Assembly: GCA_000708835.1 (NCBI GenBank)
Contig: DF236976.1
Coordinates: 248,001-312,000, forward strand
Origin: Klebsormidium nitens
Lineage: Eukaryota > Plantae > Klebsormidiophyceae
DNA: 64,000 bases
Direction of reading: 5' to 3'
Every line of letters starts with the position of its first letter. The stretch's first letter is position 1. A program made the translations under genes and the position numbers. Positions 1 through 64,000 of this stretch are shown here, piece after piece. The notes under the pieces were generated by a model. That model was not told the origin of the DNA and did not search any database. It saw only the letters and a program-made list of their open reading frames with translations.

Positions 1-278
1 CCGTTGCCCAAGCGGCAGAGTTATGCACTGGACTGGGTGGCGCTACGTCGATTGATCGGTCTAGTCAACGGAGATGCCTACACTCGTCCTTTTTGATGTG
101 GTCATGCCTAACCAGGATACTCATTAGTTTTGACAAGCGTTCCTGTTGCACCCAAAGCTTGGTGCCGCGAACGCGGTTACTTCACTTGAGCCGCTTGAGG
201 ATTTTGTCAGCGAGCCCTCAGCAATAAGTAAGCCTTGAGCCGTGCCAGCTGACTGATCCCCGTCGCTGTGTGTTGCAG

Positions 279-755
279 CAAGATTCTGCCGACGGCATCG
301 TTGGGAATGGCCCATCCGGGCAGATGCAGTTGATAACCCTGGGTTTGGGCCTGCTAGCCACGGTGGGAGCGACGTGGTATGTGGGCAAGTTGGCTAAGGT
401 ACGTGGATACGTCTTTCTTTGCCGGCACAAAAATCAAGGCTGTGCTTTTGAGCCCTGCCGCCGTGCGTCTAGAAATGGAAGCACCGGGCAGTAACCTGGG
501 TCTTTCAGAGGGACGACAGTGGTTTGCGCTTCTGTTTCAATGATCTGCCCTAGCGCTCGCTTTTGGATCTTCAGGAAATGCTGACGCGTTGGTCATATGC
601 TCTTTGGGGATTCATATCGTCACATAAAAGTGCTCTGCACTTGGAGCGATTGGCAGGTTAAGGGTTGACTGCAAACCTTACGGAAAGTTCATTCGGTCTG
701 ATTCTGACGGATTACTGCTCGTTATCTGCAGACTGCGGTCGATGACATTGAGTAG
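279..755 (+). CDS. 3' exons (279-398, 732-755) of a TVP38/TMEM64 (SNARE-associated Golgi/DedA-like) membrane protein; gene starts before the window
   Basis: Spliced translation ...GQMQLITLGLGLLATVGATWYVGKLAK|TAVDDIE* with GT at 399 and CAG at 729-731. Resembles the C-terminal helix of plant plastid TVP38/TMEM64 proteins (recognised from memory). Confidence 0.7.
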
Positions 756-1998
756 TGAGGCGGGACTAGCACTGTACAGAGGAGTGAAGTTATTCTAGAG
801 GAATCCCGTTTTTGCGACTACGGTACTCCACCAGTCCATGCAAGCAAGCGTGGCCAGCTTTGATTTTGATTCTATTGTTTGGGTCTAGCGGCGAACGGCA
901 AACAGCTTTGTCACGATCAGGTAGGAAGAGTTGGACGCGTTGTCAGGGCAGTGTTGCAGGTTAAAAACCAATTATTGCATCATGCAGCACTGTACTTCAT
1001 TATGTATCGTCGAATTGAAGAACTTGTGCCTACTTTCTCTGTTAAGTTCGAGCACCACGTCATCATTAACTGCGTACGTCTAACCTAGCTAAAGATCAGG
1101 TATCGTGCTGACGCATGCACTGTTCGGGCTTGCGTGTCGGACGGCTTGAGCTCTGATCGGACGTTGGCCTAACCAAGAAGGATGAGTTTTTGGGAGACTG
1201 CATACAGCTGTCGTGATTAACTACCTAAGGTGTTGCAGTGCCGTGTAGAGTATATTGCGACGTGCCGTCACTGCATATGGGACTCCTGCCAGGGCAACTC
1301 GAGTCAAATATATATATAGCCGATCCAAAAGAATGGTGATCACCTTGGCTGCACATGATTTGCGTGCACACGTGGACGATTTTCACGCACGTGATGATCT
1401 TGCCACATGGCATCAATGAACGATGTGCGTGCGTGCAATTAGTACCCAGGTATCTAGCTACACGCGATCGGGGGCAACGGCCCCCGCAGGCTGCAAATGG
1501 TGAATGCCCTTCTACATATAATAGTGCGACTGAGGCATGGGCGCGAGCTCACGCCGGGCCCATGTGCTGCAAGTTGAGTGCACGCTCAAGAATCATGTGC
1601 AAGCTGTCGGACGGATCGATTCCCGTTTCATCGATCGCAACAACAGTGGCTGCTTTTGGACCATGTAACACATTACGTGCCCTTGCGGCGGCAAACGCCG
1701 AGTATGCTGCACTCAGTGGTGCAGCTGCCATGCTCGCCAGTGACTGGCAATTAAGACCATTGCACTAGCGGCAGATCTACAGCCTTCGCCTAGAAGCTTG
1801 CACTGCAAATGATCGAACCCTTCCATAAGGTACAAGCGCATGACTGTCGGTCGTGATTGCTCAATCTTACCAGTGTACTTTTTGATCATCGATTGAGACG
1901 GTCGGGTCTTCACCGCATTTGAAGTGGATGCTCGACTAAGAAATTTGGGATTATAAAGAGCTTCCCCGTTGACAATAGCGAAAGCACTGAAGACCAAG

Positions 1999-4900
1999 TC
2001 ATTGATCAAGCAACTTTGCCAGAGGGGACTGCCACAAAACCTTCTCCTCAGCCTTCTGACCCGTTCGAGGGCTGTGAAACGTTCGAGTTGCAACTAGACC
2101 GTCCAGGTGATACACGTCGTTCTCCCGTATCTGCGCCAAGAAGACAACGTTTGCTCAGCAAAAGATTCAAAAGTCACAAGGATCTCCACAAAGCTTTTTC
2201 TTCTTCGTTTAAAGCAACGAGTCTGCTGTGATCAGCTCACAGCCTGCCAACCATCTGCTAACATCGTTCTGAGCTGCGGATGATGATTCTTTGCATCGTT
2301 TGAAAGATTGGCTTCAATGAAAGCCAAAGCAATGAACACTTGGACGGGGACACTGTCAGCTTCGAGCACTTAGCAGTCGACAACGGTACTTAATTGCTTC
2401 GGGCAGCGAACAAACGCACTAGCTTCTTTCTTGTCAAAAAAGCTGGCAGGTCTCTCTTTCTGGAACTAGAGCTACTGAAATCAGCACGTTCAACTCTGGG
2501 ACAACACGACTTAGCGAAACTACTTAAAAGATGCGGGGCAGCAATTCTTAGCAGTCTGTTCCATTCAATTGCACGTTCGACTTCCAACACTCTTCAGCTC
2601 AGAACATCACGCGAGACTGAGGACCACGTACCATCTTGACGGTGAAGCGCGGCGTCCCTCGCCTCCCCTCCAGTCGCTTGATCTCAAACTCGTACACGGA
2701 CGTGTTCCTCGGACGGCCCGGGTAAACCGGCGTGGCCCTCCTGCACTCCGCCCCAAAGCGCGTGCCATTTGCGCCCCCTGACGCGTCCCCATTAGCCGGT
2801 GGATTGCCGTTTGGCCCGGTTCCGCCCACTTCGTCAGGAGCGGAACCGGAAACCGGACCGGAGACAGGGCTCGACGGCCCGGCCACGGAATGCTGATCGA
2901 AGGACAATCTTTTTGGCGTCAGCGTTTCAGACGCGCCGTCGCAACTAGGCTCGCGAGTTTCGAACGTGTTCTGGCTCGGCCCAGCTAAGTGCTCGGACCG
3001 CCCGTTTTCATCGACGGCGCGGAAGCTAACGAAATTGTTGTGACCAAACGTGCGCTGAATCTGGATCGGACCCTGGAGAGAAGCGGCCCCTGGCGGCCTA
3101 TTCGCTCCGTCCAGCACTTGTGCAGCTTCCTGGGACGGTAAACCCGCGGGGTTTAGCAGGGTTCGCCAGCCGAGGCTCTGCCGGGTTTGAGACCGGGTTT
3201 TGCTGAGGTTAGGGCCCTCGGCGTAGGCCATGGAAGCGTTCACGAACTCCTTGATGAAGCCACCTGGAGAAAGTACATTTTCGTCAACTCAAGCTGCGCT
3301 ATACAGAAAGCAACAAATATACGGACCATTGCCGGACCGAGTTCGTTTAGTGGTTTCTTCTCCTGGAAGGTAGGCTGACAAGAGCGACCGGAAACCCGCT
3401 TCCAATGGCAAGAGATAACTGACCCGGCAGCATCGCTTGAAGAGACTGTGGCGACTGTTCAATTTTGAAAAAGGTGATGCTACTGTCGACGCCGATACGA
3501 TTCCTGGACCCATCATGTCGGTTTCGTCCTCATCTTCTATCCAGATTTGAGTTTACTGAAAACTGGACGAGCTGATCAAACCCCTACCGGGGGCAAAACC
3601 GCTTCTGTACGTTGAAACAAACCCATGCCAGATGCAAGCCCGGGATTCAGATGCGAGCGTTCCAAAAGGGCCCACCGTGCGTGACAACGAGGACTCTCTT
3701 GACGGATGGCCGTCCGCCTTTCCTCCTCCCCTTCGGACGCTCTTTCCCGTCCGTCCCGCTTTCGAACGGCCGCAAAAATTTATCTCCACCGTTTGCTGGC
3801 CCAGGAGCCTCCGGTCCCTCCTTCGGACTCCGACCCTTCTCTCCGTCTCCGCTTCCCAGACTGCTTGCACCATGACGGCCAGAACGTCGTCCGTTCTCCT
3901 CCCTATCTTTTCCAGCCTCCCCGCTCATTTCCGCCGGACTGTTCCTGTACGGTCGCCGCTCTTCCGTTTCTGCTGCCTGCTCAACTCCCTCCATCCCCTC
4001 CTCCCGATTCTGACCCCCCGGTCCTAATTCGATCACCTGCATCTCTCCGTCACCGCAGTCTGAATCCGACCATACACTCACAGATCCCCTCCTTTCCTCC
4101 TCCTCTAGTTTGCCCCCATTCCTTCCGTACTGCCCACTCCTCCGACCCTCGTATAGCCCCGCACCTTCCAACTCGTCGTCGGACCCAGAACCCGCGCTCT
4201 CCCCCCCTCCCCTGGCGGCATCCGCTCCCCCCCCTGCAAACTCATCGACCTGCATCTCCTCGGTAAACAGCTTGGACAGCCCCAGACTGTCGACCCGTTT
4301 CATGACCTTAGGAGCCAGCGCATTGAAGCTGCCGGCCCGCTTCACCCCCGCCACACGGGGGGGCGCGCTCTCACCCCCCTCCCCAAAGCTCTCGGACCGG
4401 GGGATCCCCAGGATCTTGTTCGCGGCCCGGGGCTCCCCAGTGAAACTCCCCGACCGCAACATCCGGCCCCCGGACGTTACCCCCAACCCCTGCAACTCAC
4501 TCGAAGGGACTCGCTTGATCCCCCGAAGCTTGCTCGAGAAGCTTCCCGACCGCCGCATTTGGTTCGGAGGGGCCATATCCGGTCCTAGTGGGATGTTCTG
4601 AGGCACGTGCTTGATGTTCTGAGCCAGATGATGTATGTTTGGGACCCCCCCGGTGAAACTTCCTGACCTGAGCATGCGCCTCGGGGGTTCAGCTCGGACT
4701 GGGAGCACGGTGCCTGCTTCAGACCCTGGTGGAAAGGCCTTGTCAATGGCCCCATGGCCATCTATAGTGTCGCCCGAGAACTTGAAAGCTATTGCACTCC
4801 CATCCACATGGCCCTGCGGCTTTGAGTCGCTTTTGGGCAGTGGGGATGTTTGGAGGTGGCCGTCAACGAGCCACCTGAGGAACTGGTCCGCTCGAGTTTG

Positions 4901-6247
4901 CACGTCTTCCCAGCTTTCGCCATCCTTGGGCCGAAAATACCTGAAGAGCAAGATGTGCAGGTTGGGAATCATTAAGGATTAGGGCTTTATTCCGGCAACT
5001 GTAGAGGAAGCACGAACAGATGAGAAGGCTGAAAGGGAGGCTGTCTTTACTGATGGACTGGCCTTAAATGCAAGCTCCTGCGTGAGCTCTGCTCAACAAG
5101 GTACTCGAGTACGGTACCTGATGCTTACCTCCTCTGACAACAATCTTTGCGCTCTACTCCATGTATGCATTTGTAGATTCATCAGTTACCAAAGATTCAA
5201 TAGATTACTATTGAACAACCAAGATTCTGATCACGACAACAATATCTTAGGCTGCGAACGATTCATCCAGTTCTTTAAAATACACATGGTTGTCTTTTTA
5301 AGAACAGTACAGCGCAAATGAAGACACCGAGTCACGCTTGGGACAGCACGCCCGTCCAAATATACTCCCTGTGCTCACCTAGAGGGAACGCCAGAGGCCT
5401 TGGCAGCGGCGTCCACGCATCCAGTGGGCCCCCCCTCGAGCTCCCCTGCGCTCCGCTCCCTCAAAAGTTTCAGACTGACCATCTTAGGGAAGCTCCCCTT
5501 GGCCTCGTCAGCGTTTGGTCCCAGATGTACCTCTGAAGCCTCTTCTGCTTCGAGCAGGGAAGTGACTAGACCAGAGTCACCCATGATGGAGGTGACATCA
5601 GCGCCAGCCCCAGCTAGGAGCTCCTGCGCCGTCTGCTGAGTCCTGGCGAGGTCGCTGCAGTAGAAGGCATCCCACCGCTGCTTTGAAACGCGCTTGCCTA
5701 GCCTTCTGGCCTGCAGAGGGGAATTCGGCGTGTTGGATGTAATGCAACAAGTAACTGTTGAGCTTGGCAGCTTGTTTAGTCCAGTCTCTGTCTCTTGTCA
5801 GGCCAGCTTTGGGAGCTGTGGTGTTGGTCCTAGCGTCCCTTTGAACCATCAGAAAGGCTGCAGCGCTGAGCAAGATATCTCTATGATTAGGAAGAGATGT
5901 TGGAATATCAGTATTATTTTCAATGAATGCTGACACCACCATCTGCTTAACGGCTGACAAACTGAAAATATTAAGACAGCAAAAATAACCTATGTAACAA
6001 GAAAGAGAAAACTTATTTGAGGAAAGCTGCAAAACGCTAGCATAGACTTGTGCGCTCTTACCTGCTCTCTTCCAAACTCAGTGAGCTCGCCTGGAGTCTG
6101 CCCCTGGACAATGCGATCTCTGTTCGCGACAGTCTCGCCGTGCCTAACCAACGTCAGCTTCAAGACTACCTTCTTCTCATGGGGCTCCCAGTCGCTGAAG
6201 GGAGGGCGTTCCACCTCCATTGAATGCGCCAATTGGTTGGCTGCCAC
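1999..6247 (-). CDS. Histidine phosphatase (phosphoglycerate mutase/TIGAR-like branch 1), ~848 aa, with two long low-complexity insertions; exons 6247-6062, 5710-5379, 4940-3676, 3263-2632, 2130-1999
   Basis: All core motifs appear in order across in-frame GT-AG junctions: LVRHGET, CSDLART, LRERSAGELEG, GESWEDV, VLVVTHG|GFIK, NTSVYEF, ENDVYHL. Exon lengths sum to 2547 nt (849 codons including the stop). Confidence 0.88.
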
Positions 6248-8612
6248 CTTTGAGCTTCTGCGTATTCGTAAAAGCTCACATGCAGCAGAAGAACAAGAAG
6301 CAGGTCAAGTCAATCCTTGAGGTTTAAGTCCAGTCTGGTTCCGGTGATTGTCACCACATTATGTAACCGGCCGGAGCTGGATACCCCGGGCACATTGCTG
6401 AGTTTGGGGGTAATTCATAAACGTTCTGTCGGTTCACACGAACCGAGCTCACTGCAAAACTGGGTCGAAGAAGTCGGGAAGCAAAAGTCTGCTCGCGTAT
6501 TACATGGAAGCTTGTAAGCGCTAGCACGTGTTGCAGATTGCAGGAATATTGCTTCTTGCAGAAGTTGAAGGTTGCAGTGGCGATTGACGAGGGAGCGAGT
6601 TGCCTAGCTTGTTCAAGCACACGGGTGGCACGGTTTTCAGCTTCTCCAGTGGCAGGCCCTCAATTGTGTTCAATTGCGACGTACTAGCTGAGCATCGCAG
6701 CAACTCAGACTGTCTACTTGCTTTCAACGTCAAGTGGCAGCGGCAGAACATTGTCTGCAGTCGTCAGAGCAAAGGTAACGCCTCCGCTTCTCACTTCAAC
6801 AGGTTGATTCTGCAACGTACAGATAGATTGTGGTTGATCAGAAGTTCTGCGGCTTATTTCGATGGGTTGTCTCCCGGTTGTCTCCCTTGCAATATCATGT
6901 ATTGGAGCCCTTCCTCTGAAACCAACTATATAATAGTGTCAACTCGATGCGGTTGGGACCCGAGCTGCAAGACTGGTTTGCAGTAGCCGTTGTATTGGTC
7001 GGTTACCCTATGTTCGTGGCGAAGTTTGTGCTGGGCTATACGTCTTTGTTGAAATCCAGCTCCAATACTCCAATCACTTTTGCACAGGCTGTGAGGCCCC
7101 AAATCAACGTACGTCAAGCTGCCAGAAAGCGGTTGCATCAAACTCGTGTTGTTCGTCCTTTCGTTTCTGCATTCAGATTCTCGAAGCATCAAATCAAGAC
7201 ACAGTGACGTCATTGATAAGGTTACTACCCTGACGACCGTTTTGGCTTGAGCCAAAGCAGCTCCAATAGCTGCCATTGAAGCCTTTTCGTATTCAAAAGG
7301 GACTTTTCGAGGAGCATGATCGAGCTTCAATGGACGTAGATAGTAGCGGCATCTGAGAATCACGGTCTGCAACTTCGAGGGGATTTTATCATTGTCTGTC
7401 TCAGTGGGGCGTTATGTCGAAGCTGGTCACCCCAGTACAGGCTCATCTTACGTGCAAGCGTATTCGATGGGTACGAGGCAATGCAGAGCCCAAAATCCTA
7501 CTCAAAAGAACCATTGCTTCTTGAAGCCCTGGTCTTTCAGGATGGATCAGTACCCTAGCTGCCCTGTCTTTCGACGTCGTCAGCAGCTTCCTTTTGCAGT
7601 GGAAGAGAATTGGTAAAACGTCAATACGGCGGTGGCACCTCGGTTTTTGTAGTCGGAAGATTGTGTAATGAGCTCACGAGAATATGCTCTTCAACGGATG
7701 TCTCCGCTTCTCTGTGGGGCAGCCTCGACGTCTTCCCCGTGGGCTCATGCCCCTTCGCTCTCTCCCATCGCACAGCGTGGGTACGGCGTCTCAGATCAAA
7801 GCTCTTGCTTACGCTCAGCAACTCTGAAGGGGACGGCCTGCACGTAGGGTGACTTCGACGTCTTCAACTGCTTAGACCTGCTTCTTGTTTCCGTGAACGC
7901 TTTTCAGCTCTCCGGGTCGGGTGCCATCGCTTCGGAGTCGTGCATCGAGTGGCCTCGAGGTAGTAGGTCGTCCAGACTGTCCAGGAGACGGTGACCGTGC
8001 AGAAAAGTTGAGCATCGATAGCAGACGCAGAGGTTCTGTTTGAGTGTTTGGACTAGAGCTGAGGGAGACTCGGGGGCCGGTTCCGTTAAGGACGAGGTCC
8101 TGTGAGGGGCGCTGGCGAAAGACGGGGCAATGAGCTGGTTGGCTGGCCCCACGCATAGATTCGCAGCGACTGATTGCTTGTCGCTTTCTTACTTCTAGGA
8201 GACCTCGCTTGTCATTTCTTCACCTCTACTGGGATGCGTTGTAGAGGGCGCAAAATCTAATCTTGCAATGACAAGCGGGAACCGACGGGGCCAATTTCCA
8301 AGGCCCTGTGTGGCCGGCCAACCAGCTCGTGAATGAGTATGGAAAGCGACCTTACCACGAAATGAGGCGCATGGCATGTGCATATGGCAGGAAAACATAA
8401 TGTACGATTACCAGCTGTGTGCCTGGTGTGAGTGAAAGTAGCTTGCATTCGCTTGTATGGAGTTTGAAGAATCCACCTACGTACTCAAGCCTGAGGCATG
8501 GCATGATTGCAAAATGCTGATGAAATTGTCCGCCAGCACGTCACACGCCCAATGTAAGGCCACATTATATCATGTTCGATCTCGATGATAATGCTTTCGG
8601 TCGTTACTTTTG

Positions 8613-8690
8613 ACCATGTTTAATCTTGTCAGTTAGTTTGAAGGAAATATGTCACCATGTTTAATCTTGTCAGTGTGAAGGCGATATGTG
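8613..8690. repeat. Two-copy ~41-bp tandem duplication
   Basis: accatgtttaatcttgtcagt occurs exactly at 8613-8633 and 8654-8674, each followed by gaagg..atatgt. Confidence 0.8.
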
Positions 8691-9845
8691 TCGAGAGGTC
8701 AGGCTGACTACTAATTCACAATCCATTTCGACTGGTGAAAGCTTTCGAATCTAGATGAATCTTTTCGTGCACTGTGATTTGGGGATGCAATTTTGAATCA
8801 AAGAGCTCTGTATATATCGAGCAGTCGTGTCAGTCGTGGATCCCCGACTCCCCGCCGAACTTGCTCACATGCTGCACATGCTAGCTATAGCTAGCTAGGT
8901 CTATATTGTAAAACCGGCCGCGCGCTCAAAGCATCAACCTAAGGACGTCTCGCGGGAATGCGTTCAGAGGCATGTGCGGCAGGCCATAAACAACAACTGA
9001 AAGCGTTTCACATTTTCGTCAAATCAATCTTGACGGAGGTTGAGGCATAAATGCGAAATGGCATAAATGCGTGCAGTGATACCACATGCAATCTTACTAT
9101 TATTCATCAAGTGATCCAAAGAATCTTGCGCCTAAATCATGATTAAGCCCATGCACACCTGCAGGCCAGCTCAGCGGGCATCGATCCAAAAAATTGGACC
9201 TTTGACCAATCAGCTTTGGAGGGAACTAAGCAAGCACAATCCTGAACCCAATGCTAGATTTCGCTCTTCCAGTGTCCAACTTTTCTACCTAATTTACATT
9301 CTGTACCATGCCTGAGACATGATTTAAGAAGATGGTAGGATTGGCGTGCAACCAAATAAGGGCGGCTTGAGTGCCGCCTCCTCTGGACCTCTACTAGAAG
9401 AATCAAGAAACGGCTGCAACCTGCAAAGGAAGTTGACGGATCATTAGAACTTGCTAGGTACTTATCGGGCTATAGCTCAACAACAAGCTCTCTTCAACCA
9501 ATTGTTAGTCGCCCAGGCAGGGGGCTTGAAGTCAAATCTTATGGTAGAACTTGTGGTCTGCTGATGCTGCATATACAGAGCTTTGATTTCTGATGGTCTC
9601 AAGACACACAGTTGAACGTAATTTCAAAGTCACGACCAGAGACACAAAAGCTAAGTTTCGGCTTGAGCTTATGGAAGCCAATCCTCCAAGGCGGCTCTCT
9701 TTGTCACACGTGATAGAGACGGTGTCAATCAGCTCTATCGTGGAAAATAACTTCAAAGCTTACCTAGTTTCACTCCTTCTTGTTCTGCATGTGCAGCTTA
9801 CGCCACACCCGCGCGCATTGTTGACAATGCCACTGTCTTTCCCTC

Positions 9846-10589
9846 TCACCGGTGGTACCTAAGTCCCTTGATTGCATGATCTTTGGCCACTGTCCTCTGC
9901 TTCTCAGCCCACGCAATCCACTTCTGGACACCCTCATGCTCGAGCAGTTTATCTAGGGAGTTAAACTCATAGGCCATCTGCTTGTGATCAATCAGTCTAT
10001 GGATGGAGCTATGGCAAGGCCTACAGATATTGATGCCTCGGCTGTTGACCTCATCCTTTGAGAACAGCTTCCTCTTCACCACAAGCTTGTGTGTGGACTT
10101 GGGGACAAGATGGTGGAAGGTCAGCGGCATGAAGCGCTTGCACAATTCGCAGCAGCCAGGCGGTGTATCTTCTTCCTCCTCGTCAGACTCCTCCTGTGCT
10201 TGCCCCGCTGCTGTTTCCAATGCCTGAGGCCTATACAGCGCCCGCCACTGCGCCACCGCTTCTCTGCAGATCCTTGAGGCCTGCTCCGCATCCGCCGCAA
10301 AGCTCAGATCCTCTAGTAGCTGGCCAACAGACTGGTGCAGCTGCAAGGAGCTTTCAGCCAAGACGCTGGACTCCTCACCAGAAAGCTGCTCCTTACACAG
10401 GGGCTGCAGAACTCCTGCATCCCACATCTCATCGGTGACATACTTAAGACTATCCTCTGGTAAGTCCGAAAGAGGCTCCTCGCCCTGGGAAGAGAGCGCA
10501 CCAGAGGCATACGCGCTGAGCACTCCTCTCAGCACTTTCTCAAGCTCCTGCTTCCTCACAGAGCCCACTCTTCTATTCCTAGTCTTCAT
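9846..10589 (-). CDS. Intronless protein with C-terminal YisB-like HNH (beta-beta-alpha-Me) nuclease domain; ORF is open further upstream to 11000
   Basis: CELC...LTFHHLVPK...RGINICRPCHSSIH...EFNSLDKLLEHEGVQKWIAWAEKQ: two CxxC pairs plus HH..N..H. Start codon uncertain (MKTRN at 10589 or an upstream ATG). Confidence 0.75.
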   Translation of the reverse strand: MKTRNRRVGSVRKQELEKVLRGVLSAYASGALSSQGEEPLSDLPEDSLKYVTDEMWDAGVLQPLCKEQLSGEESSVLAESSLQLHQSVGQLLEDLSFAADAEQASRICREAVAQWRALYRPQALETAAGQAQEESDEEEEDTPPGCCELCKRFMPLTFHHLVPKSTHKLVVKRKLFSKDEVNSRGINICRPCHSSIHRLIDHKQMAYEFNSLDKLLEHEGVQKWIAWAEKQRTVAKDHAIKGLRYHR

Positions 10590-12797
10590 GGTATCCGCAC
10601 GCGGGCTTGTATATGTCCGCAAACCCAGAGTTTGCAGGTAAGGCGCTAGCGTACGGGCGCCTCCTGATTCAGCACACTGCTGACGTAGCTTGTGAAAACT
10701 TAGCAGCTCGCAAGCATGCACAGCTTGGCGCCTATCACCCCGCCTGCCACCCCGCCCTAACAAAGATCTGAACGATACAAGCAACAAACTGCTCCAGACA
10801 CCGCTGCACGTTTGGAGCGCAACAGGAGCAGATGGAGACGTTGGGCAGACCAAATAAGGAGCCCTAAGCAGGCAGGCAGCCCTGGCCATAAAGCGTCGCC
10901 ATGTGAAATGCCTCTGCCACTTCTTTTCTACCTGCCTCGACCCTTGACCTTGGACGGCCATGCACCACCAGTTTGCGTACGTGGTCTCTGCATGTGACAT
11001 CAGGATGCAGGAGAGCGGAAGGGATCCCCTCCGAGTCCAGGCGGCTTGCGTTGGACAGAGACGTCATCACGTCCGAGTCGTTGTCCACCGGCAATCTGCT
11101 TTAACACAGTCATTACTGCTTTGCGGTGGCTGGCCGGGCCAGTCACAATGGTGTGTCAATTTTTCCATGCAGCAACCGTCCGCAAGTGCGGATCACTTAT
11201 AAAGGACGCCTCTGTTTTTGCACTAGGGGGGCCGAGTGCAAGGACAGACTTGGGGTTGGCTGACCCCCTGGAATTCGTTGCAAAATCGTGCCTTCATGTG
11301 CAGTCCTTGTACAATTCTCATGCACTGGCAGGCGAACTTCGGAAAGCTTAGATATCGTACCGCTTCCTGAATTGCAAGGGGTACCGTATACCTGTTGGCT
11401 TACAAAGTAGGGGCATCATCTAATGGCATGCAGGATGCTGGGATAGACAAGCAGGTGAGCCAGTGCACATGGACGCTAGAGAATGTTCTTGGGCCTCACA
11501 CAATTGTTGATTTTCTATGCAATTGCCTTTGCAGAAACCGTGCAGAGGGAGGAGTGGCTCCAGGTTTGCTCTATTTGTATGGCCTCTTTTTGAGTTTAAT
11601 CTGGTCAAGCAGGTCAGAGGAATAGCAGCGTTGGCCAGGGCACAAAGTGCTGTGACTACTTTCTGGTCTTTCAAACAGTCAGTGAAACTCCTTGTCTGGA
11701 GGATGTCTGGAGAGAGAAGGTAGTTGCCTTTCTTAGTTGAGAGTAACCTCCACCAGGGTTCCACTGAAATGTTCCATGAAAATGCAGTACATAGGCTAAT
11801 CAAAGGCGGTTGTAGGCTGGTTAACACTGTCTCAACCTTTTCGCGTGCAGGATGTCGCAAGCCCCAGCAGCGGCGGGCCCCCGCATTGTGAACCCTACTG
11901 AGGAGAGCCTGTATCAAGTCCTCGCTGAGGAGCTGACAGTGGCAGAGGACAAACGAGACGAAACTAAAAAGGGTAAGAACCAAGGCTGCTTGACTGTTCA
12001 AGCACTGTAAACGAGTTCGTTCATGACAGCCGAGTTTTAAAGTTGGCCTCCTAACTTGGATGTTGCATCTCAATCATATGCAGCTTCTGAGGAAGCTCAA
12101 AGATCTGCTTGCTGACATAGGTGTGTAGAGAGGCAGAGAAAGGATCCAAATCAAGAGGAAATGTAGAAGTTCCTCTGTGCTCCTCAGCTTCTTCTTGTTG
12201 GTTGCAGCTCTCAAAGAGACCCTTCTGGCTGATCTGCGTAAGGAGGTGAAGCGACTGAACGAGGTAAAGCCCGCTTCTCAAACCACCTCAAGAAAAGCAC
12301 GTCTACCGCGTGGGCAGCGGATTGCACTCTGAGCTAAAGCAGGCTGCCATTGTATCCTATCAACCATTTGGAAGCGCTCTGCGTTCTCAGACGACATGCT
12401 TTGTGTGCAATGCAGAAACTCTCTGTGTGCAAACCGCTGATTTCTTTTTGAGATCTCAAAATCGTTTCAGTCCAATGTGCCAGGCTTGTCTTGTGTAACG
12501 GTGAGGAGTATCTTCCTGAAGACACTGTGCAACATGTGCCCCTGTGCACACACTTTCCCTTGGCTTGCAGGACGCTTGGATGTTTGCTGCCCCGCGCAGT
12601 AACATCCCCTGATCCTACTTTCACAAGCAAAGAACCCCCATCCTTGACCGCTATCTCAGAGGAGGTCTATATCCTCATCAAGCATCAGGGTCTCGTGTTT
12701 ACCCTACCTGACCTTACGAGCGTAGGCATAGAAAACCTTGAAATCACTTGTAGGAACCAAACGGCTTAGGTCGATTACTCATTACCCGGGCCCAGCC

Positions 12798-15700
12798 ATG
12801 GTAAGGATTCCCTTTAGGGAGCGGCCAGAGTGGAGCGACATCACACCTCTCGAGCAGAATGATGGCCCACATCCCTTGGTCCCTATTGCTTACTCCCCCA
12901 CTTTCTCTGAGGCGATGGGTTACTTTCGAGCGGTTCTGGCCCTGGACGAGCGGAGCGAGAGAGCGCTGGCACTCACCAAGGAGGTCATTGAGCTGAACGC
13001 GGCAAACTACACGGTTGATTTCAACTCCTCGTGATTGGTTGAGACTTGAATGCACTTGACAGCACACCTTCAGTCAGAATGCAGGGTGGTCGCAGTTTCC
13101 GCGGCAGTTTACAGCTGGTCTGGTTGTGCTGAAAGCTGCTTGATCCCAAGTCAAGACCCGCTTCCTTGCGGATTTCCGTAAGGTCTTGTCTCAAGCATAG
13201 ATCGCCTGGTCCAGTCCTGCATCCTGGTCCAAGATAAGCTTCCTCCCCACCTTATGTATGTATTATGAGCCCCCTACTTACGTAATATCTTCTCTTGATA
13301 TACTGGAGGATTGCAGATATGCTCTCTTGTGAACTTGTTGACAGTTTTTATACATGCGAAGTTAAAACGTGTAAAAAAGTGGCCCCCCATCGCGCTTCTT
13401 TCCCTGGTGGTTCAGGTTTGGCAGTTCCGGCGGAGGGTTCTCGCGGCGCTTGAGACACCGATGGAGCAGGAGCTAGAGTACTGTGACGAGGTGGCTGAGG
13501 ACAGCCCCAAAAACTACCAGCTCTGGTGCGGACAGCTTGCACGATTCGAATGATGAAACTATGATTGTCGGTCTTGTTTCTGTTTCCAGAGGTCTCTGTG
13601 CTTGGTTGGATGGCGTGCACGAGAAACACTTTGCGAGCACGGGCTTGCATCGTGTTGTGCCAGTGACGCAGATTGTTCCAACTATGTCGTGAGTTGCATG
13701 ACCGAGCTAGCGAAGCACAATGGTGAGGCCGATTGAGTTTGAGTTTTTGAGTTTTCTGCCGCTTGGGTTTGACGTTGATCTACCCGCTGGACAGTTTCGG
13801 GCATTCTCACAACTACTCAAAAGTTGCGAGAGCCTCGATTATCAGGATCTGGGGCCGGCGTCCAATTCCGGTATTCATGGCGAAGCGTTGAAAAAGTTTT
13901 GAAGTCAGTCGGGTGTAACGGGCTGCTAGGCGGGCCCTTTTGAGTTTCGAGCCTCGTTGACTGCCACCCAACCTTGTTCTAGCAGAGGTTTAAGGATTCT
14001 TTGCCTTGAGCCTGGTTCGCTTTTGAATAGCACCGGTCGTCAATAACACAGGCGTTAACACAGGCGTTAGTAACCTCAATTTCAAGCATATTGAAAGAGG
14101 ACCTGCTAGCCCAGAGAAACGTTGTGCTAACTGCGGTTTCTTATCCCCGATTTCAGGTACCACAGGCGGTGGTGCGCCGAGCGCGTCGGCGCTTCCGGGG
14201 CTCAGCGGGAGCTGAAGTTCACGGCACGGGTCCTGGAAGAAGATGCAAAGAACTACCACGCCTGGGCGCACAGACAGGTATGCTCTGGCCCTGATAAAGA
14301 CTTTGGAATTGCATATCGTTTGCCAGAACTGCTGCTAGTCATCCTTGCGGTGTGACATCTGAACTGCTTGACATGGAGCGTTGGATGAAAGGAGACAGGC
14401 GTTAGTGAGTCGACGATAAGATGAAGTATATCGCGCCCTGCTTAATTGGTGATGATTGAAAGCATTTTGGTATCCGTCCACACATTTGCATACTCTCGAA
14501 GGGCAGCGGGTCGATGATAGTGCGTGACCAAATCAGGTTGCGCGATGCCTCCTCATCTGTCGTGTCATTACACGGAAGAGAGTATTGGGTGTAGGTCTCG
14601 ATGAGGCGGGCCAATCGTCTAAGATACAAACTGAAGTACAGCTTCGAGTGTACACACAGGCAAAGCAGCTGATACCTGTCATAGATTCATCTACATGGAG
14701 CACTCCCAAATCTGATCCCTCGGCTTTGATCGGCACAGTCTTCGACTACTCACAATCTGGACAAAAAGGGTTTGTTGAAAGTGGTTTTCCGACGCCTGTT
14801 CTACTGTCCGTTTGAAGAGGCCTTCGTTCGAATCTGCAATCCTCGTTTGAGTGAACGTTCAAGCTGTCCTACGGTCATCTCTTTAGCACCTGCCAACATC
14901 ACCAGTCATCTGCGTGTCCAAATTGCATCGTCCGGGACAAGGCGTTTTTGGATCTGCGTGTGACCCTTTTCTTATCAGCTCTTGCCTTTTCCACCAGATA
15001 TCTGGTTCCGCGAGTTCAACTCTCATCTTTTCTACCTGTACTTTTGGCCCCTGATCCTCTCGTTTCTCCCTTTTGTTTGCCCTACAACGATCGCTTGACC
15101 TTTCCGGGCTCTCACTTACTGCAGTGGACCCTTCGGACGCTCGGGGGGTGGGAGGGCGAGCTGGCCTTTTGCGAGCAACTGCTGGCAGAGGACGTCCGGA
15201 ACAACTCCGCCTGGAACCAGGTTAGCAATTAGTCAATACCCTGGTTAGTAGTCTGAAGAATAGGGTCAGGCTTTGCCTCGTTCCTTCGCTTGGCCTTTCC
15301 AGTGAGTGTTTTGATGTTGTACTGCAAAATGGGCCTTTTGATGCCGAATTGCAAGAGGACTTGTGCATGAGCTGACGGTCCGTTTGAGCCGCGCAGTCAT
15401 AGGACACAACTTCTGAGAAGGAGACAGTCTCACCTCGAAACGCGAACTGATCCGCACCATCCGCAGAACAATGACGTGTCGGACGTGTCTTTGCAACTCC
15501 TTATGCTTGAACCACATCTCCTGGCTCTTTCCGCGATGGAGCGTGTCTTCAAACGTCGCACTTCAAACGGAACGGAGAAGACGCTCGGAGTTGGTTCACA
15601 GAGGCCTTAGCCGCAGCGCTTCCCTGCAGTGAGCGTTGAAGCACGTTGTTAACCAGGCTAGTCGCCGCAGTTCTCTTCTCGATCTGCGGCGAAATCTAGA

Positions 15701-16908
15701 AGCCGGTATTGCAGTTTCAGAGGGGCATCGCGACTGCCAGACGGGAAACTTTGTCACTGGCCTGGCAGCAATCACACGGAGGCTTGTCCGTCAGTCTGTT
15801 AAAGCGCTTTCCGTCGTCCTGAGTGCAGCGGTTTTTCACCATCCAGACGTGCCCGCTTCTGCCGGGCTTGGAGGCGATGCGCCGCTCCGAGGCGCAGTTT
15901 GCGATTGACCGCATCCGGCTGGCGCCTAACAACGAGAGCCCCTGGCGTTACCTGAGAGGCCTCTACCAGGATGACATGTGAGCACTGCGCGCGGTCAACA
16001 ATTAATTGGGGACTCGTTTGCCCCTTTTCTTTACATAGTCGCCTCTTCATTTTATGCGATCATGGTTGCGCACCCTGTGCAAGTGTGGCACGCATCTGAC
16101 GGAGAGGAAGCTGTCATCATGAACTAGTCTAGGAGATTGGCGGAATAGCATCTCAGGTGCCACAAGGTACCCTTATTGCAGCCGAGATGCCTTTCAGAAC
16201 TGGGCAGAATTTTCTGCTGGAGTTGTTGTCCACCTTCCGTGCTCCGACTCTTGTTTCTCTCACCAGTGGCAGAATGCTCCAGCAACGTTTCCAAAAGCTC
16301 AGCCTCTCAATCTGGCAGATTCGTGCTTCGGATCGAGAAAGGATGATCGTTTCGTCGGAGCTTGGTGACCGCGCTTCGCTTTAGCCCTCCACCTTCCTGC
16401 ACTTTCTAGGACCCGTCTTCTTTATCAGCTACCCAAATCTAATCTCGTGATTATATGTGTCTGACACCGTGTCTTTGACACCTGATATTGCCCAACATCC
16501 CTGCACCTTGCTTCGTGTCCCTAGCGGCATAGCTCCTCCTGATTTCATATCCGAAACAGCAAGAACATCCAGTGAATCCCTCGATCCTCGCTTTTTGCAA
16601 AAGCACATGGTGCAAGCTTGTGTGCTCCTTGCAGACGAGCCCTCGCAGAAGAATCGCCTGTGGTCCAGGTCTGCCAAGAGTTGTTGAGAGATGATGGAGA
16701 GAACGTCCAAGCTTTGTCATGGGCCCTAGACCTGGCTGCCGCTGGTCATCTAGTTCCGGAAGCCTTGCACGAAGGAGAGCCTTCGAACGATGAAGGGCGG
16801 GGATCACCAAGTTCGATGCTTGAGCAGCTTTGCATGCGTCTAGAGACAGCCGACCCAATTAGGAGCCGCTATTGGCGCTTTAGGTCTCAGCAGCTTGTGC
16901 GATGGTAG
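12798..16908 (+). CDS. FTA: Protein farnesyltransferase/geranylgeranyltransferase-I alpha subunit; exons 12798-13013, 13416-13525, 14157-14277, 15125-15220, 15829-15977, 16635-16908
   Basis: [27 protein letters not shown] repeats ([60 protein letters not shown]) and C-terminal DPIRSRYW; all junctions in frame. Confidence 0.95.
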
Positions 16909-18494
16909 CGACCACGTACAGAAAGCGCGTTTTCGGCGACTGTTCATGCCGTGATGGAGTCAAGTCCGTACGTGGTCGCTACCATCGCCATTAGCAGCCG
17001 TGCCTTTATTATGTCGGCTCCAAAGTGAAGATCTTAGAGGGTGGACATTTATAGGGTGGACATCAGGAGCTTGCATTTCTTCTTAGTATCATTTCTATCC
17101 AGTCGTTTAATAAGTACCAATGATTCGCTGATCCGTGACATTCGGGGGCTTGTTTAAGTTCCATGAGTCATTCATCACATGCCGGGCGTATGGCAAAATG
17201 TGAAGAACTTACAAAAAATGAGAGCGAATTTGGAATTGGCACGGAGGTGGGGCTAGGGATGTGCGATGGCACCGTTGAGAGATGCATGTATATGTACCAG
17301 GATGAGTAACAATCTTATTGCGTCAGAAAAACGACCATTAGCAAGCTGTCAATCTGTGATAGGCGCCATATGCTCGGCTGGGCGAGGCCTGAGCAAGGTG
17401 GCTTGGAACCCATGCACATTCGTCGTCCTTCATGATCCTTTCTGATCGACCTACTCAAACCGGCGCTAGACTCCTCCAATTCTTGGTATGAAACTAAAGA
17501 AGAACTTGTGCAAGAAGTTCAAATGCTGGTTTTCCCTAAGTGCATTGTTGAGCAGCTTTTGTATTTGGAGATTGTAGTGTCGGTACGGTGTACTACGAAT
17601 GTTGCTAGGTGTACAAAGGTGGAATATACATGCGAGCACCTGTGGCGAAAGAAACACACACCACATATTCATGCCATGAGAAGCCTATGGCCATTTGGAT
17701 ACGGCGAGAACTTAAGGAGACCGCCATGAGACCGCCATATTGATACGACTCTTACTAGTATCGCAGAATCTAACGCTATAACGCGTGGGCTTCTGGGCTG
17801 TAAGATGTTATCAAGAGGATATCAGGCGGAATCCCTCCCTCTAGGACTCTGGCCGCCCTTTTGCGAACCCGGGTCGTGGTGTTGAATACCTGGTAGTGAG
17901 TCGCTAAGTGCAATCCAACATGGATACGCCCGTTTTGAAATTTGCAGTCGGCCCGGCTCATGAGTCGGAGTCATGACAAATAACGTACTGGTGTACGTTA
18001 CATAGTGTCACTGTCAGCGAAATACTTGGGATTTGGTCTCTGATCTCGTGCGTCAGCATTGAGCAGATTTTCGTAGTAGGTACCTACCTACCTACTGTAT
18101 CCAGTGCATGTACATACGGTATCCAGTAGGTACCTTCAGTACTAGAATCCTCCCCCTTGGAAGTTTTGCGATGAAGGGTTTATCATGGGGTCAAGAGTTA
18201 TCTCGTTTTAAAGCAGGGAATTTGCAGGGGTTAGTTGGGGGTTACTTGTTCATGTTTCGATCTCGGTCAACGCGGTCAACCCGGTAAGGGTTGTGGCCAA
18301 TAGGATCACGAATAAAAATGCCTTAACGTTTTAGGACTCAACATGTCATGTCAACTAGAATGACCTCCCCCAATAAGGGAGGCAAAGAATACGGGTTCCC
18401 GGTACCCGCCACGTTGCAAAGTACCGTCTCGAGATTCGAGGTACGGTAAGTACGGTACCTGGCCCTGCTGGTTTACACAACCTCGGTAACGTAT

Positions 18495-18910
18495 GCACGT
18501 CCGATAGGGATAAACTTTAATAGTAATAAGAAACTTAAGGTACACAAGTACGGGTGGGGTTGGGTTGGTGGTTAGGGTGGGTTCACTTCGATAACTCTCG
18601 TGTGACCTAAGAGCCGTGTGACCTAAGATAGGCACCCGGGGGACGGGTGGGGTTGGTATGGTGGTTAGGGTGGGTTGGGGTGCGGAGCGGGTGATTATTT
18701 GGGTTAGGTGTTTTAGTTTGAAGTGCCCGGGTAGCTTGTATCTTAGGTCACACGCCCGTTAGGTCACACGAGAGTTACCGGTATGGTGGGTTCGGGTGCG
18801 GAGCAGGTCATTTTGTCCTTAGGGTTTTAGTGTTGGTTACGGCGAGAAATTGAGTACTTTCAGTACCTAAGATCCTTATTACTAATAAAGTTTATGGTTA
18901 TGCACGTCCG
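18495..18910. mobile_element. ~398-bp non-autonomous TIR element (MITE, 18504-18901) with 9-bp TSD GCACGTCCG; contains a second nested inverted repeat and G-rich tracts
   Basis: GCACGTCCG at 18495-18503 and 18902-18910. ~48-bp imperfect TIRs (atagggataaactttaatagtaataag... / ...cttattactaataaagtttatggttat). Inner inverted repeat at 18592-18640 / 18726-18777. Confidence 0.8.
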
Positions 18911-19429
18911 CCGTGTACAGAAGTAGGTACCGGTACCACGGTTGGTATGCTCTACTGTACCTTGTACAACTGTAGCGCCGCTTTAATCTTGTTTAACCCC
19001 CATAACCCCTAATAGGTTATACGTGGACGTGGTCAAAGCGCTGTGGTCCTGCATGGGACAGTGCCAGTGGACTGTGACATGCTCTGGACAGATGGTGCTC
19101 TGTGGAGGCTGAGCTGGAGGCTGGAGCGCAGGATTGTTCTTGTCAGGCCAGGGCTGGTCTCTGCTACGTTTCCCATCCTTCGAGGGATGTGAAGATTGGT
19201 AGGTTCAGGGCGTCGGTGCTGTCTCGACTTTGGTGGCAAAAACGTTACGGAAAAGCACCAGCTGAGAAAAGGCTTTAGGCGGGCAGCCGGCGTGGGCGAG
19301 AAGCCCTATTTTATGTGGCGCTGTGTACCTTCTGCTTCTTTTTGAAATTAGATCGTGCAATTCGTGACAGTATTGAATTCTCCATCAGACAATTTGACAG
19401 CCCTTGGGCATCTTCATGTTAGGGTGGGG

Positions 19430-22400
19430 ATGGCTTGGGAAGTCCCGTCCACTGAAGTTGCGCTTCCAAGCCCCGACCTGCTGCAATCTGCATACGAGTC
19501 GGTCAGGCCACATTTAAAACCTGAGGACGTTCCTGCTGCATTGACAAGGGATATTGGCCCAGGTAAATATGTCTTGAGCGTTTCAGTTTGTCGTGCATCT
19601 TCTGATAGGATGTTTAGCTCGATTGTCTAATATGGCTAGCTGCAACAAAGTATCGATCATATGTTGTGGGGTAAGTAAGCCCGTTTCTTGCATTTCATGA
19701 GCAGGCTGGGCCTAAAAGGCTCTGAACATTGCTGTCCATTCGAGCCTCCTCAGTCAGCAACATACGTTCTTGGAGCTGGTAATCAGGACAGACGTGGATC
19801 GTCGGTTAGTTTTACAGACGCTTGGCGCAGTTGCCATCCTAGCGATCATCCTTTGTCATTTCAAAGGAATCGAATCCAGTCCATTGTTTCAATCTTTACT
19901 TTTCACTTGTATAGCTGACCTGTGGAAGATATATGGTAAAGTTTGTCATTTCAAAAGCAGCATATTTTGGACCTCGCTTGCAGAAGGAGAACTCCAATTC
20001 TTTTCCAGATCACGTGGGACAAGAAAATTTCACGTGGCTTGAATAATTGTTTGGTCAGGTTTCATTGGCTTGATATCAAATACTACTGATAGATCTTATA
20101 GTTCGCTCAGGACATCTCTGAACCATCCGAGAGCTCTGCAAAAGTTTAGCTTTCAGAAATGCTAATGAAAAGTGCATCTGAGAAACCTTGCTCTCTGATA
20201 TCATTCAGGAAAAAGCAGTTTAGTTTCTTTGTTAAACCAGATTTGAGAAAGTCAGTGGTCATTGTGTCCACTGAGGAACACGTGTGGGTGTCATTATGCA
20301 CTTTGATGTTGAAACATATATGCATTGGTCTTTTGAGCTTCCTACATGAGAGGCTTGCATTTGACTAAATGGTTGCCAACCTTGTATCACTTCCTGCAGG
20401 TGTGTGCGTCAGCAGTGCTGAGGGACTCCCCCGACTGCCTTCCTGCAACGCAATCAGTGAACCATGCACAGCAAGCTACTCCCCTTGCTCAAAGATGGAT
20501 GAGTGCAGCACTTTGACAAGTGATGCATGTGGGGTTGGAGGTCATGGCCAAGATCCAGGTCTTGCAGTACAGCAAGCACCGCGCGAAACTGGAGGGAAGA
20601 GTCCAGAACAGCAAAAGGGCGGTGTGTTACAGAGAAGGAAGCAGAGCAGACTTGGTGGTGGTGGCGGCTTGAGAAAGACTGGTGAGCAAGAGGTTTCTGT
20701 GTGAGGCGTCTGATTGAGTGAGCGAAAACGTGCTAACTTGATGATGCAACTAATGGCATCATACCAGCCTTTTCCTTCCAGGAGTCATTTTTTTGTTAGA
20801 AGGAGCAGCCCTGCTTTGAAGTAGACAAACCTGGTAGACATGCTTGCGTTTAGCAGCCTGCAGCATATTCTAGGCCAGGAAAGATGACAAGACGACCTGT
20901 CGATTCACAGGCCAGATCTGCCGCTTACACACATGGATGCTTAAAAGGATGGTGTTGGATGTGCAAGGGTCCTATCATACTCCTGTTCCTGTCACGTTCT
21001 GCGAAGGCAGGTTTTAAAAGGAGTCTTGTGCTCAGCATCAATGAAGGCCAAAGCAACGTCTGCTTTTTGCTGAATCAAGGTTGTAACATCATCATTCTTT
21101 CATCGATCTCTATAGGGTGAATTCTTAAACGAGTACTCTTGCTCATACAAACCAAGTTAGTTTACTGTAATTCCACCTTCTCTGCGGATGGTCCAGCCCT
21201 CAACAAACCCCAACGAACATCAATTGCGAGCGCAGGGCTAATGTGCATACGCTGCAGGCCTGATCTAACCGTACCCCCTTGTTTCAGGTGTCGACATCGA
21301 GCACCGCCACGAGCGCGTCATCCAACACCGTGACCGCTCCACTACCTACACACTGGGGGGCCCCCGCTGCTCACGCACCGACGGCAAGCATTGGCAATGC
21401 AAGCGCGAGGCGCTCCCAGACCAGAAGTACTGTGAGAAGCATCTGCACAGGGGACTGCTCCGCTCCCGTAAGCGCAAGCGGGAGGACAACTTTCAGGACT
21501 TGGAGGGGGAGCGTCTCTTCCAGGGGTGGCAGAGGGCAAAGCCAAAGCCGCAGCTGTGGCCGTGGTTGTGCCAGCCCCCCCCTGAAGTGGTGAGCAAGAA
21601 TTGATCAGTTGCAGCCTTGTTTGTGGCTGCAAAACAGCAGGTGTGGAGGCTTCTAACCTTCATAAATAATTCTGCTGGTTCAACAAGAATGCTTGAAATG
21701 CAAGATGAGTTTCCGGGGCTGTGTTACTGTTCTTCTGGAATGCTTTTGCCATGCTGGGAGACTGCTACAGATTGTGAACTTCGATCTACACGTCTTTGTT
21801 TGAATTGCTGTTACTATCATCAATACAGAGCGATCAAGTAATACAGTAATTTGCAGAGCACAGGCTCTCAATTCCTGAACAGTCTCCATTCTTCCGTAGC
21901 AGTGAGCAGATTATGCTTGTTGAAAACTCTCCAAATCTCTGAGCAATGATCCAAAGACGTCATCTCAGAACTCGTTGTTCCTTGCACATCATGTCAATTG
22001 CATTGCTGACGTCATCCTCTGCTTGTTTTTCAGGACCAGAGCCCCGCCGCAAGCCAGAGCGGGCTCCCGAGCCAGGCCCTGTTTCCGATATCGTCGCTCC
22101 AGGTCCCCCTTCCCGCTGACTCCCCCTGGCTGGCAGCAGGGCCTCAGGCTGCGCTGAGGCAATGGACCCCTGCGCAAGAACAGATTCTCAAGGCAACCCT
22201 CTCTGAACTCGGCCTCGACGAGAAGAATGCCCGCCTAGGAAGCAGCAGCGCCATTGCGGAGCTCAGAGCACAATCGCTGCAGTTTGAGGGATCCCCTTGG
22301 GCGGAGCTGCCATACAACCCAACCGGCCACCCAAGGCCTCTGCACACTCTCCCAAGAACCCCCAACGTCCTGCGAGTGGGCCAAGATCAGGCGGTGCTCC

Positions 22401-24184
22401 CGCCCTCCGCTCAATGTGCCCCGGAACGAGACGGCAGTTTCACGGTGGCCATTCCTCTAGCCACCTTGGCCAGCGTAGGGGTTGGTGTGAACGCGGGCGG
22501 CCTCATTAGCACCTGGGGCTGCGCGGTACCAATCTGCCTCATCTTAGGAGGGACTGCGGAGGCAGTGAAGCTGGAGGCTCTCAGGAAGGACGGAGATACG
22601 GTCTTCTTCAAGGGGCGTCCCCGGGCGAGCTTTGAGCTGGCTAATAGGGAGGGAGAAGGGAGGACGTTGACCCCCGCAAACCTTGGGGGGCCAGGACTCG
22701 GAAGCGCCGCACCTGGAAAGCGTGGCGCTGTCATTCCCTGGGACGGAGAAGCTTTCGCTGAGGAGCCGGCTCGTGAGAATGCTGCAAAGGGCCTGAATCT
22801 CGACCTGAACCTGCACGCGGCAGCTATGGAGACCGGGGGTACTGCAGGCCCCCAATCGGAAGCCCCCCTTTGGAAGGTCCCTGCCCCGCTAGTTCATGAG
22901 AAGCCGCCTCTTAGCCCTTTGAAAGGGGGCAGCAGCCCCGGATGGGCCCCTCAGGAGAGCTGGGGCCACTTTCTCCAAAGGCTCGACGCCAGGCCCGAGG
23001 TGCGGCCGGCAAACGACTTGGGCGCAGATTCCGGCCCAGGGTTGCTGCACCGACTTCGGTGGGAATCAGGGGAACAGGACAGAAGCCGAGGCGCCCCTCC
23101 AGTGCCTGCAAATGTCGGTGGGGCCGGGCTCCGAAGGACGGTCAGCTTGAAGATGGAGAAGCCCGATCGTGGCTTTTTGCTGCAGCGCATCGCCTCGCTG
23201 CCGGTGGGGTTTGATTACGCCCCCTCGCCCCCCAAGCCGAGCCAAAAGCTTCTAAGCAAATTGAAGAAGGGTCCAGGAGCTGGCGCGGAGGGCACAATTG
23301 CTCTCGGGGGGCTGAACCTGGGCGCCGTGGGAGACGTCCTAGCGGGGAACGTTGCGAGCGTGATTCTGCAGACCCCCCAGGGCGTGTTTCTTGGTGGGGG
23401 AGGAAAACTGGACGAGATCGAGAAGGAGGACTCGTGCGACACGAAGCTGGCCAACCGCGACAAGCCACGTGCCTTGAGTGACGGGCAGGGGTCGCAGTCC
23501 GGAACTGGGGGCGACTCCATGGATGACGCATTGAGCCCCCCGAAGAGCCGCAAGAGGGCCAGAGAGGAGGTTCTGCAGGGAGTTGGCTACTCTATGGACG
23601 GCTTGACCCTAGATCTGACGGGTCCCGGGCGCGAGAAGGGCCGGCGCCTAAACCTGGGAGAGAGGATTTTGAACACGAGCCTGTCTATCAACGAGCTCAA
23701 CGGCTTTACGGTGGCAAAAGTGCGGGCGCCAGTCAACGGTGAGGATTTTGGGCGCTTCTGGCCTAATGGCAAAATGCTGGAGAGCCGTGCTGTGGTATGG
23801 CACTCACGAGGCAGTTGCTTTTGATTGGTATACGCGTGTGGAGCAAGATTCCTGACTTCGTGAGCGGGCGAATGACTTCGTGGCTGTTCGAGCATTGGGG
23901 GGCAGTAAGAAGTTGTTAGCACCTGACTGGTGCTCTCCGACAAAGTGTGTGCAGGTATGCAACTTCTATTGGCGCCCCATGCGGGGGCCAGGTTGCTTCC
24001 ATTCGCCAGCAGCGACCTGGAGGAGCCGTTTACCCTGTGGAAAGGAGGGGGAGCGAGAGCATTGTTTGAGGCCGCGCGTGGCAGTGAGCTTACTGCCAAG
24101 GATCTCATCGGACCCATCAAGAGCAGCCCGAGGGCCAGGGGGTCGGTGTGGGGGCCGCTGGGGCGGGATAGTCGAGTGCTGTAA
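19430..24184 (+). CDS. WRC (C-x9-C-x10-C-x2-H) zinc-finger protein with EAR-like repression motifs; probable exons ~19430-19561, 20400-20691, 21288-21589, 22034-~23738, 23955-24184
   Basis: Exon 21288-21589 encodes [40 protein letters not shown] (WRC followed by a basic NLS). It splices in frame to a long exon with LNLDLNL and LTLDL. First and last exons are less certain. Confidence 0.75.
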
Positions 24185-25567
24185 ATCTGAGGTGGGTTCA
24201 CGCGCCTTTTCGGGTCGGAAAGGAAGCCTCTTCTCTTGTGAATGAGGCTGTGATCATTTGTCGAAGCTTCCACAGGATGACTCGGTCGCTTCCTTATCCG
24301 GTCATTCCTCTGACCGGAGTTACTGTTGCCTTATTTGTTGATAGCCTGAGAGTATCGGTTCATATCGTTGGTTAACAAGCTTGTTTGTGTGCAGGAGACA
24401 TCATGGCGGGCAATCATTTATTAACGACAGTCATGTTAGAATCTGAGCAACTGCGCACGGCCAAGGCATCGACCAAGTCATTTACTAACCCGATTAAGTC
24501 ATTGTATAGTCATCAGCTGGGGACCTTCTCGCAGTGCATCTTTGAATAGTATGACCTCAAGTTTAGCAGAGGGGTTTCATCTGAAGGACGAGGCAATAAA
24601 AGTCGCTTCACAAGAAACTGCTGGGAAAGCTTTTTGATTTCTGCAGTTGCGATAGCGGTCAAATTCAGTCTTTGCAGAATACGACGACTCCGCCCTTGCT
24701 GGTATGATCAGGGGTCACGTATAGTAGTAGCCATATAGGATGAGGAGGAACGTATGCTCGTCTTAGTGGGAGGTTGCTGTTTGATCGGCTTTGGTGGAGC
24801 ACATCGTAGACCTCTCATCAGCCATCACAGCTGACAGCCGTCAGTATATGTATCACTAGTTATGTAAGTAGTCCCGAACCGTTCAGTCAATGCCTCTTTT
24901 AAACTCCACCTAAACTTTGCCAATTTGACTTTCCCCCATACGAGCAGCGCCACGCAACCTGTTTGAGTAAGTCTATGCATTTATGTGTGCCTGTCACATG
25001 GGCCGCCATGCAGTGGGCAGCTCATGTCAATTTATGTATGCGCTGGAAATGTCCCACGTTTCGATTCGACCTTTGTTGGCAAATCTAGAGCATGCATGCA
25101 TGTGTGTGCAATCAGATAGAGTTGTGCACATGACGGTAACATGCGTTGCCTGCTACAGTGCAAGCAAAGAACCCAGGCTTATAGGAAGTCATGGAGCTGG
25201 TGCACTACACATGCACGTACGTAGAAACCACATTAACCGTTCGACCATGCAGTAGCACCAACCTGCACTAAAGATTTGAAGATGCTATCTTCGAGAGAAG
25301 TGGGTGCACTGACAGCGTGCACATGTGTCCACTGTTCGATCTTGAGTAAGCAGCAGCCATGATTGCGAGAGCTAGCATGCAAGATATATGGCACGATTGC
25401 ATGGGTAGAGCGAAGGTGCTACAGTATCGAGGTGAGGGCTGACCCTCCCATCAGAGAATCTTCAGCGGTGTGGCAGTCACGGAAGCTGCCTTTGCAGATG
25501 TAGCAGCCTCATATCTGGCAAGCATAAATGCAGGAAGAGACCTAGAACAAGGCGGAATCCTTGTATA

Positions 25568-28500
25568 TCAAGGCCGTATGCTGACACCGTCATTCTCAGG
25601 CTCGATCATTGTCAATGGGGCCAACTCGTCCCCGTCATCTCGAGCCCCACGTTTCTTCCGCTCATCTTTCCTTTGCTGCCGTACGTCGCCACTTGTAGAA
25701 GCCGTAAACCCATTCCGCTTGTCGAACCATTCAACGACTGTCTTGTACGGTATATGCGTCAACTTGACAAGGTCCTGAATCTGCTCCCTCTGCAAGAAGG
25801 GTCCGTGCGGCGACCTCAGCTCCAAGTCTGATGTTTTGACAGAGCAAGTAGCGAACCTGCTTCTCAAGAGCGCATGTAGCAATTCCTTCGATTCACTTTT
25901 TTGAGCAGCCATACGGTAACCCGCCGAGGTTGTCTTTTACTTATGACACTTTCAAACAACTCAACCACCACACCCCAAGATGCAAAGCAACTCATCTAGA
26001 TATTGAGCGTTTCGAGCACAGTAAGACCAGGAACAAAAATGTGGGGGACTGAATTTTAAGCTGTGCGGGTAAGCGCCGAAATCTGACCCGCCGCAGGATC
26101 CGGGAGTGGAGAAGCACGCACACAATCCCCACGTCACAGAGGGCCTCGACATGTTGAGGACACCGACTGCTTAAAAGTTGGAAGGCTCAACCCAACAAGA
26201 GAGTACTCTGCTCCATACACTCCGACGAACTTCGTCATGCAATCAAGACACTAGAACTCCACACCACCCCTTCAAGACCGACAGGCGGAGACAAGTTGCT
26301 AGATATGATCACCAATCGCCACTCAGCGACTGGGTCAAAAGCGACTTCGACTTCCACCCTTTCCGAGGGCTGCGCCGCAATGCTGTGCAATCATCTGAAC
26401 CGACTGGACACCAAGTGACAAACCGGCAGAAGCTCGGATAGAACCGGAGATAATCCCTTGAGGACCGTCCCTTCCCGAACTTGTCGGGAAAGCGACGGGA
26501 TTAGGTACACCTCTCACAAAGATACAAAAGAAAGAACGAAACAGAAAACACTTCACTCGATTCGAAACAAGGCTCGTCCACGGACTCACCGACGGCTGCG
26601 GCGCGATTCGATAGACCTTCTCGAACGTCTCCAGGTTGACCTTTTTGATGCGCTTCTTGCTGGGGCCACGCAGCTCTTCCTCCTCTCCATCCCCCTCTGC
26701 CACGGCGTCCGCAGGCGCGCTTTTCTTGGGCACCGCGGACTCGAGCGGCCGGGGGGGCTCCTTGATGTGGATCTTGAGCCACGCCAGGACGACCTTTCGG
26801 GGGAGCTTGGTGTCGGAGACGATGTTCTTGATCTGCAACAAACGGGGATTCCGAACCAGTGTTGGTTTCGACGTCGTAAGACTACTCAGGAAAACGTTCT
26901 ACCGGTGTCACCGCTCGATGGTGCCTTCCGGAATCGCTCGTTGATGACGTCTTTTTGACTTGGCAGGCGACGAAATCAACCAAATGTCCAAAAGAAGAGA
27001 CATTTCTATCGATCAGGAAATGGCAGGGTGCGAAGCGGTGGCGTCGACAGCGGAGCATCGACCAAATGGTGAGAAATGACTGGGTGGGTTTCCATTGGGC
27101 TTCGCTCTTAAGAGAATAACAGCGGCCCAAGAATGGACGATAGAATCGGAACTTTACGCCATAGCCCCTCAATATGTGGACAATATAACGACGCGTTTTG
27201 CTTGTGGGTCGGTAGAGAAGCTATACGAAACTTCAAAAACAAAAAGAACTGAGCAGGTGTCGTCGCAAAAGTTTAGTGTTCGAAACGATGTTTGTTACTC
27301 GCAAGAAGGGAAATAGGAGTGAAAAACGACTCGATAAAAAGAACGCTGGCTTCATTCCAAGGATTGACCAAGAGAATTGCTCGATTTAGGTTTGCTTTGC
27401 ATGGCTGCTGACGGATCTGGGTCACAGTGGACTCCGAGTGCGAACTGTTTAGACAACAATCTGTACCGTGGCCTTGTATGCAACCCTTGTCGAGCACGTC
27501 TCTCTATACAATTACCTCAGTCAGCCCACCGGTTGATGATCTCGTCGTACCTTCATGTCTGAACAGATAAGCAGTAGCCTCACCAACGTCTTTAAGGATG
27601 GGGTCAGCATGATAACATTGCTAGAGCCAAAAGCACGCCCTAACCAGCAGCCTACGAGTGCCCTCAACCAACTCGAGACCCAGCCTCAACTAGACGTAAA
27701 CCAGGCCATTCAGATTCGGGGTCCTTGATCACAAGAAACCGTCGCGTTCTCGGTTACCCGGAAGCAGGCACCTAAGCAGGCCTGCAACGGGTCCATAACC
27801 ACCAAAAAGCAGAATCTTAAATTCGTTGGAAACCAGGCCCTCGAAAGCCGAAACCAGGGCTCGAACCGGCGACTAACCAGCTCCTAACTACCTAGGAAAC
27901 AGGCTCTAAACAGCCACAAACCAGGCCGCTAACCGGCAACAAACGATGCCCCTTACGAACCGAAAGCAGGCCCTAACGAGCAGCAAACCGGCCCTACCCT
28001 CACCTCCAGTTTGTGCCGCCGATGTTCCGACTTTTCGAGCGCCCACCGGAGCTTGCGCTCCTGCCACGTGGTGATCTCTGATAGGGCCAGTGCCATGGCT
28101 GCGCGCTCCTCCGCCTCCTCGGGCGTCTCCGCTTTTTCTTCCGATACTAGTTCGCCTTCCGTCGCTTCAGTCTCGGTCGCCGGCGATTCTTGTGAGCCCA
28201 GATCACCGCTGATCAGAAACTCGCTCGGGGGCGCTGCTTTGGCTGATTCCAATTCCGAAGCTCCGTTCTTTTGTTCGTTGCTGCTCTCTGCATTTCCAGA
28301 CTCTTCACCCTCAACATCTGCGGCTTCAAATTCCTCCTCGTCAAACTCGCCCTCTTCAAACTCGTCAAACTCGTCGAAATCTTCCTCAAACTCGTCCCCT
28401 TCCTCAAAGTCTTCCCCCTCCTCTAGTGCCTCCCCCCCCTCGGCTTCTTCCTCCGCCCACCGCTTGATTTCTGCTACCACTCTTTGCTTCCATTCTTCCT

Positions 28501-29599
28501 CGTCCTCAACCGAAGCCCCGAGCTCCGCCGCCGGGGAGCCCCCCTCGTCTGCGTCGACTTCGATCAACACCCCCCCGACCTCCTTGATCCGCCCCGCTTT
28601 TAGGTCCTCCTCTAGTTCTGCATCGAGCTCGTCGAGCATCGCGTTGAACTCCTCCTCTGAGAGCTCCTGGGATTCAGCCTCTTCCATCTGGGGAGAGCAT
28701 TCGCGAAAGGAGATGTTACAAGGATGGAACTCGTCTGCTATAATGTTGGAACAACTTCGTTGAACAAACTCTATCGGCCTGGCAGATTAAGAGGGCAATC
28801 TTGGATGCTGGCCAAAGTGCGTTTTGGGGGACTTCTTTTGCTTTGCGGACAAGGTCCAATTATGCCCTGGGCAGACAACGGAAGTTGCATACTGATTTGT
28901 AAGGACGCACTTCTAGGCTGGTGACCCTTCCCCGTAGCAACGAACTGAAATTCTACTGGCAACACAACTCTCCAGCATATATATTTCCCTACTCTGAACC
29001 AACACAACTCCTCTTCCGTGGCAAGCCAAGCTGCAGAACACTTTCTTTACAGACTCCGGAGAAAGCAGAAAGCACCACTTCCCCAGACAGAAAGAAAAGA
29101 GCCACCTTTGGCCCAGAACCAATGCCCCCCAATCCCCACCTCTTCCACGCCGATCACAACCTAAAGGCGCCCATCATGACCTAAGTGGTCAACAGAGGCG
29201 CTCGCCAAGCTCTTGATGATTCTCCGATCTCATACATCCGGTCGACCACCCTCACATTGCCACAAACCTACGAACGCTGTCAGAGCGCCTCACCAATTCC
29301 TCCGCCCGCGTTCGTTGCTTTCTTGGGGGGGCTTTTCCTGTGGCCTCTTTTCTTCGCCGCTCTGCAGGACCTGGCCGGTTTTTCCCCGCTCTAGTTTGCA
29401 CTGCAACCCCCCTGGGACTACCATCTGCCGCCCCAAAACATATTTGCCGCTGGAGCCTGCTTGTCTGAAGCTCTGGCCAGCGAATGGGGTTAAGGGAGCT
29501 GACAGAATGGGCAGAGCGGATGCCTTGTGTGTGGTGTGAAAAGGTTGGGGCTGTGCATTGGCATAGGGAGCCAAGTCTAGCTTGCAGAACGGACGTCAT
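25568..29599 (-). CDS. OCP3: OCP3-like plastid-targeted homeodomain-like protein; exons 29599-29294, 28687-28004, 26832-26590, 25789-25568
   Basis: Transit-peptide-like N-terminus, long acidic tract, TWQERKLRWAL, and KRIKKVNLETFEKVYR..PS|REQIQDLVKLTHIPYKTVVEWFD matching the OCP3 C-terminal domain; phase-0 junctions. Confidence 0.85.
27641..27940. repeat. Degenerate strand-biased (A)AACCAG(G)C minisatellite in an OCP3 intron
   Basis: Several irregularly spaced aaccaggcc/aaccagc/aaccggc variants (e.g. 27641, 27698, 27831, 27851, 27918). Confidence 0.5.
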
Positions 29600-29665
29600 G
29601 GTGATGGCCTCAGAAGAGAGACAGGCTGCAACGTTGGGCAGGAGTTGAGTGTTAGTTATTCCGAA

Positions 29666-30030
29666 GGAGAGTCGATAGAAGGATGGCAAATTTTCATAGG
29701 GAGAGTGGAGGACCTCCGGCTCCCAGTTCTCCTTGTAGCGTTTCTTATCGTGCTAATGGATTCAGCAGAACTTTCTAGTCACCATAGAGGAGAGTCGATG
29801 GAAGGGTGGTAAGTTTGCTTAAGAAGAATAAACGAGTTAACAAAACCAATTGTACTTGTTTCTGTGGTCTTTCCAATGATGCCAATAGATTCATCAAAGA
29901 TCTGTAAATTTTATTGATGGAAGGGGTGGTAAAGTTGCGTGACAAGAATGGAGGTCCTGTTGGTCGGGATTCTAGTTGTTTCTGTGGCCTTTCTCATTAT
30001 GCCAGCGGATCAGCAACACTTTGTAGACAA
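29666..30030. repeat. Diverged ~120-bp tandem repeat (about 3 units) directly upstream of the OCP3 start
   Basis: ggagagtcgat(a/g)gaagg at 29666 and 29789; gatggaagg(g)gtggtaa at 29797 and 29916; ttgtttctgtgg(t/c)ctttc..at(g/t)atgcca at ~29856 and ~29976. Confidence 0.7.
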
Positions 30031-30994
30031 CTATTTGCCTGAGCGTAGGCTGCGCAAGTACCAAATTTGGAGAGGGCGGAGCTTGAAGCGACTTACAGAA
30101 TGTAGGAAAGAAGACCCACGTCAATCCGAGATTATGTGCAAATGGGTGCACACAAAGTTCAAAAGGGTGAGCCGATGGTAGGAGTGGTGAGAGGTGTTGC
30201 ACCATTACCAATTGAACAAAGGGAAGGCTTGGCAGACTCTCAAAGAAATGGTGACATGAAAATGCGCAGGACGGGGTAAAGCATACACCTTCAGACTTGA
30301 GAAGCTTCATTCAGTAATGGCACCAAATCCCAACAATCATGCCACTATGCGGAAGAACTAAAGCCTGAGGGAGGCCTTCTGATGCTAAACCTCATGCTTG
30401 AAAATGATTCAAATTGAAAGCATAAAACATGTGTTGAAGGGAAACGAGGCGGCAAACAACGCACCACCTCTTCATCGAGCCCAAAACACAGCATCGTGTC
30501 ACATTTGCCTTGACTCACCTCCAGGTCTTCTAGAGGGAGAGGACCTCTCTGCCTGCTCTGCCTTGGTCTCGTATCAAATAGCAATGCTTTAGCATTTCTG
30601 TTCTTCAAAGGCTGTTTCCGATCGCGTCTCCACCGTGTGCGCGTTGGGTCAATGTCAAAATTGGCATTGCAATGAGCCAGCTCGCCTGCCGCCTCTCAAA
30701 AGTACCGTACCATGCAGGGTGGCGCAGGAAGCTTCTAGGCGCTTATGTTGCCGTACCAGTGGGAATTTAGAGCTCTTTTTTATTTCAAGCACATAACCCG
30801 GCGCAGCGCAATCGGTACCGGGCACACTAGGGGCTCGCTAGCCTGCACGTATTACAAACCGGTGCAAACTCGACGTCAACCGGCTTGGTCCGCTTGCATC
30901 TCGTCTGAAAACTTGTGTGCAATACGAGCCCTGGTCTGGACGTTTGAACAGAAGGCGATGAAGCCACAGTCCAGGACCACTCGCACAACATTGA

Positions 30995-31666
30995 CCTGAG
31001 CCAACCCAGACTCACGGCCCGTTTTGAGAAAACCTCTCAAAACACCAATTTGAAAGTTTGAGTAAAACTCTCAAAATACGGCGATCGATTTTGGACAAAT
31101 CGTTCGTATCCGGTCGGGTCTTTTTGGAGAAAATGCTCAAAATTGCGTCGTACGATACGAACAAATTGCCAAATTTGCGACCGGGTCCGGCCGGGTCTGC
31201 CGTCGCGACCGTCGTGCGGGTAGTTTTCGCGGAATCTCCACCGTCGATGCAGGTGGACCATCGCGCCACAACATCGATCGCGAAGACCGCCAGGATCGCG
31301 GTACATATTAAAAGGACGGTACCCTTATGGGTGGTTGGTCGGAGCGGCGGGCGGCCGCAACTTCCCGGGGACAACGGGCACTTCCCTGGGGCAACCGGGC
31401 CTTCCCGCTTTAGGGGTACACCACTGCGAGTGACAACCGAGCAAGTCCTTTTTGTTTTAGTGTGTGCCCGGGGCTTGCAAGTTGCAGAAATTCGAACCTT
31501 TTCTTCGAAAGGCGCAGCTAGAATACGAGCGATTTGATCGAAACTCGACCGGCTGTTTTGAGCAATTTGTTCAAAAACCGGCTGTTTTGAGCATTTTGTC
31601 CAAAACGACACGGCTGGTGTTCTGAGAGGTTTTCTCGAAACGGGCGTGAGACTGGGTTGCCTGAGC
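30995..31666. mobile_element. 658-bp non-autonomous DNA transposon (31002-31659), ~46-bp TIRs starting CAACCCAG, 7-bp TSD CCTGAGC
   Basis: Left caacccagactcacggcccgttttgagaaaacctctcaaaacacca is the near-perfect reverse complement of the right end. CCTGAGC at 30995-31001 and 31660-31666. Subterminal direct repeat ccggctgttttgagca occurs twice. Confidence 0.88.
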
Positions 31667-32355
31667 ACTGCTTCTTGAAGTTCAAGTTCAAGTTCTAGGA
31701 CTAGAACGTTCAACCTCGAAAAGTGGAGCATTGCAATCTCTGCAGCGTTGCAGGCCAGGGCAGCCTGCTCTGTTTTCAAGAATCTAGGTCCTACAAGACG
31801 TTCTCTGGCGCACAGACCCCTTCAATCACCTCTGCCGTCGGATGCTCTTTTCTACATTTCGTGAGGCCTGTCGAACTGACAAGCAGAAAGCCTGTTAATG
31901 CAACTAGGTGCGGCTAGCGCAGGGACGCAGGCCTCAGACGTTACGAATAAAGGCCCCCTTCACGTGGCAGCATTCTCTTGGCCGTACTTGGATTCCAAAT
32001 GAGGGAATCCCTTTGTGGGGTTCGTTGCTGAGCACTGCGAGGAGCCGCGAAAAAGTCCAAACATACTGCCAGGATGATTCTTGCGAAGGCAGGTATCTGA
32101 TTCTCATAAATCTTCCTCGAGCAGTTCTGCTAATGATGCTTTTGCAAGATCACAATGTTGTGAGCAAAGTCGGTGTTGCTTGCAATTGCGCTGCTCCTTC
32201 GGCACTCTGCACGATTCAAGGTGCAAAGCTTAGACAGTGCGCGTCCGTTTCATTGTTGCATGCATTGGCCAGTCCTATGACTTGCATCTGCTTCAATATT
32301 CTTTCAAGGTCCTGTGAATGCTTTGAGTTTCAAGCTCTGGTTCAACAGAATGCAA

Positions 32356-33167
32356 GGGGCCGTAGCCTAAAAGGGCAAAGCGCCAGGGGTGGCCACCGGA
32401 GACCCACTGTCGGAACCCAATCGGACCTACTTTTATTTGGTTTTGTATCTGAATCAAGGACCAAAGACAAGAACCAACCTGAAACCAAACCAAGGACCCA
32501 ATCCAACCCATTGTTGACCCAGTTTAACCTTTGTTTAAGACCCAATGGACTACAGTAAGGAACCAAGCAGAAACCAATTTGAAGACTCAATTGAATCACA
32601 TCTGAAGACTCAATCGACACGATTTGAGGACCCACTTAACCCACTCCAAGAACCCAACCGACACCAATTTATTGACTGGAACCATTTGGGATCATGACTT
32701 ATTTGGACGCGCTTCGAGGACCCAACAAAACCATTTTGGACGACACAATTGGACCCACTTCTAGAACCAATCTGGACATCTGTCCAACCCATTTTTGCTT
32801 GATCTACTTGGACCCAACTCAAGGACACAGATTGGCTGAAACGTGAACCAATTTGGTTTGTCATTCTTTCTAAACCAATGGACCTACAGAACCATGGACC
32901 CACGGACCCGCATGTGGAAGGGCATCGCAAGGCAGGCGTTGCTTATCGCCCAAGTTACTACAGCCAATCCAGGTGGCAAAGCTTAGGGGCAATTGACCGT
33001 TATGGTTTGGTCCACATGCCGTTCAAGCGTTGCCCCCTGGTCTGGCTGTGTGTGGCAAGGGTGTGTGGCATGCAAGCCGAGCATGTCTCGAAGCAGGACG
33101 GTCCTTGAACCAAAACCGAGAGTGTGGTACACCCCGAGAGATGCTGGTTCGAATCCAGCCGGCCCCA
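32356..33167 (+). ncRNA. tRNA-framed element E1: tRNA 5' half and 3' half separated by a ~725-nt insert in place of the anticodon loop
   Basis: 5' GGGGCCG-TA-GCCT-AAAAGGGCA-AAGC-G; 3' AGAT-GCTGG-TTCGAAT-CCAGC-CGGCCCC-A. Perfect 7-bp acceptor stem and 5-bp T-stem; closing helix GGGGTG/CACCCC then GCCAC/GTGGT. Expression not shown. Confidence 0.7.
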
Positions 33168-33381
33168 GAAACGGTTTACTCACTGAGAATCATTCTTTAG
33201 TCCCTCACCTGTAAACAAGGTTTTGTGGGTAGATTAACCGGGTCACTCTCTGAAGCTTTCGTATCGTAATTGGTGCATGGAACTCGTACGCAACACACTT
33301 GCCGAAGCGCAGAAAATGCTTATCTTATCTTGAGGACGTTTAACGAAGTTTGTGCATTTCTTGTAGGAAACGGACCAGGGC

Positions 33382-34706
33382 ATGGATGAGGCTGACAACG
33401 ACAAGTTCGTCTTCCCAATGCTGATCGGAAGGAAGCAGCGGCGGCCGCCTGACGACCCCTTCTTCAGGACTGGAGACGAGGAACGGGAGCTCTTGGCAAA
33501 GCAGGTGAGTCCTGCACGATTTCGCAAGAGAAGAGCTCTGCATTCAATTGCTGTGATTGAGAAGGGGCGGGAAAGCTGGTGACAGCGTTGGCATGTGGCG
33601 GTTTGTTGACAGTCTGGAGATCTGGTCGTTGGCGGAGCCTCCAAGTTGCCTGGGAGTCTAAAGTGTCCGTACATACAAGCTGGTCAGATTCACTCTTCAA
33701 ATCTTGTACCATGCCCTGGCAGACTCGTGATGCACTATGCGAGTTCCAAGGCTGGCTGCTTGTAAGCATGTGCACAGTTTCCCGAGTGAAGAAAGAATGT
33801 AAGACCTGGGGTGTGAAAGCACGTCCGATCTATCATCATCAAGTCTTAAACATGTACTCCCTTGTTTCATGATCTTCTTCGTCAAGAGATTTGGCCTCTT
33901 ATTCCGATCCCGGATTTGTCCAGGCTGCACTCGAGCTGAGCCCCGAGGAAGCCACACAGCTTGTGGTCGACGACAAGCCCCCGGGAGGCCACGGCTGGAC
34001 GTGCCCCTTCTCTAGTTGTTCCGTCCACCTCGACGGGCCCGCCGCTTACGACCAGCACTACTCCGCTGCGCACGTCAACTCGTGCCGTGTGTGCGGCAGG
34101 GCCTTCCCGACCGTCCGATTGCTCAGCATCCACGTGTCGGAATCTCACGACGCCTTCTTCCAGGCGAAAGCAGCGCGGGGCTTTCCGGTGTACGAGTGTC
34201 TCGTCGAGGGGTGCGGGGGCAAGTTTCAGAATGCGGCGGCGCGGCAGCAGCACCTGAGGGACCGGCACCACTTTGCGGCGTCGTTTGTGTTTGGCAAGGG
34301 AAACCGGAAGCAGTGGCCGGTTGAGCAACCCGGGAAGCGAACGGATAGGAACCGAGGAGAAGAAACGAGGACGGGAGGAGGTAATAGTAAGGGACGAAAG
34401 AACGGGGGTGTGGTTACGGAAAGGAACGACAAGCCGGTTTCGAATGGACACATAGATGTTTCGGAAAAGGCAGAAGGTATCGCGACGTGCGAGGCCCCAT
34501 CTGAAGCAGGCCCGGGGGATGTCTCGAGCATGGACGTGGAAGATCTGAGCAAAGGGTTTTCAAGGCTTAGCACGACCGGTGAGGGAGTCGAAATACCTCG
34601 GAACATCACGTTTGGCCGGCATCGAGGACGACTTTTTGATGAGAGCTTGTTGAGCCGGAAGCAGATTGATAAGAGTCAACGATTGACAAGAACGCTTCAT
34701 ACCTGA
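33382..34706 (+). CDS. ZNF511: ZNF511-like C2H2 zinc-finger protein; exons 33382-33504 and 33924-34706
   Basis: PDDPFFRTGDEERELLAKQ|AALELS, three C2H2 fingers (CPFSSC..H..H, CRVC..H...H, CLVEGC..H..H), HDAFFQA and C-terminal PRNITFG. Confidence 0.88.
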
Positions 34707-35167
34707 GCCAGGGCTTTGCCTATGCGCACTGTCCATGTTTTGATTACCTCTGGATCAAGGAGGATCAATGAGGAAGGTACCTTACGAAATCTGAAAGGAT
34801 GGATCATGTGCATCTATGAATGGATCAAGGCATGTTTCTGAAGAGTGGTTTTCCGGAGCCACCTTTGCGGATACCAGCAGCTCAAGTGAATGTCCTCACT
34901 GAACTTCAGCTTGATTACGAATTTATAGATTGCATGTTTGTCTAAAGACTACTGCTAAAGTTTGCTACACTGATTGAGCGGGGCCTTACCCAAAGCTGTA
35001 AATGTGTACCCAATTTCTAAGTGTGCAATTACTCTATCTATATGTTCGTTCCCGCGTACCTTGCATATGAAATACATATAGTGCCCTTCCTCAAGATGGA
35101 TCAATTAAGTTGTTTACGGATTTCGCCGATTATGCCCGGCCCATGGGCGACATGAGAAATGATCGAG

Positions 35168-37082
35168 TCATATGTGCTTCCATCCGATCCTCTGCCATTC
35201 GACATGCCGGTACTCCGAGTCTACTCCATGAAGAGAGTCTTGCAAGCTGCGTGCAGCTTCAATGAGGGCAACGCATGAGACGATCTTACGATGGGCCTCG
35301 TGATTGAAAATATCAAGATCATAAAAGTCGACTATCTGCTTTGAGCACATGATATTCTCAAGACTACCCGAGCAGGCAACTACATGTCATGCCATGCAAA
35401 CGACAAGTAGCTCGGTTAACGCTTGCACAAACACATCACATGACTGGTTGCTGAAGTGAGCATGCCCATACTCCCAAAGACCAGGCTTGTTGCTTGATTG
35501 CATGAACATATGCAGTAGGGTTTCCGTAAGATGGTCTTACTGCTGTGAGCCAAAAGCTGGCTATGTTTTGTCGCGTGGGCTTCTATGATTTAGGTGATAA
35601 TCCATCTGACAGTGCAAATCAATTCGTGAATCTTCGCGTATCCCGTCTTTGAACTTCCTCGCACTCCTGTCAATCTGGTTACTAAAGACAGGCGCTCCAT
35701 CTTGCAAATCCTTCTGTTCTCTCCTGCGCCTCACCTCTCTGCAGGCTGCAAGTCCTTGACTCTTCCCTTGACCGCTCAACTCCAACCGTTTGAGTGAAGT
35801 AAGAGTCCTCAAGATGTCCAAGCAACTAGATACCGCTGGAACAAGGTCGACATCCCACCGAGAAGCAAACAGACAAGATAAGACCTAACTCCACATTGGG
35901 AGACAAACATAATGGAAGGGGAAAACGCCAGAGACTCGTAATGTCTTGATCCAATCTCTGGAGCTGGCCGGACTTGAACCGGCATCTCTCAGTGCACTTG
36001 TGAGACACGAGATGAGAGTTCACTGGGGTTCCCTCCCACCCATGATTTTAACTGCAGATTTGACCCGATTGACTGAGCTAGAGCGGCGATTTGAGTGACT
36101 GACATGCCACTTGGACTGGTGTGGACATGCAGCGGGTGCCAACCCTGAGCCTGTGGGTGTTGCAGCTCCCCAAGTGCACTTGGCGCTCTGCCTTGAGCTA
36201 CAGCCCCTCCGGAAGAATGATCGAATGAGAGTAACAGAACTCTATCTGAGTAGGAACTCTTTCTGAGCAATTGCTTCTGAAGAATTGACCAATTAACTTC
36301 CATCAATCGTCTCTGAATGACACAGAACCAAGAACGGGAAGGACAGCATAACAGGCAGCCAGAGCTGTCGGGATAGACAGAAAGATTTAACGAGTATGAG
36401 GAACTCAGATTCGATCAATGCTCAGCATGCATCGTCTTGTTCAAGTGCTCACTCTTCAGAGATGCAAGGGCAAAACTCAGACTCGCCTTGGCGTCAGCAT
36501 TGGCTTTGAACAGCAGGCCTGAGCGGTACAGAACCTTGAGCAGGAGCGCACCAAGCAAAGGATCTTCAAAGCCTAGAGATTAAACTAACATCATCATTGT
36601 TTGGCCCTCAGACAACAGGTGGACTTACATCCAACGAAGCAACTATTTGTTCAGAAGGGTTGTGGTTGCAACCTTCGCATCATCTTTCCAACCTCTATGC
36701 GGATTCTTGCAGCTCATTGTCGACAAATGCTGCATCAGAGGCGGCCAAAAGGAGCAGAAAAGCAGATTGTCGTTTGCAAACAAGAAACGGCCAGAATAAC
36801 CAGGCCTGATATGGAGTAACACGGCAATCATACTCCACATGGGGCGAGCGTGGCAAAGAATTAAATTTGTGTCTGCATGGCCACCCGTTTTTTAAACTCG
36901 CGTTCCCTTACAAAAGGCAAGCAAGCGAACAATAACCACGCCCTTCGCCGTCCATGACTCTGAGCGCCATTTCCCCCAGACATTGCTACCTCAGTACCTG
37001 GGGAGTCTGGACACGTACTGGAGACGTCGCTATCTCCATTTTGCAAGGGTGCACCTTTACCATTCAGAAATGTAGCGTCCAT
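35168..37082 (-). pseudogene. Possible multi-exon gene or pseudogene of unknown function with one LRR-like exon; spans element E2
   Basis: AG/GT-bounded segment ~35877-35728 reads VLSCLFASRWDVDLVPAVSSCLDILRTLTSLKRLELSG...; terminal-exon-like 35337-35168; ATG at 37082 divergent from XPO4. I could not join the middle exons in frame. Confidence 0.3.
35959..36207 (-). ncRNA. tRNA-framed element E2 (249 nt): tRNA-Ala-like ends with the anticodon arm replaced by a 10-bp helix and a ~165-nt insert
   Basis: 5' GGGGCTG-TA-GCTC-AAGGCA-GAGC-G; 3' AGAT-GCCGG-TTCAAGT-CCGGC-CAGCTCC-A. Perfect D- and T-stems, G3-U70 wobble, A73; helix AGTGCACTTG/CAAGTGCACT. Confidence 0.75.
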
Positions 37083-37323
37083 TACCAGGATTCGTCAAGT
37101 AATTTCGGTATGTTCGTCGTCCTAGTTCGCAGCGTCTGCAAGCTTTGCAACGGAGCCTGGGGAAAGAAGACTTGCAGTACGGCACCTAGCCGCTACTCCT
37201 AGCACAGAAGGGCGGCTCTGGGATCGAAGACCTGCCAGTGGAACCTGAAGATCTATGCACGTTGTTAATGCTCAGCTGCTGTTGAATGAATCGAGCGAAC
37301 AGGGTCCGTACTGAGAGAGTCCG

Positions 37324-40300
37324 ATGGAGGAGGTGCTTCATACCTTTGAGCGAGCGTGCGCGGACCTGCAGGTAACTCGTCGGTGGAGGACTGGTTCCCG
37401 GTACATTGACCTTCCTCTCCCAGTTGTCAGCATCTCAGTGTAGATCTTGCGAATTATGAGGAGCCTGCAAGAATCTCGTGCAAGGCAGCCAGTGTTTCTT
37501 CATGTCATGCTCGTGTTTCTTCTTCAAATTCGGCATTGCGCACAGAACAGGGGAATTGTCGGAAGAGGTGTCGGGTTGCAGCAACCCTGTTGTACCCATC
37601 ATTTTATTGAAGAAACTTACTCGTGTCTCTTGTCAAGCCTATCTAATTCGCAAGCAGATTATTCGTTTTCACCACCATTTTTGACCAAATTACCTCAGTT
37701 TCACTACACGCTTAATGAATGGTGCCTTCCCGACGTGCACGCTCCACATCAAACTTTAAAATCCTGCTTGTGGATTGATCACCGAATGGGGCCTCAATCG
37801 AAGCGATATGTCCTACAACTTTGATTTCACTTCTCTGCGTGCGCAGGTTCCGGAGACGCGTGCACACGCAGAGGCCGTACTCCTAGCGTTCAAGAAGTCG
37901 CCGCAACCGCTGCAAGCATGCCGCTTCATCCTGGACCATTCGCAGAGCCCGCTGGCGCGCTTCCAGGCCGCCTCGGTCTTGCAGGAAGCGGGCATCAGGG
38001 AATGGAGCCCCATGTCGCTGGACGAGCGATGGGGACTGAGATCGTGAGTTCGTCGTGCAATCTTGTTAACGTGCGAGCACTCTGCTTGGCAGCCTTTTAT
38101 AGATGCACACGTGTGGTAGTACAGACCAGGTCATCAGACTCGGCTGAGCCGGTATTTGCCTGATGAGGACATTTCGAAGGGCGCTTCACAACGGGAAGAC
38201 AAGCTGTTGGGACCATGCACAAGCCCGAGTGATAGCTTTTAGCTTCCTATCCTCCTTTGTAGACACATTTTTCTGTCCATTGTTCACAAGGATGCAACAC
38301 TTGTAAAGACAGGGCTTCTAGAGAAACTTCTCGAAGATCTTATGCTCCGGGTAGTATCTGGGTTAGCCCTGGCACTCTACTGATTCGCCGCTTGTTCCAG
38401 AACTTATGATTTGCACATCTCCTATTTCAGGTACTGTCTGCAATGGGCCCTGGCCCATGCCGACGACCCCGCCGGCTTTGTTCGCGGCAAGATGCTGGCA
38501 GTGGTCGCTATTCTACTGAAGCGGGGCTGGTCGGAGAACAATCCATCGGACAGGGACAGCTTCATACGGGATTTGCAACATGCGGCGACGGGCGCCGGAG
38601 GCCCCGCTGTGCAGAAAACCGCACTGTCGCTGCTCGAAGCAATTGTGAGCGCCTCGATGTTCCTTCAGCGGGTCCTTTCGTTTCTTTTAGAGTACAAACG
38701 GCTTGGAACAGAAACGCTCTCTTGGGGGCTTCTTGCTTTGATTAGAGCGCTTAATGCACAAGCGCGTGCGTTATAGACCGACACCCGTTGATGTTTGCAC
38801 GTTCGTCAACCCGAGTTGCCCAAACCTCAAAACAAACCCGTCAAAGAAGGCACTTGCAAGATGAACGTGCTTATGGCATCGTCGGCAAAGCAACGGTGGT
38901 GCAATTGCGGTCACTTCAATGTCATTTCTCAGTAATGAAAGCTAAATTGCCTCTCCCCTTGTACTTTTTCATAGTGATTGGATTCAGTGGCTTTTTCTCA
39001 CAACTCCTGAAGCACAGTACCTGCTTCCAGGTGTCTGAGTTCGCCCCCTCTACCGCCAGCCCAATGGGCCTTTCCGCCGAGTACCACGAGCAGTGCCGCG
39101 CATCCCTCGAACGCGACTACCTGCGCCAGTTCTACCTCTGGGCTCAGCAAGCGGCCCACAGCGCCGCCGCCCAGATCGCCCACCAGAACGACACGCCCAC
39201 CCACGTCGAGATCTGCGCCCAGGCCTTCAAGCTCATGGCGCACGTGCTCGGCTGGGACTTCCGAGGCCCTGTTCGGAGGCACGCCGCCGCGTTCTCCAGT
39301 GGCCGAAGCGCGTCCGAACCGTCCGGCAGGGCCTCGCGGAAGGAAGGCGACGGGCATCCTGCTCCGGGGGCGGAGTGGGGGGAGGTTCTGCTCAATCCGG
39401 AGAGCGTAGATTGGGTTATCGGGTTTTATGCGAACTTGCGGCGGATTGGAGGCCTTCCGGGCCTGGCGGGGGGGTTGGGACAGGGCTGGGAGGATGCCCC
39501 CCTCGCAGTGGCGGCACGCCAGGTCATCGTACTTTTGTGTGGGCTGACGGGGGAAGTATTTGGAAAGGACGAGGGTGCCAGGAGAGCGCACTTGCAACGG
39601 CTGCTGACGGGGGTGATGACGTGGCTGGTCCCTGCTGACGTGGCGGTGCAGAAGGCGGCAAATGGGAGTGAGGCGGAGCTGCTGGACGGTTGCAGGTGAG
39701 ACCGTACCCGATCTTTCGGTTTGTTCTGTTCTTCGACTCTCTTACGAAGCGTCGGAAGGAAATCTCCCCAAAAGTTCCTCCCCCTGACTCACGACCGGTC
39801 TGAAGCAAGTACGCTTCCTCAATGTCTTTATGAGCCCCCAGGAATGTTTGTGTCCTGGAAGCTCGTTTCTGAAGCCTCTTCTAGCGTCTGATTGTACTGT
39901 CCCTTCCCACGGTCCATGCTTTGTGCAGAATCTGAAGGCAACCTGCATGAGGGCCCGAAGGCCCTTCTCACCTGCGGCAAATCGTCGCCATCGTTCTTAA
40001 ACCCCTCGTTGTATCCGACCATGAATCTCGAGCGCGTCCCTCCCTTTGATTTACCTGCCGGGCCTTCGTCACCCTTTATTTCTCTAGTTGACCTTTTCGA
40101 ACTTTCGTATCATTCTGGAGACGTCTCCGTTTCATTTCTCAAAGAATTCAGTCTTCTGGTCTTTGCAGGGCGCTCGCCGCCCTCTCGTGCCACTTTTCCG
40201 CCGCCGCGTTCAACCAGGCCGCCCCCCCGGCTGCTCCTGACCGCGCGGGCGCGATCCACTCCATCGCCGCGCTTTCCTCCGTGGTGATGTCAGCGGGCGG

Positions 40301-43300
40301 TGTCGCTGACGTCAGCAGCGAAACTTGGGCCGGAGAGGCCCTCGACAGCCTGCTGGACACGTGGATGCAGCTGATTGACCCTCCAACGAAACACGTGTCC
40401 CCGCATGACGCCACGCCCACATCAGCAGCAGAGTCGGCAGGGGAAGTGTTCCGGGCGTATGTGGCTGCGGGGATAGCCTATGCGAAAGCGTCGGCGCATG
40501 AGGAGGACGACAGCTCGGAGCGAGTTCTAGCTGCGACGGCCGCACGGGACGAACGCTTGGCGGCAGCTGCGGGGCTGGCACGTGTCAGTCCGGCATTCGC
40601 TCTTCCGATGCTGAGTCAGCTTTTTGCCGAGCGGCGGGCAAGACTGCAGGCGTTAGCGCAAGCCGGGGGCGACTCGACGGAAACGATGGAAGAGTTATAC
40701 TGGTTGCTGCTAGCGGTGGGACACGTCATGGCTGACGGGGGGGAGGGCGAGGACCCCGAGGTGCCGCATAGCTTATTGCAGCTGAGCATAAGGTATGCGA
40801 CGGACGTGGACCGGGACCCTGTGACGGCGCTCTCAAGAGCCGTCCTCGACTTTGCATGCGTGGGCCTCAGCGCCGAGGGGCGCCATAGCTTATTGAGCCC
40901 TCGGCTTATGGAGGCTCTGGTTTGGTTCCTGGCTCGGTGGGCCGGTACGTACCTCATGCGGGAGCGGGGCCGTACCCGCTCGGCAGGGGGCGCTCAGAAC
41001 GGTGTGAATGGGCACGGGCCGGTCAGCGAGGCCGAGGGTTACCCCGCTCTGGACGGGGCCTTTGGCGAGCAGAGTGGCGGAGCTAACACTTTGGAGGCCC
41101 TGTTACGGATCGCGCTCGTTTCGCTGCTCGAGTGGCCGGGGGAAAAAGACCTACAGGCAATGGTCTGCCAAAAACTCCTCCCCGCGCTAACCCGCCGCAA
41201 AACCCTCTGCCGACACCTGGTGAAAATCGGCCCCTGGCAGGAGCTAGCTCAGGCGTTTGCAACCCTCGCACCGCCCCTTATCGCCATCGAAACCTCCCTC
41301 CAAAGGTCACTGAGCGAGTCCCTCTCTCGTGGAGCAATCGGCTTCGACGATAAAGAAACGGCAGCCCAGTACGTCGACTCGATTCTCGGACCCGTAGTGA
41401 GACGTCTGGCGGAACTGGTGGGCACTCCGGAGTTTGGACACGTGGCGCAGCGACCGGACGTCCAAAATCTGGTCGGCGCGCTTTTGGAACGCCTCAGGGG
41501 GGCGGCCAGAGCGTGCGGGCCACGGACTCAGACCCCCCTGTTTGCAATGGGGGTCGCCGCGTTTGAGCCGATGCTTGTGCTACTGCAGGTGAGGAGTCGG
41601 CGATGAGAAATGTTCCTGGACGCACGTCAACGGGCCGCTTTTGAGAGTTTCGGAACTGTGTCCCAAAGCTCTTTCAGGATCAGCAGATTCGAATGTTTAT
41701 GAAAGCAAGCGCAGAGAAAATATCTCTTACCCGCTGTTTGAGCCGATGCTAGTGCTGCTGCAGGTGAGGAGTCGCAGTAAAAGCTTTCCTTTCTTAACGG
41801 CTTGTGTTTTTGGAGGCACGTCTGTGAGTTCTGCGCCTCATGCAGAACTCTTGAAAATGTTTCATGACGAGGTGTTTGTGGAGCTCTGTGTGGATAGCCT
41901 CAAGCAACTAAATGGGGGTAAAGGTCTTTTGACAAGATTAGGTGTATTGTGCCTTCTTGCCTTCTCTACTTCACAGTCGTCAAGTGGAGCACTTGTGAAC
42001 ATGTGTGCGAATCTGTCAGGTACATGCCGAGCGAGGTCGCGTTCACTCCATACACTTATCCAGCTTTTTGTAGCTCCTTCTTCTTAGCGCAGAGCGTTTG
42101 TCTTTCCCGCAGGTTTACCACAATCAGCCGCAGATCGCGTACCTGGTTCTCAAGTTCGTGGTCACGTGGGTCGAGTCCCAAGTCGCGCACCTGAGCCCCG
42201 ACGGCATGGCCGCCATGCTGCGCTTCTGCCTGGCGCTCCTTCAGGTCTACTCCAGGAACAACATGGGCAAGGTAGGGGGCCGCTGACGTCATAAGCCGGT
42301 TGATGACGTTGCTCTCAAATCACAGCTGCAAGTCTGAAGACTTATCGGTCCCTGGCAGGACTTGTTTTGCATCGGGCTTGCCATAAAACTTGTGAAACGA
42401 CTCTGCGCTAAGGCACTGAAGTACATGTGGTCCTGCTGCTTTGCTCCTCACTTCAAGCATAGGGCTTTTTTGAGACATTTTCTGACCGCGTCTGGTTGAG
42501 TTTCTCGATGATAATGTTTGACTGGAGTCTAAGAAAGGTCATTTCCGCAATGCCATTATAAATCCGACTCTGACGGTGGTTATCAGGACTTTCGATAGCT
42601 CCGACTTTCATACTGCATTGTCCAATTAAAGAGATTGCAAGCAAATTGTCTGCAGTATGAAAACATCCCGCAGAAGATTAGTTTTTCCTAGAATACCCAT
42701 CTTCTGGCTTACAGACTCTCTCGCATGGCTTCTATGTTCCCTCGTCGTTTCATGACGATCTCTGAAACGGGTCTGCTCATGCTCGGGCACCTTGAAGTCG
42801 CGAGCAAGATGTTTGCACGGCCAGTCTGCATTTCAATGGTGCAAAATCCATGGAAGTCGACAGTATACCATCTCCCCGCCTTTGTCGAACTATCGGATCC
42901 TCCGTCGAAAGAAAACAACATCTTGGGTGCGAGGTTGAGGGGTCCGAGATTATCATGGTTCCGACGTCGCTTCTTATGGTCGCCAGGTGTCGTTGGACGC
43001 TGGCTCCGCCCTGGCCAGCGAGAACCGCTCCGAGAAGTACAAGGACCTGCGCGCACTGCTGCTGCTGCTCATGCACCTCACGTCCAAGGACCTGGTGAGT
43101 GGTCGGTATGCTTTGCAAATACTGCTCTTTGCGTCAAAGTCGGCACCCGAGCTCGGATCAGAACGCGCGTTCCTCGATCACGAGTCGCGATGTCAATTCT
43201 CGATGTTCCCCTGCAACCCCCCCGGACGGACTCCGATGCGGTAGTAACCGCTAATTACCAGGGAACTCGGCCGGCCGAACCACAATAAGCGTTTCAGGGG

Positions 43301-45281
43301 GGATGTCTATCAAGGATCGAGGACCGACTTTGCCACTCGAGATCGAGGACCGCGCGTTTTGATCCGAGCTTGGGTGCCAAGTTTGACGCAAACAGCAGTA
43401 CCGTACCAACGTTTGATTCCCTCAAAAAGTAGGCAACTATCTGGCCTGCCGAAAATCTCGGAAAATATTCGAGGGAGTGATGGACCAATAAGTTATATTG
43501 TGGCAGGTAACACAGGGTCTGCCAAACCCCTGGATCATTGCGAGGTCAGTCACTTGGCGTCGAACCTAACGAAATCAAACGCTCATGCGGTCTATGAGTA
43601 ACAAGCAGCTATGAACATTGGAATCATTCACCGAGCGAACGAACACGATGAACCCCTGACCTCAGGATGCGCTCCGCACCCGCAGTTCACCCTGACCCCC
43701 AACAAAAGCCAGTCGTCCCTGGCGCTTGACCTCGTGACCAATGGACCTCGTCAAACATAGATCGGAATATATGTTATTTTCACTTACCACCGACCTTGCG
43801 CGACAAAGTAGTCAGCATTGCCCATACTGTGTGGGCCAAAGGATGAGAATGCGGACGTGGAGTTATCCCTTTGCCTCTTTATCTACTCGACATGGTGATT
43901 GCTTCATCCAAGGCGCGTTTCAATGTTAATACCCACTGGTTTCAGAAGCTCCTCGCCTGTTCAGTCATCTCAGGAAGCCTTACCTAGGTCCTGAACTGTC
44001 ATGGCTTTCACCACAAACGTTCGTACTCGTGACAGGTCCGTTCCCTTCTTGCTTACTTCTTTCTTGACCATTGTCAGCGGTGTCTTTCCTACCGCAAGTC
44101 GGCGGTATCTGCAAACCCTTTGATTCATCGCACTTGTCTCGCAGGTCGATTTCGGCACCCCTACCGCCTCCCCCGGCGGCGAAGCCCCTGACGTGGCGCA
44201 GGTCGTCTTCGTGGGCCTGTCCATCGTCATCCCGCTGATCTCGGTGGACCTTTTAAAGTTCCCCAAGCTCTGCCGCCAGTACTTCTCCCTCCTCGCGCAC
44301 ATGCTGGAAGTCTACCCGGAAAAGGTGGCCGGCCTGCCGCCGCCCCAGTTTGCGTCAATAGTCGCCACGCTCGACTTCGGGTTGCGACACCAGGTGCGGC
44401 GTTCGAACTTTGTTGTCCAAAGTTTTGGTCTGGGTTCATGGCGGTTGTCGCGAGATCCACTTGTCGTGGATTCAGAAAAAAGTGTTACCTTACCGCCCAA
44501 TCTCTCCATGTTTGTCGCGCCTTCCCTGCGAGAGCTCGTGCGACGCTGCAGAAATCTTGTCAGGGTTGTGAACAAACTTTGCCCTTCTCAGAGTCCCGGC
44601 AGCATCAGGTGCCAGATCAGATTAAGCACCTTTCGAGCTCTTGAAACCAGTGACGGCAGCTTTGTAACGGAGACTTTACCAGCCAATAGCTAACAATGTC
44701 GCAATGTGTTTGGCGGATTTGATCGGCCGCACTCTAAGGAAACCTAGGAGATTATTGAAGAAGGCATTCAGACAGGAATCTGGAATTTGTACTTGTTTAC
44801 CCACTATTCATACCAGCTGCTGACATTAACTTGTTGACCGCTGCAGGAGCCTGACGTCATTACGCTCTCGCTGGAGGCCCTGTCCGGGGTTGCCTCCTTC
44901 CACCACGTGGCGGCGTCCAGAGGCGAGCCCGGGCTGGGCGTACACGTGTCCGGAGCGTCCGAAAGTGTGCTCGCGCACTTTTTGCGAGCGCTTTTACACC
45001 TCCTCTTGTTCGAGGATTACAGCAGCGACATAGTCGAGCCCGCTGCGAATGCGCTCCTGCCGCTAATCTTGTGTGAACAGGCGCTGTATCAGAAGCTGGG
45101 GCATGAGCTCCTGACCGGACAGTCGGACGCAGAGTTACAGAACAGGTTAGCGTCCGCACTGCATACGTTACTAAGCATTAACGGAGTAGGGACGACCTTG
45201 GACAGGGGTAATAAACGGAAGTTCAGGCAGAATCTGCAAGCGTTCCTGACAGATGTGCGCAGCTTCTTGAGGACTAAGTAG
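37324..45281 (+). CDS. XPO4: Exportin-4 (importin-beta family), multi-exon
   Basis: MEEVLHTFERACADLQ|..QACRFILDHSQSPLARFQAA..IREW, |YCLQ..KMLAVVAILLKRGW, EYHEQCRASLERDYL, SETWAGEALDSLLDTW, DLLKFPKLCRQYFSLLAHMLEVYPEK, and C-terminal TLDRGNKRKFRQNLQAFLTDVRSFLRTK*. Confidence 0.93.
41561..41774 (+). repeat. 39-nt duplication of an XPO4 exon end plus splice donor, second copy 175 nt downstream in the intron
   Basis: gtttgagccgatgct(t/a)gtgct(a/g)ctgcag|gtgaggagtcg at 41561-41599 and 41736-41774. Confidence 0.9.
43120..43400. mobile_element. ~277-bp foldback MITE flanked by TA, in an XPO4 intron
   Basis: ~70-bp inverted repeat with few mismatches: ctgctctttgcgtcaaagtcggcacccgagctcggatcagaacgcgcgttcctcgatc (from 43122) versus gatcgaggaccgcgcgttttgatccgagcttgggtgccaagtttgacgcaaacagcag (to 43398). 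TA on both sides. Confidence 0.75.
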
Positions 45282-45910
45282 GTCGTATAGTTGAATGAGA
45301 TCAACAAATCCTTCAGAAAATAAATCTGGGAGCAGAGACAAACAAGTCACTGTCAAAGGTTCTACAAATAGAACGGAAGCTCATATGGTTGCTGGTGGAT
45401 GTTGTGGATGTTGATTTGGCTGCACGTTGCACGCATACGGTGGGCTTAACGATCAACTGTTTGTTAAGCAGCTTCCCTTTGCCGCCTTCATATAGTGCAT
45501 TGAACAATCATGCTGATCAGCCACTTAAGCTTACGGGCAGCCTGACAAGTATAGTATAGTAGGGCCCATAGGTGATTGCCAACATATAGCGTTAATGATG
45601 TGATCCGTACGTTGATTTCAACATAGCAAGCAATCTTAAGAAGGCGTCATGCATATGCAGTGTGCCCGCTCAGCAACATGCGGTCATGCAGATAACCTCA
45701 AGCTATAAGAGCTCATGCCACGTGATTGATGCTCGGTGCGACAAATTGCAAGGCGGACTTAACAATCCAGATCTCTTCTCTCTTCAAAACGCTAGCCACT
45801 TGGGCCACAGGCTTCTCCGGCACGCGGTAGATGTTCTGTTTATATGGATACAATCACTGTTGGAAGAAGAGCCTCACATGCGTAGGCACTGCGCAGAATG
45901 ACCGTCTTGG

Positions 45911-48807
45911 TCATCCTGGTCTTCTCTCAGCCCGTCTGGTGTGAGCTTGATGAACATTGTTTATCGCTTCTCTCATTGACGACAGCGCTTCCGAGTATCT
46001 CGTACAGGAGGCCAATGCAGCGGGTACGCTCCGCAGGTGCTCCTGAACACAAGATCCGAACCTAGTTGGTTTCAGAAGTGCTGATCGTGTAAAATCAAGA
46101 TCATGGGAACGACGAAATTAAGATCCGAACCTAGTTGGTTCAAATGTGCTGATCGTGTGACATCAAGATCATAGAAACGACGTAGGTTCCGAACGTAGTT
46201 GGTTTTAAACGTGTTGACCTTGTGGAATCAAGATCATGGAAAAGACGAAATGAAAAAGCGTCCAGCGCTCCGTCCGATTTTGCTTTCTCACGCACGCCCC
46301 GAGGACATGATCCAAGGTTGCATCGCACTGGCACTTCAAGTACAAGGAGCACAGCTGAAGATGGAAATTGAAGAAACGTAGTTGTAGTCTATGCCATGGC
46401 AAAGAAGAGCTAGCGCAAAGTAGCAAATGCGCTGAATGAGGTGCAGACCCAGCCCTTTGGAGACGAAGGCTCGCCAAAATGATCTTCGGCGGGTGTATGA
46501 TTTGTTTCCACACTAATTGAAGTGGTTACAGAAGGCTTGTTTGAGCCTCTTTAAGAAGGCATGTTTCAACCACTTTCTATGGAGACGAATTTAATTTGGA
46601 CAAGTAAGCATCGAATGGAAGTTTTTCACCAAAGCGATAGACGCGAATTGACTCGTCTTGTCTGACCCATACTTTGATCGGGGCTGAACTGAAGTGAAAC
46701 GTAATTGAGTAGACAACCTCTATTTGCTCGTGAAGAAAAGGGAAAGGGCGAAAGCCTTTCTAATTAGTCTGAGTAGAAAAGGCAAGGTCTTGACCGAAAG
46801 ACTGCAATCGCTTACAGCAAGCCATATCAATCCTGGCAAAACTTGCCCAGATTTGCACCAAGCTTTGCACAAGTAAAGTAATGGCCCCGTTCAAGGGCTG
46901 TGAATTGAGAGGGACAAACAACTGTCTCGAAACTGAATTCGGATGAGTCGTTCAGGAGTGAAAAGGCCCGCAGACTCGTGAGGCAAGCGCGAAAGGCCTA
47001 GAGAGGTACCTGCCACGTGTCAGGCTCCGCATTAAAGGCCTGCATCCATCGGACGTCCTCAGCTGCGCTTTGCAGGGCTGCGCAGTCCGAGGCAGCTTGC
47101 TGGAGCAGTGCTTGAAAGTCAGCCTGCGGACATAACAAGAGTCGAAGTCAGTCGGGTTACATAATCCATCAGGTTAGCCGGTCTTTAAACGGTGGTATCG
47201 AAGTTGACTTTGCTTCGAAGCGTATGGTGGTGAACATCTTAAATAGCTGCAGTCACATGGTCTATCTAGAATTGGGCTACGGGTTTGAAAAACTTCGATG
47301 ATGCTCAAGAACTGTCTTAGCAAGGATCTTCGTTCAGACTGATTTCAGTTTGCGGTTCCATGTGGATCCCTAATCTGTTCTAAGCATTCAGCAGTGTCAG
47401 GGACTCTGCTGAATCCCTGAAACTGCCATCCAGCAGAGTGCTCACAATTGAGTCGTGCACAGAGGCTGACCTGGAAGGCAGTCTCCACTGGGACGCTGTC
47501 CACTGAGTAGGGCTGCTGGAGCTTGGCAACAAGGCGGTCCTGCACAGTATGTGGCTTACGGTGTCAATTTCGAATTGCAAACATTAACTTCTGATCCGAA
47601 CAAACATGATGATTCACAGTTAAGAAAGATCCTTATAGGCGACAAGCATATCAAACCACTAATGCTCTGGCTTTGAGCACGAAAAGCGAAGTGGTCTTGG
47701 GAAGCAGAACCAAGTAGCTCCTTTTCGTTTTGACTTCCTGAAAGTTGCGTGTTCAGGGGCACCAAATTCGTCCAAAAGGCACACTTGTTCTGCAAAAGCA
47801 TCTGTGCTTACATGAAGCTTGATTAGCCCTTTTTCGCTTGCCCTCTACCTTGACTCCAATTGGAAGGGCAGGAACTATGTTACTTACCTTGTTCTGGATA
47901 ATGCTTTGCAGAGCATCTGTGGCCTCTTTCAGGGCATCTGCTTTCATTTGGAGCTCTGACAAGTGGGTCAGATGCGCTGTCTCTGCTTCTAGCTGCATAC
48001 AGTTATAACTTTGTTATCAGATTATCCCGGATCGAACTGAGAGTCTGATCTCTAATTTGACTGATCGCATGTCCTTCCACAATTTCGGCAGCTCTGAGGA
48101 TTTATACCCGCCCAAAGAAGATCACAGGCCACAAGAAGCAAACGGAACACTGTCATTGTTGACAAAACATGCTACGCCACAATCAAGAAACATCTGACTC
48201 AGGAAGTGAAGCAACGAAGCAAGTGCTTTGAATGAAGCACCAGAACTTTGCAGTTACCTGGCGCGTTTTGACCTCCACATCCAACTTCACAAGCGTCCTC
48301 TGTATGTCTGATATCTCCTTCAGAAGGCGTATGAAGGGCTGGCTGAATTGGCACTCGTTGGGCTGACCCTCTTCCTTGCCCTCGACCTGTTCAATGTGCA
48401 AAGATTCACTAAGCCAATCTATTCGATTACAAGGGGCCCTGGCCCTTTGAAATAGCAGAAGCCTTCAGCTTGATGTTTTGCTGGGTCAATGAGGGACTGA
48501 TTCCCAAACACACAGAGCAGAATAGGAACTTAGTTTCATTGAGACTTCCTGCAGCAAAAGCACGTGCTGCTTTGCATCTACTATGTGGTTCAATCAGGGC
48601 ACGGATCATCAGCAATGATTCTCACAGCCAAAGCTCATCACAAAATAGTACTAGATTGCACGTTACGCTGGATTCTCTAACTGCAGGTTGGCTTTTGTTG
48701 AAGAGGCTCACTTGAGGCTCCAGACCCAAACTGGAGGCTGTTGCCAGGATGTCGGCCATGCCTCCCAGCCGCTTAGCTGCCCTCACAGGGGGCAGCTGTG
48801 ATGTCAT
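45911..48807 (-). CDS. AUG2: HAUS/augmin complex subunit 2, six exons
   Basis: AKRLGGMADILATASSLG, LLKEISDIQRTL, AHLTHLSELQMK..IIQNK|DRLVAKLQQPYSVDSVPVETAFQ|ADFQALL..AASD..|..VPAALASCTRYSEALSSMRE..*, matching plant AUG2. Confidence 0.92.
46051..46252. repeat. Three-unit 64-69-bp tandem repeat abutting the last AUG2 splice acceptor
   Basis: Units at 46051, 46120 and 46184 share ccgaac(c/g)tagttggtt...atcaagatcat..aa.gacg. Confidence 0.88.
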
Positions 48808-49516
48808 GTTGGAAGGAACTCTGGTGAACCAGGTACAGTGCAAGACGTTATACTTAGTATGATCACGACCGGCTTTCCAGAGGCCGCAGCATCATTTTCA
48901 CTTGCATACACTTGAAAAGCTGCTCATCATTTTGCCTATCTCATTCCTGCTGGTGTGCGCAGATAATCAACATCGGTCATAGATTCTTAATATCGATCCT
49001 AAACCCTTCTCTGCATAAGCATCCAGAGAGCGCTCCTTTCGCAGAAGCCCTTTCAACGATAGCCGTTGAAGGGACGATGTCTTCTGCTTTGATTGTGGGC
49101 CTGCTGTACATAGCATTGATCAGGATCCTTCTCCACAGAACCAGCTTCGAGAATATTTACAGATTTAGTTTCTGTATCCCTTTCGAATAGGTAGCTCCAA
49201 GTTTTTGACGGGCAGGCCAGCGACAGCTGAACCGCCACCCGTTCTTCGAGCATCAGCCAGCTCGAACTGACACTTTAAAAATGCAAAGGCTTTCGTAGAA
49301 GACGCCTATCAAGAGCGAGTGTTCGAGCACTTGGCGGCGTCGGGACAGTGCCGGTTTCCCAGCCAATCAGGGCCATTCAGCGGGATTTTCAGTGGGGAAA
49401 ATCAATTGACAGTGATGGCTCATTCTCCCTGGTTCTTTCCATGCAAACTGCCAGTGGTGCAGAGAGGATATCCAATTGCAGGATAGCAAGCTGGCGTGAG
49501 CGAGTCCAAAAATGCA

Positions 49517-51557
49517 ATGGACGCCTTCCTGCTTTCGCAAAGCGGCTACTGCCAGCTTTCCGGGGTCCCCACTAGGGGGAAGACCAGAAGACATTCACCT
49601 GACAGGATACGCATTGCCCCTCAGGGAGCGACGAGTCCGGTGCCAACAACATGTGCAGCCTGTCAAAAGGTGGAAAATGCTTTTACTCAAACTCTCCATC
49701 CAGCAAAACAATTGCGAGTCAAGAAGAAGCTGAGCCACTGGGTCAACCAACCATGCAGTATAGCTGCAATGGCAGCTGCAAAAGCTGGTTCAGAGTCGTC
49801 CGCTGATAAGGAATGCCTAGCGACACAAAATGTGACGCGCCGGCAGGGTCTAGCCAGGGTGGCAGCACTAACGCTCTTGAGCGCCCTTGCTGATGTCAGC
49901 AAGTGTTCAAAAGCCAGGGCTGACACGCCCTACTCGCAAACACAAGGCAAGCAGACGGTTGTGGGGCTGCTTAAAGGGTGAGTGTTTCTCATCTTGCTGT
50001 GTGCAATTCTTTGAGGATACAGATACATTCAGCAGTTCTGCTGCATATTCATTGTTTCGAGTCGAATTGTTCTTGAAGTATGGGGGCTATTACTACTATG
50101 GATTGTGCCCCAAGCTCAATCTTCAGTGCCCACTTTCCTCCTTCACTGTAATGCGAAGAGAACAATCTCATTCAGTGCCAATCCATAGCTGTGTGCCACA
50201 TTTCAGTATTACAATGTTGAGACGATCTCCTCGATCTCGCCCCAGGTTGGTTCTTGGAACCATCACCACCCAGAAATGTAAGATGACTGAATCAATCTCA
50301 ATTGGATTGAAAAGCTAGTACTTTGATCGGTTCGACATGCGTAATCTGCCTCAAAGTAGGACATCTACACACGGTGAGCGGCTTGGTTAAAGATGGATGA
50401 TTTCTCCGTCGCCATTTGATTTGGTTCTTGGAACTCAAAATCTGGTCAATGCATTAAAACGTCACCCTAAAACAAGGAACGACCACTCACCGTCAAACCC
50501 TCTAGACTAATAACACCACTTACCATGTGCATGATCAGCCGCTCTTTTTAAGCAAAAGCCTTGATAGGCAGCTGGAACGTGTCTATTCCCAGGCGATTGC
50601 GCGCCTGCCCCTCCGACTACAACCCAAACTGCGTTTCCAGCGCCTCAAACAACGCCTCATACATGAGCCCTTGGGAGCTCCCCGAGCGGTTGCAAGGCCA
50701 AAGCAGCAAAGCGGCACAGGTGACTACAAACGCTGCCCTTTTTACCATTTGCAAACAGCTGGTGTGTTGTTCAAGTGATTCGAGGTTGTGAAAGTGAGAC
50801 ATTCGGAACGGTGGAAGGCTGTTCTGATTGATTGGGAGCAGTAAGCTGGGTAGTTTTGATTCGTCTACTTGAAACATTGTTATCCGGCGAGCAACTGAAA
50901 GGGCTGGCACGAGTCCTTTGACTTGGACAAGAAACCTTGTTTTGGAACCACTGAATCTCTGAAACCTTGTGCAATGACGTAGGCCATCGAAACGGCGGTG
51001 TTAGCAACCCAGAAGAATGCCACCATCCTGAAGTCGGAACCGATCGACGACAGTGAGTCCCATCATACGCGCTCCACGGTGCAGCAACCATTTTGCCGTG
51101 TCAGCAACTATAGATACTTGATGCGAACAGATATCTTTGCTTCGAAGCCTCAAAGGCTGCGTTTCGTCTTTACGGCCTCTGCTTTCCTGGCCCCGAAGTT
51201 AGTTTGTTGGATGCTGAGCCGTTTGGCGGACAAAGCCCTGACGTCTGAATGAGGGCAGCGTGGCACCCGGTGACTTGACTTATCATCACTCGCTCCTCCT
51301 TTTGGAACCGACGTCCTTCCATTGCAGAGCACTACGTGTTGGCCGAGGTAGACGGACGGTTTGGCAGGGACCTGATAGAGTTCCTGGTCAAAAGGGACGT
51401 CGTCACGTATCGTTCCATTGCCGAAAAAGTAATCTTCGTCTACCCTTTCACGACCCCAATAAGTGACCTGGACGCCCAGAGAAAGCGTATGGAGCAGCTC
51501 CGGCAGGAGATAGGGTGGAGACTTGTGGGTTGCGAGCTGATAGAATGCTACCAATAA
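49517..51557 (+). CDS. Thylakoid lumenal 17.9-kDa protein (DUF1499-like), multi-exon, with bipartite transit peptide
   Basis: TRR..AALTLL..ARA|DTPYSQTQ (TAT-type RR motif and AxA), CPSDYNPNCVSS, ATQKNATI, GRDLIEFLVKRDVVTYRSIAEKVIFVYPFTTPISD..QRKRMEQLRQEIGW. Start ATG inferred. Confidence 0.85.
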
Positions 51558-52652
51558 AATGCGAGCCCGCAGTAGTCGAGGGCCATACGTGGTCGTTTGT
51601 CATGTTGGGTTCGTGACGTGGAATGAGTAAGGTGTTTCGTTCTGCACCATCAACATTACATATGACCAATTCTCCGTGAAAAACACCATGCAAGGCCATC
51701 TTGCTCCATACGTCCGTTATACCTCGTATCTTCAAAGATCAGGCGTCTTCGTAAATCTCTCCAATACAAACATTATCTTTGGTTCGAAGTAAGTTCTGGC
51801 TTAAGCAGCCGGTACCATTGCTTGCCACTAGACATGTGATCGAATACATGGCTCGTCACTTGCCAAAAATAGCTTTGCCGCGCCAGACTCACTTGAGGAT
51901 TGCGGTCATGGTCTGTAGATAGCTACCTGATAACCCACCAGTGCATGTGTCTCCCGAGCCACTTATAAAAGCAAGCTGGATGTATGCGCTATATATAATC
52001 GACGAACGCGCGGGGCGCTCATAGCACTTTCCGACCGTCCTGCATCTTTGAGACCGACTGTACACTTGCTTGCGAGTTCCTTACAAGTTAGGCCCACCTT
52101 GCGGCCTATACGCAGCTGCATTCCGTCCAGAGTCCCAAATTTTGGAAGGATCGTGAACTTTAGCGATCGAGGTCGGAGGGTTTCCAATTGCACATCCATG
52201 TCAATCTGCATGCATGCGACCGCGTCCCAGTCCCAGTGGGCCCAACCAATAAATTTTTTTCAATGCTTAGAAGCTTAAGAGTGCGTTGTTTCTGCGCGCT
52301 ATCTATATAGGCCGTGTGCCGCCGACTGCAAAACTTCATACATTCCAAGAAACTCTTTCGACTTCGTTCAGTTATTCGCATCCGTCCCCTTGTAACAAAG
52401 CTGATTTCACCCGCGCTTGTATGCCAGTTAGTAAAAACCTTTTTCTTCACTCAATGCATCGAACGGTTCAGCGGCATCGTGGGGGCATCGTCCGCGAGGC
52501 CAAACTGTAAGAAGCCCAACACAAAGCGGCAAGCGGCAACCGTGCGCGGGAAATCTTCATCTTGCGCTCGCGTTTTGTACATCCTACCCCGTCAGTTCCA
52601 ACAAAATCAGGAACATGCGCTAGACGCCTTTGCTGACGATCTGGGAGCCCCG

Positions 52653-55400
52653 CTAACAACCTGCTTCCCTCGCTACCTCTTCCCTTGTTCCAAAGCACAT
52701 GTCCCAAGAATCCTTGTACAGGTCAATCATTCCGCCGTCGGTCACTATGCCTTGACCCGTGATGAAGCACGAGTCAGGGCTGGCCAGAAAGACTGCCAAG
52801 TTTGCGATGTCATCAGGCGTAATATGACGGCCCCCGAAGCCCATTCCTCGGTCTACGAGGAATTGTCTGCGGCAGAAACAAAGTTGTCTTCGTGACTCGT
52901 GTTAATGTATACTGGGAGCCTTCGTCCAACGACCCTCTTGCAAGAAGTGAACATTGTACGCAAAGCGAGAGGCTTGCTTTCATTGAATTCTTGAAAGAAG
53001 CTGGTAGGAGTCTAATTTGATCTCTTGCTGCCGAAAGCGTGCTACTTCGAAACTCATTCGTCAGCAAGTCTCTCAAAGGGGTTCTCTCCCTTAGACTTGT
53101 ATACGAACGCCTCTTTATGGCGGCCATTGGTCTGACGTATACATTGGAAGACAAAGTACAGAGATATTTTGGATGCTCGATAACATGCGAAGATCAAATT
53201 AGCCCGATCATTCGAGGAAGCTATTTTGGTTTACTTGCTGAACCGCTCGTCTGCTTTCTTGGAGGCAAGGCAAAATTCTAAGCATCATAAACGACCAGAT
53301 AAAAGGAAAGACAGAGCGTGGATTGGTATTCGGTCGCAAACAGCACGGCTTCAACCGGTTCACTCACCCGACCTGCTCATCCGTTTTATTGGCGTGCGTC
53401 TCCGGCCGGAGGGAGCGCGTGAGCGGGGTGACCACCGCCCCGGGCAGGATGCAGTTGACCCGGACGTTGTGCGCGCGCAGCTCGCGCGCGGTGCTCTGTG
53501 TGAGCCCCACCACGCCCGCCTTGGCGGCCGCGTAACTGCCGACGAAAGTCTTGATCACAGATTCTAAAGCGCGAGCAGTAAGGATGTGAGTAAGAGCATG
53601 TAAGCAGTAACATGCGCTATCTTTCAGGTCAAAATTCTTCAGACGCAGCACGTTCCTGCGATCAGTCTCTGAGCCGATCAACCGTTCCTCTCAAGTATTT
53701 GGATTGACCAGTGAACCGTCATCCGATCGCTGTTTTGAGTGATATAACAAATTTAAAAAAGTTCTCTGCCTAAAGCTTCTGTGCAAGTATCTTGAGGGAG
53801 TACGCTTATATAGACATCCGGATTATAAAAACCTCTCTGGCCTTTGGGTGCGCACTTCCCTTCAGAATAGACACACGATAGCTGCCTGCGAGTTAAAGAG
53901 AGATTAGAACAGATCGATGGACAGGGACCGAAGGTAGTCGCAACAGACGACAATACAGCCCTGCCGCGATGCCCTCTCTGAAGTGACGTGCATTTTCACA
54001 ACGTCCGTTCAAGCAACAAGCCCAATCGCCCGGGGCTTCTCACCCGTGCGGTCCCCGTCCCCCTGTCACCGCGACCACGCTTGCCGTGTTCAGAATGCAC
54101 CCGGTTCCGCGCTCTTTCATCACCCGGGCTGCGTGCTTGATACCCAGGAACACAGAGCGCAGGTTGACGCCTAGACTGGCGTCAAAGTCCTCGGCACGTG
54201 CCTGGTCAATCGGGCCCCGCTCCCCGATGACGCCAGCATTGTTGAACATGACGTCGAGCCGTCCGTGGCGCGCGATCGCAGCGTCGACCGCGGCCGCGAC
54301 GTCGGCCTCCTTGGTGACGTCACACCTGCGGGGCAGAGCACGGCACCTGATTGCAAGCGCTGAAAACAGATTGATGAAGTTTATGTTGGACGAGTTGTTG
54401 TTAAACTTTATTGAGGTTCAAGGATTGAGTGGTAACAAACGGCGAGGGATGCCAGACTTGCTTTGAGTCCCATAGCGCTCCTCTTCTTAGGCGCTTCGCA
54501 TGCTCCTCTGGTTTGAAAACAAAGACCGTGACGACTGCCCTGTTCCAAAACATACCATACGCGAAAGGTTTCAGAAATGCGCAAATACAACGCGAGCAGA
54601 CGCAAGCCTACCAGATCGGTCGTCTTCACAAGGAGTGACGATTTGGATCGACACGGAGACCAGCAGCCAATCAGACCCGGAATATGTTCATCAGCACAGT
54701 TCACAGTCCCTGATAGAGCTGGGCGATAGCCGCACCTAACGAAAGTAACCGCCGGTCCCAGCTCCTTCGCAACCGCTTCCCCCAGCTCCACCTGCCGATC
54801 CGCGATGATAACCTGGCACGCGCAACAAAGAGGGGGCCTTGCCGCGTCAGCACATCGAATCATATAATCTTTGCAGGTACCGAACAATGGATCTTGATTT
54901 TCAAAAATGACTGTTTTGACGAATGCTATCGCCTTCAGATTGGTCTATCCATAGAAAACTACCATCCAAAAGGAAAAACACCCGTAATGAACCAAGAAAT
55001 TAAGACGGATTCTATGGATAAATTAGAGACCACAGCTGACGCCCTGCCTTGGAAACTTCTTTAAGCAGGCAGGTCGTCTCTGAGGTGCACCGTCTATACA
55101 TACTTCGACGGAAGCTTGATGTAAATTGCAGATTACTTCCTCATTGCCTGCCTTTCTGAGACATGACCCGCACGTTTGTGGACTCAGTCCTGCGCTTTTG
55201 ATTCGGCCCGTTGTTTCCATGGCCGGCGGCTTCATCCTGTTGCAAGTTTTGACTTGGTTGCAAGCTCACAAGCCCAGATCTAGATCGAAGCCCACCTCGG
55301 CTCCATGCTCCACAAAGTTTTTGGCGGTACTCCGTTCGATACCGCTGGCGCCGCCTGTGATGACGCAGGCAAGGCCCTTAAGCCTTTGCGGTGTCGTCAT
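52653..55400 (-). CDS. Short-chain dehydrogenase/reductase, SDR110C-like (ABA2/secoisolariciresinol dehydrogenase group), paralog B
   Basis: [13 protein letters not shown] (G to E), [46 protein letters not shown]; five exons joined in frame. Confidence 0.9.
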
Positions 55401-56635
55401 GCCTTCGCCTGTCCGCAATGCTTGGACCCTATGGACTTTTCCTGCTTGTAATCAGAAGATGCCTTCTTGTGCTTTTTGGCCGGTTCTAAGCGACCGGTTT
55501 GCTCTTTTGCCTTTCGCCCCTTTGGGAAAAACCTTCGTCCCTGGCGCAAGGCCAAGGCTCAGTGTCCCCTGGTTTACCAAACCGAAGTGACAGCTGCACG
55601 TACTACAGTAATCCTAGCTTCGAACGAACGAGAGCTAAACCCTCTGATAACAGTACCTCGTAGGTCGATTGTCAGCACTCTGATCTGTGTTCAGAATTCG
55701 TCATGCATGATTCTGACGTTGAAGTGGAAGCGGTCAGAAGCGGTGTCCCAATCGTCCATAAACAGTTGCAAACAGATAAGTTGCCGGGAAATGCATGCAC
55801 GCGTCAAATCAATTCACCTTGAGCAATGTCATGCAGTGACTCTAACCAATGATTGGCGACGCTTAGATAAGCGACATTTGCATGAGACGAGTTGCAAAAG
55901 CAAGATTTCTCCGCATCGAGCAGCTTTGGCAACTTAATTGTTCTTGCAGGGATTGCAAAGACATCACATGTGCCCAGCGGACCCTTCAATCTGCATCGAG
56001 TCAGGCTAGCTGGCCGCCTTCATGCACATGGCTTGAGATTCAAACATACATCGTTCGGCATTAAGTATTACGCGAGACCTAGTTAGGGCCATATGTGCCG
56101 CATGTTGAAAGTTGCCATTGCATCTTCGGTGACAATTGGCACGGTTCAAGGGCTTACATTGTATAGCTGCCATGGTGATCAAAGCCTAAATGTCAAGAAC
56201 TTCGCTCCTCAACTCCAAGCCCTCGCGGGTCGTCAGAATCTTCCGTGGCAATTGTTTAAGCAGTGCGTATGTATCCAGATTGACTGTGCTAGCTAGCTGT
56301 ACGCTTCTCCTACTGTAGCTCCAACTCGTGCCCGTAAGGGTTCCTTTCCCGGCAAAGCGATCTACCGTCTCTGGACAGAACGAGTAGGTCTTCAACAGTA
56401 ACACGTGGTCAGCTTTGATCCAACCGGTGAGCTGTGGACGGGTCTCTCTTCAATTTTAACATCGTATGCAAGCGTTGTCTACACTTCACGGCTCCCGAGC
56501 GGTCTTTCTCAACTCTCAATTTACACCCGACCTTTTTGGTCGGCCAGTATCTGCAAGCTCCTATCGCCCCATCAAAAATCACAGTACTTCTACGCCGCAA
56601 CGAAAACAGTGACTTATTGCGTTGCTGCCCAAAGA

Positions 56636-59600
56636 CTACTTCTCGTCCCCTGTCGGGTGGCCCGTCTTTCCCGCCTCCCTCAAAACCTCCTGCTTCGAGC
56701 CAAACCACAAGTCCAGCGAATCCTTGTAAAGGTCGATGAATCCCCCGTCCACCGTGATTCCCTGCCCGGTGATGAAAAACGAGTCGGGGCTGGCCAGGAA
56801 GACGGCCAGATTGCCGATGTCGTCAGGAGTAATGTAACGGCCCCCAAAGCCCATTGTGCCTACCATTCCCTGGCTGCAATCAGGACGATAAGGCGGAGTT
56901 CGTAGAGAGAACGGCTGGAGTATCGCCATCGCATGTTATGAGTAAGGGATCGAAGACACAATGTCGACAAGCGCTTCGTGTGGTTCAAACCTGGAAGCCT
57001 GCGAAAGTAACTCCTTAGCCGCTCCGGTTTATGCAGGAGCTCCCACCTTTCCAGCACAAGCTACTCACGCACTTCCAGCGAATGGGGAAAGCTCTCGTGC
57101 GAACGCAACATCTTAGCACCTGACCGTCTGTGTGACCGTCCCACAGAAGATAACTGTTTCTTCATTTCGTACAGACACGTAAGCTGCTCCTTCACATTCA
57201 AACGACGTCCCACTTTCGATAGCACCGTCTTCCTTCCAACATATCAAGGCCACATCCTGGCGCAAACAAAGGGAAGCAAGAAACGGTGATAGAATCCCAG
57301 ATTACGTCGTCCAATCTGCCCATCAAACGGTCCGCTCACCCGAGCTGCTCGTCCGTGAGCTTGACGTCCGGGTTCAGGGAGTGGATCAGCGGGGTGACCA
57401 CCCCCCCGGGGAGGATGCAGTTCACGCGGATGCTGTGCGCCTGGAGCTCCGCCGCGGCGTTGCGAGTGAGCCCAACGATGGCCGCCTTGGAGGCAGCGTA
57501 CCTGAGGGGGGTTCGAGAAAAGGGGTCAGATAATTGGGTTTCGCCAGGGCAGATCTGTTGCGTTGGAGAAGTGCGAAGAGAGTGGAGAACAGCTTTCAAG
57601 ATGGGCTGCGAAGAAATTATCATCTGGAAGCTCACAACGTAGTGACAGGTTTTTGAAGTAAATCCTCCCGCGTGAATCCAGCGGGCTCCGGCCCCCGAAA
57701 ATTGCTATTCGAGAGGTCTAATACCAAGACGTCGCTCTAGGCCCCTGTTCTACGAACCGAGATAAGAGTAAAACGGCTTCTCTCATGCTTGGTGTCATTG
57801 TTCGTCCGATGCCGACAAACTCGGCGGAATCAAAAAGAACTCATGAGCTGCGCTTGGCAGGCATCTTCAGCTTGGAGAAAACAAAACCAGAGCCCTGAAG
57901 TAAACGTCTTCTATTTTCGGGTGTGTTCGGCAACCTGCCAGTACATTCCTCATGTCCATCTCCGTCTTCTAGAACTCGAACCTAGGTGTCGGGCGTAATC
58001 GGAAGCTTCGTGCCTGAAGCTTCGTGCCGCGTGCTTCGTGCCTCGTGCCTCGAAGCTTCGTGCCTCAAGCTGGGGAAGCAAAGAATTTCGATCACTCCCA
58101 ATTTTGTCCCGTGGGAATCTGATCTTTCTCCGCGCATCTGAAGGTTCAAACTCATGTCCTTTCACGTTCCTCACCCATGCGGGCCAATGCCCCCGGCAAT
58201 CGCCGCAACGCTCGCCGTACTCAGAATGCAGCCCGTTTTCCGCTCCTTCATCACTCTTGCCGCATGCTTCATCCCCAAAAACACGGACCGCAGGTTGACG
58301 TTCAGCGTGAAGTCGAAGTCCTCCACTTTCGCCTGATCGATCGGACCCCGCTCGCCAACAATTCCTGCATTGTTGTACATGATGTCTAGCTTCCCGTGTT
58401 GCTTGACGGCCGCATCGACGGCGGCGGCGATGTCATCCTCCTTTGTGACGTCACACCTGGGGGTTTTAGAGATTGCTTTTGAGCGGTTAGAACGTTCGCC
58501 GGGCTCGATCGTGGAGTCAGATTGGAGTCAGATTGGTCGGGACTGACGAGAAAAGGGAAGAGCTACAGACTACAGTCAGACGACGATAGGACGGTGCTTC
58601 TGCGTTCTGGATTATATCTGAGAGTGTTCAGAATGTTGTGAGACCGCGAAGAATTTGGCTTCAAATCGCAAGAACCTAATGAATTGGAACCTTTAGCATA
58701 AACCGTTCCGGCGAATTGATTGGTTCAGGCCACAACAATTGACCGGATTGGAAGGGACAGCGATGTTTGGTCTCCCCTGCAGCGCCACACCTACTGGAGG
58801 CTCCAAAAAGTCAAGGACTCATTTTGAGGACACAGCGATAACGTCAGCCTTTTGGGACATACGCCAGAGGGGTTTTCGAGGGCGTTGTAAGGCAATTGAG
58901 GTGCTTGATGCCCTGGACGTTCGAGCTTTTTAAGGGCAGGACTGGGCACCGTCTCTTTGAAAACGTTCAAGGAGAAGTTGTGTAGAAGCAGTGGACTGAA
59001 GTTTTCAAAACCCCGCCGAAGCTGTGGACACAATTCCACATACAGAGACGTGGACCTACCAGATCTGCTCTAGCACCTTGGCACCATCTCAAGCCTGAAG
59101 AGTGTGTGCCGAAAAAGGAGGGAGTTTATGCGAAAGGAAAACACAGCTTAAGCAACCTACATGGACGAAATCCGAGCTAAGGAGGTTCAAATCCACTTGA
59201 GGTGTTGCGAACCAGGTTTGCCCGTGCTTATAAGCGTCGCCACTCCAAAGCAGCCACCGATAGAAGTATCCCACAAACAAGATTGATATCTTCAGGCTTC
59301 AGCTAGCGGAGTGGCCTGGAGACAACGGACACTTACTTGACGAACGACGCTGCGGATCCGAGCTCCTTCACAACAGCCTCCCCAAGCTCTACTTGTCGAT
59401 CAGCAACGATGACCTGGCAGACATGGACCAGTTGAGAATCTATTTTTGCCATGGAGAGACTTGTGTGGGAGATATTTGCAGAAATAGATTCATGAGGTTT
59501 CTCAAATCCATGTGAAGATGACCCAAATCTTTTCAGCTTTCGAAAAGCTGAAAAGAGTATGTTCAGGTCTATTTCTGTAAGAGAGACAAGTGTGTATGAG

Positions 59601-60319
59601 GAGATTATTGAAAAGCAGTGACAGCGACAGATAGAATTGTAATTTGAAATACGAAATTGATATTTTAAATGGAGAAAGCTCTTCACATAGCGAAGGCAGC
59701 CTAAGACACTTGAGCAAAGCATGTGTTGCAAAACATCCTGACACCGTCATCAAGAGGAATTTGAAGCTCAGAAGAAAGAGGCACTTCTGCACAGGCCCTA
59801 GCAGTATATTTCTGGAACAAGCTCTTCAGCCAGAGGAGATTTGCCCAAAGAATTAATAATTAAGCCTATGCATTGAAACTTTTCATTGCACTGACGGGTG
59901 CCTTCCAGTTGCAACTGAACTCATTGTTGAATGGTCACTCCCAAGTACAGCCTTCTGCAGCATCTAAGATCATGGGAGTTGTGCTCGAGCTTCAGACAAT
60001 GGAAGGGGCAAACATATCATATGGGCACAAGGGGATAGTAAGATTTGGGGGGGATCAAATGTTCAGTGACATCTGCGTCCATTGGAACTTGGCGTCTGCA
60101 CCACCCTGAGCTCCGTTGAAAGGCATTCAAAATTTGATTGCGCCAAAGGTCACCATGATTGCACCGAAGGTCACCATAAAAGCGCAAGGCAGATGGCGAG
60201 GTTTTCCTCACCTTGGCCCCATTCTCGACGAACTTTTTGGCGGTGCTCCGCCCAATGCCGCTGGCTGCGCCTGTGATGACGCTGACCAGCCCCTGCAGTC
60301 TTCCTGCGGTGGCCGCCAT
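56636..60319 (-). CDS. Short-chain dehydrogenase/reductase, SDR110C-like, paralog A
   Basis: [60 protein letters not shown]; same intron positions as paralog B. Confidence 0.93.
58002..58070. repeat. Short tandem array of (gaa)gcttcgtgcc(t) in an SDR-A intron
   Basis: gaagcttcgtgcct-gaagcttcgtgcc-gcgtgcttcgtgcct-cgtgcct-cgaagcttcgtgcct. Confidence 0.8.
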
Positions 60320-60911
60320 GATTGGTCTTCGTACCTTTTCGAAAAGCTTAATCCCAGCTTGAAGAGGGCAATGCGGAGAGAGGAGGGATAACCGATACAA
60401 AAAGGGCATAAAGAAGGCCTCCGTTTCAGCTCATTTCAAGCTCATTCCAAGTCGGCCGTATGCAATGAGAAGGGAGCAGCTTCAGGAATGCAACGTTCGA
60501 CTTGTCCAAAAAGAGGGAGAACAGAAGCATAGGTCATGATAGGTACGCTTTTCAGCCATTGGCGTTGGTCCTTTTTGTCTGACGTCTATTTTGCGAGCTT
60601 CGCGGAGAGGCTGACGTCAGGACGCTTCGCCACTTGGCGGGCTGTCATTCGGTGCATGGCTTTTTTAGCCTGCCACGTAGGATCTTGCCCATTGGCATGA
60701 TGATGATCGAGAAAAAGTCACCAACGAGTCCGTTATTTGCGTTAATCTGCTCATGCAACTTTGCAATTTGTAAGTTGCAGTGCTAGCAGCAGCTTGTGTT
60801 CAGGTGGGCCAGGAAGAATACTGCAGGCTGCAGGGAGGGCGGAAGCAATTCTTGGGTTGTTTGGGGTTGCTTGGATCCCCATCAGGCGACTTGCTCGTGT
60901 GACTTCAAAGA
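60320..60911. promoter_or_regulatory. Head-to-head intergenic region (SDR-A / LACS) with ACGT-core bZIP-type motifs
   Basis: TGACGTC at 60580-60586, palindrome CTGACGTCAG at 60611-60620, GCCACGTA at 60672-60679. Function not shown. Confidence 0.4.
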
Positions 60912-63900
60912 ATGGAGCAGCACGGGGACGTTTTTGCGACGCTTCACAAGTGGTTGGACGGATTGCACCGCCATGCGTCGTGGCCCCTCACTGACCGCTA
61001 TCTACAGACGTATCTCATCCCGTCGGCTTTGACGGTCTTGGCTTTGACATTCACCTTGGCTCTGTGGTCTTTGTTGCCCAAGAGGCTCAAAGTCCGCGGA
61101 GCGCCAGTGAAGGCTGCAGGACCAAATCCTGGGGAAGCAAGGCGGAACAAGAGGTGGGGGTCTGCAATGCTTCCCTGCAAGCAAAGAGTGGCTGCATGCA
61201 GAGGGTTAATCTAGGAGTGTATAGAAAGATTTGGCATGATACTCTGCAAGAAGCTGGCTTTCAAGTCTTGCTCGTGTCTCATCGCTGCAGTGGGCTTTTG
61301 TTCGTCCATTGCGACAAGACAAAGCGGTATTTTGGTTGTGTCTTTCTCCTTCTGCAGAGTTCTTATTTTCTGTTCAGAACCAATCTGTACTATGCCAATT
61401 AAAATGAACGACCACAAGAAGCGAGCTTGCCCAGTGTGCTCCAACTTTTAATGCAGTGTAGAAAGACATTCGTGGTCTTGAGAAATATTGGTGGTATCTA
61501 GAGTCACTGCTAACATTTTCAGTAGTTCTACGAGTCAGTCACTGTTGATCATTACTCAGCACCCTTCGAGTTGAAGAAACACAATCAACGTTCTTTTTAG
61601 GTTCCACTGCTGTCAGCGCTGCTATACCAACCACTGTTGCTTTTCAGAATTTTTTTTTTCAGACGCAGCTAGTGCGAATAGAGCTTTGCTGTTCATGTTA
61701 CGAAACAAGCACAGAGAATCTCCATCTCTGGAAATTGACCTAGGTACAGTTGCTATTGATCCAGTACAAAATAGCTGAGAATATTGACATGACTCTCACC
61801 TTCCACCACCGCACTGCTCGCTAAAGCAATCACCTTTCAACAATCTTCAAGCTCTTTTCTACATTGCAGCAAACACTCTGCTGGGGCTGGTCAGAGCACT
61901 TGTCTAGCAAGCTGCATTCCTGGCAGCAATTAGTTCTCTCACTTGTACTTTCAAATCCTTTCAGGTATCTGGCATTCCTGGAAACTCCATGGGATGGCGC
62001 TGAAACCCTGGCCAGCCTCTTTGAGCAGTCGGCCAAGAAGAACGCCGGCAACAAGTGCCTGGGCCACCGACGGGTGATTAAGCGCGAGGAGTTCTTTGAC
62101 GAGAAGTCCAAGCGCAACTTTGAGAAGCTGACGCTTGGGGAGTACCAGTTCCAAACTTACCAGCAGGTAAAAACACTCTCTTTCAAAAGAGTAACAAAAT
62201 GTACAAAGATGATGGAATTTGGTGGCCGCGTCAAGGGGTCACTGCAGGTGTCTGGTGTGTTCCAAGCAGTCCTGTACCACACCCTGGCCGTTGGATGACA
62301 TCGCAGACTTGCAAGTGCTCTTTAGCGGAGCCCTTCGGATGACTGCGACAATTCCCACTGCTCTAGTCCCCATCTCGTACTTGCTTTCGAGGTGTTGCAA
62401 GCTGGACGCTTTGTTCACCAAAGTGAGTGGGGAGAAATTATGCAATCATTTGTTTGTTGAAGCCATTAATTCATTGTTGGCGTATTTCTTTAGCGCTTCC
62501 TCAATCTGTTCCGTCACACACATTTGTCGAGGCCACGAAACAATTTTGTCCGCGCTTGCTGGGCTGCCAAACAAAGCGCCATTCGTTTTACTTATCTTGC
62601 CAGGTGTTTGAACGCGTTGAGCGTGTCTCCTCGGGTCTCATTGCACTGGGCCACAAGCCCCGTGAGAACCTCGGCATATTTGCCGAGACGCAGGCGGGAT
62701 GGATTGTCACCCTGCAAGCAGCCACTCGACAGAGCATTCCGGTTGTTACTGGTGAGGAACGTTCCAAATACCTACACAAAAAGTGGTGTCCAAATCTTGA
62801 AACAAGGAGACAGACGCTTAGCAGTTGCGGCGTGAGGCCAATTGTCATGGGGCGACGATCTTCAATCAAAACTCATTTTGGAAGATCAGCCGTCTTCTGT
62901 TGCCGTGGTTTGCTCTCCGAAGTGTCGTTTGTTTGGGCCACATAAAGAACCAGCCCCACTTGGCACTCGTAGAAAACGCCATAGGGTGTAACAATGTCCA
63001 CCTGCGGTTGTCACTTTTCAACAAGCTTTAATGGATCAACAAGCCTGGGACCGATTGTTCAGCCTCGTCTCTGCTCATCGCTTGAGAGGGCGTAGGACAT
63101 GCATGTCCACTCCAAGCAATGTACGGTGTCGGGAGCTCAGTTCTTTCAACTCGAAGCTTCCAAAATAGGACTCAACCAGTGTGCATCTTTGAAATCCCAA
63201 AATCGGACGCCCTCTTGAACTGCTGTGCTGGTGAATCTTTTGACAGTGTATGCATCCTTGGGCGACGAGGCCCTGGTGCACGCGCTCGGCGAGACGGAGG
63301 TGAAGACGGTGGTGGCGGATCTGAAGCTCATGGGCAAGCTGGTCAAGGTCGCCGACAAGCTGACGACCGTCAAGCGGGTCATCTACTTCGATGACATCAA
63401 CCCCGACAGTAAGTGCCCACCTAGGCCTTGGGCACTTTCTTTTGTCCACATAAATTCTTCGTTGCTTCTCAAGAATGTTTGATGGGGCCTTGTGTTTGAA
63501 CGTGAGATTGTCGTGGCTGATTTCGACTCGTGTGTTCCAATCTCTTGAGCTCAGCACCTGTGAACGTTTGTTCAGGACCTGGTTGATTCGGTTACTTGCA
63601 GGGCTGGACAGCTTTTTCCATGAAAACGTCACGTCTCAATTTGCCATTTTCGTAGTGGCTTTTTCCTTCGTTCACAGTGATGATTGATAAGAATTGCCAC
63701 ACTGTCAACCCGAAGGATCTTACAATGTGCAAATTAGGACCAACCAAGCGTGTCAACTTTCCATGTCTCTGGTGCCTGACAATCTGACCAAAATCTTTGC
63801 AGTGGAGCTACCGAAGATGCCGTCATCGTGGCACATTGTGAGCATGAAGGAGTTGGAGGCACTCGGGGAGAAGCAGCCTGCCAAGCCCACGCTGCCCAAG

Positions 63901-64000
63901 CCGTCCGATCTCGCCGTCATCATGTATACGAGCGGGAGCACAGGAATGCCCAAGGTGATTACTCTTAGCTTCGTGGCCAACTTAACCCTGATTTCGGTGC
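60912..64000 (+). CDS. LACS: Long-chain acyl-CoA synthetase (LACS8/9-like), 5' portion, truncated by the window end
   Basis: N-terminal membrane anchor, ETPWDGAETLASLFEQS, FEKLTLGEYQF, GIFAETQAGW, TVYASLGDEALVHALGETEV, and AMP-binding motif AVIMYTSGSTGMPK. Confidence 0.95.

Follow-up and report, generated by a model that had tools for sequence, protein, structure and literature searches.

In tmRNA (SsrA), which is bacterial or organellar, the two ends of the molecule form a tRNA-Ala-like acceptor and T-arm domain, and the position of the anticodon stem is occupied by a long helix that opens into a large cargo. The molecule lacks a D stem, contains a reading frame for a tag peptide, and forms pseudoknots. 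The archaeal tRNA-Trp intron with its box C/D guide and the metazoan tricRNAs are functional RNAs residing in tRNA introns. In these cases a structured RNA fills the anticodon region of a precursor shaped like a tRNA; the precursor has a real anticodon loop, is spliced at a bulge-helix-bulge or at 37/38, and gives rise to a functional tRNA. Rodent BC1 and ID elements are non-coding RNAs of tRNA-Ala origin that have kept only the 5' tRNA domain, do not adopt a cloverleaf fold, and have spread by retroposition. In plant tRNA-snoRNA dicistrons, MALAT1/mascRNA, and plant mitochondrial t-elements, a tRNA shape within a longer transcript directs cuts by RNase P and RNase Z; in all of these, the tRNA-like unit lies next to the other RNA and comes free as a separate, small product. 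In the engineered tRNA scaffold (Ponchon and Dardel; PMC3753655), the acceptor, T, and D arms are kept while a helix-held insertion replaces the anticodon stem-loop, tRNA enzymes process the chimera, and the insert is shielded.

The stretch of Klebsormidium nitens DNA analyzed here (64 kb; hereafter the window) contains two elements, E1 and E2, that share features with these systems. An earlier reading made from the letters alone (the sequence-only reading) had delimited both elements, and its frame coordinates proved exact.

32356-33167, + strand: E1 as a whole, with acceptor, D, and T arms intact
32356-32387, + strand: E1 5' frame, comprising the acceptor 5' strand, U8-A9, the D arm, G26, and the 5' strand of the anticodon-stem stub, CCAGG (sequence, frame table)
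32388-32399, + strand: E1 basal helix, 5' strand (in the MFE fold, element positions 31-41 pair with 769-780)
32400-32900, + strand: species-specific part of the E1 cargo, A/C-rich and G-poor, with 17 G[GA]ACC motifs and four T4-T5 runs
32901-33123, + strand: E1 cargo core of ~225 nt, homologous to the entire cargo of E1 orthologues
33124-33133, + strand: E1 basal helix, 3' strand (MFE fold)
33134-33167, + strand: E1 3' frame, comprising CCGAG, the variable region AGAT, the T arm, the acceptor 3' strand, and A73 (sequence, frame table)
35959-36207, - strand: E2 as a whole, with acceptor, D, and T arms intact
36179-36207, - strand: E2 5' frame, with G1 at 36207, G3-U70, and a 6-nt D loop (ARAGORN, frame table)
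35993-36178, - strand: E2 basal helix (14 bp, nearly invariant), and cargo with a three-way-junction fold
35959-35992, - strand: E2 3' frame, with A73 at 35959 (ARAGORN, frame table); the conservation island ends at 35958

As in tmRNA, the ends of both elements form a tRNA-Ala-like acceptor and T-arm domain, a long helix leads from the anticodon position into a large cargo, and E2 carries G3-U70 and A73. Unlike tmRNA, however, E1 and E2 have a full D arm, are nuclear, and lie within RNA polymerase II (Pol II) transcripts. They also have no conserved reading frame, and orthologues (those of E2) differ by indels of 1, 2, and 6 nt. Moreover, the 3-70 pair is G3-C70 in all E1 copies, whereas E2 has G3-U70 here and in the orthologue L072 but A3-U70 in the orthologue L071. 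The engineered scaffold keeps the same arms and accepts its insertion at the same place, but it is artificial and used in E. coli, whereas E1 and E2 are natural, conserved, eukaryotic, and only presumably processed. In contrast to the archaeal tRNA-Trp intron and tricRNAs, the two elements have no rebuildable canonical anticodon loop and no bulged splice sites, and in contrast to BC1 and ID elements their cloverleaf frame is intact, split around a cargo, and syntenic. With the plant tRNA-snoRNA dicistrons they share an association with snoRNAs (PMC3858429). Unlike the tRNA-like units of the dicistrons, mascRNA, and t-elements, the tRNA body of E1 and E2 surrounds its cargo, and the cargo RNA would thus have a tRNA end on either side. 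No published description of such tRNA-clasped elements was found in the literature.

Both frames retain the canonical tertiary positions of a tRNA (U8, A14, A15-U48, G18G19, G26-A44, T54T55C56, and A58) and have a variable region of 4 nt. Features that RNase P/PRORP and RNase Z could recognize in end processing are also in place, namely a 7-bp acceptor stem, a 5-bp T stem, a TTCRART loop, G18G19, and A73 with no encoded CCA. Folding of three elements gave, in every case, the acceptor stem, the T arm, and a long helix where the anticodon arm would be. Across seven sequences, which in effect cover two lineages, one of these being represented three to four times, compensatory changes occur at five of the 21 frame pairs, and 132 of the 133 frame cells are paired once two mismatches are set aside. 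These mismatches, C28xA42 and A29xG41, are invariant across the seven sequences, and such strict conservation points to a putative dedicated partner.

The compensatory differences between E1 and E2 first noticed at pairs 6-67, 51-63, and 30-40 are borne out in the frame table, and a fourth occurs at pair 13-22 (T-A versus C-G). Likewise, both elements have the CAxGA internal loop that had been proposed, followed by a helix of about the predicted 10-11 bp. In E1 this helix comprises 11 bp interrupted by one bulge, and in E2 a run of 10 bp is followed by a bulge and a further 4 bp (MFE folds). As also claimed, neither an encoded CCA nor a target-site duplication is found in the flanks of E1 or E2.

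The order E1, ZNF511, E2, box C/D snoRNA, and XPO4 is kept in a related alga, where orthologues of E1 and E2 occupy syntenic positions (loci L001, L071, and L072). In protein sequence, the relative's ZNF511 is 56% identical, and its XPO4 exon is 84-86% identical. Apart from the snoRNA, the non-coding DNA that can be aligned between the lineages consists of 32356-32398 and 33134-33167 in E1 and 35958-36215 in E2. The edges of these islands lie at or no more than 8 nt from G1 and A73, and alignment decays within ~10 nt of G1 and immediately past A73. In E1, the 5' island begins exactly at 32356, includes a GCCA segment of the basal helix that is kept in the relatives, and reaches 32398 by BLAST; the 3' island stops exactly at A73. 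When two close relatives are compared, E2 is 97% identical, coding sequence 95.6%, and the E1 cargo 92.7% with one gap; intron 2 and intergenic DNA reach 84-85% and need many gaps. Because the orthologues are syntenic, the islands end near the tRNA ends, and the changes are compensatory, these comparisons uphold and considerably strengthen the core inference of the sequence-only reading, namely that selection acts on the RNA structure of E1 and E2 and that they represent a nuclear tRNA-mimic ncRNA family and not intron-containing tRNAs.

The inserts between the frames measure 733 nt in E1 and 171 nt in E2 (ARAGORN intron models). The E2 cargo is locus-specific and structured, with a length of ~150 nt. 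Helix and cargo together are ~76% identical to relatives, whose flanks are unalignable, and the consensus fold of E2 has 78 pairs, five of them compensatory. For the E1 cargo core, semi-global alignment with the orthologue cargo gives z = 8.5, and 0 of 300 dinucleotide shuffles score as well. The species-specific array that precedes this core contains 34 G[GA]ACC motifs per kb versus 2.2 per kb in the window, and has no second copy elsewhere in the window. Compared with the cargo of relatives, its first half is unalignable and its second half is weakly similar (z 4). A C box is absent from all seven sequences, so the cargos do not qualify as box C/D snoRNAs.

When introns were allowed at the default threshold, ARAGORN returned E1 and E2 as its only matches in the 64-kb window, with end points that agree with those previously proposed. 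Its default and tmRNA modes yielded zero genes in the window. Rfam gave no match in the window at gathering score and, with the tRNA model included, none over 31000-38500 at E<=1. Annotation is affected as well: these genes escape standard tRNA and Rfam searches, and intron-tolerant tRNA finders give them wrong labels. Considering the loop, synteny, D-stem, and tool evidence, the identities intron-containing tRNA, SINE, and tmRNA were rejected for both E1 and E2.

The transcripts that host the two elements are represented in RNA data by the following features.

32089-33366, + strand: E1 host intron, GC-AG, 1278 nt, in the 5'UTR of a ZNF511-like gene with its ATG at 33382 (RNA joint)
35475-37000 (upper end provisional), - strand as judged from the two RNAs: transcribed, apparently unspliced stretch with the snoRNA and E2 (RNA contigs)
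36468-36607, - strand: box C/D snoRNA, ~260 nt upstream of E2 (C box, D box, terminal stem)

The joint 32086>33365, in which 3 letters fit either side, is present in three of four RNA runs. RNA depth across the E1 intron (56-185) is about that of the exons, compared with 3-6 in intron 2, and a single contig from one run retains intron 1 yet splices intron 2. This high depth could be plain intron retention from a weak GC 5' splice site. The RNA data are assembled contigs that carry no end information, and they cross both E1 boundaries uninterrupted, so uncut molecules certainly exist. Around E2, contigs from 35475/35481 to 36896/37000 occur in four runs at a depth of 18-121 with zero joints, and place E2 and the snoRNA on one contig. 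Depth is 0 in the adjoining stretch 34996-35363, which argues against DNA carry-over. The snoRNA has a C box (ATGATGA) at 36591-36597, a D box (CTGA) at 36477-36480, and a 9-bp terminal stem. It is 79% identical to its counterparts in relatives and has no Rfam match.

We favor the explanation that E1 and E2 are nuclear ncRNAs in which a tRNA-Ala-derived body clasps a cargo, and that they are made by Pol II and excised by tRNA enzymes, to which we assign a probability of roughly 0.55. The body (acceptor stem, D arm, T arm, and 4-nt variable region) holds the two ends of the cargo, with the anticodon loop replaced by a stem stub with the two invariant mismatches, a helix of 10-14 bp, and a locus-specific structured cargo. 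In this species, E1 additionally bears the 500-nt motif array. Both lie within Pol II transcripts, E1 in the 5'UTR intron of the ZNF511-like gene and E2 in the non-coding, snoRNA-carrying transcript. The tRNA body would then serve as a natural "tRNA scaffold." RNase P is predicted to cut before G1, and the enzyme of the plant lineage is the protein-only PRORP. tRNase Z would cut after A73, CCA would be added, and the L-shaped body would protect both ends such that the cargo, probably the working part of the RNA, accumulates as a discrete, stable molecule. PRORP requires the acceptor stem but can dispense with the anticodon domain, and in plants RNase P and RNase Z cleave tRNA-snoRNA precursors (PMC3858429). 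Engineered tRNA scaffolds with the anticodon stem-loop as insertion site are processed precisely, and the inserted RNA is protected (PMC3753655).

It is also possible, if unlikely, that the tRNA shapes act in cis on their host transcripts, as signals for cleavage or regulation, and that the cargos have no trans-acting role. For E1, a cut by RNase P or Z would destroy or down-tune the unspliced ZNF511 pre-mRNA; for E2, it would open an exonuclease entry site and release the upstream snoRNA. Both elements do lie within Pol II transcripts, E2 is 260 nt downstream of the snoRNA, and in plants the processing of tRNA-snoRNA precursors depends on RNase P and Z (PMC3858429). Similar splice-site sequences at L001 indicate that the position of E1 in the ZNF511 5'UTR intron is apparently kept in the relative, and the E1 cargo has tolerated a 500-nt lineage-specific insertion. 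However, a bare tRNA shape would be enough for cleavage, whereas conservation of the E2 cargo matches that of coding exons (76% across lineages; in close relatives 97%, where coding sequence has 95.6%) and the cargo contains compensatory pairs, and the E1 cargo core is conserved as well. The invariant mismatches and nearly invariant basal helix also suggest a specific partner.

Doubtful, too, is the proposal that E2 and similar short members are stand-alone Pol III genes with A and B boxes and that the Pol II contigs are unrelated read-through. The A-box-like TAGCTCAAGG and the B box GGTTCAAGTCC of E2 are intact, and no T4 run occurs inside E2 or its orthologues, with one located 23-33 nt downstream in all three species. 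Against this, the A and B boxes would be spaced by ~200 nt, there is no conserved TATA-like element upstream, and by our estimate the lack of T4 in 240 nt has about a one-in-three chance of arising at random. In addition, a well-expressed contig holds E2 together with the snoRNA. E1 is ruled out as a Pol III unit by four internal T4-T5 runs, in its relatives the first 80 nt downstream hold no terminator, and it lies in a Pol II intron, which makes the Pol III/TFIIIC expression suggested by the sequence-only reading implausible for this element.

We consider it very improbable that E1 and E2 are real tRNA genes whose giant introns (733 and 171 nt) are spliced by the endonuclease to yield functional tRNAs. 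Intron-mode ARAGORN calls tRNA-Thr(GGT) and tRNA-Pro(TGG), and according to a review (PMC13578239) about one-third of K. nitens tRNA genes bear introns. But these models need the anticodon stem to be displaced, the D arm distorted, and the variable region 7-8 nt long, and the forced anticodon varies among orthologues (for E1 Thr, Pro, Met, or no call; for E2 Pro or Gln). If the conserved stem is kept, the flanking bases cannot be divided in any way that yields a canonical anticodon loop common to the orthologues, in agreement with the initial claim that none could be rebuilt: E2 has no loop with U33, and the single U33 loop of E1 has C37 and an anticodon that differs in relatives. The expected 3' splice site would fall inside a perfect duplex with no bulge, and the cargos are conserved beyond anything expected of an intron. 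Least probable of all is that the elements are decaying tRNA-Ala pseudogenes or SINE-like retroposons with chance insertions, since, even though the frames are clearly tRNA-Ala-derived (GGGGCYGTAGCTCA...GAGCGC; G3-U70 in E2) and E1 of K. nitens contains a repetitive insertion specific to its lineage, both loci have orthologues in a relative with neutral DNA too diverged to align, compensatory changes maintain the stems, no target-site duplication, A tail, or additional copy was found in the flanks or the window, and conserved synteny together with the missing duplications excludes the mobile element once considered.

If a tRNA body directs both excision and protection, Pol II transcripts would have a third natural route to stable RNAs of small or medium size, in addition to snoRNP assembly and Drosha/Dicer-type cutting. 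Nature would also offer a precedent for biotechnology's tRNA scaffold, and PRORP, tRNase Z, the CCA-adding enzyme, and possibly AlaRS and exportin-t would gain a new class of substrates. The elements further raise the question of what role the conserved cargos play. More tentatively, streptophyte algae might have a whole class of "tRNA-clasped" RNAs that derive from introns or snoRNA-type hosts and mature via the tRNA pathway, with a G3-U70 subset, such as E2, charged with alanine. Maturation in such a class would involve RNase P, RNase Z, CCA addition, and perhaps export by exportin-t, in place of snoRNP-type end protection. Such RNAs would be the eukaryotic, nuclear-encoded equivalent of the tmRNA architecture, with another function.

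The two cargos have no global similarity to each other (z 0.6), and each is conserved among its own orthologues. The 15-mer CCARTCCARGTGGCA that the sequence-only reading reported as shared by the inserts is indeed present with 13/15 identity, but does not stand beyond chance alone: ~0.1 such matches are expected by estimate, and 24 of 200 shuffles are at least as good in local alignment. A common origin of the E1 and E2 cargos is possible but unproven, and a TCC..G(K)TGGCA-like motif recurs in the orthologues of both.

E1 and E2 each carry a split tRNA body, the frame, around a long basal helix and a cargo that replace the anticodon loop. Their coordinates in the sequence-only reading are correct, as judged from the sequence and from ARAGORN with introns allowed, which gives the same ends.

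Features of the window discussed here
32356-33167, plus strand: E1, 812 nt
35959-36207, minus strand: E2, 249 nt
36468-36607, minus strand: box C/D snoRNA, ~140 nt, in the same transcribed contig as E2

In both elements the 5′ part consists of an acceptor strand of 7 nt, followed by U8-A9, a D arm of 4 bp, and G26. The 3′ part runs through a variable region of 4 nt (AGAT), a T stem of 5 bp, and a TTCRART loop to the acceptor 3′ strand and the discriminator A. CCA is encoded in neither element. When positions are taken from the frame table by standard tRNA numbering, the L-shape bases are present: U8, A14, A15 with U48, G18G19, G26 with A44, T54-T55-C56, and A58. Every element tested is predicted to fold with an acceptor stem, a T arm, and a long helix at the anticodon position.

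ARAGORN with introns allowed reports exactly two matches in the window, E1 and E2 with identical ends, and these default-level matches stand out against the 140 listed at a loosened threshold. The default and tmRNA modes each yield 0 in the window. Rfam has no match in the window at gathering score and none at E<=1 across 31000-38500, and regex searches revealed no further 5′ or 3′ halves within the window. A T-loop-like match at 59184 was rejected as an extra copy, being without a T stem.

The gene between E1 and E2 codes for a C2H2 protein resembling ZNF511. The closest sequence to it in the protein collection is P0001, at 56% identity, and all ZNF511 protein matches came from streptophytes. 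Through P0001 and its cluster members we reached four loci of a related alga, two in Logan assemblies (L001, L073) and two in JGI samples 3300060285 (L071) and 3300060284 (L072); the sampling represents two lineages, one of them three to four times. At all four loci ZNF511 is preceded on its own strand by an E1 orthologue, with the L073 contig carrying the 3′ part of that orthologue only. In L071 and L072, an E2 orthologue follows downstream of ZNF511 on the opposite strand, then the box C/D snoRNA and XPO4, which is the order of elements and genes in the window. The XPO4 proteins of the window and the relative share 84-86% identity, and a second protein search with an XPO4 exon returned the same two JGI contigs only, with no further relatives. 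When positions 29000-40000 were compared with L071 and L072 by BLAST, the coding exons and four non-coding islands aligned.

Conserved non-coding islands (BLAST versus L071 and L072)
32356-32398: island 1, starts at G1 of E1
33134-33167: island 2, ends at A73 of E1
35958-36215: island 3, matches E2 to 1 nt (3′ end) and 8 nt (5′ end)
36462-36608: island 4

Alignment with 100-nt flanks places the loss of conservation within ~10 nt of G1 and directly past A73. Of the 21 frame pairs, 7 differ among the seven sequences, and five of these (3-70, 6-67, 13-22, 30-40, and 51-63) carry two-sided changes; of the other two, one changes to a wobble pair and one shows a lone mismatch, in the window's E1. 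The mismatches C28xA42 and A29xG41 occur in 7/7 sequences. Positions 28/42 and 29/41 are paired in ordinary plant tRNA-Ala, and judged against that pairing the two mismatches are a derived feature. The family is united by the frame, the two mismatches, and the basal helix, whereas the cargos are locus-specific yet conserved. L071 and L072 are close to each other, and their comparison gives the following identities for the parts of the locus.

Identity between L071 and L072
E2: 97.0%, no gaps
E1 frames: 97%
Coding sequence: 95.6%
snoRNA: 93.3%
E1 cargo: 92.7%, one gap
Intron 2 and intergenic DNA: 84-85%, many gaps

A C8 replaces the nearly universal U8 in the E1 orthologue at L001:469-779, either as a real variant or through an assembly error.

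E1 and E2 are not intron-containing tRNAs. ARAGORN models them in intron mode as Thr(GGT) with a 733-nt intron (E1) and Pro(TGG) with a 171-nt intron (E2), and these models hold only if the anticodon stem is shifted, the D arm is broken, and the variable region is 7-8 nt long. The forced anticodon of E1 is Thr in the window, Pro in L071, Met in L072, and none in L001, and that of E2 is Pro in the window and Gln in the relatives. Because a real tRNA would keep its anticodon among orthologues, the tRNA-Thr and tRNA-Pro calls were rejected as artefacts. No split beside the conserved stub CCARG/CYGAG yields a canonical anticodon loop common to the orthologues, which bears out the earlier statement that none can be rebuilt by intron removal. 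Adjacent bases form no anticodon loop with U33 in E2, and the single possible U33 loop in E1 has C at position 37 and an anticodon that is not the same in the relatives. In the predicted fold, the expected bulge position of the 3′ splice site is a perfect duplex.

What the frames have kept is the acceptor stem, the T arm, the D/T elbow, and the discriminator, which together make up every feature recognised by RNase P/PRORP, tRNase Z, and the CCA-adding enzyme. PRORP can do without the anticodon domain, and tRNA-snoRNA precursors of plants are cut by RNase P and RNase Z (PMC3858429). Engineered RNAs of the same design are precisely processed, and their insert is protected (PMC3753655). With these precedents and the retained recognition features in mind, we read the frame as a putative natural tRNA scaffold that would excise cargo RNAs from Pol II host transcripts and stabilise them. 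The ends would be cut by RNase P/PRORP and tRNase Z, and a CCA tail and stability would presumably follow. Charging with alanine is not family-wide because pair 3-70 differs among members: it is G3-U70 in E2 of the window and of L072, A3-U70 in E2 of L071, and G3-C70 in every E1. The loss of the alanine identity pair in the L071 orthologue (L071:11886-12122, minus strand) is either a real variant or an assembly error.

The E2 cargo can be aligned between lineages, with a mean column identity of 90% over three sequences and a BLAST identity of 76%. RNAalifold predicts for E2 a basal helix of 14 bp, whose sequence hardly varies, followed by a three-way junction; the consensus fold has 78 pairs, 5 of them compensatory. 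The E1 cargo is ~230 nt long in the relatives versus 733 nt in the window, and the 3′-most 225 nt of the latter are homologous to the relatives' cargo (z 8.5; 0/300 shuffles). A cross-lineage consensus structure for E1 was set aside as too alignment-dependent, with 35/104 pairs broken in the window species. The extra 500 nt (32400-32900, plus strand) form a G-poor array with 17 G[GA]ACC motifs, at 34 per kb versus 2.2 per kb in the window, and no second copy exists in the rest of the window. The array, whose motif takes the form G[GA]ACC(C/A)A, is species-specific and largely missing from the relatives' E1; it may serve as a set of binding sites or have arisen by simple expansion. Homology between the E1 and E2 cargos is unsupported (z 0.6 and -1.5). 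The 15-mer that the sequence-only reading had found in both inserts is within chance on its own; a short motif resembling it recurs in orthologues of E1 and E2. The cargos contain neither a telomerase-template-like repeat nor a box C motif.

Logan contigs from four RNA runs were compared with 31500-37000. DNA carry-over is negligible, since none of the four runs covers the intergenic stretch 34996-35363 (depth 0). A joint skipping 1278 nt, seen in three runs, is best read as a GC-AG intron at 32089-33366 (plus strand), with three ambiguous letters. The ZNF511 start codon is at 33382, and the intron is therefore a 5′UTR intron that encloses all of E1. In three runs the contig retaining this intron has depths of 56, 75, and 92, and the spliced junction 54, 29, and 66; the fourth run gave a single contig of depth 185 with intron 1 kept and intron 2 spliced. 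The intron is kept or survives at close to exon depth in the four runs, and RNA containing E1 therefore roughly equals the mRNA in abundance, a figure in which the contigs do not separate a stable excised RNA from intron retention. The E1 orthologue in L001 lies between comparable splice-site sequences, so hosting in an intron appears conserved. For intron 2 (33505-33923) the depth is 0-6, versus 128-222 for exons, and this intron is removed ~97% or more of the time. At 31655-31659 the RNA contigs of 4/4 runs break and continue into three different unrelated sequences, which points to a further splice or transcript junction a short way upstream of the ZNF511 5′UTR exon.

E2 lies inside a contig without joints that runs from 35475-35481 to 36896-37000 at depth 18-121. 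In its companion snoRNA, a C box (36591-36597) and a D box (36477-36480) accompany a terminal stem of 9 bp, and a long hairpin lies inside. Rfam gives no match for this snoRNA, which shares 79% identity with the copies in the relatives. Because nothing else in the contig is conserved, the host looks non-coding, and RNA-contig look-ups of chance ORFs overlapping the stretch gave nothing on record. The host probably occupies the minus strand, starting near 37000, back to back with XPO4.

E1 is not a Pol III unit because the window copy has internal T runs, with four T4-T5 runs inside the array at 32400-32900, and in the relatives E1 is followed by no T4 run in the next 80 nt. E2 is free of internal T4 runs, and in each of the three species a T4 run lies 23-33 nt downstream of it, a layout that would make Pol III transcription of E2 possible alongside a Pol II host.

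We found no description of tRNA-framed cargo RNAs in the full-text literature, and a 2026 review of algal tRNA genes gives canonical introns only for Klebsormidium nitens (PMC13578239). JGI metagenome contigs scanned with a 23-nt 3′-half pattern produced 69 loci, of which 37 are ordinary tRNAs by ARAGORN, chiefly Asp and Ile. The family acceptor end occurs in 0/69, adding no new members, and GAGAGAT plus a T arm is therefore not family-specific. Close to the pattern match, four of these contigs (L003, L011, L021, L058) carry a tRNA-like sequence with acceptor, D, and T arms and only ~8 nt (CTCGAGAG) in place of the anticodon arm; this sequence has no ARAGORN call and is unrelated to the alga's family. 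ARAGORN detects no tRNA or tmRNA in the 450 nt upstream of the ends of two recurrent groups (L005, L015, L065, L069; and L009, L029, L036, L055, L060, L062), both of which finish in a good T arm and an acceptor-like 3′ strand.
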